The notes beneath the pieces were generated by a model, which saw only the letters and a list, made by a program, of their open reading frames with translations, did not search any database and was not told the origin of the DNA. 64,000 nt of DNA from Mobula hypostoma (Eukaryota): the NCBI RefSeq assembly GCF_963921235.1, contig NC_086097.1, positions 14,198,001-14,262,000 of the forward strand, in the 5' to 3' direction. Positions 1 through 64,000 of this stretch are shown in pieces. Both the position numbers and the translations under genes were made by a program. Each line of letters begins with the position of its first letter. Within the stretch, counting starts at the first letter, position 1.

Positions 1-449
1 TTGGCATAAAGGATGTCAAACATCAGTGATGAAATTTGCCACTGGCCCCACTGCACTAACATAATTTTCAACCAACTGAAGGTAAGGCCCCGTGGCCTGT
101 AAGCCCTGTTCTCCTGTACGATTCAGAGATATGGATTACCAACAGATAGCTCAGCAAACCTACTAGGGAGGGGCCACCAGTGCTAGTTCTGCAGAATCCT
201 CCACTTCCTTTGCATATTTTACCAGGCTACATCTACTGTGCCAAAGCTCTGGGTTCAGCCAGCTCGCATGGCGTGAGGGTATCACTCACAGGCCTGAATC
301 CAGAGTGGCAAAGCAAGCATTAACACCAGTCTCTAACATAGCAACCAGCGAGGGCAGAGCAACTACTCCACAGATGATCTCAAAGTGACATGCTGGTCAT
401 TAAACCAGAGCGTGTGGAAATAGGCCTTTTTGGCCCACTGAGTCCAGAC

Positions 450-1009
450 TAGGGTTGCCAACATTCTCACTCCCAAACAAGGGACAAAAGTAGCAGTCAA
501 ATACAGGACACTTGTGTTTAATCCGAGAAAGACTACCATGACCATGAAGCCTTGCGTGGGCACCTGTGTGCGCATGCGTGATGTGCACATACGTGACGTG
601 CGCATGCGTGTACTTGCCGATTTTTTTCTACAAATCAGTTTTGGCCTAATCTTCCCGATTCTATTAAGTGAAACTACACTGTACATACATTATTTCTACG
701 TTATATAGGCTGTGTATTTATCATATCATTCCCACTCTTACTAGATGTTAGTGTTATTTTAGGTTTTATGTGTTATTTGGTATGATTTGGCAGGTTATTT
801 TTTGGTCTGGGAACGCTCAGAATTTTTTTCCCATATAACTTAATGGTAATTGCTTCTTTGCATTACGCCATTTTGGCTTACGAACAATTTCATAGGAACA
901 CTCTACCTTAGCAGGGGGAATATGGGACAAGGGCGGTCCTGTATGGGACAAACCAATTTAGCCCAATATACGGGATGTCCCGGCTAATACGGGACAGTTG
1001 ACAACCATA
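450..1009. mobile_element. Non-autonomous hAT DNA transposon (Blackjack-like MITE)
   Basis: TIRs are TAGGGTTGCCAAC (450) and GTTGACAACCATA (ends 1009; 2 mismatches). A perfect 8-bp TSD GTCCAGAC lies at 442-449 and 1010-1017. GGGACA-type subterminal motifs are repeated and there is no transposase ORF. Confidence 0.9.
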
Positions 1010-3244
1010 GTCCAGACTTAGTTGTGCTAGGTCAATTGACCTAGTGAACAACCCACCTTTGCAACATAGGAGAAAAAGCAGAGTCCAAGCTAAACCCATA
1101 TGGTCACTGGGAGAACATGAAGATATCTATTCTGTTCATGGAGTTGTGGTTCCTCTTCTGAGCTCCATTCAGATCCAGGCAAAGAATTGCTTGAGATTCC
1201 TCAATCCATATCAAGCTGGGTTCTCAGCCACTTGATATCTCTTCTGGAGGTACTATTATTTCCTTGGTTAACCTCTTCCACCCTGCCTTAAGCTTCTCGT
1301 TGAGAGGCACTGGAACATGATCTTGTTGGATGTAGTCCAAGGCTACGTGGTCTGTGAGCAATTTTGCCTTCCAGTTTCCCTGTTCTGTAAAAGAACATCT
1401 GTACCTGCATCTGTCAGTAGTATGGTTGATGTGAATGCTTGTTTTGAAATGGACTTCGTGATCCCGTCATGATGTGTCCTTACCAGTCCCATCTGTTTTG
1501 CTGTACTACTTCCAAGGAAGGATATGACACCTTTCTACTATGATAAAATCTGAATTATCACTCTACTGATGCTTCAAGGTTCCTACCTTCTGAGAAGACC
1601 ACCAAGTGTGGTCTTATTGTTTGTCACTAGGACTTGACCCATTACATTTATCTGTGCAATCTCAAGGTTAATATCTTGCACTGGAGGGCCATTACACCTT
1701 GCTCCTGACTGAGTTTGAAATGTTATGGTTGACTTTGTAACGGTATTATGGTGGAGATAGATGTGACAAGTAGTCCTGGCACAATTGGCCTTGGTTATTC
1801 TTAGATACTTTTAGATACAACTGGTGCTCTGAAGCTGGCTCTGTCTCTGTCAGTCCTGCTTGACACATTTGCACTCTCCATGCACTTTAAACTTCCTTTT
1901 TGGAATTAGAATCAGAATCTGGTTTATTATCACTGTTTTATAGGCTGTTTTGCGGCAGCAGGCTATTTACAGCAAATACCGTATTTAGTATGTCCCAAAA
2001 TCTCAAGGAAATTTCTATAGCTGTGCATTCTTCCTGGTGGGGAAGTGTTGATTCTTTAGGACTGAAAGAGGCTACAAATGGTGGTAGTCTCAGCCTGTCC
2101 CAATCGTAAGTCGTGCAAAAATAGTAGTGAGGTGGTGTTCATGGATTCAATGCCCATTCAAGTACAGGAGCCTGGAGACCAGCACTGATTGTTTTAGGAA
2201 CACCTTCCTCCTCTCTGCAGTCATATTTCTGAATGGTTCATTAACTACCAGCATTAGCTTGCTATTTTTTTCATTTGCACTATTTATTTATTTGCAGTTA
2301 TAGTATTTTTTTAAGTCTTGCACTGTAATGCTGTCACAAAGCTAGAATTTCACAACATATGCCAGGGATAATAAACCTGATTCCGATTCTGAGATTTTCC
2401 TGGAGCACCTTTCTCACAACATGGAGCATTTTCTCTCAGCTTTTCACCTTGTCGCTCACAGTACTTGCAACTTCTGCCTCACCACCACATTCACTTCCTA
2501 ATGTTGGCCATCTGACATTTCTAGTCTGGCTTTGCATATGTTCAAATCTGCATATCTCTACCTACTTACACGGTGTCTGCTCGCTTAGGCTAGACTCCCA
2601 GATTTCACAAACAATCTGAGCAAATCCTTCAGCTCTGTGACAATACATTTGTGAAGACTGCTGAGAGGATCAATTAGGGTCTCTCTTCCACCCATCTGAG
2701 ATACTTACCAGGAGCGCGTGTTCACAGGGCCTTTAGCATTGTCAATGATCCCTCCCACCTGTCCAGCAAGCTCTGTGACCCCCTGTCATCAGGCAGGGTG
2801 TACCATAGCATGAGGACAAGGACTGTCTGGATGGGAGATTGTCGCAGGCAGCTGCGGAGGTCAGGTCACTGGGTGCATTTAAAGTGGAGGTTGATAGATT
2901 CTTGATAAGTCAGGGCATGAAAAGTCACACAGAGAAGCCAGGTGAATGGGGTTGAGAGGGAAATGGATCAGCTATGATCAAATGGAGGAGCAGACTTGAT
3001 GGGCTGAATGGCCTAGTTCTGCTCCTATGTCTTATGGTCCTACAGGTGTAGCTTCTTCCCCTTGGGCTGTGAAACTACGGAACATCCTGCCATCACCCTG
3101 ATCTCAGCACGTAAGAAGCGCCAGTAGTATTATTCTGATTACTTTTAACTTCTGACATAAATGCAGCTTACTATTTGTTAAGCAACACACATCAAAGTTG
3201 CTGGTTAACGCAGCAGGTCAAGCAGCATCTCTAGGAAGAGGTAC

Positions 3245-3280
3245 AGTCGACGTTTCGGGCCGAGACCCTTCGTCAGAACT
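3245..3280 (-). ncRNA. Minimal type I hammerhead ribozyme motif
   Basis: The minus strand reads AGTT-CTGACGA-A-GGGTC-TC-GGCCC-GAAA-CGTC-GACT. This gives the core CUGANGA/GAAA/GUC, stem I, stem II and a palindromic ACGT stem III. Confidence 0.8.
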
Positions 3281-3341
3281 AACTGAAAGAAGAGCTAGTA
3301 AGAGATTTGAAAGGGAGAAATGTCTTACTAGCTCTTCTGTT

Positions 3342-3377
3342 AGTCCTGATGAAGGGTCTCGGCCCGAAACATCGACT
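3342..3377 (+). ncRNA. Minimal hammerhead ribozyme motif (stem III G>A variant)
   Basis: AGTC-CTGATGA-A-GGGTC-TC-GGCCC-GAAA-CATC-GACT. Confidence 0.7.
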
Positions 3378-4419
3378 GTACCTCTTCCTAGAGATGCTGC
3401 TTGACCTGCTGCGTTCGCCAGCAACTTTTATGTGTGTTGCTTGAAATTCCAGCATCTGCAGATTTCCTCGTGTTTATTATGTGTTAACTTATTTGAGGTA
3501 ATATTACTTTGTGGGCTGTGTGTGAGTTACACTTTGGTCCGGAGGAACATTGTTTCATTTGGCAGTGTATATGTATATGGTTGCAAAGACAATAAACTGG
3601 AAATGAAATTGAACTTGTCTAATTATGATTTTAACTCCCTGCATCTGACCGAAATTTGAGGTGTTGAGTTTTTCCAGAATTTTCTACTTTTATTATAGTG
3701 CATTTCACAACTATTTCCAGTAGACCCAATCATTGACCCCTTTATCCTATCACATCTGTATGTCCTTGCTTGGAGCTTTGACACATCTCTTAAAATGTTA
3801 ATGTAGGTCCCTGTTAACTTAGATATCCCAACATGCCCGGCGATGTTCCCTGACTTAAAGTCCTTCTCACTTTTGCTCTTTTCACCAATCCTGAGTTAAT
3901 GCATTCTGATATACACAAATAAGATGAAGATCGGGATTTCTTTCGTTGGAACGTCAACTGGAATCTGTCTAAGTTTTGTGGTTAGTTCTAAGAACTGATT
4001 ACGACAAGAAGTTGTGGTCTATGTAAACATTGTACAGCTGCCATGCTAATTGACAGCAGTCTTTGTTGGTACAGGTGTGCCCTGATGATTTCTTTTGCTG
4101 ATTATGCGATGTAGTATCAGTAGAAGATGGGAGCTCTGTGTTATCAACACAGGACACAATACAATAGGTTGAAGGCTGCAAGATTCCGAGTTATAATCTG
4201 CTGGTTAACTTCTGATTATTTGTATCTTTCCTATTCTTGTTGAAAGGTACAAACTTCCAAGGTGGTATGACAGGGTAGATGTTGAGATCTTCTCATTACA
4301 GGGAGAAAACTTAGTTCCAAAATATGAGATGAGACATTCAAAACCTTGAAGGTCCCCTTAACGTTCTCTGCCCTAAACTTTCAAGCGTCTTTTAAAATTC
4401 CATCAGACAGAAGAAAATC

Positions 4420-4950
4420 GCGAGTCCAGGAGTGAGAAAAGACCTGAGGTTTGATCAATTTAAGTGCCACACTGAATTAAAAAGGTTGGTTACAGGCCAA
4501 ATCAAAATGGCGGGGCCTGGGCCCGGGAGTGTATCGAAGCTGCAGGACCCAGGTCCGAGGGCGAGGAACGACCCGGGGTTTGGATGATTTAAGGGCCGGA
4601 CCATATTGAAAAGTTTAGTGTGTTGAGGCCAGAGGTGAGGGACTGGCCAGTTCAGCTCGATACTCCGTGAGATTCACTTGTCTCTGTGCTGAACTGCAGC
4701 TGTTGTCCGCTGGTGGCTTCGTGGCTGTGGACTGACTTCTGTGAACTTCAGTTCCAAATGTCATTTGCTTACTTTTATTGTCTGCAAAATTTGTTTTATT
4801 CTTTCTGCAGATTGGGTGTTTGATAGTCTTTTTTAAATGGGTTCCATTAGGGTACTTTGTTCTGTGGCTGCTTGTAAGGGGACAAATCTCAAGGTTGTAT
4901 ATAGTATTCATACCTTAATAATAAATATAATTTGAACTTTGAACTTTGAT
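4420..4950 (+). mobile_element. Non-autonomous LINE-tailed repeat (GC-rich body, TTTGAAC tail); second copy at ~54730-55270
   Basis: Two similar copies occur in the window. Both end AATCTCAAGGTTGTAT...AATAAA...(TTTGAAC)n. Confidence 0.6.
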
Positions 4951-5584
4951 ACCAAAGTTTGAAAACAGGTACCACCAGGCTCAAGGACAACACCTATCTT
5001 CCTGTTATAAGACTTTTGAATGGACCTCTACTAGAATAAAGATGAGCTCTTGTATTCTGCCTTATCGTAACTCTTAGATTTTATTCGATTACCAGTGCTA
5101 CACTTCCTCTGTAAATGTAATAATATATTCGGTCTTCTGCTATTGTTTTTCCTTTCATGCAAGCTTGATCTACTTACGCTTTGAACGACCCGGCTAGATG
5201 GCATGCAAAACGAAGTCTTTCGCTACATCTCGGTCCATGTGGCAATAATCAAGCAACTACCAACCACCATCGATATGCGCTATATAATCCAAATGTATGA
5301 ATAGTGCAAATTTATAACTGCTTATATAATCGATAATCATGCATGCAAATCTCCTGGTCTAAATCTTGCAGAAGTCCAATATAATCTCCCTCTATAGAAA
5401 GCCCAGGCTCTAGGTTTTCAAAAAAATGATTTCTTTAGCCTTATTTTTAATGGCCTTATCTCGGAATCAGAATCAGGGTTAATATCACTGGCAAATGTTG
5501 TGAAACTTTACAGCAGCAATACAATGAAATTCATGATAAATAAATATAGAGAAAAAACTGCTGAGTTACATTAAGTATATATAA

Positions 5585-6340
5585 AAAGAAGGCTCCAAGA
5601 CAAGGATGTACAGCACAGGCTCACGTTCAAGCATACTTTCTTCAGCCAATGATTGGTGTGTCAAGGCTGACCTGGATGGGAAAGGCAGTTTCCCGGAGCA
5701 AATAGCTTTCACCACATTGCGTCCAGATATAATCATATGGTCTGACAGCAGTAGAGAAGTGATTATTGGTGAACTCACAGTCCCCTGGGAAGACAGCATC
5801 GATGAAGCCCATGAGCGCAAGTTAACCAAGTATGCAGAGTTAAGATCAGAGTGCAGAGACAGAGGCTGGAAGGTCTCATGCTATCCATTCGAAGTAGGCT
5901 GCCGTGGGTTTATTGCGTTCACTCTCCAGAAGTGGCTGAGTGACCTTGGCTTCACTAGAAGAGAGATCAAGTCAACCAGCAGGGCTGTAGCTGAGGCAGC
6001 AGAGAAAGGATCAGCATGGGTGTGGACCAAGTATGTCCTGAGGGGCAGATAGTCAGACAGTGTATACATATCTTGCAAATCCTTCAGTAGTTGCATAGAC
6101 ACCTGAAGAGTAGACTATCTGTTGGATGGAAGTGACCAACAACTCTGATAGAGGCAGATGCCAAGTTTTTAAGCTCACCAGTGGGAGGTGGTGCTTTAGC
6201 ACTGCTGGCCCACCACCTCGAGGGAGTCTCGATCATAAGCGGGCCGAAACTCCTGAAGGCAGGTGGCAGATCAACTGATGATCCCACTGGTGATAGCACA
6301 GGACAGTTAACATTTTAGTCCATGTGTATTTTGTAACTCT
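5585..6340 (+). mobile_element. 5'-truncated HERO-clade (R2-like, RLE) non-LTR retrotransposon
   Basis: ORF 5606-6052 followed by a ~290-nt structured 3' UTR, inserted into a Rex1 tail. Confidence 0.85.
5606..6052 (+). CDS. C-terminal restriction-like (PD-D/ExK) endonuclease domain of a HERO/R2-like retrotransposon (fragment; the ATG is probably fortuitous)
   Basis: Motifs TTLRPDIIIW...ELTVPWE...AHERKLTKY...PFEVGCRGF...AEAAEKGSAWVW are typical of HERO-clade RLE domains. The frame is open to its stop codon. Confidence 0.85.
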   Translation: MYSTGSRSSILSSANDWCVKADLDGKGSFPEQIAFTTLRPDIIIWSDSSREVIIGELTVPWEDSIDEAHERKLTKYAELRSECRDRGWKVSCYPFEVGCRGFIAFTLQKWLSDLGFTRREIKSTSRAVAEAAEKGSAWVWTKYVLRGR

Positions 6341-7359
6341 AAAATGGTTAATTTAAAATAAGTAGTACAAAAAGGACAGAAGTAAAAAATGAGGTGGTGT
6401 TCATGGGCTCAGTGTCCATTCAGAAATCTGACGGCAGAGGGGAAGAAGCTGTTCCTGAATCATTGAGTGTGTGCCTTCAGGCTTCTGTACCTCCTCCCTA
6501 ATGGTAACAATGAGAAGAGGGCATGTCCTGGTTGGCGAGGATCCTTAATGATGGACGCCGTCTTCCTAAAGCACTATTCCTTGAAGATGTCTTGAATGCT
6601 ACGCGGGTTAGTACCCAACTAATTTTACAAGTTTTTGCCACTTACTTTGATCTCCAACAGTAGCCGCCCCCCACCCCCCAATACCAGACAGTGATGCAGG
6701 CAGTTAGAATTCTCGCCACAGTGCAATGTAGAAATTTTTGAGTTTCGTGTACTTACTTTTAATGATATGCTTATCTTCACATGCAAACTCAACTATTTAT
6801 AATTTGCGTTTTCCTAACTTTCAGATTTTATTCCTTTTGCTTTTAGTTCTGAAGAGTATTAAAGTCACACATTTCCACATTAAACTAAATTTGCCATCCA
6901 TTTGGCCACCCAGCCTGCCATCCTTCAAAATCCACATCACAATTAGTGTGTCTACCAATTCGCCTACACTGGAAATAGCCATTATTCTTCCTGCAAACCC
7001 ATTTAAGTCATTTATATGTGCATATAATGATACTAATAGCTCCAAAGTAAATCCATATCCACGTCGAACACACATTTCCAATCTAAAACATTCCCTTCCT
7101 CACCTACTCTGAGCCGTTTGACCATTTGTTCAGTGACTACCTCTAATTAAATCTTCCTTCCTGCATATCAAGCACGTATGACATCAGCAACACACTGTCG
7201 TGGTCCTGACGGAGCAGCAGAGCGGCAGCCATCCAATTTTTGGCACTTCAGTTCTCCAGCTGTCCCTTTAAGACTCAGACTGCCAATCATTGCCTGCCAC
7301 ATTCCTTCATGTCTGTACTTAAAGGGCTTGTGCCGAGTACCCAGTGCTCACTCATAGAT

Positions 7360-7902
7360 CACCTTATATTCCATCTGGGTAGCCTCCAACCTGATGGCAT
7401 GCACCTTATATTCTGTCTGGGTAGCTTCCAACCTGATGGCATGAACATTGACTTCTCAAACTTCTGCTAATGCCCCACCTCCCCCTCGTACCCCATCCAT
7501 TATTTATTTATATACACACATTCTTTTTCTCTCTCTCTCCTTTTTCTCCCTCTGTCCCTCTCACTATACCCTTTGCCCATCCTCTGGGTTTTCCCCTCCT
7601 CCCTCTTTTCCTTCTCCCTGGACCTCCTGTCCCATGATCCTCTCGTATCCCTTTTGCCAATCACCTGTCCAGCTCTTGGCTCCATCCATCCCCCTCCTGT
7701 CTTCTCCTATCATTTTGGATCTCCCCCTCCCCCTCCCACTTTCAAATCTCTTACTAGCTCTTCCTTGTTCGTCCTGAGGAAGAGTCTCGGCTCGAAACGT
7801 CAACTGTACCTCTTCCTAGAAATGCTGCCTGGCCTGCTGCGTTCACCGGCAACTTTGATGTGTGTTGTTTGAATTTCCAGCATCTGCAGAATTCCTCGTG
7901 TT
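7360..7902 (+). mobile_element. Penelope-like (Neptune-type) 3' fragment/pLTR with hammerhead at ~7771-7804
   Basis: It encodes the endonuclease C-terminus HLIFxLGSLQPDGMNIDFSNF followed by a pyrimidine-rich pLTR. A 15-bp TSD TGCTCACTCATAGAT lies at 7345-7359 and 7903-7917. Confidence 0.85.
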
Positions 7903-7934
7903 TGCTCACTCATAGATGTTTCATTTCTGGAATT

Positions 7935-8258
7935 GCTGTTTGTGATTTTGCTTTCTGATTTTGTTTGTTTTATCTTGTTTATTTTGAGCCTGAGTTAATT
8001 CTAGACCTTAGACTTTACATGGGTTCACCACCATCCGTAGCTCTCACACTACATCACAGTTGAGCCATCACGAGCCCAGCGGAGAATGAATGCCTGTGAT
8101 CTGGGGAGCAACTGCAGGCAGATCTGACAACATGCTTCAGGAGTACTACTGTTTGTGATTTTGTCTTTGGATTTCATTTGTGTCATCCTGTTTATTTTGA
8201 GTCTGAGTCAAGTCTAGACCTTGCCCAGCATCATGCATAGCTCTCTCATTACATCACA
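7935..8258. repeat. Diverged ~120-bp direct duplication
   Basis: CTGTTTGTGATTTTG...TGTTTATTTTGAGYCTGAGT...TCTAGACCTT...TAGCTCTC...TACATCACA occurs at ~7935-8058 and ~8149-8258. Confidence 0.7.
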
Positions 8259-8769
8259 AAGTGCTGGAGGGACCCAGCAGGTCAGGCAACATCTGTGGTG
8301 GAAAATGAGCACTTGACATTTCAGGTCAAGACCCTTCAACTGAGCTCCTCACAATTGTTAGAAGAAAATTTTACTTTCCAACATTGCTTTGATTGAAAAG
8401 CCTGTTTGTTCCAGCCAGGAATTTGTTGATGATGGTTAATCTTTTAGAAATCTCCATTGATTAACTGAACCTTTTCAATGTAATCCTTTTGCAGAACAAG
8501 GATCATGTAACCACTGACAACAATGGCCATTTACATCAGCCTGAAAGAGTCAGGTGCCACAAAATGAAAGACCACAGTCACAGACACGAGGGATGATGGC
8601 CCTGCTTTCAAACGTGTCTTTTATAATTTCTCAAAATATTCTTTTCTACAGCACTGTGCTAGCCTCAGTTTTAGTACACATTACAGATTAGAACCCGTGG
8701 AAGAATTCGCATTGATTAGTACATTATCAAGTCCCAATGCGCTTTGCAAGCAGTGAGGTTCTTTTGAAG

Positions 8770-9665
8770 GCACACCTCAAGGATGTGTGTTTAACCCACT
8801 GCTCTACTCTCTCTACGCCCGTGACTGTGTGGCTACATGCAGTTCAAATGCCATCTATAAGTTTCCTGATGACACAGCTATTATTAGCAAAATTTCAGAT
8901 GGTGACGAGAGACGAGATGGCATACAGGAACAAGATATCTCAGCTGGTTGAGTAGTACTGCAGCAACAACCGAGCACTCAATGTCAGTAAGACCAAAGAA
9001 TTGTGGACTCAAAAAAGGTAGGACAAGGGACACTCCAGTCCTCATCAAGGGATCAGTAGTGAAAAGATTGAGCAATTTCAAGATCCTGGGTGTCAACATC
9101 TCTGAGGATCTTTCCTGGACCCAGCATATTGATAGCAAGAAGGCACAACAGGGGCTATATCTCATTTGGAGTTTCAGGAGAATTAGTACGTCACCAAAGA
9201 CAATAGCACTATTTTATGGATGTACTGTAGAGACCATTCTAAATGGCTGCATCACTATCTGGTACAGGGTCAGGGTTGGGGGGCAGCTACTGCATAGGAT
9301 TGAAATAAGCTAGAGGAAGTTGTGAACTCAGTCAGCTCCATCGTGGCCATTAGCCTCCCCAGCAACCATAGAATCTTCAGCGAGCAATGTCACAAAAAGG
9401 CTGCATCCATTATTAAGGACCCTATCACACAGGACATGCCTTGTTCTCATTGCTACCATCAGGGAGGAGGTGAAGAAGCCTAAAGGCACACACTCAATGT
9501 TTCGGGAACAGCTTCTTCCCCTCTGCCATCAGACGATTTATTTAAGGTAACTTTTTTATTTATATATATTTATGGTAATTCACAGTTTTTATTATGTATT
9601 GCAATGTACTGCTGCCAAGTAACAACAAAGAATATGCCAGTGATATCGAACCTGATTCTGGTTCT
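8770..9665 (+). mobile_element. Rex1/Babar LINE RT 3' fragment (decayed)
   Basis: ORF 8948-9313 reads NFKILGVNISEDLSWTQHI...TVETILNGCITIWY. It has a (GATTCT)n tail. Confidence 0.8.
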
Positions 9666-10099
9666 GAACATAATGCATTGTTGTGGTAAACCCAGCAAAT
9701 ATTATGGAAAAATTGCCAAGATCGTTTGTATATGATTTTGTTTTGGGACAATTGTTGATCATCATATTCTGACCAACCCTGCTCATTTTTAAGAGTGCTG
9801 TGGAATCTTCTGCATCCACTAAAAAGGCAGAAACAGGCTTGATTTAACATCTCATCTGACATGTCTTCTTCCCTCACTGTGCCTTTGCTCTCCAGTCTCT
9901 GGAGTAAGGCAGACAGAGATGAGACTGCTCGAATTAAAGTTCATTATCTAGGACATTCTACTACCAGATGGCTAATACCGGAAACATAGAGGGGCTTTTA
10001 AGAGATGTTTAGATTAGTATGTGAATGTGAAGAAAATGGGAAGATAAGGACATTGTGTAGGTCGAAGAGATTAGTATAGTTGGCCATTTGATGACTAAT

Positions 10100-10418
10100 C
10101 TAATGCTGTGGCGCTTGGCCAAGTGTTTAAGGCGTTCGTCTGGTGATTTAAAGGTCGCTGGTTCGAGCCTTGGCTTAGGCAGCGTGTGTGTCCTTGAGCA
10201 AGGCACTTAACCACACATTGCTCTGCGACGACACCGGTGCCAAGCTGTATGGGTCCTAATGCCCATCCCTTGGACAACATCGGTGGTGTGGAGAGGGGAG
10301 GCTTACAGCATGGGCAACTGCTGGTCTTCCATACAACCTTGCCCAGGCCTGCACCCTGGGAACTTTCCAAGGCGCATATCCATGGTCTCACAAGACTAAT
10401 GGATGCCTATATATAAAA
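10100..10418 (+). mobile_element. tRNA-derived SINE with CORE-like central motif
   Basis: A-box-like TGGCCAAGTG, B-box GGTTCGAGCC and central GTGTCCTTGAGCAAGGCACTTAACC are present. The TSD is GATGACTAAT / GATAACTAAT (10090-10099, 10419-10428). It is inserted into a CR1 3' UTR. Confidence 0.85.
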
Positions 10419-13337
10419 GATAACTAATTGAATTGGTTTAGCACAACATAGTGGGCTGAATGGCCTGTTGCTGTGCTGTACTGTTCTACATTTCTGTTCA
10501 CTGAATTATGGGTGGAAAGGGTAAAATTATGAATTGAGGGCTAAATATCTGTTTGTGGCAATTTTCATTAGTAAACACTTTTGTTCTCCATAATTCTGTC
10601 TTTAAAACCTTTAAAAATATGAGCTAACTTTTGAAGAACTATTTTACAAATTAGCATTCTCAAGAAAACTTTCTGATTCACGTACCTGTCTAATAGTCTT
10701 ACAATTAAAACATTTCAAATGTTTCAATGGTTCAATTTTCAGAGAATGCATACAGTACACAACCTGACATTCTTACTCTTTGCAGACATCCACGAAACAA
10801 AATGGCAGAAACATCAAAAGCCCAAAGCCCGCCATCCTCCCACGCAAAAACAGCAGCAGCATCAACCCTCCCCCTACCCCCACTTGTGCCAACAGAAGCA
10901 CCGAACCCTCCACCCCCACCCCCCGCCATGCAAGCAATAACAAAAACCCCTCAAAGAGACCTTGACCTAGAATCCATCAAAAGTTACAGTCTGTAACCCA
11001 GACTTTGGTATCTCAGAGAGATTCAGTCTCTCCAGAAAGGGGAGAAAGACCGCTCCTTCAACAATGAGAAATGGAGACCAGCAATGCGTGGTTCTGATGT
11101 TGCACTTAAATAGGTATTTGGATGGGAGAAATTTATGTGCCAGGTTCAGGCAAATGGGACCATCTCAGGGAGGTAACTTGGTCAATATGGAGAGAGTAGG
11201 CCCAAGGGCCTGTAGCCATAGTATAAGAAGAGAGCTAGGTTGAGACAAATGGACATTATAAGTCTGTTTCAGACTATTTAAGCCAAAGAAGGACCAGTCT
11301 TCATTGTGAGCAGTACACAGAATAAACTGACTCTGAACTTGTGTGTAACTGTCTGGCCATGAATGCAGAGTTAGCATCACTGGCCCTTTTCAAGATCTTT
11401 CTTGGGCATCAGCTGGTTCTTTTGTGAATGAACAGCCACTGCCACTATGCAGACCAGTCTAATGCAAAATCTCACTGATGGCAAACTTCGGGCAGAGCAT
11501 TTTTAAGGAGAGCTTATTGCCAGAGAAACAGCTATGTGATGGATATTCACTTCTTGGCCTGCAGGCCTCTTTCTCTTTTTTGGTTGTTTGTTAATTTTAC
11601 TTTCTAAACACAGCACCTGCCACGTATAAGATCACAAACAGATGTAAGAAAACTTCCATCTAACAGTTGCTTGATTTCTGGTTATAAAGGGAAGTTAGTC
11701 TTCAGTTCATGAAATGTAAATGGCAAGCACAAACATCTTGAGTTTAAAACAAGTATTGTCTAAATACCAGATTTGCAAATAAGCCTTGTGGATAGTAGGC
11801 ATTCCATCTGAGAGAAGAAAGATTTATCTCACTACACCTGCTTTATTACTGCTCAAGATGCAGTATAAGACAATGTGTTGTTTGCTTTGAGTTGTTTCAA
11901 ACAGATAAGCTGACTCTTAACTTGCTTGGTTTAAGGAAGCTTGCAGAATGGATGGATAACATTATTTAGCTTATTGATAACTATGACATGTTTACATTTG
12001 GAAGTTTTTATGTGCTCAAGGAAGTTAGCTTTGCAGCTTTACAGCGTTAATGGTAGCTAGCTACGATCTATATCTCCAAAAAATGCTTTTAGACCGTTGA
12101 TGTTAAGAGTAAATCTGAGGAAGTATCATATGTTTGTGAAGTCATCCAAGTGGTAAAAAAGAGTATAAAATAGAGAGCAGTTCTCTTATTAGGAGTATTT
12201 GAAGAACATCAAGAAGAATGATAGGAAGACAGGATGAATAGAATCTATTCCTCTAGCTTCAGTTTCTGTGATGGACTTCTTGCTCATCCACATCATGTTA
12301 TACCTTTTTAGCTGATAGGAATTGTACCAGTATTTTGGAAATCCTATGCTTTGTATTTTAGAAACGGTTTGCAATTCAGAAATAAACTTTTAAGATACAA
12401 ATCTTCTGAGTTTTTAATGTGTTTAAGAAATTGTGGATTCAAATGTGTATCATTGTAAATAAATGAACGGTATTTTAAACTACTTTATTTGCGGAAATTA
12501 TCTTCTCATCGGTAGGGATGAGGGACCCACCATTCAAATAGTGGTAGCTAATACTCACTGTGCAGAATAAACAGGGAAGTGAACTAGTCTTTGAAGATTC
12601 AGTAGTTACAGTATTATCTCCCTTTAGTCAGAGTACTCATGGTTATTTGTATCCGATAGGGCTTCAGGTCATTGTTTGAGTTTAGAACCTTCGCAGTCAG
12701 CAAACCCAATACAATCACGCCCAAACAGGTATGAGAACCTCACCTAAAGTGTACAGGCAAAGTTAATGGCTCTTGCTTGAAAGTACATCACTTGTCTTAA
12801 TGCAAATTTCTATGCTCCAAAACCATATTTTGTTTTGCCGATGGATTTCTAGCTTTTAAAATTTTATGGACTTCCGATTAAAAAGCAATGATGTTGAAGT
12901 AAACAGGCTTCAAAACTCCTTAAACACATCACACCATAAAAATGTGGAAGGTACTGTTAAAATGAACATACAGTATTTCCACTAAATTCTCTAATACATA
13001 AGACACATAATGCTGCACTCAGTAAATGCAAATATGTAACAGCTGAATGGGTTCGGCAAAAAAGTCAGACAGGATCCGAGAAGCACTGAATTCTCCAAAT
13101 TACTGGTCTCTGTAGACAGTGGAACAAGTTTCAAAAATATTGACTGACAATTCAGAAAACATTGTCGAAAAGTTAATACTTGCATTTATTATTAGATTAA
13201 CTTGAAAAGAAAATCAGTCAGCAAATTCATTCCTGCTGAGAACTATAGCTTAAAACTACTACTTTACAGGCTTTTTTAAAGACATATAAACTGTGCTGTT
13301 AAATTATATCTGTGCAATGTTTTACCCCTAAATATCT

Positions 13338-13553
13338 TAAACACAAGAGTTTCTGCAGATGCTGAAATCAAGAGCAACACACACAAAATGCTGGAGAAAT
13401 TCAGCAGGTCAGGCAGCACCTATGGTAAGGAGTAAAGAGTCAACGTTTCCGGCCGAAACCCAGTCCTGAGTCCCAGCCAGTAACATCAACTCTTTATTCC
13501 TTTCAATAGATGCTGCCTGACCTGCTGAGTTCCTCCCACATTTTGTGTGTGTC
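13338..13553 (-). mobile_element. Penelope pLTR fold-back element (degenerate hammerhead at centre)
   Basis: Inverted arms CACACAAAATGCTGGAGAAATTCAGCAGGTCAGGCAGC / GCTGCCTGACCTGCTGAGTTCCTCCCACATTTTGTGTG. Confidence 0.75.
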
Positions 13554-15339
13554 TCCTGTACTCAGTGCTTCGATTTATGAAAGCCAGTGTGCCAAAAGCT
13601 TTCTTTTCGACCCTATCTACCTGTGACGCCGTTTTCAATGAATTGTTGACCTATATTCCCAAATCCCTTTGTACCTCAGTCCCCTACCGTTCACTGTGTA
13701 AGACCGACCCTGGCTAGTCCTACCAAAGTGCAACACCTCACACTCATCTGTCTGTAAGTGCATCAATTTCCTCGGGGTCTTCCTGTTCCCTCCCACGTGC
13801 TAAGGATCTCTGTTTGGGAGGTTAATCAGAGCTGGTGCCTTGGTAAATGGTGGAATCTGTAGGGAGTCGATGGGAATGTGTGAAGAATAAAATGGGATTG
13901 GCGTAAATAGGTGATTGACAGTTGGTGAAAACTCAGTGGGCCAAATAATGTCTTTTTGGGTTGCGAAACTCCGTGGCTATCCAGCCTGGAAAAATGTGCT
14001 GAAGATCTAGTTTAGGATGCCTTAAGCTCTACAATTCTTTCCTTAAATCTATCGTACAAATACAAGTTGTTGTCTAGAAGAGCAAGCTGGGACACATATA
14101 AGCTATCCTAATGGGCAGAAAAATAGTATGAAATTAATAGGAAAAGCAAGTTAATAGGAGAGCCTTCAGGTGCCAGCCATTATTTACTTAAAAATAAGAA
14201 CATTCAAGTTGATGTAAAAATGTCCTTTGGGAAATGACTTACATATATTAGAGTGTTTGCGGTGAGAATTACAGGCGGGCTATTTGTTACAAAAGCAGAA
14301 TTGTGATAAAGCAGAATTGATTCGGACTGCTCAGTGCAGGTAGTATGAAAGAGAAAGACCGTGGGTTAAGAAATGAAACTTGACATGCTTCATTGCAGTG
14401 TCCAACTCCCTCTTCTACCCAAATAATTACTTCCCCCTTCTTATAACAATCAAGCACCCTGATAAATGAAAATAACTACATTTTAATTGGGCTCAATTCT
14501 TTTCCTACATTCAGTACCATGAATGAAGATACTCTCCAATTTCGCATGGTATCAACCTCACTCACAAGGCAAGGAATGAAAAGCCACTACTTTGGTATAT
14601 TGGGTTGGCATTTCCTAGCTTGTGATTAAGTCACTTTGTATGCAATTGAGTACATTAAACCATGCTGACTGTGCCTGATCATTACAGTTAAGCATAAAGT
14701 TCAGGTTTCATACAGTTATACTGCACAGAGACAGTCTCTTCTGCCCAACTTGTCTATGCCAACTAAGACGTCTATCAGAGCTACCCATGACAACCAAGCA
14801 TCTGTCTGGTTATTGAGCATCCATATATTGCTTTGATTTCCAGCTTCTGTAGACTTCCTTTTGTTTGTCAAGCATCTGTCTGAGTTAGTCCCATTTCCCT
14901 GCATTTAGTCTGTATCCTGTTCAGCCTTTTCTAACCAGGTACCTGTCTAGATGTCTCTTAAACATTGTCATTCTATTCCACATTTACCACTTCCTCTTGC
15001 GGCTTATTCCATATATTCATCACCACCTGCATGAGAAGGTTACCCCTTGGGTCCCCTTTAAAATCTTTCCCCTCGCACCTAAAATCTATGCCGTCCAGTT
15101 TTAGACTGCCCTACTCTGGGGAAAGCACTGTGACCGTCCTCACATTTTACATACTGTATCTCTGTAAGGTCAAACAATAGTGGAATACAGAACCAGCCCT
15201 TCAGCCCACCGAGGTCATGATCATCAAGCATTATTTGTACCAGGTCCATTTCCTGTATTACTTCTAATCTGGTCTTCTTAATTTCCTCTTTTTTTCTGAT
15301 TTTCTTCGCTATTATTAAGCTTATACACTACTGCAAATA

Positions 15340-16125
15340 TTTCGGAATATGTGTAGCTCAGGTGTTTGATGGTTAAGTTGAATTGTTCTCCGACCTTGGC
15401 AATTTCCTTGCAAAGGTTTCATCACCATACGAGGAGACATCATCAGTGCGCTGTTAATTGTGGTGTGTCTCCCGAATGCTTGGCCTTTATGAATATCTTG
15501 GAAATGATGGCCTGACTGCTCCAAAAACATAGAATTTTGGTTGTGCATAAGCCAACAGCAATGTTAAGGAGAGTACTGTCCAGACCAGATGAAAGAACCA
15601 AGCTATTGGTCAAGACCAATGCAGTCCACAAAATCCAAAGTGGGGACTTCAGCAAATACTGAGTTGGCCAGACTGGAAGGAAACTATCCACAAGGATCAA
15701 TTGGCCGAAAAGCAGCATGACCAACTCTCCCGAGGTTCTACCCATGAAGACCGAGAGGGGCACAAATTCAACTGGGCATCAGTGAAAGTCATGGTGCAAG
15801 AAAAAATGCTGCATGCAAGAGAACTCCTAGAAGTGTGGTTTTCAACGAACAATTCTGTAAACAAACATGTAGAGCGCGATCCTATTTGTGAGCCAATGCG
15901 GACAAGATTCCAGACTATAATGTGCAAAGTTCACCACCCATCCAACGAGCGACAAGATTTCCTCCCTATGTCAAAACTGAGTTTCTGAAATGACACCCAC
16001 TCAGCTGATTGATAAGTATTCGAGGCCAAGCATTCGGAGGATGCACCACAATTAACAGCGCACCGATGATGTCTCCTCATGTGGTGACACAACATTTGCA
16101 AGTAAATTGCCAAGATCAGAGAACA
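15340..16125 (+). mobile_element. Penelope-like (Poseidon-type) element: decayed GIY-YIG endonuclease flanked by inverted pLTRs
   Basis: Translation gives KTNAVHKIQ..KY*VGQTGRKLSTRI and HEDREGHKFNWASVKV...ARELLEVWFS.NNSVNKHV (ORF 15701-15988). Inverted repeats lie at ~15385-15490 and ~16020-16125. A hammerhead core is on the minus strand at 15409-15450. Confidence 0.8.
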
Positions 16126-16164
16126 TCTCCATTCATACTCTATTTTTCTAGCCAGTTTAACTTA

Positions 16165-16930
16165 GAACATAGAACATCACAGCAAACTATGGACCTCTCC
16201 GCCCATGTTATTGTACTGACATATATAAACCTATTCCACAATCAATCTAACCCAGGGATTTCCAACCTGGAGTCCATGGACCCCTTAGTTACTGGTATGG
16301 GTCTATGACATAAAATGGTTGGGAACCCCTGATCTAACTCTTCCTTCCTACACAGCCAATAAACCTTCATTTTTCTTACAATAACATGCCTATCTAAGAG
16401 TCTCTTAAATGTCCCTGATGTATCATCCTTTACTAGCTCCCCTAGCAGTTCAATCCATGCACTAACCATTTTTTGTGTAAAAAACCCTATTTCTGACATC
16501 AACCCTAAACGTTCTTCTACTCATATTAAATGTATGTCCTCTAGTACTGGCAATTGCTTCTAAGAAGAAAATGTACAAGTTCTTCCTTCTATCAATGCCT
16601 CTCATAACCATATACCGCTCTGTCAAGTTGTCTGTTATCCTCTGTTGCTTCAAAGAGAAAAGCCCAAGTTTGCTTAAACTTTCTTTGTAAGATATGTTCT
16701 CTATTCCAGGAAGCATCCTGGTAAATCTCCTCTGCACTCTCACTAAAGCTTCCACATCCATCCTGTAATGAGGTGAACACAATACTCCAAGTGTGATCTA
16801 ACCAGAGTATTACAGAGCTGCAATATATCCTTGTAGCTCTTGAACACAATCCCCTGTCTAATGAAGGCTAACTCAGCATATACCTTCTTAACCACTTTGT
16901 TCGGCAATTTTGAGGGATCCATGGACTTGG
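16165..16930 (-). mobile_element. CR1 LINE 3' fragment
   Basis: LVRSHLEYCV and ALVRVQRRFTRMLPG appear in frameshifted ORFs. It has an (AGAACAT) tail. Confidence 0.85.
16253..16331. mobile_element. 79-bp hAT (Charlie-like) MITE nested in a CR1 3' UTR
   Basis: TIRs are CAGGGATTTCCAACC / GGTTGGGAACCCCTG. The 8-bp TSD is ATCTAACC / ATCTAACT. Confidence 0.8.
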
Positions 16931-18117
16931 ACCTCACAACCTTCCTGCTCCTACAACTTGTCTACTTATATTCAAACCAGAAATCATTATCTCAAAGGAA
17001 GGTGGGTCACAGTGGGCCATTTCTCTCACTGTCCTCACACCTCAATTCAGTAAGATCATGGTTGATCTTGTACCTCAGCATCTCTCTCCTTCTCTATCCC
17101 CATGTCCCTTGCTTCCTTTAAGATCTAAAATTCTTTGACTCTCAGATTTCAATTAAATTGGCTATTGAGCAACAGCAGCCATTTTGAGTAGAGAATTTCA
17201 TACATGAATCATTCATACGGATGGAGAGATTTCTTTTCATCTCAGTTAGGAAGGGCCAACCCTTTATCCTGAGACAACCATTTATCATTCTGAGCACTCC
17301 GGGCATGAACTTTCCATGTTCCATTCTTCTAAATTCAAAAGAATGTTGTCCCAATTAACGTAATGTCTTTACTCAGGCCAAACCTCCTATCCAGGCCTCA
17401 GATTAGTGAAAGACAAACAGTCTGAACGGTTAGAAGTGTAGTTATGCTTAGATCTTGAAGCACTGTCTTAATAAAATATTTTACAGGATGATAATAAAAG
17501 AGGTCATACTTTTAATAAGTGCTTTTGTGAATTCAGTCAGAGGAAGGCTAAGTAGGAAAAAATACAGCATTTGATGGTTGAATGTTCTTCAGTGGCTCTA
17601 TTAATAAATGGAATCTTCAAAGCATATCGGAGCCAAATCATTAATTAAGCCATTGATTCAGATTCAGGTTTATTAATAAAGTAGATGCAAACCTGCAGTG
17701 AGGTGAGTCATTTGTGTTAACAACCAAGCCAGCTTGTGATGTGCTGGGGCAGTCCACAAGTGTCGCCTCACACAGCATGCCCACACTGCCCGGCAAATAG
17801 CGCAGAACATAACAAAACGGAACACAACAAGCAACAAAAAGTCAACAGCAAAATCAAACCCCTTTCCTCCCTCCCACTTACCCATCCACACACATGGACA
17901 ATCCTTCAACTCCAGGACTCCAGTCTCCAGTCTCCAGGCTTTGGCCATCGGGCTTCAAATTTTGGACTATCCATCGACCTATCTTATCCCTTGGACCAGC
18001 TGATGACAGGACCCGAAGCTCCACACTCGGACACCAGGCCAGCCCTCATGCTCCCTGTTCGCAGGAATATCCGATCCCAGGACGCATCAAACTGGGATAG
18101 TCTGATATCCAGAGATA

Positions 18118-18520
18118 TCATAGAAACATAGAAACCTACAGCACGAAACAGGCCTTTTGGCTCACAATGCTGTGTCGGACATGTACTTACTTTAGAAATT
18201 ACCCCGGGTTAGCCATAGCCTTCTATTTTTCTGAGCTCCACGTATCAATCCAGGAGCCCCTTAAAAGACCCTATTGTATCTACCTCCACCACAGTCACCA
18301 GCAGCCCATTCCACGCACTCACCACTCTGTGTAAAAAACTTACCCCTGACATCTCCTCTGTACCTACTTCCAAGCACCTTAAAACTATGCCCTCTCATGT
18401 TAGTCATTTCAGCCCTGGGAAAAAGCCTCTGATTATCCACACAGTCAATGCCTCTCATCATCTTTTATCAGGACACCTTTCAATCTCTGTCAGGACACCT
18501 CTCAATCTCTGTCACTCCAA
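18118..18520 (-). mobile_element. CR1 LINE 3' fragment
   Basis: ORF 18261-18461 reads RGHSFKVLGSRYRGDVRGKFFTQ. It has a (CATAGAAA)n tail. Confidence 0.85.
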
Positions 18521-19019
18521 GGAGGATGAGAGGTGATCTTCACCAGCCATTCACTTTGCTGGCCTTCGAACATGAAGCTTAAGCCAAAGCTCCTAATGTC
18601 CTCGTCAATGCATCCACATCACTGAATTTTGAACACTTGACCTTTAACTCCTCCACATCCCTGTCCCTAAACCTAAACCTGTCATGACTCCGAACTCCCC
18701 TTCTGTCCCCTTTGGTCTGGTCACACGTACCAAATACAGTGCAAAACTTAGCTTGCATACTGGTGGCCAAGTTGTTGTTTTATTTAAGGCAGAGGTTGAT
18801 AGATTCTTGCTTAGTCATGGCATAAAGGGATACGGGGAGAAGACAGGAGATTGAGGCTGAGAGGGAAATGGATCAGCCATGATGAAATGTTGGAGTAGAC
18901 TCGATGGGCCGAATGGCCTAATTCTGCTCTTATATCTTATGGTTTTATTGTACAGATCAAATCATTACACAGTGCATTGAACTAGAACAAGGTAAAACAA
19001 TAACATTGCAGAATAAAGT

Positions 19020-19820
19020 CAAACATGTACTCCTTTCCTTGCATCTTCGGAAACAGCTCTATATCCACCTTTAATATCCTTATTTTTCCCTTTCAGTGTT
19101 CTTTTGAAGACCCTGACCTGGAGTTACACGTAGGCTTCTGTTCTTAGCAGGGATGGGAATGGGACCTGTTCTCAGGGTTCCACGACTGGCCATTATTCGA
19201 CATGCCAAGGGTTTGGTCTGAAAGTCTCGATCATGTTTGGAAGCCTGAGATCTCAGGGCTCTGGAGACGGGCGGATCGAGGGTCGGTGTCACGGCAGGAG
19301 ACTTGTGTCGGGGAGGCCGGAAAATCTTTTGCTGTGGGCCCGAAGACACGAGGTCTTTGTGATCTTCGGACACAGAGCTCGAAAAAAGCAATGAAGCGGA
19401 CTTATAACATTGTAAACCAGTGGGTTGTTGTTATGTCTCCTGCTCGCTGTGAAAATGGGGGACACCTCCCTCTCTCTTGCCAGGGGGAGAGAGAACCTAT
19501 GGTTTGTCGAATGTTGGATGAAATGCGAAGCCTTTGGGGTAACTTTGATCTGTGTCTTTGCTATTGCTTAGCACATGCTTGGGCTCAGAGACGGTACCGA
19601 TGTGCCTTTCTTTTGCTGGTGGGGGGAGAAGGGATCGTTGGTTGCTGCTGCTTACACGTGGGAGGGGGAACTGGGGGGGGGTACTTTGGGGTTCTCACAT
19701 TTAACTGTTGTTCATTCTTTGGGGCACTTCTCTGTTTTCGTGGATGTTTGCGAAGAAAAAGCATTTCAGGATGTATATTGTATACATGTCTCTGACATTA
19801 AATTCGACCTTTGAACCTTT
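19020..19820 (+). mobile_element. ~800-bp non-autonomous retroelement with (TTTGAACC) tail
   Basis: The TSD is GAATAAAGT (19011-19019 and 19821-19829). The body is CpG-rich and the tail reads ATTAAATTCGACCTTTGAACCTTT. ORF 19202-19795 has no recognisable domain. Confidence 0.6.
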
Positions 19821-20334
19821 GAATAAAGTATAAGAGCTACCAAGAGAATGCAGTGGTGGCAAATGATAATCTGCAAGATTATAATGAGGTAAGTTTGTGA
19901 GGCCAGAACTCCATCTATGGTACAAATCTGATAACAGTGGAATGAATAGAAGCTTTCCGTGAGCCTGGTTGTATGTGCTTTCAGGTTTTTGTATCTTCTT
20001 CCTGTTGGGAGGAAGGAGATGAGAGAATTTCTGAGGTGGGTAGTGTAGAGGCTGACGACTTCAATTAACAAATCGCAAGGACAAATCATAAAAATCCAAC
20101 CAATTTTCTGATTACATTTAATTAGGCAAACCTCCCACCTCTACTAAATGAGGTCTACGAGATGGATCTCAATTGGCAGCAATGAAGAATGGATCCACAG
20201 CTGTTTAAGCTGCACTAAATCCCTGACATCCCTGAACACACTATCAAATGCAGAATTCATAACTTGCTGGCATACCCGGATGTTGCGCTGTTGCATTTTC
20301 TGTGGAGTGTAGGTTTGCTGAGATTCAACAACAA

Positions 20335-20955
20335 GATCTGTCGGGCACGTTGGTTCCATCCACAAAAGCAACATTTCCCCATGGCCAACCATTTCAATTC
20401 CTATCCCCATTCCCATTCCTGAGAGTAGCCTGCTCTACCGCTACGACAAGGCCGCTCTCGGGTTGGAGGAGCAACACATCATGTTCCATCTGGGGAGGGC
20501 GAAACATGAAGGTATGAACATCAATTGCTCCAACTTCCAGTAATTGTTTGCCTTCCACCTCCCTCTTCTCCAATATGGCCCCCCACTCTGGTCCCCACTT
20601 ACCTCTTCTCTTCTCACCTGCCTATCACCTCACATTGGTGCCCATCCTCCTTCCTTTCTCCCAAGGTCATCCTCCTCTCCAATCAGATTTCTTCTTCTTC
20701 AGCCCTTTATCTTTTCCTCCTATCACCTCCCAGCTTTTGATTTCGTACTCCATCCCCCACCATTCTGGCTTCACCTATCAGCTTCTGGCTTGTACACCTT
20801 CCCCACCCCAGCCCCCCCACCTTCTTATTCAGGCATTTACCCCTTTCTTATACAGTGCTGATGAAGGGTCTTAGCCTGAAACATTGACAATCTATTCATT
20901 TCCATAGATGCTATCAGACCTGCCAAGTTCCTCCAGCATTTTGTGTGTGTTGCTC
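20335..20955 (+). mobile_element. Penelope-like (Neptune-type) endonuclease C-terminus plus pLTR
   Basis: Remnants PMANHFNS...LEEQHIMFHL are readable. A degenerate hammerhead CTGATGAAGGGTCTTAGCCTGAAACATT lies at ~20858. Confidence 0.8.
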
Positions 20956-21057
20956 ATGATCTGTCTCCTTACGTGATTCAGCTACACATCACTGTATTGA
21001 CTTAACAGTCATGTAACAAAGTAAAATCTTCTGGATCAAAGCAAAGTGAATCAATTT

Positions 21058-21512
21058 TTATTCCGTCTGGGTAGCCTCCAACCTGATGGCATGAACATCG
21101 ACTTCTCTAACTTCCGCTAATGCCCCACCTCCCCCTCGTACCCCATCTGTTACTTATTTTTATACACGCATTCTTTCTCTCACTCTCCTTTTTCTCCCTC
21201 TGTCCCTTGAATATACCCCTTGCCCACCCTCTGGGTCCCCCCGCCCTTGTCTTTCTTCCCAGACCTCCTGTCCCATGATCCTCTCGTATCCCTTTTGCCT
21301 ATCACCTGTCCAGCTCTTGGCTCCATCCCTCCCCCTCCTGTCTTCTCCTATCATTTTGGATCTACCCCTCCCCCTCCAACTTTCAAATCCCTTACTCACT
21401 CTTCCTTCAGTTAGTCCTGATGAAGGGTCTTGGCCTGAAACGTCGACTGCACCTCTTCCTAGAGACGCTGCCTGGCCTGCTGCGTTCACCAGCAACTTTT
21501 ATGTGTGTTGCT
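21058..21512 (+). mobile_element. Penelope-like (Neptune-type) pLTR, young subfamily
   Basis: It is highly similar to 7360-7902 and starts FRLGSLQPDGMNIDFSNFR*. Confidence 0.85.
21413..21448 (+). ncRNA. Minimal type I hammerhead ribozyme, best-preserved copy
   Basis: AGTC-CTGATGA-A-GGGTC-TT-GGCCT-GAAA-CGTC-GACT. Cleavage is predicted after C21444. Confidence 0.82.
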
Positions 21513-21589
21513 GCAACTTTTAAAATCCTCCTTTTCATTTGTTCCTCCATGTGATTATGCTGCAGTGTTGAGAAATTCCCACTCGGAAT

Positions 21590-22215
21590 GTGGCAGACAC
21601 TTAATGGCACATTGGCCTTCATAAATCAAAGAACTGAGTACAGGAGTTGAGATGTTATGTTAAAGTTGCATAAGATTTTGGTGAGGTCTAATTTGGAGTA
21701 TTGTATGCAGTTCCGGTCATCTACATACAGGAAGGATATCAATAAGATTGAAAGAGTTCAGAGAAATTTTACACTTGAGTTATAGAAAGGTCAGATAGGT
21801 TAGTTTATTCCATGGAGCATAGAAGCATGATGGAAGATTTGATAGAAGTATATAAAATTATGAGTGATATAGATAGGGTAAATGCAAGAAAGAGAGCTTT
21901 TTCCACAGATGTTGGGTGAGACTAGAACTAGAGGTCATGGTTTAAGGGTAAAAGATGAAGTGTCTGAGGGGAACATAAGAGGGAATTTCTTCACTCTGAG
22001 GGTGGTGAGAGTGTGGAATGAGCTGCCAGTGGAAGTGGTGGATGCTGGTTCGATTTCAACATTTAAGAGATGTTTGGATAAGTACATGGATGGGAGAGGT
22101 ATGGAGGTCTATGGTCCAAGTGCAAGTCGATGGAACGAGACAGAATAATGGTTTAGCATGGACTAGATGGGCTAAAGGTCTTGTTTCTGTGTGGTAGTGC
22201 TCTATGACTCTATGA
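21590..22215 (+). mobile_element. CR1 LINE 3' fragment
   Basis: ORF 21882-22148 reads TRGHGLRVK...GNFFTLRVVRVWNELP. It has a (CTATGACT)n tail. Confidence 0.85.
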
Positions 22216-22409
22216 CTAGGCATGGAATCCAAGATCCCATTGACACTAATGGAGTCTGTAGGTCTTTGGAAGAGGGTGCTATGATCTCTTTCTTAATTAT
22301 TTCAAATTAGCTTAACTATTTGTAAATATTTTATGCATTTTGTTAGCATTTAGCATTTTTTAAATAACTCTTCATTATTAGTCATGTAAATACAGTTAAA
22401 ATCCCTCCC

Positions 22410-24930
22410 AACTTAGAACTCAGAGGATTGGGAGGCTTTTGAAAAACCTACAGAAAGCAACAAAAAGAATCGTTAGGAGGGAAAAGATGAAATATGATAG
22501 CAAGTTAGCAAACAATATCAAGGTAGATAGAAAAAGCTTTTACAAATATATATAAAGAAAGAGGGATGAGAATGGACATAGGACCGCTAGAAAATGAGAT
22601 CAGTAAGACAATAACAGGGGACAAGGAGATGGCAGAAGAACTAAATGAGCATCTCGCATCAGTTTTCACTTGGGAAGACACTAGCAGTGTGCCAACTTTT
22701 GAAGGGTGTGAGGGAAGAGAAGTGAGTGCGGTTACTATTACAAGGGAGAGGGTGCTCTAAAAGTTGAAAGACCTGAAGGTATGAAAGTCACCCAGACGAG
22801 ATAAACTGCGCCATAGGGTTCTGAAAGAGGTAGCGGAAGAATTTGTGGAGGCATTAGTAATGATCTTTCAAGAATCATTGGACTCTGGCATGGTTCTGGA
22901 GGACTGGAAAATTGCAAATGTCACTCCACTCTTTAAGAAAGGAGGGAGGCAACAGAAAGGAAATTATAGACCATTTAGCTTGATCTCAGTGGTTGAGAAG
23001 ATGTTGGAGTCAATTGTTAAAGATGAGGTTATGGACTACTTGGTGACACGAGACAAGATAGGAAAAGTCAGCATGGTTTCCTTAAGGCAAAATCTTGCTT
23101 GAAGAACCTGTTGGGACTCTTTGAAAAGATTACAAGTAGGATAGATAAGGGGATGCAGTGGATGTTGTATATTTGGATTTTCAGAAAACATTTGACAAGG
23201 TGCCACACATGAAGTTGCTTACCAAGTCATGAGCCCATGGTATTACAGGAAAGTTACGAGCATGTTTAGAGCATTGGTTGATTAGCAGGGGGCAGTGAAT
23301 GGGAATAAAAGGATCTTTTTCTGGTTGGCTGCCAGAGACTAGTGGTGTTCCACAGGGCTGATGTCGGGACTACTTCTTTTTATGCTGTATATCATTGATT
23401 TAGATGATGGAATAGATGGCTTTGTTGCCAAGTTTGCAGATGATACGAAGATTCATGGAGGGGCAGGCAGTGTTGAGGAAACATGAAGGGTGTAGAAGGA
23501 CTTAAACAGATTAGGAGAAAGGGCAAGAAAATAGTAAATGAAATACAATTTTGGAAAATGCATGGTCATGCACTTTAGTCGAAGAAATAACTGTGCAGTC
23601 TATTTTCTAAACGTGGAGAAAAACCCAAAAATCTGAGATGCAAAGGGATTTGGGAGTCCTTATGCAGAACACCCAAAAGGTTAACCTGCAGGTTAAGTCG
23701 GTGGTGAGGAAGGCAAATGCAATGTTAGCATCCCTTTCAAAAGGTCTAGAATACAAGAGCAGGAATGTGATGCCACGGCTTTGTAAGGCACTGAAAAAGG
23801 CCTCATCTTGAGTATTGTGAACCATTTTGGGCTCCTCATCCAAGAAAAGATGTGCTGGCATTGGAGAGGGTTCAGAGCAGGTTCACATGGATGATTCAGG
23901 AAATGAAAGGGTTATCATATGAGGAACATTTAATGGCTCTGGGTCTGTACCTGCTGGAAATTAGAAGGATAAGGGGTGATCTCATTGAAACCTTTCAAAT
24001 GTTAAAAGGCCTAGACAGAGTAGATGTGGAAAGGATGTTTCCCGTGGTGGGGGAGTCTAGGACAAGAGGGTACAGCCTCACGATAGTGGGGGATACATTT
24101 AAAACAGAGATGCAAAGAGATTTCTTTAGCCAGAGGGTGGTGAATTTTTGGAATTTCTTACCACAGGCAGCTGTGGAGGCCAGGTTGTTGGGTGTTGGAT
24201 GCAGCTCTATAAAACTCTGGTTAGGCCACACTTGGAGTACTGTGTCCAGTTCTGGTCACCTCACTATAGTAAGGATGTGGAAGCATTGGAAAGGGTACAG
24301 AGGAGATTTACCAGGATGCTGCCTGGTTTAGAGAGTATGCATTATGATCAGAGATTAAGGGAGCTAGGGCTTTACTTTTTGGAGAGAAGGAGGATGAGAG
24401 GAGACATGATAGAGGTGTACAAGATAATAAGAGGAATAGATAGAGTGAATAGCCAGCGCCTCTTCCCCAGGGCACCACTGCTCAATACAAGAGGACATGG
24501 CTTTAAGGTAAGGGGTGGGAAGTTCAAAGGGGATATTAGAGGAAGGTTTTTTACTCAGAGAGTAGTTGGTGCGTGGAATGCACTGCCTGAGTCAGTGGTG
24601 GAGGCAGATACACTAGTGAAGTTTAAGAGACTACTAGACAGGTATATGGAGGAATTTAAGGTGGGGGCTTATATGGGAGGCAGGGTTTGAGGGTCGGCAC
24701 AACATTGTGGGCCGAAGGGCCTGTACTGTGCTGTACTATTCTATGTCCTATGTGCTATGTGTATTTAAGGCAGAGATTGATAGGTTCTTGATTGGCCACG
24801 GCATCAAAGGTTATGGGGAGAAGGCCAAGGAGTGGGGCTGAGGGGAAAAAAAGGATCAGCCATGATTGAAAAGCAGAGCAAACTCGATAGGCCAAATAGC
24901 CTAATTCGGCTCCTATGTCTTATGGTCTTA
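22410..24930 (+). mobile_element. CR1 LINE ORF2 (RT) ~2-kb decayed copy
   Basis: DWKIANVTPLFKKGGRQQKGNYRP, VYLDFQKTFDKVPH and KFADDTK (~23430) are present with many stops and frameshifts. The 3' tail is TATGTCTTATGGTC. Confidence 0.92.
24194..24755 (+). mobile_element. Younger CR1 3' fragment nested in the older CR1; same subfamily as 41143-41895
   Basis: The frame MQLYKTLVRPHLEYCVQFWSPHY...GAYMGGRV is open. The host CR1 resumes at ~24757. Confidence 0.9.
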
Positions 24931-26684
24931 TAAGCCAATAATGCCGATAGCTAAGCTTTACCAGCTGTTAAAGGCTGTCAGAACTCTTCACAATCAGGAT
25001 CTCTTCATCATTCTGTAGGATGCCCAGCCATCATTCAGAACACATGGCTGGAGTCAGAGTGCATCTAAACCAGTTAAACTGGTGTGGTGATTCAAAGCAG
25101 GTAGTACGATCAGTACCCATTAGCCGATTCAATTGTCAGCTGAATGCCCTGTTTCAAACACCACTTTAATCGCCCCTAGATCAATGCAAAAGGAATTACT
25201 TTAAAAGTCCTTCTACTCCATCGTGTTTCCATATGATTATGCTATAATTTGAAGATCACACAAGTAGCAGGATTACTTGGTATTCACAAAAAAATCAATG
25301 TCATGGGAGCACTGCTGCCAACAAAGCAGTCAGACTCATTAACATTCAATATAATGATGGACAAATCATGCTGTTGTGATTTTTAGGTTCATTTATTTTG
25401 AAAAGATTCAACATTAGAGTGATTATAAAAATATGTCCATATAAAGATCTATATAAGTATGTGTAAAATATGGATTAATTTCAATATTTCTTCTTGTGAA
25501 AAATATCACAGTCTAGACAAAGGATATTACAATCTAAAAGTAGGTTAATTGGTCATTACAAATAGTCCTGTAATTAGGCTGGAGATAAATAGGTGGGTTG
25601 ATCAGCGGCATGGTTTGTTGGGCCAGAGGGGCTTATTCCATACTGTATAAAAAATAAATAATATAACCCAGTAGGACTGTGGTTAAGACACCAGACTAGT
25701 AATCCCGATGTACAGTTGAATGATCAGCTTCCACCATGGTAACCAAGGAATTTATCTTCAGGGTATTCAATGATGGGTAACATTTAACTACCTGAAATTT
25801 GTAGGCACCCATATGGTTTTCTGACCTCCATTAGAGAAGCTAAGCTTGATAATTTGGCAAATTGGTGTATTATTGTCATGTGTACTGAGGTACAGTGAAA
25901 AGCTTTGCCTTGCGTACCAACCATACAGGTCAATTAATTACAACATTTCATTGAGGCAGTGAAAGGGAAAACAATTTCAGAGAACACAGTAAGGTGTTAC
26001 AGTTACAGAGAAAGTGCAACGCAGGCAGACAATGAAGGGCAAGGTCATCATGATTGTGAGGTCAATGGTCCATCTTAATGTATTAGGAAACCATACAATC
26101 GTCTTATAACAGCAGGATCAAAGCTGTCCTTAAGCTTGGTGGCACATGCTTTCAGACTTCTGTATCTTCTGCCCGATGGAGAGGGGAGAAAAGAGAATGC
26201 CCAGGGTGGTTGAAGTCTTCCTTGGGTGTTTTACTGAGGCAGTGAGAAGTGTAGATAAAGTCCACAGAGGGGAGACTGTGGAGGGGAGACTAAGGGCATC
26301 AATAAAACTCAATAAGGATCAAAGCAAAATGCCAAATTTCTTTAGGTAAAGATGCTGGTGAGCTTTCTTAGCCATATGTTTAGATCAGGATATACTTAGT
26401 CATAACTAAGTGCAACTCCATTTGCATAACAATATGGTAGCCATTGAAGTGACACAGTGATCCCTGCAGTTCAAGAGTAATTAGAGGGGATCAATTTTTA
26501 AATTCAAGGTGTGTGGTGCTGGCAAAGCCTGCATTTATTGGGCATCTCTAATTGCCCCTGTGTGTCGATTATTAATTAGGTATTATTACTGGTTTGCTAT
26601 GCCTGCTCAGAAGGCAGGAAGGAGTTAGCATCCACAGTGCTGTGGCCCTGGTTATGTCTGTGCCAGACCAGTAAGAATGGCAGA

Positions 26685-26835
26685 AACAAGAGACTGCAAA
26701 TGCTGGAATCTGGAGCAACAAACAATCTGCTGGAGGAACACGGGACTGATGCAGGGTTTCAGCCCAAAACACCAACCATTCCTGTCCTCCTCTAGACCAT
26801 GCTGAGATCCTCCAGCAGACTATTTGTTGTTCCAG
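26685..26835 (-). mobile_element. Degenerate Penelope pLTR fold-back
   Basis: Arms GGAGCAACAAACAATCTGCTGGAGGA / TCCTCCAGCAGACTATTTGTTGTTCC surround CTGATGCAGGGTTTCAGCCCAAAAC. Confidence 0.6.
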
Positions 26836-27202
26836 TAAGGATGGCAGTTTTCCAGCACTGAAGAACATTAATGACCATTAATGTTTTTAGAACAATCTGC
26901 AGGTATCATGCTCATATTTCTTCCTAGGAACTTATTACTCCATATTATGTAATAAAACAATTGGACCAGAGGGGACACCTTTACCCGCCCCACCTTTGAA
27001 CTGTTCCCATAACCTGCGGACTCACTTTCAAGGACTTTTCATCTCATGTCCTTGATACGTATTGCTAATGAAGTGATCCTAATGAAATTCAAACTTGAAA
27101 TGTATGTCAGCATTCTATAAAGTTCACTTCTTATGTTCTCCTACCCCAGATGCCAACGTTGCATTATATGATACAGAACGTTCACGATTCTCTTCAGTTC
27201 CT

Positions 27203-27530
27203 TACATACTTACTTACTGCCTGTACACCACTGGCATTTAGGGCAGTGATGAAGGTCTTCTGTCTCTGTCTATATAGAAGGATTCTTCAATGGTGTTTCT
27301 GCAACAATTTTTTTTGACTAATCAGGGTTGTTAGCCCTCAGTTGGACCCCTGAACCTGGAGGACTGGTGGACCACCCTTAGTCTGGCCTTCACCCTTTGA
27401 CCTGTCTGGCATGGGTGACCCAACCAAGAGCAAGAGCGTAAAGACCTGACTCCACCCGACACAGCTCTCTGGGTCATCGAGGCACACAACCTCCCAAACT
27501 ACGGCAAAGCTGTGATCCCTCTTCGAGGTC
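27203..27530 (-). mobile_element. Bipartite non-autonomous RTE element (BovB/Expander-like head plus RTE-type 3' end, (TAAG)n tail)
   Basis: The head GGATCACAGCTTTGCCGTAG...GGGTCACCCATG...AGACTAAGGGTGGTCC resembles RTE 5' UTRs. The TSD is AGTTCCT / AGCTCCT. Confidence 0.75.
27369..27530 (-). ncRNA. Candidate HDV-like self-cleaving ribozyme
   Basis: P1 GACCTC/GAGGTT (G1.U), P2 GGATCAC/GTGGTCC, P3 GCT/AGT, L3 TTGCCGT and J4/2 CTAA, with a long P4 insert. Folded by eye. Confidence 0.6.
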
Positions 27531-28872
27531 AGCTCCTGAGAGCATTACTTCATCAGCTTCCTGCCTTGAGCTGGAGGAGGAACAGGATGAACTGACGAAA
27601 CTAGGGAGAATCGGGAGCAAGGAGATGAGAATAGCTTATTGAGATCTGCCTATGAATATGCAATTAATAACGGCAGATTCATAAAATGATGTTGCCAGTC
27701 CATATTCACTTAATGCAGTCACATCATATTTCACCAAATAATTTTCTTTTCTTGAATAAATCTATATTCCTCTTCCTCTACCATCTCCTGTCCAGTTCTT
27801 GAATTCTTCACTAATGTGGGAATATGAGCAGTAATTGTAGCTCTTCCAGTGTTCTTCATTCATGCGGCAGGTACCCAGACAATGACAATGAAGTTAGTGC
27901 AGTGCATGGCAAGGATGGACAAACAGCCAGCAAATGATTGCCATGATTCTTGTAATCTACATAACAGCCTTGAGGTGCCAACAGATGATACCTTCCTGGT
28001 TCTGACACACCCACCTGTGCCTCATGTTCTTCGCAGTTAACAAAATTCTACCCATCTCCTGTTTAAAATTACCTGGCATCAGTCACATACGTGCATTCCA
28101 AGTGACTGCCTCCCTTCAGCATGGAATAAAAAAGTTAGCAGCTCGTAAACGCCACAAACATTGAATGATTTCTGAATGTTTAATTCAAAGTCCAACACAG
28201 AGTGCATCATAACATATCCCCTTATGCTTTCAAATTTGTAATGAAATGCAGTTTCTCTGAGGTCTTAATAATGATCTTGTTATTTGAAAGAATATGATTT
28301 TGCCCAATAGAAATGAAAAGCTTGCAAGCCAAGAATTGATAATGAATATTGTGCCTGTGGGTGGGATTTCAGCAGATTTCTTGCACTCGTGAAAAATCAC
28401 ATCAAAGAAAAAGCTAGTTCCAGTTTCAAACTTGCGTTGCTTTTTCTGTCTTTTCCATAAAAGATAGACAGAAGCCAGTACAATATAATAAAGAATTACT
28501 TCCTGCACTTAAAACCGGAGAGAAATCTGTGAGATGGAACAGTTACCAATGGTTACAACATTTCAAATGACATATAATTTGCACATCATTTTCAGCAGTC
28601 ATACCTGCTCAAGTTCCAGTGATCTGTCAGCAGCGGGATGAATGAAGACGATGTGCTTTCTGTCGCTCTTGCAGAAAGAGCTTGTAGCCTAGCTTGTGGT
28701 ACCATTAGAACGAGCGAACAAAAGAAACAGAAGCTGAAGCTGGCCGTTCTGCTTTCCCCTGCCTTCTCCAGCATTCAATAAGATTAAACTTGATCTTTGT
28801 ACTACTTCCCTGCACTCACGACGTATTCCTTCATCTCCTTAATGTCGAAAAAAAATTCTCTCCCTCTCAAGA

Positions 28873-29400
28873 GAATCAGAATCAGGCTTACTATCATTCG
28901 TATATGTCGTGAAATTTGTTGTCTTGTGGCAGCAGTACATTGCAATACAATTTAATAATTAAAATAAAAAGTTATAATAATTAATACCTAATAAAATAAT
29001 TAAAACTATTAATTCTGATAAGTAAATATTAAAAAAGAAAATTAAATTAAATAAGTAGTGCGAAAAGAGAGGAAAAACTAAGACTGAGATGGTACACATG
29101 GGTTCATTGTCCATTCAGAAGTCTGACAGCGGAGGCGAAGAAGCTGTTCTTGAATCGTCGAGTGTGTGTCTTCACACTCCAGTACCCCCTCCTTGATGGT
29201 AGCGATGAGAAGAGGGCATGTCTTTAGTGATGGGGGTCCTTAGTGACGGATGCCACCTTTTTGAGGCATTGCTCTTTGAAGGTGTCCTCAGTGCTGGGGA
29301 GACTAGTGCCCAAGATGGAACTAGCCGAGTTCACAATTCTCTGCTGCTCTTTCCGATCTTTACCGTGTATGGAGATACCAGATGGCAATGCAGCCAATAA
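28873..29400 (-). mobile_element. Rex1/Babar 3' fragment
   Basis: It has a (GAATCA)n tail and the shared Rex1 3' signature. Confidence 0.75.
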
Positions 29401-29798
29401 GAATGCAACTGGTGATCTTGAATATGCTCAGGGACTGAGATACCATCACTTATTTGAATAGAGTATTCCAAAGAATCATTCGCATTTTTATTTTCCTGCA
29501 AATGCCTGAAAGAAAGTGAATCTCAAGGTAGTACGTGATGACATATACATAGTTTAACAATAAATTTACTTTGCCTTTGACCTTGCATGTTAGTTCTGAG
29601 AGGCAACTTCTTATTTTGAAACTGTGACCCTTGATTCTTAAAACCACAGCCCCAAGAAAAATGTCATTTCTGCATCCAATCTGTCAAACATCATTAACTA
29701 AATTACTTGCTTTTTATTAAGAATATGTACTAATTTTAAAATTGCCTCACTACTTCCTTAACATGTTGTCCTAAAGAACCATCTCAAATACACTCCAG

Positions 29799-30157
29799 TG
29801 AAGACGAAGACGCCTGTGCGTGTATTTGTTTAACATGTACTTAATGTTGCACTCCAAGAAGCACACAATTCTTCACAAATCAACCAACTGATTCTTATGG
29901 CATGGAAACCACGATGATTGGAGCTGATGGATTTGTTGCAGCTTCACCCGCCTTCACAGCCGTTGAGTTCGAAGTAACTTCGTCCGCCTGTTCCACCGTT
30001 GAGGTCTTGGTTGGATTGTTCTTTGTCAGGGACCTCACCCTTGACCTTACCGCCATGGGTGACCCTACCAGGAGCATAGCTCCAGACGGCATCGCTCTCA
30101 GGATCACAGGACCACACAAGCTTCTCCACCACGACAAGGTGACAATCCATGGAGAAG
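29799..30157 (-). mobile_element. Short RTE (Expander/Rex3-like head) non-autonomous element
   Basis: The head reads CACCTTGTCGTGGTGGAG...CCTGGTAGGGTCACCCATGGC...GACAAAGAAC. It has a (GTCTTC) tail. The TSD is ACACTCCAG / ACACTTCAG (29790-29798, 30158-30166). Confidence 0.75.
30013..30157 (-). ncRNA. Candidate HDV-like self-cleaving ribozyme
   Basis: P1 CTTCTCC/GGAGAAG, P2 GGATTGT/ACAATCC, P3 ACC/GGT, L3 TTGTCGT and J4/2 CAAA. Folded by eye. Confidence 0.6.
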
Positions 30158-30837
30158 ACACTTCAGCAACGCATCCGTCCGTCATAACCTCAGAACAGAA
30201 GGACATCCATTTGGAATGGAGGTGAAGAGGAATTTCTTTTGCCAGAGAAAGGTGAGTCTGTGGAATTCATTGCCACAGGTAGCTGTGGAGTCTAAGTCTT
30301 TATGTATATTTAAGGCAGAGTTTGACAGCTTCTGGATTGGTCAGGGCATGGAGGGATATGGGGAGAAGGCAGGAGATTGGACCATGATGAAATGATGGAG
30401 CAAACTCGATGGGCCAAATGGTCTAACTCTGTTACTATATCTTATGGTCTTATTATTACCACTAACTTGATTTGCCCAGTGTACGAAAGCCTCATTCGAT
30501 TTTGTATTGATCTTTTTATACACAATGCTGATTTACTTATTTCTAATGGACCTGTACCGCTGCTGCTGTTTAAGGATTGATAGACAACTCGTATCAAGGT
30601 TCTCTGCGCCGTGCTATGTTTTAGTTTCATCTAATTTTAATTCTTGGTTTTCTGAGAGAAGATCTGGACCAGCTGGAAGAATGGGCTGAGAAACAGTGGA
30701 TAGATGTTGATGCAGGCAAGTGTGAGCTGATACACATTGGGAAAACATACCAACGTAGGACTTACACAGCAAACAGTTGTGCACTGAGGTTGGCAATAGA
30801 ACAGAGAGATCTGGGTGTACAGATCCATAATTACTTG

Positions 30838-31672
30838 TGTTACGTACCCCGTAACTGGGTTGCCAAACCAGCAGAAATGGATCACTCAGTTGGAGTCTGG
30901 AGTACTAGAACTAAGAAAGTTTTATTAAAGAAACAAGCAACACAGTAATCGAAAGGATAATAAATGCAACAATTCAACAATGATAACCACACATGTGCAC
31001 AGAATTAAGATAACAGCATCCATCAAGCTCTATCGTTGTCTAGGGGTAAATGACCAATTTCAAAATGACTCAAAGTTCAGTTCGCAGTAATCGTTGCCAT
31101 GGCGATGGACAAGGTGGGGGGAGAGAGACAGAGAGAACAACTCATCATTCAGCACAGCTTCACTCACAGACCAGCGAGATTGCTCACGAGCAACTTTTGG
31201 GCGGGTCCTTGGTGATGTCACCTGAGGTCACCGACTGTGACCCCTCCTCCAGATGCGGTCGATCCTCTGCAGTGAACCCGGCACCCAGGCAAGGGCGGAC
31301 ACACACCGGGTTCCCGCTGATCGTACCTTTCCACCCTGTGCGTTGTCCGGTACTTCTCACCACTCGTGAGAGGCGCACCGCTTCCAGGGTCTCGTTACCT
31401 CGGGTGGCGTGTGTGTCGCCTTAGCGAACCTGTCCCTTTTTATCCCCCTGCTGGGGTATCGCTTGTCCATCACTTCAAACAGTTCAGGGTTCAAAGGGGG
31501 AGCCGCTCCAGACAGCTCCCTCTCCCACGTCCCTCCATTACACATCTCCAGACGCTGCTCCATTGTTCCTTATCTCTCCTTCCCCTGAGGGCAGGTGGCA
31601 GACCAACTGCTGATGCCACTGATGCTAGCCCAGGCCAGCAAACATCTTAATTTTATGTGTATTCTCGTAACA
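30838..31672 (-). mobile_element. Solo LTR (835 bp, Gypsy-like) inserted in a CR1 fragment (~30650-31990)
   Basis: Termini are TGTTACG...CGTAACA with a 4-bp TSD CTTG (30834-30837, 31673-31676). On the minus strand there is a TATA-like GATAAAA (~31440) and AATAAA (~30925). The sequence is CpG-rich. Confidence 0.9.
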
Positions 31673-31989
31673 CTTGAAAGTAGCATCATAAGTAGTTAAT
31701 ATCATAAAGGGAGCTTTGGTACTTTCGCCTTCATAAATCAAAGTATTGAGTACAGGAGGTGGGACGTTATGTTGAAGTCTCATAATGTATTGGCAGGGTC
31801 TGATTTGAATATTTTGTGCAGTTCTGCTCACTTACCCACAGGAAAGATATCAATAAGGTTGGAAGAGTGCAGAGAAAATTTACAAGGATGTTGCCGGAAC
31901 TTGATGACCTGAGTTATGGTGAGAGTTGAACAGATTAGGACTATTTCCTGGAGCATGGGAGAAACAGGGTGGATGTTAAAGAGATATGT

Positions 31990-32491
31990 GGTACTGTGCA
32001 AAGCTCTTAAGCTAAATGCATAGCTAGGATGCCTAAGACTTTTGCACAGTGTTGTATTTTTCAATGTGGAGCGAATAGTGAGTTTGTAAATCTTGCAAGA
32101 ACAAAGGATGTTGGGAATGGTGATGGTGGAGCACCGCAGGAAGGGTGTGGGACAGGTGGCAGAGAAGGAATGTCAGGGTCAAGAAGTGGTGTGGCTGCGG
32201 ACACATCCAGCCCTGAGGCACCAGGCAAGGTTATTTGATTCCAAACAATTAGTTTATTAGTCATTACAGAATGTCTCTCTGGTGCTTCCAGCTCCCTTCC
32301 CCTTTTCCACTCCCAGTCCACATTAGAGACCCATATCAGTATCAAGTTTATCATCACTCACATGGGTCATACAACTTGATTTTTTCTGTGGCAGTGGTAC
32401 AGTGCAATGCATAAAATTCTGACAGTACTGTGCAAAAGTCTTAAGCACTCTAGCTATATGTATGTGCCTGAGACTTTTGCGCAGTACTGTA
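31990..32491. mobile_element. Tc1/mariner-type composite MITE bounded by two ~65-bp hairpin units
   Basis: CAGTACTGTGCAAAAGTCTTA-type TIRs occur four times. It ends in TA, and the CR1 host continues on both sides. Confidence 0.7.
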
Positions 32492-33049
32492 CAAAGTTGA
32501 ACGGGATCAACATCAGGTAAATACATGTATGCATTTTTCCGAGGTTTGGTGAGACAAAAACTAGAGATTATTGGTTTAGCATGAGAGGTAAGGGGAACTT
32601 GATGAGGAACTTCTTCTTTCAGTGGCTGGTGCGAGTATGGGATGAGCTGTCAGCGGAAGTGTGGGTTCAATGGCAACATTTAAGAGAAGTTTAGATGAAG
32701 AGGTAGGAAGCTCTGTGGTCTGGGAGGTGTAGATGAGTCTGGGCATAAAAACAGCTTTGCAAAGACTTTTTGCAACAAAGGGCCTGTGCTGTAGCATTCC
32801 ATGATTCTAAGTTTCCATCCTTTCTCCCTCATCCATCATTAAGGACCCCATCACCCAGGTCATGCGCTCTTCTCATCGCTACCATCAGGAAGGAGGTACA
32901 GAAGCCTGAAGGCCCACACTCAATGATTCAGGGACAGCTTCTTCCCCTCTGCCATCTGATTTCTGAATAGGCATTGTGCACATTGAACCCCTGACCACTA
33001 CCTCACTGCTTTTTTATTTCTGCTTTTGCACTACTTATTTAATTTAACC

Positions 33050-33380
33050 ATATAACAATTACAGCACGGAAACAGGCCATCTCGGCCCTTCTAGTCCGTG
33101 CCAAACTCTTACTCTAACCTAGTCCCACCGACCTGCACTCAGCCCATAACCCTCTATTCCTTTCCTGTCCATATGTCTATCCAATTTAACTTTAAATGAC
33201 AACATCGAATCTGCCTCAACCACTTCTGCTGGAAGCTGGTTCCACACAGCCACCACTCTCTGATTAAAGAAGTTCCCCCTCATGTTACCCCTAAACTTTT
33301 GCCCTTTAACTCTGAACTCATGTCCTCTTGTTTGAATCTCCCCCACTCTCAATGGAAAAAGCCTATCCACGTCAACTCTT
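33050..33380 (-). mobile_element. CR1 3' fragment nested in a Rex1 tail (~32830-33590, +)
   Basis: ORF 33119-33370 reads TRGHEFRVKGQKFRGNMRGNFFNQRVV. Confidence 0.85.
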
Positions 33381-33855
33381 ATATTTAACTATTATGTATA
33401 TACAGTATACTTACTGTAATTTACATTTTTTATTATTATGTTTGCAATGTATTGCTGCCACAAAACAATAAATTTCTATTGTTACATACCTGTTTAATTT
33501 AACTACATTATATATTTTTTACTGTAGTTCAGTGATGCCGCAAAGACAACAAATTTCACGACATGCTGGTGATATTAAATCTGATTCTATTAGTGCCACT
33601 CTGCCTTCATGCTACAGATTAAGTGTCGGTAAACGGAATGAAATTAATAGGTTCCTCATGATCAATATGGACATGACAGTCCAAAGGGCCTGCTTTTGTG
33701 ACTCATGACTCAAACTCACCTCTCTTATTATGTAAGCTACATAAAGAGTTTCCAATATTGTCTTTTATAATTCTCCATGTTAGTTACACATCAATGTTTA
33801 TATACAGTGGTTATCATCACCGATTTTACTACCCTGTTGTTACTTGGACTTTATA

Positions 33856-34421
33856 CACTCAGTTGCCACTTTACTAGGTACACCTGTACACCTGCTCGTT
33901 AATGAAAATATCTAATCAGCCACAACAACGTGGCAGCAACACAAATGCATAAAAGCAAGGAGACATCATCAGGAGGTTCTGTTGTAGTGCAGACAGAGCA
34001 TCAGAATGGGGAAAAACTGTGATCTAAAAATGTGTCTTGTTGCTTTGTTAGTATTGGTGTCAGACAGGGTGGTTCGAGTATCTCAGAAACTGATGATTTC
34101 CTGGGATTTTCAAGCACAGCAGTCTCTCCAGTTTACAGAAAATGATGCGAAAAGCCAAAAGATATCCAGTGAGCGGTTGTTCTATTGGAGAAAACAGCTT
34201 GTTAATGAGAGAGGTCAGAGGAGAATGGTTCAAGCTGACAGGAAGGGGACAGTAACTCAGGTAACCATGTGTTACAACAGTGGTGTGCAAAAGAACATCG
34301 CTGAATGCATAACACATCGAACCTTGAAATAGATGGGTTACAGCAGCAGAAGACTACAAACACGCACCCAGTGACCACTTTATTAGGTACAGGAGGTCCT
34401 TATCAAAGACGCCACTGAGTA
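33856..34421 (+). mobile_element. Internally deleted Tc1 transposon (N-terminal DNA-binding remnant)
   Basis: The TIR CACTCAGTKGCCACTTT...AAAG..GCCACTGAGT is flanked by TA. The remnant SETDDFLGFS...LVNERGQRRMVQADRKGTVTQVT..YNSGVQKNIAE..THRTLK*MGYSSRR is typical of Tc1 transposase N-termini. Confidence 0.85.
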
Positions 34422-36229
34422 TAAACTTACGCTCATCAGAAGCCACAAGTCCACCCTCAATTACTTAGTTGAAGATTTACCTACAGCTTTAGTTATTTGA
34501 GTTGCTAGGACAATGATTCTCACTTGACTCAGTTGAAGAGCCAACACAATGGCCCTCCCACCCCAAGCATTTTCTCTTCTCCCCCCTCCCCTCGGGCAGA
34601 AGATAACAAAGCTTGAGATTACACACCAATAGGCTCTTGGACAGATCCTATCTCACTGGTATCAAGCTCTTGAAAGGACTTCTTATATGATTAAGTTTAA
34701 TTCTTTATCTCTCAGTCTACCTCTTGCACGCTATTTTTCTGCCTAAACTGCACTTTCTTTAAAACCGAGAAACTCTATTCTGTATTTTTCTTTTGTACTA
34801 CCTCGATGCACTTGTGTACGGAATAATTTGTGTAGATGGCATGCAAACAATGGCTTTTCACTGTATCTCAGTACAAGTTACAAAAATCAGAATTAGAATT
34901 AAGTTTAATACCGTTGGCATATGTCATGCAAAAATAAAGTAGTGAGGTAGTGTTCAGGGGCTCAATGTCCATTCGGAGATCTGATGGCAGAGGGGAAGAA
35001 GCTGTTCCTGAATCATTGAGTGTGTGTCTTCAGGCTCCTGTACCTCCTTCCTGATGGTAGCAATGAGAACAAGGTATGACTCGGATAGTTCCTCACAGAT
35101 ATTGAGGCCCAGGAACTTGAAATTGCTAAATAAATGATTGTCAAATTTCCCTATTTATTGGGAAATTTCCCTAATTATTGTCATTTTAGCCTTTGCTTCA
35201 TAGAATGACATCCTTTCTTCCATTTGATTCATTGAAGGATTGTCATCAGATCCTGAGGGCACTTGCAGCATTAATTTTGGATTTCTGCCTCATTTTTTTA
35301 ACTTTCTATGAACAAAGACCAAAGGTTTCTGGTGGTATTTTCACTAAGATTCCTGGGAATTCATGTCCAATCTCAAGAAGCAGCATGACAGAAAAAACGT
35401 ACCTGCAATCCCTCATGCTATACTTTTCATTTTTTTTACGATATAGAAGTCCAGTGGATCTCTGCCAGTTCTCAGAGTAATCCCATCAATCACTCCTCCC
35501 CACTTAGTTCCAAAGTACCTGTTTTTTCTCACATGCACAACTCCACTATGAATGTCCTGCCACCTCCTCACTTCAGAATAATTTACAAGAACCAATTCAA
35601 GGTTTAAAGTAAATTTCATTATCAAATCACATATATGCCACCATATATAGCCCTGAGATTCATCTTCCTGTGGGCATACTCTACAAATCTATAGAATAGT
35701 AACTATAGCAGGATCAATGAAAGGTCAACCAGAGCACGGAAGACAACAAATTTGCAAATGCAAATACAAATAAATAAGAATAAATACTGAGAACATGAAA
35801 TAATAAGATAACGAGTCCTTAAGATGAGATCATTGGTTGCGGGAACATTTCAATGTCGGGGCAAGTGAAGTTGAGTGTAGTTATCCCCTTTTGTTTAAGA
35901 GCCTGATGGTTGAGGGTTATAAACTGTTCTTGAACCTGGTGATGCTAGGCTCCTGTACCTACTACCTGATGGCAGCAATGAGAGGAGCACATGACCTGGA
36001 TAGCGGGGATATCTGATGATGGATGCCGCTTTCCGACGACAGTGTAACAATCAACACAACATTGGGATGTGAGAGAAAACTAGAGCGCATGGTCAAAGAG
36101 ACAACACGCAAACTGCACCCAGACATCACCCGAAGGCAAGATCAAATAAGAATTGCTGGAACTGTGCCGCAGCAGAACCAGAATGATTATTGTCTGGAAT
36201 AACATAGATATATAGATATATTTAAGAGT

Positions 36230-36607
36230 TCGGTGGCGCAGCAGAGATATGTCTCCATCAAAGGAAGTGTAAGGCACTCCATCTCTCTGTTAGCCTACAG
36301 GTCCCCCTTGGGCAAGGGGTAGCACCTGTTTGGCCCCCTGATCAGGGTCACATGAAGCCATAGGAGCAGGTGGTGGATGGTCATATGAGCAAACGGTGCA
36401 CATCACAACTCCTGGTTATGCAACCACCGTCGCCAGGCAGACAATCTCTGAAGAGTTTTGATAGTGACCGGGGTTACCCGTCTTGTAAAGACACTGCCCA
36501 GAAGAAGGCAAAGGCAAGCTACTTCTGGAGAAAAAACTTACCAAGAACAATCATAGACCATGGTAGCCTATGTCATACGTGATGGCACATAATGATGATG
36601 GTGATAA
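36230..36607 (+). mobile_element. RTE-related SINE-like element, (GAT)n tail; second copy at 60685-61060
   Basis: Two collinear copies occur. GGCAATGGCAAACCACTTCTG resembles the BovB-type motif. Confidence 0.65.
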
Positions 36608-38564
36608 TATTTAAGAATATAACAGAGGAATGGGGTATGAGAGTGCTGGATAGAAATAATGATAGTGATGCAATACATCAAAAATCCTGCAAAATTAGTT
36701 CTTCTGTGACTTCCACGTAATTTATTTACAAGGGAATATTAATCTATTTGAAAGAAAGTTAAGTGACTTTTTTATCGTGGGGATTCCGAAACAAGGTTTT
36801 GCGAACAGAAAATGGGCTTTACTAAATCCAGAAGAAATTTAAGAAAAATTTCTTCACTGAACTTGGTTCACTGCTGTGTCCAATTTGCATAACATATTGG
36901 TTTTACAAACTGAACAATCAGAAGTGAGGCACCCAGACTTTGTTAACAACACTGCTCGTTTGTGCTTGCATCAGCTGATTAACGCTGATTAACTGATTAC
37001 CCGACTAACCAGTTCCTGCTCGGATGTGCAACAACAAGCAGACAGCATTTCACGGGGAGGGAAACCAAAGAAGGGTCTTGGACAGAGAAGAAACCAAGAG
37101 GGAAGATGAAGCAGAAGGGCAAAGGCTGGAGGGAGAGTGGGAGAGGGAGTTAACACAAGGGGGTTGGAGCGGAGGAGGAAAAAGGGAGGGAAGGAAAGTA
37201 AAGAGGACAGATGACTGGGAGGAGATGCAAGGGAGGGAACAGGATAAAGGGATGACAGAAGCAAATGCAGGTCACAAATAAGAAGGTAGAGAAAATGGAC
37301 TATTCTTAAGTAACAAATACAAGATATTTCAAGTTTCAATTGTCAAGAAATCCTGTGGGAGATCCCAAAGGAAATGTCTCAGGATGGTGAACTCTGGAAG
37401 CCAGAGAGCAGCACCCACTTCAGCTTCAATGGGTCAGCCTCATGCAATAAGGTTGTTGTGACAAACCACTGATCTGGGGTCCACTGTGACTCTGTACAAT
37501 AAATATACAAACAATTGAATTCGGAGCCCCTCAGCCTGGCTGCTTCATTGTAAAATGTCATGGCTGATCTGATTATACCTTCAGCTCAACCCATAATAAC
37601 ATCTCAACCCCTTACTTATCAAGAATGTCTTGCATTAAAATTGTTCGAAGTCTGCTTCCAATGCCATTTGAACCAGTTCCAAAGACCCACTGCCTTCTGA
37701 GAGAAGAAATTGTTTCTCATTGCCATCTTAAGTGGACCCCCCCCCCTCATTCTGAGATCATATCCTCTTGATTCAGGAATCTCCTGGAAGAGGAATCATC
37801 CTTTCAACATTTATCCAGTGAATAGCCCTAACCATCCAATAATTCCGCATGTTTCAAAAGGAGCACTTCTCATTCTTCCTGTTCTAGATTTCCTCACAAG
37901 AGAAAATCAAATAGATTTGTTCTTGGGCAGGTAGGTTTGCTAAACGGACTGCAGACTCAATAGACTAGACTTGCAGTTTTTAGAGTGTGGGAGGAGAGGT
38001 GATTTCACTGAAAGTTATGAAGTTCTTAGGCAGCTCAGCAGAGTTGACATTCCCCTGGCTAAGGGGTCTGGAACCAAGAGTTGCAATCTCAGAGTTAAGG
38101 ATATAGGATTGAAATGAGAAGGAAATTCTTCACTCAAAGACCTTTGGATCCCACTTCCTCTCAGGATTGTGCAGGTTCAGCCACTGTATTAATTTAAAGC
38201 TTAGAATAGACGTTTGGATATTTTATGGAATTGGACATGGGGATAGTGCTGGAATTTGGTACAGAGGCAGAAGAAAGTATTGGATGATGGAGCAGGTTTG
38301 AAGAGCTGGACAGCCTACTCCAGCTCCAAATCTTGCACAGGGTTTGAATGGGGGGTTGATGCTTCCTCGGACTGAGGAGTCCAGAATGAAGGGTCACAGT
38401 GTCAAAATTAGCCCTGTTAAGAGTGTAGTAAGGAAAAATTCCATCACTCAAAGAGTGCTGAATCTTCAGAATTCTCTACCAAGTCAATGAAGAGGCTCAA
38501 TCATTGCATTTGACATTGAAATCAATAGATATTTGGATCAAAGAGATGGGGCAAAGGCGAGTTA

Positions 38565-38965
38565 CTGGTGCCTTAAAACTAATCGCTTTGGGCAGGTGGG
38601 ACTCATCACTCATGGGTGGCAGCTCATCGAGGTGAAAGAAAATTTTGATCTCAAACCTCCACTGTCTTACAGCTATACACAATTATGGGGGAGGTTTCAG
38701 GAGTAAATCCCGAGGAGAAGTCTGGAACTGGAGCCCTAAGTCAATGGAGTCCCTATGCTCAACGCTGACTGACAACTCCTGCGACACCGATGGTGCCAAA
38801 CTGTATCAGTCTCTGACATTCCTTTGGATTCATCAGCTGCGTGGAGATGGGGAGACGACTGCATAGGCAACAGCTTGCTCTCCATATTGTACTGCCCTGG
38901 CTTGCATTTCATATAACAAGTTAGAATGCAAAGTCCATGGTCGACCCCGACCAATGGAGAGCTTA
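38565..38965 (+). mobile_element. RTE-related non-autonomous element; longer copy at 50067-50651 (-)
   Basis: GGGCAGGTGGGRCTCRTCA...GGCAGCTCATC...GATCTCAAACCTC is shared by both copies. Confidence 0.65.
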
Positions 38966-39544
38966 TAGAGGATGGGGTAAAACTTTAGCCATGATTTTGT
39001 TCAATGGCAACTTTAAAAGCTACATGGCCCATTCCTCCTCCTCCACATTTAGATTCGAATGCTGCAGAGACCACTTGGTTCCTTTGCAAAAGAAACAACA
39101 TGGCTTTGAACTATCAGGGGGTACTCTGGATTCTAAGACCCTTACTGGCGGCAACATCAAGGATTGACTGGTTACCAAAAGAAAGGGCTTGCAGGTGACC
39201 GGCAAAAAAAACATAAGGTGACTTGAGGATAAGTATTTTTTGCGTAGTGAATGATTTGGATTTGGAGTGCACTGCCTGAAGAGGATTAGAAGCTTTTGAA
39301 AGGAAATTTGATAAATACTTGATGGGGGTAAATTGCAGGCATAATGGGGAAAATGCTGGTGAATGGGACTAATAGGATTATTTCTATAAAAACTTGCACA
39401 GACTTATTGGTCTCCCTCTGTGCTGTACTGTTGTATAATTCTGCTCTTTTCAGATAGCACTTCGTTCCATTTAACAGGGCCCTCAAGCTTGCAATGAAAG
39501 GTGTGGAACCTACTCAACCAAGACCTGCCTCTTGTGGGTGAGTA

Positions 39545-40082
39545 ACGCTGGAGGAACGCAACAGGCCAGGCAGCATCTATGGAAACGGACAAAGACGCGA
39601 TGTTTTGGGCCGAGACCCTTCATCAGGTCTGAAAAGGAAGGGTGAAGAAGCCAGAATAAGACGGTTGCGGGAGGGTTAAAATATGATAGGTGAAGCCCAA
39701 TGAGGGGGAATGAGAGGAGGGGGTAATGAAGTGAGAAGCTGAGAAGTGATAGGTGGAAAAGGTAAAGAGCTGAAGGAGAAGGTATCTGATAGGAGAGGAT
39801 AGTGGACCATGGGAGAAAGGGAAGGAGAAGGGACACCAGAGGGAGGCGATAGGAAGGAGAGAAGAGAAGATGTAAGAGGGAAACCAGAACACAGGATGGA
39901 AGAAGAGGGAGGGAGAAATTTCTGGAAATTAGAGACGTTCATGCCGATAGGTTGGAGGCTACCCAGATAGAATATGAGATGTGTTGCTCCTCCAATATGA
40001 GAGTAGTCTCATCATGGCAGTAGAGGAGGCCATGGATAACTAGTCAGAATGGAAATGGGGATTGGAATTAAAATGGTTGGAT
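39545..40082 (-). mobile_element. Penelope-like (Neptune-type) 3' fragment
   Basis: It is the reverse complement of the family at 20335-20955, with a mutated hammerhead at ~39598-39630. Confidence 0.8.
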
Positions 40083-40954
40083 GAGGCTCATTTCTCCAAA
40101 ACACAAAATCCATAGATGCTGGAAAGCTGAAATGGAAAAGAAGAAATGCTGGGGATCCTCAACAGGCAAAGCAGCATCTGTGGGGACCAAAACAAAGCTA
40201 ACTTGGCAATCGATGGCACCTTCATCACTGCTGGAAAAGGGGAAAAGGACAAGCGGGTGCAGAGAAGAGTGGAGACCAAAGGAAATGCTTGTGATGGGGT
40301 AGAAACCAAGAATGTGCAGGTAAGACAAACATCTGCAGTGCTGTGCAGTAAAGTGGAATGACTTTTAGTTGATTGCAGTAGTTCTCTTAGGGTGAATTTT
40401 AAATGAATGAGCAGAATTAGAGAGAAGAAAGTGCTGGAACTTTGAAAAGCCTATCGGCATATCAACAACAAATGCTGCAGATATTCAGAAGATCAGGCAG
40501 CGTCTGTGGAGAGAGAGAAATGGAATTAATGTTACAGATGAGTAACTTTGTACCAGAGCCGGCCAATTCTGCCATAAACAGGAAAGGCTGGTTAACTGAA
40601 ATCATTGGATTTAGTATTGAGATCTGGTAACTACAACATGCCTAGGTAGTTGACATGGTGCTGCTTTGAGGGTAGAGTGGGAAAGACAAATGAAGTGGCA
40701 ATTCTCCTTCTGCATGTGTCCAGACATAAATCTATCCAAAAACAATCATTGCCGGTTTCCTTGCAGGAACAGCAGTCAGAAAAATTCCCAGGAAGATTAG
40801 CTTTATTTGTCACGTGTACAGTAAAACGTCAAAACATACAGGGAAGTGCATCGTTTGCATTAAATCAAGTGAGGATCGCACTAGGGGCAGCCCACAGGTG
40901 TCACCACACTTCTAGCACCAACGTAGCATGCCCACAACTTACTACACTAACTAT

Positions 40955-41111
40955 ACATCTTTGGAGTGAGAGAGGAAACTGGAGTACCTGGGGGAAACCC
41001 ATGCGGTCACGGAGAGAATGTACAAACTCCTTACAGGCAGTGGCGGGAATAGAACCACGGCTGCTGCTACTGTAAAGTGTTATGCTAAACAGTACGCTAC
41101 CATGCCGCCCC
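40955..41111 (-). mobile_element. V-SINE (HE1-like tRNA-SINE); other copies at 42185-42330(-), 45077-45250(+), 47910-48155(+)
   Basis: tRNA-like head GGGGCGGCA..GTAGCG..., B-box GGTTCAATTCC and V-domain GGGTTTCCTCCRGGTRCTCCRGTTTCCTCCCACA. Confidence 0.8.
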
Positions 41112-41142
41112 TGAGCATCAGGTGATGTTTTTGTTCCTTTAC

Positions 41143-41895
41143 AGAACATAGAACATAGAACATAGAATAGTACAGCACAGTACAGGCCCTTCAGCCCACA
41201 ATGTTGTGCCAACCCTCAAACCCTGCCTCCCATATAAGCCCCAACCTTAAATTCCTCCATATACCTGTCTAGTAGTCTCTTAAACTTCAATAGTGTATCT
41301 GCCTCCACCATTGATTCCACGCACCAACCACTCTCTGAGTAAAAAACCTTCCTCTAATATCCCCCTTGAACTTCCCACCCCTTACCTTAAAGCCATGTCC
41401 TCTTGTATTGAGCAGTGGTGCCCTGGGGAAGAGGTGCTGGATATCCACTCTATCTATTCCTCTTATTATCTTGCACACCTCTATTATGTCTCCCCTCATC
41501 CTCCTTCTCTCCAAAGAGTAAAGCCCTAGCTCCCTTAATCTCTGATCATAATGCATACTCTCTAAGCCAGGTAGCATTCTGGTAAATCTCCTCTGTACCC
41601 TTTCCAATGCTTCCACATCCTTCCTATAGTGAGGCGACCAGAAATGCAATACTCCAGGTGTAGCCTAACCAGAGTTTTATAAGCTGCATTATTACATCGC
41701 GACTCTTAAACTCTATCCCTCGACTTATGAAAGCTAACACCCCATAAGCTTTCTTAACTACCCTATCTACCTGTGAGGCAACTTTCAGGGATCTGTGGAC
41801 ATGTACCCCGAGATCCCTCTGCTCCTCCACACTACCAAGTATCCTGCCATTTACTTTGTACTCTGCCTTGGAGTTTGTCCTTCCAAAGTGTACTA
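41143..41895 (-). mobile_element. Young CR1 3' fragment
   Basis: ORFs 41287-41649 and 41624-41917. The sequence is near-identical to 24194-24755. Confidence 0.92.
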
Positions 41896-44800
41896 TGGAG
41901 TAAACTGTAACAGACATATTTAGTGAGAATTAAATCTTAGAATCGATTCAAAGTTCAGTTAACAAGTATGTCTTCCAGTTTTAGAACCTTTTGGTTGTCT
42001 GCTTTATACTTCTTTACAAGAAGATCAGTAGAAGAAGGATTAGGTCATTTCACCTATCATGTCTGCTCCGTTATTCAATAAAGTCACAGTTGATTTTATT
42101 TTAACTTCAGGGCTACTTCACTGTACTAACCCTGCCCTCCCCCTTAATATATGCCCACATTTCACTAAGCCTAACCATACTTAAGTGGAAGGAAACCAGA
42201 GCACCTGGAGGAAACCCATGTGGTCACAGGGAGAAGGTACAAATGCCTTATAGATAGTGGCAGGAATTGAACTCTGATCAGTGATCCCCGGTGCTGTAAA
42301 GCGATCCACCTCGTTACCGTACCACCCCATATCCATATCACAACATAGATATTCCCCCTGTGGCCCTAACGCAGCTTCATATCAGCAGTAAGACCAAAAT
42401 GCCAAACACAGTCAGAAGGCAAGGCCACAATACATACTTAACAGTATCAACAGCAAACAAGCGATATAAGGTGTATCATGCCTTTTAATCTTTGTTTAGC
42501 AATTCTCTAGATAAAAATTAAATATGAATGCAGTTTTCAAACTGATATGGATATGAAATGTCTGAAAATGTTGCCTCTGATCTTAATCTATAATCCATAA
42601 AGTTTCATAAAATGTTCATTTCTGCAGCAATTTTTACATGAAATCCCTTACTGAAACTTACAATATTAATGCCTATGGATCACAAAATATGGTTACATAT
42701 CAGCCCCCAATAAGTTCTGTGCTTTTCAACTTCCAGAAAGTAATGTCGAATAGGCAAAATACTGAGGGAAGACCGATAAGTTTCCTGCAAAAGGTGCTGA
42801 CCCAGTTTCTGCTGAATCTTTGATCTTTCAGCTCGGCCTTCTTTGGGCCTACACGTGGTGCAAAGCATACCTCTGCTTATTAAGTCAACTACATGCCACC
42901 AAGAACACATCAGAAGTCATGACAGCTAGTTATGATTATAGTCTTTTAGAGCATTCTAAATGGCTGCATTACCGTCTGGTTTGGGGACAGGGTGGGAGTG
43001 GTGGTGCTACTGCGCAGGAACAAGAAAAGCTGCAGAGAATTGTAAACTTATTCAGCTCCATCATGGACACTAGCCAAGACATCTTCATGGAGTGATACCT
43101 CAAAAAGCATCTATCATTAAGGACCCCCATCACCCAGGATATACCCTCTTCTCATTGCTACCATCAGGATGGAGGTATAGGAGCCTGAAGGCACACACTC
43201 AATGATTCAGAAAAAGCTTCTTACCCTCTGCCATCCAGTTTCTGAATGGACATTGGACCCATGCACAATACTTCACTACTTTTTATTAATTCTATATATT
43301 TAATTTAACTATTTTTTAAAATTTTTACCATAATTTTCATTTTTTCTCACTATTATTATGAATTGCATTGTACTGCTGCCATAAAGTGAACAAATTTCAA
43401 ACATATCCCAGTGATATTAAAAATTATTCTCATTCTGTTTAATTACATGAAGTTAATTAACATGACATAGTCCCCAACTCAAAAATGGATGGTATCTGTA
43501 AAGCCAAAATGATTTCTATCAACAGTTTTCAAGGTGCATCACAGCCTGATATAGTAACCCCAATGCCTTTGAATGAAAATCCGACAAAAGGTGATGGATT
43601 CAGCCCAGTACATCATGGGTAAAACCCTTCAAACCATCCAAATCTACATGAAATGGTGTCATAGGGAAGTAGCATCCATCATCAGAGATTCACACTGCCC
43701 AGGTCATGCTCTCTTCTCACTGCTGCCATCAAGTAGAATGTAGAAGGGCCGCAGGACTCGCACCGCCAGGTTCAATAACAGTTGATGAGATTGTAGATGC
43801 TGAAAATCCAAACAACACACACAAAATGCTGGAGGAACACAGCAGGCCAAGAAAAGAGTAAACATTCTCTTGAACAAAGAGGACAACTACACTCACTTGC
43901 CCATCCATGGAGATGTTTCCACATCCAATGATCTCACTTTAAGGAATCTTTATCTCATTATCTCATGTTCTCGTTATTTATTACTATTTATTTATATTTG
44001 TATTTGCAGTTTGTTGTCTTCTGCACTCTAGTTGATCTGTCACTGATCCTGTTATAGTTACTATCCTATATAGATTTGAGAAGTATTCCCACAGGAAAAT
44101 TAATCTCACGGATGTATATGGTGACATTTATCTACTTAGATCAAGTACAAGTTCAGTTTATTGTCATTCAACATGTATAATGCCAAACAAAACAATGTTC
44201 CACTGGACCAAGGTACATGACACAGTTTAAGCATTACTTATCTTGCAGACTTCTGTCCGTTAACAAGAGAAAAAAATTCAGCCCCAAATGGGAGTGCTGT
44301 TTCATATATTGATAGAGACTACAAGTGGCAGTAACTCACAGTGCAACCTCACTGATCCTCTGTCAATGAATTCCCAGGCTTGGCTGACATACTGGAGAAA
44401 ATGATGGTTGAAATAGATTTACAGAGAGAATAAAAAGCAAAATTCAAGGAACAATCAAAGTGCATCACTCAAACAGCAGGTTGGCAGCTGTAACTCAGTT
44501 TAAAATGTTGCCACTGTTTACATATCCCTCCGCTGCCTCATTTCTACCTCTGCACGTTCCTCCTGCCTGCAGGACAAGTAGGTACAAGAACAGTTTTTTT
44601 CCATATGCCATCAGTCTTATGAACACTTGAATTTTAGTCTATTATAAACCAAGTCCACCTGTACATACACAGGTATACCTCATTGTATATAGTTCACGAT
44701 TATTTGCACTATTGTTTTGTTTGCTTTTTGATTCCGTACAGTGAGATCTCAGGGAAACCGGCATCAAATTCCCCGTATGTGTCCACATACTTGGTGACAA

Positions 44801-45284
44801 TAAAGGATTCTGATTCCTTTCCAACTTCTGCTCTCTTGAAAATCCTGACTTTCGTTAGCTTTCCATTGCTCCTCAGCTGCCATGCTCTCAAATTCGGGAA
44901 CTGAACTCTTCCTCAGTCTCTTTCTTCAATTAGCTTCTTATCATGAATCTCCTTGACTGAGCTTTCTATCTTTCAACCGAGATTTGTTTTTTTTTTCAGG
45001 AAATCTCTGCTCTCCTCCTGCCAGCTGAACCATAGACGATCACTGCCTGCTGTCTTCAACCATCCCATCCCAGAATGGGGCGGCAGAGCAGCGTAGCAGC
45101 TAGCATAATGCTAACCATCGCCAGCGACTGGAGCTCAATTCCTGCTACTGCCAGTAAGGAGTTTGTTCATTCTCCCCGTGACTGTGTGGGTTTCCGATGG
45201 GTGTTCCGGTTTCATTCCATAGAGTTTAGTAGGTTAATTGGTCGGGTTGTGTATTTAATATTACAGATTATATGTATAAATATG

Positions 45285-47220
45285 TGAATTGCATGTTGTC
45301 CCCCAGAAGTCGATCAGGGTCTTCCCGAAACAGAAACCCTGGATCAATAGTTCCGTGCGAACAGCACTTACAGCGCGACATCAAGTTTACATCGCTGGAG
45401 ATCAACTAGAGCTCAAAAAAAGCAGCTATCATCTGCACAAAGCTATCAAGGTTGTGAAACAACAATATAGGGAGAAGATTGAGTCAAGATTCACAAGAGA
45501 CAGCACACGTGACTTGTGGCGAGGGCTGCATACCATCGCAGACTTCAAAGCCAAACGTTGTGGTTACCACCAACAACGCGGCCCCTCTCCCAGATGAGCT
45601 CAATTGCTTTTATGCCAGGATCCATGTCGTTAACTCTGAGCCTCCGAGGAAAGCCACCGCTACAACCTGCAACCTGGTCATCTCTGAGGCTGTGGTACGC
45701 AGATGTTTCCAACAAGTGGACAGTCACAAGGCTGAGGGACCGGATGGCATCCCAGGGCGAGTACTCAGGATATGCGCAGCACATCTGTCAGGTGTGTTTA
45801 CTGACATTTTTAATCTCTCCCTCTCCCAGTGCAGAGTCCCCTCCTGCTTCAAATTATCCACCATTGTCCCTGTACCAAAAAAGACCAAGGTAACATGTCT
45901 GAACGACTGGCATCCTGTCTCACTCACCTCAATAATAAGCAGATGCTTTGAGAGGCTGGTCAAGGATTACATCTGCAACTTGCTACCGCCCAAGCTGAAC
46001 CCCCTACAATTCACCTACCTACACAACCAATCGACAGATGACGCAATAGCCACTTCTCTACATACCGTCCTTACACATCTGAAGAAGAAGGATGCTTATG
46101 TGAGAATGCTGTTCTTGGACTACAATTCAGCATTCAACACCACAGTGCCATCGAGGCTCAACAAGGAGATCAGAGACCTCAGCCTTGACCCTGCCTTGTG
46201 CAGCTGGATCCTGGACTTCCTGTCAGGTTGCCAGCAGATTGTAACAGTTGTCTCCCTCACCTCCGAACTCTGACTCTCAATACAGGAGCCCTTTGGCCTG
46301 CGTATTGACTCCCCTCCTTTACTCCTTGTATACCCATGACTGTATCACCACCCACAGCTCCAATACGCTAATTAAATTTGCTGACGACACTACATTGATT
46401 GGCCTTATCTCAAACAATAATGAGGTGCCTACAGGGAAGAAGTCATCTCTCTGTCACAGTGGTGTCAAGAAAACAACTTCTCCCTCAGTGTCGCCAAAAC
46501 AATGGAGCTAGTTGTGGATTACAGGAGGAATGGAAATGGGCTAATCCCTACTGACATCAATGGATCTGGGGTTGAGAGGGTAAACAGCTTTAAGTTCCTC
46601 AGCATCCACATCTCCAAGGACCTCATGTGGTCTGTACACACCAGCTGTGCAGTGGAAAAGGCACAACAACGCCTCTTTCACCTCAGACGGTTGAGGAAGT
46701 TTGGTATGGGCCCCCAAATCCTAAGAACTTTCTACAGGGGAACAATTGAGATCATCCTGACTGGCTGCATCACTGTCTGGTATGGGAACTGTACCTCCCT
46801 TAATCGCAGGACTCTGCAGAGAATGGTGCAGACAGCCCAGCGCATCTGTGGTTGTGAACTTCCCATGATTCAGGACATTTACAAGGACAGGTGTGTAAAA
46901 AGGGCCCGTAAGTTCATTGGGGACCCAAGTCATCCCAACCACAATCTATTCCAGCTGCTACCATTTAGAAAGCGGTACCACAGCATCAAAGCCAGGACCA
47001 ACAGGCTCCGGGACAGCTTCTTCCACCAGGACATCAGACTGATGAACTCAGGCTGATTTGAGTGTATTTCTATATTACATTGACTGTTCTGTTTGTTATG
47101 GAAGTTGTAAATTACTATGATTGCACATTGCACATTTAGATGGAGACGTAATGTAAAGATTTTTACTCCTCATGTATGTGAGGGATGTAAGAAATAAAGT
47201 GAGTTCAATTCCATTCAATT
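45285..47220 (+). mobile_element. Rex1/Babar LINE, 5'-truncated, RT domain with few frameshifts
   Basis: KAEGPDGIPGRVL...IVPVPKK..CLNDWHPVSLTS...LFLDYNSAFNT...KFADDTT...TIEIILTGCITVWYG. It has a (TTCAA)n tail. Confidence 0.92.
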
Positions 47221-49575
47221 ATAGGCACATCTCGCCTGAAGTAAACCTGAAGATATACCCACATTTCAGATTCCTGTGTCTTCCATTGAAATAGTTTAAT
47301 ATTTTGAATTTACAAAGCCTAACAGGTCACATGGGTACAATTGGGCTTGTTGGGCCAGAAGGGCCAGTTACCTCTCTGTATCTCTAAATTAATTGAAATT
47401 AACTGGGGAGAGAGTCTGCACAGAGGAGAATCAGTAGGAGACTGAGACAGAGCAAGCTTTTAAGTTTATCTCACTGAACATTTATAATCCTAAGTGTACA
47501 GTAAGTGAACTGAGTGGATAGCTTGTTACTTACAGCTGAACTCTTTAGAACATGGGAGCATATACTCTCGAGATAAGGGTTTAGGTTCGGGATTTCTTCA
47601 CTCGGAAGACTGTAAATCTTTGGAAATTTCTGTCCATGAGGACAATGGATGCTCTGCCATTGGTTATGCCGAGATTGATTGATTGAGTATTGAGGAGATG
47701 ATGTGGAGATTTGGGAAAGGGGCCTGAGGTAAAAGACACACCACGGTACAGGAAAATAGGCTCCAGGGTTCATGTGGCCACCATCACATCTACATCCTTG
47801 AATTCCAAGAACGAGTGCAAGAATCAATTGTTTCTAAAAACTAAATGTTATAATTAACCATGCCACTGATGAATCAACAGTACAAACGTCCTGCAAGGGA
47901 GCATAAATATTGGGTGTCATGGGTTCAATTCCCGCCACTGCCTGTAAGGAGTACATTCTTCCCATGACCATGTGGGTTTCCTCCAGGTATTCCAGTTTCC
48001 TCCCACAGTCCAAAGACGGACCAGTTGGTAGGCTATTTGGTCACTGTAAATTGTCCTGTGATGAGAGTAGGATTAAATCAGGGGATTGCTGGACGGCGCG
48101 GCTCAAAGGGCTGGAAGGACCCATTCCACACTGAATCTCAATAAATAATAAATAACAGAAGAATTGACAAACAACAATAAAAGAATGGAATATTCACCTC
48201 CTCAAGGATACCTTTGTGCTCAAAGAGTTAACCATTAGTCTGCAGAACACAGAGTGAAGAAATGTAATTTATTATGCGAGATAACTTTATATTTGTGCTT
48301 TGAACGAGGTCTTCCTTGTGAATTCTGTCCCTAATGTAATACTATGCATAATAGATCAACACATACTCACACTTGTTATTCATCACTTCCTCCTCTCCCC
48401 CACCTTCAAACGCCCCCCTTCAAAAAAAGAGGCCAATTTAGTTGCAAGGAATTTTCTCAGACCTGCAATGTTTCGCGAGGAATTTATTCTAGAGGCACAG
48501 CAGATAGTTGGTAGCTCGGGCCACTATGCCCGGGGAACCTCTTTCCATTACATTCTGTTGCACACAGCTTGAGGCTACAGGCACGTTGTATGGGCCTGAC
48601 CCAGGAAGGTCAGTGGCTGTGAAGAATCTGAAGGGCTGACATCTGCCGCCTGGCTTTCAGTGAAACATTCACCCCTGTCAACCCAAACAGAGGCCTGTGT
48701 AAAATAATACCTCCAACCCGCACCCCACCCCCCCCCAACCCCCAGCCCCAGCAAGGGACCCAGACTGCAGTGAAAAGACTAAATGGTCTCCTTTTTTTGT
48801 CTGTGTGTCCAGCCTTGTCAGTCCCCTCTTCACCAGACAGGATAGAATTCAGGCCACAATGCAAACACAGGCAACATTCTCACGCCATGGAGGCCTAACA
48901 CTCCTATCCTTCATTCAAATGGAAGACATCAGAGGGCAGAGAGAAGGGGAAAAATTCCTCATCAGAAAAATCACTGGAATTCTCTAAAAATCTATAACAA
49001 TTCTTGCCTTTGAAAGCTACTTAAAATATTAGCAGAATTTCCAAACTGCATTGTACTGGATTTAGATTTCCATCTGAGTGGGGATGTACAGTACTATTCA
49101 TCTGCCTTTAGGCAGAATTAAGAAAGAATCATTTTTAATTATTTAAAACGTGAGTGGGTCTTGTACCTCTAGTTAATATATATAATTCTGATGACTTTTA
49201 ACTAATACGGACTGTCACCAGTTTGGAGGGGAAATGGATGTACATTGCATAGATACTGCAACATTCACTTTCAAGTAGAAATTTTTTCCTTAACAATCGG
49301 AAATGACTGGTCAACCTCTGGTGACTTTTTCTGGTGGAGGAAAGGTGCACCTCCAGTTTCGGCCCTGCCTCTGAATTTTCCTGACAGCTGGCCCCTGAAC
49401 GGTAGCATTTTCCATTGACTCCACTTATAAGTGCGAACATGTTTAGGAGTCAGCCCATTGGCTTCTCATGTCCAAGCTCAGGTAACTTGGCAACTGTCCC
49501 ATCAGGCAAGGCTGCTTCTTTCTGTCGCAAATGGTGTCTTACAATTTCTCCTTTTGGAAGCTGTTTTTCTTTCAG

Positions 49576-49621
49576 ATATCCTTTTCGGGGTGGAGCATTG
49601 CTCACAGGCTGTTCAGTTTAG
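49576..49621 (+). other. Candidate isolated 46-nt exon
   Basis: Polypyrimidine acceptor CTGTTTTTCTTTCAG| and strong donor AG|GTGAGT lie in non-repetitive sequence. The product is unrecognised. Confidence 0.3.
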
Positions 49622-50066
49622 GTGAGTCCAATGGAGTTGTCAGAAGTCAGAGACACGGATGAAAGCAGGGATTACGGTTCCAAATTAGAGATTGACGCCA
49701 CATCAAAAGGTCCAATTTATCAAACCATCTCAGTTCCTTCTTACAGTCCGAACTTATTGAAAAATTTATAATGGAACTCACATGATCAATTTTGTGTTTT
49801 AGCAATGTAAATACACAGTGTGAGTCCAAGACTCATCTCTGATTGAGCACAACCCCACAAGGAAAAATGTGATATAAATACCACTATTGCTAAAAACCAA
49901 CATGGCGTGGCAAGGTGGCACGGTGCTGCCAAACAATTCCTGAGTCACAGGCCAATCCTGCCTCCAGCTATTTCAAATTCAGAATCAAGTTGTGAGACTT
50001 GTTAACTTTGCAGCAGTAGTACAATGCAATACATAATAATATAGAAAAAAACCGTGAATTACAGTA

Positions 50067-50651
50067 GGTGAGGTGAGACCCTCCTTCAGTCAGAGTCGAC
50101 CATGGATATTGCATCGTGACTGTCTAGATACACAAGCCTGGGCAGTACACTATGGAGGGCAAGCTGTTGCCCATGTAGCAAGCTCCCCCTCTCCGTGCAT
50201 CTGATGGAGCCAAGGAACAGCAGAAACCCATACACCTTGGTACCAGAAGCATTGCAGAAGTTGCCAGTCAGCATTGAACTTAATTTTGGACTTCCTTAGG
50301 GACTCCAGCTCCAGATTTTTCCTTGGGGTTTACTCCTGAAGCCTCCTCCATGAGTGGGTGTAGTCACAAAGCAGCAGAGGTTTGAGATCTCTTCTCCTAG
50401 ATGAGCTGCCAACCACAGCTGACGAGCCCCACCTGCCCGAAGTGACTGGTTTAAAGGTGCCAGCAACCCACCTTTGTACCTTCTGTCAGTAGAAATGGTT
50501 CCACTAGGCTTAGTAGCTAAGCCACATGTGAAGGCCATGAGCTGGACTTGGTTGTCAGAGGCTATCTGAGGCATATGCCATTTGGAACATTTCATACATA
50601 GTGTGAGCTTGTTCCCATTACCACCCCTGGCTGTAACAACCTCAAGGAACT
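50067..50651 (-). mobile_element. Full-length RTE-related non-autonomous element nested in a Rex1 tail
   Basis: 9-bp TSD ATTACAGTA (50058-50066, 50652-50660) and a (CACCT) tail. Confidence 0.75.
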
Positions 50652-51160
50652 ATTACAGTAAGAATACATATATTAAACAGTTAAATTAAATAAGTAGTGC
50701 AAAACAGAAATTTAAAAAGAAGTGAGGTGGTGTTCGTGGGTTCAATGTCCATTCAGAAATCTGATGGCAGAGGGGAAGAAGCTGTTCTTGAATCATTGAG
50801 TGCATGCCTTCAGGCTCCTGTACCTCCTTCCTGATGTAACAATGAGCAGAGGGCATGTCATGGGTAGTGGGGCCCTTAATGATGGAAACTGCCTTTTTGA
50901 GGCACTGCTCCTTGAAGACATCTTGCATACTACAGAGGATAGGGACCATGATGGCTAATTTTATATTTCTCTGCAGCTTGCTTCAATCCTGTGCAGTACC
51001 CCCCACCCGTCTCCATACCAGATGTTGCAGCCAGTTAGAATGTTCTCCACAGTACATCTGTAGAAATTTGCAGTGTTTTAGGTGACATACCAAATCTCCT
51101 CAACCTCTAATGAAATATAGCCACAGTCTTGACTTTCTTTATAGTTGCATCTATATATTG

Positions 51161-51390
51161 TCCAGCTCTTGGCTCCATCCCTCCCCCTCCTGCCTTCTGC
51201 TATCATTTTGGATCCCCCTCCCCCTTTCAAATCTCTTACTAGGTCTTCCTTCAGTTTGTTCTGACGAAGGGTCTTGGCCTGAAACGTTGACTGTACCTCT
51301 TCCTAGAGATGCTACCTGGCCTGTTGCGTTCACCTGCAACTTTGATGTGTGTTGCTTGAATTTCCAGCATCTGCAGAATTCCTCCTGTTT
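51161..51390 (+). mobile_element. Penelope pLTR nested in a Rex1 fragment (~49980-51710, -)
   Basis: TSD TCTATATATTG (51150-51160, 51394-51404) and hammerhead-like CTGACGAAGGGTCTTGGCCTGAAACGTT. Confidence 0.8.
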
Positions 51391-53928
51391 ACGTCTATAT
51401 ATTGGGACCAGGTTAGATCCTAAGAGATATTGATTCCCAAGGATTTGAAATTACTCACTCTCTTCACTTCTGAATACCCTTTGTGAGGACTGCTGTGTGT
51501 TCCCCCATCTTACCCTCCCTGAGGTCCACAATCAGTTCTCTGGTCTTACTGACGTTGTGTGCAAGATTGTTGCTGTGACACCGCTCAAGTGACAGGTAAA
51601 TCTCGCTTTTGTACGCCCTCTCATCACCATCTGAGATTCTGCCAACAATGATTGTATCATCAGCAAATTTATAGGGGTATTTGAGCTATACCTAGCCACA
51701 CAGTCAAGGGGTCATAGACTAAGACAGCACATCTAAGATACCCTCCAAACTTGTTCCATTTGCCTGCATTCAGCCAAGGTACATCCCTCTAAACCTCCCC
51801 TAATCATGTACTTAACTAAATTTCTTTCAATATTGAATTTGACCTGGCTCAACAACTTCCTCTAGCATATTGCTCCATATCTGCACAATTCTCTGCAATG
51901 GACCATTCTCTCAGGTCCCTTTTAAATCTATGTGAAGTTCGCATATCACTCTCTGAGTGTACTGGTTTTCAAAGTTCAAAGTAACTTTTTATTATCAAAG
52001 TACACATACGTCAGCATATACAACCCTGAGATTCATTTTCCTGTGGGCATACTCAGCAAATCTATAGATTAGTAACTATCTCAGGATCAATGAAAGATCA
52101 ACCAGAGTGCAGAAGACAACAAACTCTGCAAATGCAAATGTAAATAAATTGCAATAAATGATGAAAACATGGGCTAAAGAGTCATTAAGTGTGATCATTA
52201 GTTGTGGGAACATTTCTGTGATGGGGCAACTGAGTGTAGTTATCCCCTTTTATTCAAGAGCCTGATGGTTGAGGGGTAGTAACTCATCCTGAACCTGGTG
52301 ATGTGAGTCCTGAGGCTCTTGTACGTTCTAGCTGACGACAACAGTAAGAGAAGAGAATGGCCTGTGTGGTGGTGATCTCTTATGATGGAGGCTACTTTCC
52401 AACAACAGCGTTTCATGCAGATGTGCTCAATGGTTAGGAGGGCTTTACCTGTGATGTACTGGGCCGAATCCACTACCTTTTGTAGGAACTTTCCATTCAG
52501 AAACTTCAGGTTCTCTGGTTCCCTAACTTTCTCCCACACACTGAAGATGTGTTGTTAGTTAAAAGGCAAGTTATTCTCTAGTGTGGATGTGAGATGCTGG
52601 AGTCTGGATCTACAAACAAAATGCAAGTGAAACTCAGTAGCTTAGGGAACATCTGCAGAAGGAAGTGGACAGTTGACCCTTCATCTGGAGTATACTTTAA
52701 TGGCAAAACAAATTCAGGAAGGGGACAGATGGACATGTGTGATGTGTTCAGGGATATAAAGAGGTGGGAAATGGAACCATGGGGCTAAATGAACCTAATG
52801 GGCCAAAAAGATGTGCTAATCATAGACTAAGACAGCACAGAAAGATTCCCTTCATCCCAACTCACCCACAACAACCAAGATGTCCACCAAACATATTCCA
52901 TTGCAACGCACACAAAATGTTGGGGGAGCTCTGCAGGTCAGGATGCATCTCTGGAAAAGAGTAAACAGTCGGAGTTTTGGACTAAGACCCTTCTCCAGGG
53001 ATGAGAAGGAAGAAGGCAGATGCCAGAAGATGGGAGTTGGGGAAGGAAGCTAGCTAGAAGGTGATAGGTGAAGCCAGGTGGGTGGGAAAGGTCAAGGGCT
53101 GGAGAAGAAAGAATCTGATTGGAGAGGAGAGAGGACCATGGGAGAAAGGGAAGGAGGAGGCGATCTGGGGGAAGTAATAAGTAGGTGAGAAGAAGTAAAT
53201 GGTCAGAGTAGGAAATGGGGGGTGGTGGGATTTGACTGTGTTTATTCCACTTATTCTATTTGCCTGCATTTGGCAAAGGTACGTCCCCCTAAACCTCTCC
53301 TACTCATGTACTTAATTAACTAAATTTCATTGAATATGGTCATTGACCTGACTCAACCATTTCCTCTGGCAAATTGCTCCATATGTGCATCACTCTCTGC
53401 ATCACAAAAGAAACATAGAAACATAGAAAACCTACAGCACAATACAGGCCTTTCAGCCCACAAAGCTGTGCTGAACATGTCCTTACCTTAGAACTACCTA
53501 GGCTTACCCGTAGCCTTCTATTTTTCTAAGCTCCATGTATCCATCCAGGAGTTTCCTAAAAGAAGTTGTGTCAGGTACCTTTTAAATCTTAACCTCTTAT
53601 CTGAAACCCACACCCTTTATTTTTTGAATCCCCTTCCTTCAGAAAATGGCTCTATACATTCACCCATAGATCATAAGGCAAAGGAACAGAATTAGGCCAC
53701 TCGGCCCATTGAGTCTGCTCCATCATGGGTGATACATTAACCCTCTCAGCCCTATTCTGCTGCCTCCTCCATGTAATCTTTAATGCCTTGACTAACCAAC
53801 AACGTTTCAACTTCCACTTAAAATATATGCAATGACCTGGTCCCCACAGCCATCCATGGCAATGAAATCCACAGATTCTCCACCCTCCGGCTAAAGAAAT
53901 TCCTCATCTCTGTTCTAAAGGGACATCC

Positions 53929-54204
53929 TGTGACGACCCACTTTCTAGCACACACGAACCGGCTCACGAAACAGCGCGCGCAGGCCCCAAAAAGGGCGCC
54001 AGGCCATCTTCACCAACAGGGGGAGAATCCCGCGCTCGGAAAGGCTCTGGGAATATGCATTCCCTACAGCAGTCCCGCCCAGGGAGGGCGGGAACAGGAA
54101 GGCTTTAAAGCAGACCGCGAAGTTTGAATAAATCTCTTTCATTGCAACTCTAACTCACCGACTACGTGTGGTTATTTTAGCGCTATGTGTAGCACACCAC
54201 TACA
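53929..54204 (+). mobile_element. Solo LTR (276 bp, Gypsy-like) inserted in CR1
   Basis: Termini are TGTG...TACA with a 4-bp TSD ATCC (53925-53928, 54205-54208). TTTAAA is followed by AATAAA (~54127). The sequence is CpG-rich. Confidence 0.88.
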
Positions 54205-55664
54205 ATCCCTCTATTCTAAGGCTGTGCCCTCTGATCCAAGACTCCCCCAATATAGGAAACATCCTCTCCACTTCCATTCTATCTAGGTCTTTCAATATTC
54301 GATAGGTTTCAATGAGATCCCACCCAATTTAAGCCCTCATGACTTCATATATCTCTGTAAAGTCACTCTTCAATCTCCTACAATCCGAGGAATGAAGGCC
54401 TTCACTGGCCAACCCCTCCATATAACTCAAGTCCAGGTAGTATCCTTGTGAATCTTCTTTACACTCTTTCCAGTTTAATGATGTCTTTTCTCTACTAGTG
54501 TGACCAAAACTTTATACTATTCTCCTAGTACAATCTCACCAATATCTTGTACAACAGCAATGTGATATTCTATTTCCTCTATTCAGTGTCCTGACTGATG
54601 AAGGCCAGCAAGCCAAATGCCTTCTTCGCCACCCTGTGGCACTACTTTCAGTGAATTCAGTACTTTAACTCCTAAATCCTTCTGTTTAACAACTCTTGCT
54701 ATTCACTGCATAAATCCTACACTGAGCAAGGAAAGTCCCAAGGTTTGAGGTTTTAAGTGCCAGGCCACATTGGAAAGGTAGGGTATGGGTCGTATCGAGG
54801 TGGCAGGGCCTGGGCCCAAGAAGGTATCGAATCAGCAGGGCCGAGCCCAAGAGTGAGGAATGACCCAGGGTTTGGCTAACTTAAGCACTGGGCCAGATTG
54901 AAAAGGTCAGAATGTTGGGGCCAGAGTGAAGGAATAGGCCAGTATTCAGCTTGCTGCTTCAGGAGATTTACTTGTCTCTGTGCGGAACCGAGGCCATGGA
55001 CTGCAACTGATGGGCTCTTGAATCGACTGCAGTGATGACTGGCTTCACAGCTGTGGACTCACTTTCATGAACTTCAGTTCTGAATGTTATTTGCCGACTT
55101 TTATTTCTTTGCATGACTTGTTATTTTTTCTTCTGCACATTTGGTGGTCATTTTTAATGGGTTCCATTGGGTTTCTTTGTTCCGTGGCTGCCTGTGAAGA
55201 GATGAATCTCAAGGTTGTATAACATATACATACTTTGATAATAAATCAATTTTGAACTTTAACTTTGACTTTCCAAAATGCAACACTTCACACTTCTGTG
55301 GAAATCCAGCAACTTTCATCCAGTGAGAAGCATTAAATCTTAGTGATAATGGTCTTAGGACAAAGCATGCGGGTGGAGGTAAGCAGGTATTTCTTCCAAC
55401 CTCAGTAGGCCACAAACCTCACCCAAACACCTCCCCACAACACAACACACACGCCTTTGTAAACCGTCTCCTGCGCCCCTCAGCATCACCCATGATCAAT
55501 TGAGGCCACACCCAACGTCCTGCATTCCAACCACCTCCATGAGACTCTAACCAAACCTGACTGTCTTTCTTCCTTCTGCCTCCTAATTCCTGCAGTCTGG
55601 GACTGACACGGAGACAGCTCCCTCACAGAATATTCTCCAGCCTGACAAAAAGGCCGGCCTTTCA

Positions 55665-56860
55665 GAATCAGAATCAGAATCAGGTTTATTATCACCGGCA
55701 TGTGATGTGAAATTTGTTAACTTTGCAGCAGCAGTTCAATACAATACATAATCTAGCAGAGAGAAGAAATAATAATAATAATAAATAAAATAAAAATAAT
55801 AATAATAATAAATAAACAAGTAAATCAATTACAGTATATATATTGAACAAGATTTTTTTAAGTGCAAAAACAGAAATATTGTATATTAAAAAAAAAGTGA
55901 GGTAGTGGCCAAAGATTCAATGTCCATTTAGGAATCAGATGGCAGAGGGGAAGAATCTGTCCCTGAATCGCTGAGTGTGTGCCTTCAGGCTTCTGTACCT
56001 CCTACCTGATGGTAACAGTGAGAAAAGGGCATGCCCTGGGTGCTGGGGGATCCCTAATAATGGATGCTACCTTTCTGAGACACTGCTCCCTGAAGATGTC
56101 CTGGTTACTTTGTAGGCTAGTACCCAAGATGGAGCTGACTAGATTTACAACCCTCCGCAACTTCTTTCAGTCCTGTGTAGTAGCCCCTCCATACCAGACA
56201 GTGATGCAGCCTGTCAGAATGCTCTCCATGGTACAACTATAGAAGTTTTTGAGTGTATTTGTTGACATACCAAATCTCTTCAAACTCCTAATATAGTACA
56301 GCCACTGTCTTGCTTTCTTTGTAACTACATCGATAGGTTGGGACCAGGTTAGATCCTCAGAGATCTTGATACTCAGAAACTTGAAGCTGCTCACTCTCTC
56401 CATCTCTGATCCCTCTATGAAAATTGGTATATGTTCCTTTGTCTTACCCTTCCTGAAGTCCACAATCAGCTGTTTCAGCTTACTGATGTTGAGTGCAAGG
56501 TTCCAACGTCGTTGAAAATTGTCTCTTTGCCCTTGAAATAGCCCTCCGCAAATCATACCTGATTTTCTGGTACAGGCCTAGATCGCCAGACTTGAATGCC
56601 ACAGATTTAGCCTTCAGCAAATGACGTACCTCCACGGCTTTTGGTTTGGGAACGCACAGTAAGTCTTTGTAGGCTCACACTCATCCACACAGGTTTTAAT
56701 GAAGTCAGTAACAACTGCAGCATACTCATCCAGGTTCAAAGATGAATCCCTGAATACAGTCCAGTCCATCAATTCAAAGCAGTCCTGCAGGCGCTCCTGT
56801 GCTTCCCTTGTCTTGGGAGTACTGCTGCTACTCGAGTTGCGCCTAGGCGCCCCTTCAGAG
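55665..56860 (-). mobile_element. Rex1/Babar copy with internal deletion of the RT core
   Basis: The 3' part (ORF 56167-56556, ESILTGCITVWYG) is joined at ~56505 to upstream coding sequence (REAQERLQDCFE..DW..F...EYAAVVTDFIKTCVDEC.PTK...FPNQKP). Confidence 0.75.
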
Positions 56861-58869
56861 GAGCCCTGCTGTTAAACCTGCTGGGCATTTGGAAACAGAA
56901 AGTGGTGGAAGCAATCAGCAGACCAGGTAGTATCAGTGGAAAGAACACACTAGCATTTCAAGTCAGTGAGCCTTTGTCAGGACCCACAGGTTCCACTAGA
57001 CTTATCAGACAAGTAATGCTCTCCTTCATTTTCTGCTTTTGTTTCACGTTTCTGGCATCTGCAGGTTTATTTCTGACATTTGACACATTTGGAAAACCTG
57101 CCTCAACTAGCATTGCCCTGATAAGACCGTAAGACCAGAAGATATAGGAGCAGAATGAGGCCATTTGACCTATCAAGTCTGTTTCACCATTTCATCATGG
57201 TTGATCCATTTCCCTCTCAGTCACGATCTTATGCCTTCTCCCCATATCCATTCATGCCCTGACTACTCAAGAATCCATCAACCTCTGCGTTAAATACGAC
57301 CAGTGACTTGGCTTCCACACCCATCTGTGTCAATGAACCCCACTCTCTGGCTAAAGAAATTCCTCCCTTATCTCCATTCGAAAAGGACACCCCCCCTATA
57401 GAATGGAGATGAGGAGGAATCTCTTTAATTAGAGAGTGGAGAATCTGTGGCCACATATCAATCACGTTAGGGATCCAAACTACAGGAGCTCAGTACAAGG
57501 GGATGTTGCTGCTCTTCTGTTAATTAACACTAATCAAATTCAGTTAACACAATATTTATTTGTCCCATTTGCTTGTGTCAGAGAGCTCTGTGACCCTAAC
57601 AGGTGGCTCACTGACGGTAGCTGCTGGCCTGTATCAGGGATGTCCTGTCGACATTTCAGTCAAACTGCTTTAGAGTTCCAATGTTATCAGATGGCGTTAC
57701 TTACCACAAGCAGTTCCACAAGAGAGCTGCTGATGTATTCCCTTAGCTGGTGCTTATAATGTGTAAGTGAACATAGGACATAGAATATTACAGCACGGTA
57801 CAAGCCTTTCAGCCCACAATGTTATGCCAACATTTTGACCTACTCTAAAATCAGTCTAATGCTTCCCTCCTTAATAACCCTCCAGTTTTCTATCATCCAC
57901 ATGCCTACTTAAGAGTTTCTTGAATACCCCTAACGTATCTGCCTCTCCCACTACCCCTGGCAGTGCATCCTACACACCCATCACTCTTAGCATTAAAAAA
58001 TCTCGCTCTGATATCTCCTATAATTTCCTCCAATCAGCTTAAAATTATGCTCTCTCGTATTTGCCATTGCCATTCTGGGAAGATATATCCCTGGCTGTCC
58101 ACGCGATCTATGCCTCTTATCATCTTGCACATCTCTGTCAAGTCACCTCTCATCCTCCCTCGCTCCAAAGAGAAAAGCCCTACCTTGCTCAACCTTTCCT
58201 CATAAGACATTTCTCTAATCCAGGCAGCATCCTGGTAAGTATCCTCTGCACCCTCTCTAAAGATTCCACTTTAGAGAAGAACGCAAAGCGGTCTCTATAT
58301 TCACCCCCCCAACCCCACCACCCATCTCCGGTCAGAGAAATGACGCGGTGGACAGAGTAGATGACTTCATTAGTGGGCCCACTTCTTCCCCGGCATGCTG
58401 CAAAACCCCGGCCCCACATTGTGCAAGCACGCTGGAAATTAATTTAAATTAGTCTTTTAATATTAATTTATTGTAAGCTAATGACTGTGTATCTTGCTTT
58501 ACCACTGCTGAGTAAATCAAACGTTTAGATCATAGCACTTAGGGTTGTGCTCTGCACCTGGGGCACCAATGACACAATAAAATTCAGCTCTCTTGCTGTA
58601 GTGTCAGCTTTGCTGAAAGGTACAGGAGTCGTGGACTGGTGTCACAGAGCATCAACTCACTGACAGGTTTTGCCATGGAAAGTTGGCACGGGGCTTTGCT
58701 GCGCTCCATTCCTCACTCGGAGTGACAGCTTTCCTCTACCCGATAAACCAACTGCAATGCCCATTGATGAGAATGAATGCACGCCGCTCCATCGAAGGGA
58801 TAACAGGAGCCTAGCACTCCCATGTGGAACGAAACTTCGGACTGGCGGGCAGCTGAAGCAAGGGGCGCA

Positions 58870-59072
58870 AATACAAGAGATTCAGTAGATGCTGGAAATC
58901 CAGAGCAAAACACACAAAAAGCTGGAGGAACTCAGCAGGTCAGGCAGCACCTAGGGAAATTAATATACAGTCAACTTTTCAGTCCCGAAAGACCGACTAT
59001 TTACTAATTTCTATAGATGCTGCCTGATCTGCTGAGTTCTGAGTTCCTCCAGCATTTTGTATGTGTTGCTCT
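58870..59072 (-). mobile_element. Penelope pLTR fold-back (hammerhead core deleted)
   Basis: Arms GCAAAACACACAAAAAGCTGGAGGAACTCAGCAGGTCAGGCAGC / GCTGCCTGATCTGCTGAG...CCTCCAGCATTTTGTATGTGTTGC. Confidence 0.75.
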
Positions 59073-62062
59073 GAAGCAAACCCAGTGGAACAGTGCATGC
59101 AGGGTGAGAAGGGAGATCTTTCTGCATATGTCTGACTGTGAACCTGCCTGGTGAATGTGGGCTTTGACGACCACTGCCCAGATAGTAGAACCATTACCCT
59201 GAAGCCACCAACACTTGGGGCATTTCAGATTCAAATTAAGTTATCATCTGTACATCGAAACGTGCAGTGAAAATGCATTCTTTGCATTAGCAACCAACAC
59301 GACCTATGCAAGTGCTGGGGGCAGCCTGCAAGTGTTGCCACGTATTCCAGCACGAACAGAGCATGCCCACAATGTTCAGCAGAACTGCAGAACTGCCGGA
59401 ATGAACTGCCTGCAGAAGTGGCGGATGTGGACTCAATTTCAACATTTGAGAGAAATTTGGATATGTACATGGATGGGAGGGGTATAGAGGTTTGTGGTCC
59501 AAGTGCAAGTCGATGGAACTAAGCAGATTACCAGTTCAGCATGGACTAGATGGGCCAAAGGGCCTGTTTCTGTGCTGTAGTGTTCTGTGACTATGACTCT
59601 ATGTAAAAGATTTGTGCATAATCATGGTTAAAGATTCACTGAAGCGGACAAAATGCTGCAGAGTAAGGACCTTCCATGTCCTGCTGAAGGGTCTCGGGCC
59701 AAGCGTCAGCTGTATTCTTCTCCATGGATGCTGCCTGGCCTGTTGAGTTCTTCCAGCGTTTTGTATGTGTTGCTTGACCCTCCACGGGTTTGGGCTCCGG
59801 AGTGGTCACTGATGTCACTGGTCAGACGAAAGGGAAAAGATTGAAGCTGTTCTGCTGGAAGCCAGTGTCTAATACTTTACCAAAGTCTTGCAGTGCAGAG
59901 GGAGGCTTCATCATGCCTTTCCCAGTATTGTGTCAGGACTACCAAATTCCCCCAACCCCACTGTTAGTTCCCCATACTGGATATATACAATCACAGCTCT
60001 GTTGTTTGTTTTGCCTGAATACTTATTGCAGAAGCTGTCACTGCCAAAAAAAATGTCTATTATGGGACCAGGTTTTAACACATGTCACAGAGACATAATG
60101 CAGCCCATTCACTTTTTCATCCATTTCGATCAGCCTTCCTATTTTTCACCTGAAGAAGCAAGTAATATTTCCATTGGTGGAAGCGTTAACAGGCAGAGGA
60201 CACAGATCTGAAGTGACTGGGAAAAGAATTCAACAAGAACAGAAACATTGTCACACTGTGAGTACTGGTGACCTGGACTATAATGACTGAATAGCTGGTG
60301 GAAGTAAATTCTATTATGCCTTTCAGAAAGAATTGGTTAAGTTCCTGAAGGTTAAAATTCAAAATGCTCTGGGGAAAGATCAGTGATTAGGATGGACTTT
60401 GTTTTACAAAAAGACAGCCAAGGCTGTAGGATCATAGGCACAAGGACATCTTCTAAGCCATTAACTCGATACACTGTACCATATTCTATATTTATTATTG
60501 TGATTTCGGAGTTCCTCACCAGATCTTTTTCCCTGTGTCTCACTCACTGGCAACATAATATTCAAAGAAGCAAGAATATAAACGCCGCTCTGATATTTAC
60601 TTCCATTAACTCGATTGTGGGAGTCAATCTGTAGGGATATCTGGACAAGGCGGCACTGGAACTAGCTCCCTTACTGTATATGAATGGCAGGGTGGAGCTA
60701 CGTTTCTACCAAAGGAGGTGTAGGGTGCTCCTTTCCTCCGCAGCCTGCAGGTCACCCTTGGGCAAGGTCTAGCACCTGCATAGCCCCCCTGATCAGGGTC
60801 ATATTAAGTCATGGGGGCAGCTGGTGGATGATCGAATGAGTAGCTGGTGCATATCTCAAGTCCTGATTATGCGACCACTGATGCCTGGCAGACAATCTCT
60901 GAAGAGTATTGATAATGGCTGGGGTCACCCGTCTTATAAGGACACCGCCCAGAAGAAGGCAATGGCAAACCACTTCTGTTGAAAAATTTCCCAAGAACCA
61001 TCACAGTCATGGAAAGACCATGATCATCCACATCATACAACATGGCGCCTAATAATGATGACCTTATATTGGACAATAGTGATGTTTGGAAATTCACTAA
61101 AGTTATGGTGAAAATTCAGGATATGTTATAAAAAAATTAGACTAAATGTTGCAGTTAGAATATAGAACATTGAATAGTACCGCACAGGAACAGGTGCTTC
61201 AACCCACAACGTTAGGCCAAACTAATGTGACTAAGGACCTGTGTTTCCTTCCACCTGCACATGGCCCAAATCCATCCATTCTCTGCATACTCACCCGTCA
61301 ATTCTGCAAGGAGGCAGGCACTTAGACCTGCTGATTCTGCATCAAGTTCCCATTGACACATCTCCTACATTAAATCTATCATTATTCTTCCCACCCGCCT
61401 TGCAAAGCGGGGCCGGAAGGCGATACTGCAAGACTCCATGGAGGGCGAAGGACCTGACAGGAATAGAAGGTGTCATGGTCATCCAATGTAACCAAGAAGA
61501 CCCCAGTTTGTGACGTTTGTTCGTACCACTGGACCTGGACCTCTGAGGTCAAGAGAGTGGAACTGCTCCAGTTCAATGGTTGCTCCACTTTAAAAACTCT
61601 CCCACACAAGGTTCCTTTCCCACCCTCTCATCACCTCTGCACACCTCCCCCCACCACCCCACCCCCATAACACTGCTCAGCAAAACACTCTTAGGGAATT
61701 TTCAGCCAACAGTTAACAGTAAGACTTTGGGATGAGGGAGGAAACCAGAGCACCTGGAGGAAACCCATCCTGTCACAGGGGGAACATGCAAGTTCTACAC
61801 AGACAACACCAGAGGCCAGGATTGAAATCTATTGCTGGAAAGGAGAGGCAGCAGCTGTTCAAAGTTCAAAGTTATGATACAGATCAAAATACTTATTTAT
61901 CACCACATATCACCCTGAGATTCATTGTCTAGTGGGCATTCACAGAAACTCAATCGAATCAGTGAAAAACCGCACACAACAAAGACGGACAAATAATCAA
62001 TGTGCAAAAGACAAATGTGCAAATAGAAAAAGGGAAAAAGTCATAATAATAATAATAATAAT

Positions 62063-64000
62063 AATTACTGGTATAAAAATTAAATTGCTTTTATCCATAC
62101 CTATTACTGCATATCTAAAATTTTCTTAAAAATCCTGAAAAAGTGCCTGAATTTTTGACAGAAGGTAAAACATATCTCTTACCTAAAGGAGAAATTACAA
62201 ATGACCCATCAAAATCTCATCCTATTACTTATTTACAAACTATATATAAAATATAGTTTACCTCACAACTCACATCATGTACCTCACAACTAATCACCAC
62301 TCACTCAGACAACCACAGTATACTTACAGAAGAGCAGAAAGGATGCTGTAAGGGTATGAAAGGATGTAAAGAACGACTGATAATAGATTCTGTAATTCTA
62401 AATCAAGCCCGGCGGAAAAGCAGAGATCTTTCATGTTGGTATATTGACTACCAAAAGACATTTGGCTGTCCCACACTCATGGTTAATTGAATTGAATTAA
62501 ATTGAATTGACTTTATTTCTTACAACCTTCACATACATGAAGAGTAAAAATCTCTACATTATGTCTCCGTCTGAATGTGCAATTGCAATTTATAGTAATT
62601 TGTAATAAATAGTATGCACAACAGGACAGTCAATATAGCGTAGAAATGCAAGTGTATCAATGTGAATTAATCAGTCTGATGGCCTGGTGGAAGAAGCTGT
62701 CCTGGAGCCTGTTGGTCCTGGCTTTTATGCTGAGGTACCGTTTCCTGAATGGTAGCAGCTGGAACAGTTTGTGGTTGGGGTGACTCAGGTCCCTAATGAT
62801 CCTTTTTATTCTCCTGTCATTGCAAATTTTCTGAATAGTGAGAAGTGCACATCCACAGATGCGCTGGGCTGTCCGCACCACTCTCTGCAGAGTTCTGCAA
62901 TTGAGGGAAGTACAGTTACCATGCCAGGCAATGATACAGCCAGTCAGGATGCTCTCAATTGTGCCCCTGTAGAAAGTCCTTAGGATTTGGGGAGCCATAC
63001 CAAACTTCTTCAAACATTTGAGGTGAAAGAAGCACTGTTGTGCTTTTCTCACCACACAACTGGTACGTACAGACCAGATGAGATCCTTGGTGATGTGTAT
63101 GCCAAGGAACTTAAAGCTGTTCACCCTCTCAACCGCAGATCCATTGATGTCAATAGGGGTTAGCCCGTCTTCATTTGATCTGTAGTCCACACCCAACTCC
63201 TTTGTTTTTGCAATATTGAGGGAGAGGTTGTTTTCTTGACACCACTGTGTCAGGGTGATGAATTCTTCTTTGTAACTGCCTCATTACTATTTGAAATAAG
63301 GCCAATCAATGTAGTATCATCAGCAATTTAATTCTTCATATATATAAGTTCTTAATATATGTAAACAACACCCAATACTTGTGAAATTCTTGCAACATCT
63401 GATAAAGCATTGGTGTACTGTAATCGCCCAATCTATTAACAACCAAAAAAGAACAACCACTGTTATCAAAATAAACTGAGGCACTTTCTACTATGGTTTT
63501 GTCTAGCTCTAAACCCACTCTCTAATTTACTGAATCAGACAAAAAGTGGGTATCAAATCAGAAAAAATGAAATGAGCTATACCTTAACACACCTTTTATA
63601 CATGGATGATTTAAAATTATATGCTCCTTCATCAGTTAACGTAAAGAAATAATTCAGATAGTAGATCTATTTTCGAAATATGTGAACATGAACTTTGGAC
63701 TGGATAAATGCAGGACATAAAACATAAAGAAAGGTGCAACAGAGCTAATAGAATACAAAACAGAGCAGCAGGATTCAATACAACCGATGGATGAAGGTAA
63801 GTATCTGGGATATCAACAAGGGAAAAAATAGATCTTAGCATGATAAAGAAAGCACTTTTGACAGAATTTACTTCAAGGCTTAAGAAAATCTGCCAAACAG
63901 ATTTCAATGTAAAATATAACAAAGACAGCAACACTTTCGCTATACCTATATTAATGTGTTCTTTTGGCATAATATCTTGGTCTGAAAGCGATCTGGAAAA
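62063..64000 (+). mobile_element. R4/Dong-clade non-LTR retrotransposon RT region (decayed, 5'-truncated, runs off window)
   Basis: Manual translation gives NYWYK..PEKVPEFLTEGKTYLLPKG..NDPSKSHPITYLQTIYKI..ILTEEQKGC..GCKERLIIDSVIL..WYIDYQKTF..VPHSWLIE, then LWFCLALNPLSNLLN..LTHLLYMDDLKLYA (YMDD at 63599-63610)..FGLDKC..SFGIISWS. Confidence 0.85.
62487..63332 (-). mobile_element. Rex1/Babar 3' fragment (same subfamily as 45285-47220) nested in the Dong-like element
   Basis: ORF 62657-63196 is nearly identical to 46502-47056. It has a (TTCAA)n tail. Confidence 0.92.

What the first reader, a model, noticed from the sequence alone, without database searches (positions are those of the whole stretch)
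27369..27530. HDV-like ribozyme fold at the exact 5' end of an RTE-derived short element
Seen in sequence (minus strand): the order is G1-ACCTC (27530-27525), P2 GGATCAC (27518-27512), P3 GCT, L3 TTGCCGT, P3' AGT, P1' ...GAGGTT (closing a G.U pair at position 1), a long P4 insert, then C-T-A-A-G-G (C at 27381) and P2' GTGGTCC (27375-27369). This is the strand order of the HDV double pseudoknot. The TSD (AGTTCCT/AGCTCCT) puts the element's 5' end within ~2 nt of the predicted cleavage site. Established: HDV-like ribozymes process the 5' ends of R2 and some RTE retrotransposons. Inference: this ~330-bp non-autonomous element may need no promoter of its own and could be cut out of read-through transcripts by self-cleavage.
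Basis: partly seen in the sequence, partly recalled or inferred. Interest (0 to 1): 0.75.

Follow-up and report, generated by a model that had tools for sequence, protein, structure and literature searches.

The report
Delta-type ribozyme heads cut-down RTE element
This is a worn copy of a short jumping element cut down from a longer RTE-type retrotransposon, and its family begins with a conserved hepatitis-delta-type RNA fold that likely cut the element's RNA free at its first base; the trick is known, and this copy has probably lost it.

Summary
The element runs 27528→27203 (326 bp, minus strand). It joins the first ~245 and last ~70 bases of a decayed 3.2–3.3-kb RTE-type LINE of the same genome, one of several deletion classes. 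In the family, position 1 is C in 71 of 82 copies, and the duplication abuts it in 30 of 42. The helices P1 (7 bp), P2 (7 bp) and the single pair P1.1 show compensatory changes across 11 elements from several families and organisms (13 of 18 pairs; 0 of 27 control hits pass). This is a C1–G build like the trypanosome L1Tc ribozyme. This copy has a damaged P1 and P1.1 and is probably inactive; an element of another family at 30157 has an intact core. Cleavage and lack of a promoter are untested. HDV-like ribozymes on RTE elements and bipartite non-autonomous RTEs are published. The scan has noted similar elements before on other DNA (62 notes).

The parts
27203..27528 (-). Bipartite non-autonomous RTE-type element, 326 bp
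   Evidence: Matches parent LINE L179 positions 1-244 (77%) and 3185-3252 (86%); 79-85% to other genomic copies
27529..27537 (-).
   Evidence: sequence
27194..27202 (-). 3' target-site duplication AGGAACTGA
   Evidence: sequence
27522..27528 (-). P1 5' strand (CCTCGAA; family CCTCCAA); C27528 is position 1, the predicted cleavage site
27512..27518 (-). P2 5' strand GGATCAC
27498..27510 (-). P3 / L3 / P3' (GCT, TTGCCGT, AGT; family ACC, TTGTCGT with or without a 2-nt insert, GGT); G27505 is the P1.1 base
27488..27497 (-). P1 3' strand (damaged, TTGGGAGG) and J1/4 (TT; family CT, giving the single P1.1 pair)
27382..27487 (-). Long P4 domain (~105 nt) with covarying stems and a tandem GA/GA, kink-turn-like motif near its base (predicted)
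27376..27381 (-). J4/2 with the predicted catalytic C27381 (CTAAGG; family CTAAGA)
   Evidence: C in 70 of 82 family copies and in 11 of 11 aligned elements
27369..27375 (-). P2 3' strand GTGGTCC
27278..27368 (-). Remainder of the parent LINE's 5' UTR, up to the internal-deletion junction at about 27278-27273
27203..27273 (-). 3' end of the parent LINE: last codons of the RT ORF and TAAG-type tail

Best explanation
This is a decayed copy of a short element made of the 5' and 3' ends of an RTE-type LINE, and its family's first 160 bases form a conserved HDV-type double pseudoknot that likely cut the RNA just before C1, freeing it from longer transcripts so that the parent LINE's enzymes could likely copy it into new sites. 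Shown: two-part anatomy, parent LINE, target-site duplication abutting C1, and covariation in P1, P2, P1.1 and P4. Inferred: self-cleavage using C27381 as catalytic base, release from host read-through or upstream-initiated transcripts, and trans-mobilisation through the shared 3' tail. This particular copy has most likely lost activity.
For: Full-length 3.2-3.3-kb copies with the same 5' end, endonuclease- and RT-like segments and the same tail exist (L171, L177, L179). RVT_1 E=1.8e-5 and DUF6451 E=0.003 on L180, both below the curated cut-off. Position +1 is C in 71 of 82 copies; -1 is G in only 6 of 82. TSDs were found in 42 of 74 distinct two-ended copies, against 0-4 in 20 flank swaps; 30 of the 42 abut C1 with no extra base. 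On a sequence-only MAFFT alignment of 11 elements, 88.8% of cells pair (shuffled 74.2%, 0/500; slid registers 39-56%) and 13 of 18 pairs change on both sides, including P1.1 G-C 6 / A-U 3. A P1+P2 descriptor passes 6 of 8 metagenome loci and 12 of 30 further own-genome loci, but 0 of 27 prokaryote/viral-collection hits with the same core pattern and 5 of 13,000 upstream shuffles. Precedent: L1TcRz cleaves at C1 with a single-pair P1.1, also in non-autonomous NARTc (PMC3185411); R2 SIDEs keep active ribozymes (PMC3414825).
Against: No cleavage was measured. No Rfam HDV family matches. Within the family the core is no better conserved than the rest (majority frequency 0.870 vs 0.867), and only 16 of 82 copies keep an intact core: this is neutral decay after insertion, and the covariation comes from between families. 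P3, L3 and the last GG of P1' were fixed by the search pattern in 9 of the 11 aligned rows, and segment ends were picked by a C-N-A-A motif, so their conservation is partly selected. The commonest family form has a 9-nt L3 (37 of 56 scorable short copies; 6 of 6 scorable LINE copies), longer than the usual loop. J1/2 is only 2 nt, and 1-nt spacers were nearly inactive in drz-Agam-2 (PMC4908430). An internal promoter would also give a sharp 5' end. RTE-clade placement rests on motifs and anatomy; no tree was built.
Confidence: 0.85

Rival explanations
1. One reading: the ribozyme starts at G27530 with a G·U first pair, and this copy can still self-cleave.
For: The 6-bp GACCTC/GAGGTT helix plus P3 scores -5.2 kcal/mol against -1.4 for the family register in this copy. 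P2 and C27381 are intact.
Against: G27530 and A27529 lie in the TSD. G is at -2 in 17 of 82 and at -1 in 6 of 82 copies. The helix uses up J1/4, so P1.1 cannot form; such P1 extension by flank bases was proposed to lower L1TcRz cleavage (PMC3185411). An intact copy scores -10.5 kcal/mol (L011).
Confidence: 0.07
2. The ribozyme cleaves, but the same 5' region is also an internal Pol II promoter, as in L1Tc Pr77, so the element does not depend on read-through. This is compatible with the best explanation and rivals only the 'no promoter' step.
For: Pr77 is both promoter and ribozyme (PMC3185411 passages). Kojima 2018 holds that bipartite LINEs are very likely Pol II transcribed and that LINE 5' ends drive transcription.
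Against: A review states that RTE and baggins elements with HDV-like ribozymes carry no promoter (PMC6765202). No tRNA head and no B box, which excludes only a Pol III type-2 promoter.
Confidence: 0.35
3. The pseudoknot is conserved for a non-catalytic role (5'-end protection, binding of the RT or a host protein), and the 5' end is set by other means.
For: A large conserved P4 with a kink-turn-like motif suggests protein binding. A review describes HDV folds giving cap-like protection in R2 templates (PMC13708176).
Against: The J4/2 C-N-A-A is kept in all 11 aligned elements, 113-116 nt from P3 in the passing metagenome loci, and TSDs abut or lie within about 1-2 nt of the first P1 pair in families E and F as well.
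Confidence: 0.08

Closest known systems
L1TcRz / NARTc and SIDER ribozymes of trypanosomatids (PMC3185411: passages and section 12 read; PMC4035085: passages read)
   Same: HDV-like fold at base 1 of a dispersed LINE and of its non-autonomous derivative; first base is C; single-pair P1.1; TSD next to the cut site.
   Different: Ingi/L1Tc clade, 77 nt with a short P4, shown to cleave and to act as a promoter. Here RTE-type, 160 nt with a ~105-nt P4, untested.
HDV-like ribozymes of RTE retrotransposons (Ruminski et al. 2011; paper not held, known only through PMC6765202 passages and PMC5786205)
   Same: Same clade, same 5'-terminal position, same proposed release from co-transcripts.
   Different: I could not see their sequences, so I cannot say whether this C1-G, long-P4 build is among them.
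Bipartite non-autonomous RTE elements such as RTE-N2_Lch, RTESINE1/2, WALLSI3, Bov-A (Kojima 2018, PMC5786205: parts 1-4 of 5 read, supplement not read)
   Same: 5' end plus ~70-bp 3' end of an RTE (RTE-N2_Lch is 214+70 bp; here ~245+70). The paper links the retained 5' end to a ribozyme.
   Different: No structure or covariation is given in the text read; sequence identity to those Repbase entries was not tested.
R2 SIDEs of Drosophila (PMC3414825: passages read)
   Same: Ribozyme plus 3' end, no Pol III head, ribozyme-dependent release.
   Different: Site-specific in 28S rDNA, low copy number, cleavage shown. Here dispersed, with over 4,000 first-look candidates.
Twister variants of Perere-3, an RTE of Schistosoma mansoni (PMC8501958: passages read)
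   Same: Self-cleaving ribozyme at an RTE 5' end next to the TSD; GTAA-type tail.
   Different: Different ribozyme class, and there the TSD supplies part of P1. Here P1 lies wholly inside the element.

Membership tests
HDV-like ribozyme | Nested double pseudoknot P1, P2, P3, P1.1, P4 in HDV strand order | tested here: met
   Family level. In this copy P1 and P1.1 are damaged.
HDV-like ribozyme | P1 of 6-7 bp whose first base is the cleavage site (PMC4908430) | tested here: met
   7-bp P1; the element's 5' end coincides with its first base in 30 of 42 TSD-bearing copies. An indirect mark of the site.
HDV-like ribozyme | Catalytic C in J4/2 followed by N-A-A | tested here: met
   C27381; 70 of 82 copies; 11 of 11 aligned (segment ends were chosen by this motif, and L228, which lacks it, was left out).
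HDV-like ribozyme | G1·U or G1-C first pair and C-G P1.1 of the viral/CPEB3 type (recalled) | tested here: not met
   First pair C-G 9, U·G 2; P1.1 G-C 6, A-U 3. C1 is tolerated in L1TcRz, so this marks the subtype and does not exclude membership.
HDV-like ribozyme | Match to a curated Rfam HDV-type model | tested here: not met
   No ribozyme hit at E<=10 in 26500-28500; only this damaged copy was scanned.
HDV-like ribozyme | Mg2+-dependent self-cleavage | not testable with these tools
   Needs a bench assay.
Bipartite non-autonomous RTE (SIDE-type) | 5' and 3' ends of one LINE joined, no ORF | tested here: met
   Parent 1-244 + 3185-3252.
Bipartite non-autonomous RTE (SIDE-type) | Amplified as a unit with TSDs and a microsatellite tail | tested here: met
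   About 20 of 72 mapped junctions share this copy's class; TSDs of 7-15 bp.
Bipartite non-autonomous RTE (SIDE-type) | Parent belongs to the RTE clade by RT phylogeny | tested here: inconclusive
   RVT_1 and DUF6451 hits below cut-off; 68-69% DNA match to other DUF6451 LINEs; no tree.
Pol III SINE | tRNA/5S/7SL head with A and B boxes | tested here: not met
   No tRNA, no B box; the head is the LINE's own 5' end.

The most novel reading that the evidence does not exclude
One undescribed HDV-like subtype (C1-G first pair, purine-first single P1.1 pair, 2-3-nt J1/2, ~100-nt P4 with a kink-turn) heads a broad group of animal RTE elements, is missed by Rfam, and has seeded at least four short ribozyme-headed element families in this one genome, making promoter-independent, ribozyme-processed retroposons an abundant repeat class in a vertebrate.
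Probability: 0.4. Interest if true: 0.6.

Novelty: new member of a known kind. Interest (0 to 1): 0.36.

Why it matters
It supports Kojima's suggestion that RTE LINEs spawn short derivatives because a 5' ribozyme gives their RNA a finished end. It supplies natural intact copies and a corrected cut site for a cheap assay. If the subtype is absent from Ruminski 2011, it defines an Rfam-missed ribozyme build relevant to repeat annotation and to RTE-based gene-writing templates. For this locus itself the likely consequence is nil: a decayed repeat.

Tried and rejected
Rfam scan: no ribozyme family, four chance hits. Single-sequence folding does not recover the pseudoknot. The DUF6451 search found other RTE-like families but not the parent among 30 loci; the parent came from a tail pattern. 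Viral contigs: 0 hits with the long pattern and 2 chance hits with the short one. Prokaryote genomes: 25 hits, 24 taken as chance and one (L204) a homolog on a 596-bp contig. Empty-site search: the upstream flank is single-copy, so there is no paralogous empty site. RNA: no RNA holder listed; four runs of guessed type, held as contigs, cover only the repeat (27195-27536) and say nothing on expression or 5' ends. Selection on the core among copies: none seen. Left out of alignment A1: L188 and L190 (near-duplicates), L191 and L230 (no recognisable P1/P2 5' strands), L228 (lacks the J4/2 C). Ruminski 2011 is not held. Literature searches: HDV-like+BovB+RTE 0 papers; k-turn+HDV-like ribozyme 3 papers held, 2 listed, the one opened irrelevant; kink-turn+HDV+ribozyme+retrotransposon 0; HDV-like ribozymes+RTE+vertebrate 2 reviews; the shark/SINE search listed nothing on ribozymes (listing only). 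The library lacks most subscription papers and Repbase, and no supplements were read, so absence from print is not shown. R-scape was not available.

Full report
Observation. On its own the stretch folds differently (z -1.9) and hits no Rfam ribozyme, so the single copy proves little.

Family. The 356-bp query has 4,228 first-look candidates in the 3.5-Gb genome; the 40 scored are 79-85% alike apart from the copy itself. Aligned copies share sequence from CCTCCAA onward and nothing upstream. Of 104 loci examined, 95 copies had a 5'-part hit; one duplicate was dropped, and 82 of 94 reach the 5' end. These sets were picked by similarity, so this is no estimate of truncation. Base +1 is C in 71, T in 8 and G in 3; base -1 is G in 6 and base -2 is G in 17. 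TSDs were called in 44 of 76 rows, 42 of 74 after removing two duplicate rows, against 0-4 in 20 flank swaps; 30 of the 42 abut C1. For the window copy the TSD is AGGAGCTGA/AGGAACTGA, which takes in G27530 and A27529.

Origin. A 25-nt tail pattern has 271 exact matches and the reversed control 0. Among 30 of them, some run upstream into an RT C-terminus. Following these gave copies of 3.2-3.3 kb that start with the same 5' end and end with the same tail (L171, L177, L179; L176 and L180 are longer, apparently through insertions). All 14 parent loci examined are broken, with a longest stop-free stretch of 316 aa. RVT_1 and DUF6451 hit weakly; RTE placement is inferred from motifs, a short tail region and a TAAG-type repeat like Perere-3's GTAA. 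The window copy equals parent 1-244 plus 3185-3252. Among 90 loci, 72 junctions fall into three main classes (5' part ending near 244, 263 and 350) plus several singletons, so short forms arose more than once. Copies differ from the majority by 10.9% on average (3-25%; this copy 14.5%), and core and non-core positions decay alike: an old family, probably inactive.

Is the fold real? A core pattern found 8 metagenome loci, one more homolog on a short contig (L204) and 84 own-genome matches, most from other families. L186, L187 and L191 run on into endonuclease-like frames. Eleven elements were aligned by sequence alone. With P1 7 bp, P2 7 bp, P3 3 bp and one P1.1 pair, 88.8% of cells pair (shuffles 74.2%, 0/500; slid registers 39-56%), and 13 of 18 pairs change on both sides: 5 of 7 in P1, 6 of 7 in P2, and P1.1 as G-C or A-U. 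RNAalifold independently recovers P1 and covarying P4 stems, though not P3. A descriptor with equal freedom passes 6 of 8 metagenome loci (5 distinct), 12 of 30 own-genome loci (one from the finding's own family, one with P2 at a wrong distance), 0 of 27 prokaryote/viral-collection hits (L204 also fails, at 6/7) and 5 of 13,000 shuffles. Caveats: P3, L3 and the last GG of P1' were in the pattern; P1 5', both P2 strands and the P1.1 partner were not. The rows are related, and no phylogeny-aware test was run.

Build. Position 1 pairs C-G (9) or U·G (2). P1.1 is one pair with the purine in L3, reversed from the viral C-G (recalled). J1/2 is 2-3 nt. J4/2 is C-[T/A/G]-A-A. P4 is about 100 nt. A tandem GA/GA sits near its base in all 11; it is a clean kink-turn pattern (3-nt bulge, at least 3/4 and 3/3 flanking pairs) in 5 of 11 and imperfect in the finding's family. 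One GA was in the pattern for 5 rows; I took this lead from note e1-9584598. In the finding's family L3 is dimorphic: a 2-nt insert in 37, a 1-nt insert in 2 and none in 17 of 56 scorable short copies (89 loci examined), and a 2-nt insert in 6 of 6 scorable LINE copies.

This copy. P1 has a mismatch and a bulge (P1+P3 -1.4 kcal/mol against -10.5 in L011). The P1.1 C is lost, and flank bases A and G can pair with J1/4, an extension proposed to impair L1TcRz. Only 16 of 82 copies keep a full core, and this is not one. It is probably dead. A family-E element at 30157→~29806 in the same window has a 7/7 Watson-Crick P1, 7/7 P2, P3, G-C P1.1 and C30025 and is the better test substrate.

Mechanism. 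Shown: anatomy, parent, 5' end at the first P1 pair, covariation. Inferred (0.85): the ancestral RNA self-cleaved before C1, and the parent's endonuclease/RT recognised the tail and inserted it by target-primed reverse transcription. Whether transcription came only from read-through is open (about even). There is no Pol III head, a review calls such RTEs promoter-less, but L1Tc's ribozyme doubles as a promoter. RNA runs gave no usable information.

Comparison. HDV-like ribozymes at RTE 5' ends are published (Ruminski 2011, seen only through PMC6765202 and PMC5786205). So are bipartite RTEs with the same layout and the suggested ribozyme link (PMC5786205), active ribozymes in R2 SIDEs and C1-type ribozymes in L1Tc/NARTc/SIDER. 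It works like these and meets every membership feature testable here except the viral-type G1 and P1.1 identities and an Rfam match. My searches found no paper on this exact build, but the key paper and Repbase were out of reach. The scan's own index holds 62 similar notes from at least 12 genomes (none by sequence); these are unchecked and are not support.

Verdict. Real feature, corrected register, new member of a known kind, possibly an undescribed subtype; interest 0.36.

Noticed in passing
window 30157-~29806 (-): Second ribozyme-headed short element (family E, 93% to L219) with an intact core: P1 30157-30151/30127-30121, P2 30148-30142/30019-30013, P1.1 G30135-C30120, C30025; its 3' end appears missing.
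   Followed up: partly
L219-L248: At least three other short families with the same ribozyme build: E (~430 bp, GAC-type tail, no parent among 50 DUF6451 loci), F (~260-290 bp, tail 91-92% to LINEs L080/L085) and G (L224, one copy seen).
   Followed up: partly
L121:360-3413 (-), G000:C36: A different RTE-like LINE with an intact 1018-aa ORF. Its 5' end has a hairpin followed by C-T-A-A but no recognisable P1/P3 core, so it may be 5'-truncated or use another fold.
   Followed up: no
L184, L185/L188, L189/L190: Metagenome contigs with short ribozyme-headed elements from other organisms, apparently also two-part with microsatellite tails.
   Followed up: partly
L204: An RTE-type ribozyme 5' end on a 596-bp contig filed in a bacterial MAG; likely eukaryotic contamination.
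   Followed up: no
L001-L120: Base -1 is T in 43 of 82 copies; target preference or untemplated addition was not resolved.
   Followed up: partly
L239: One copy of the finding's family has a double change in P1 pair 7 (A-U to C-G); it was picked by a pattern that required the G.
   Followed up: no
window 1-64000: Repeat-dense window with many interspersed families and no long ORF (max 271 aa stop to stop). The repeats look like those of cartilaginous fishes (recalled, not tested).
   Followed up: no
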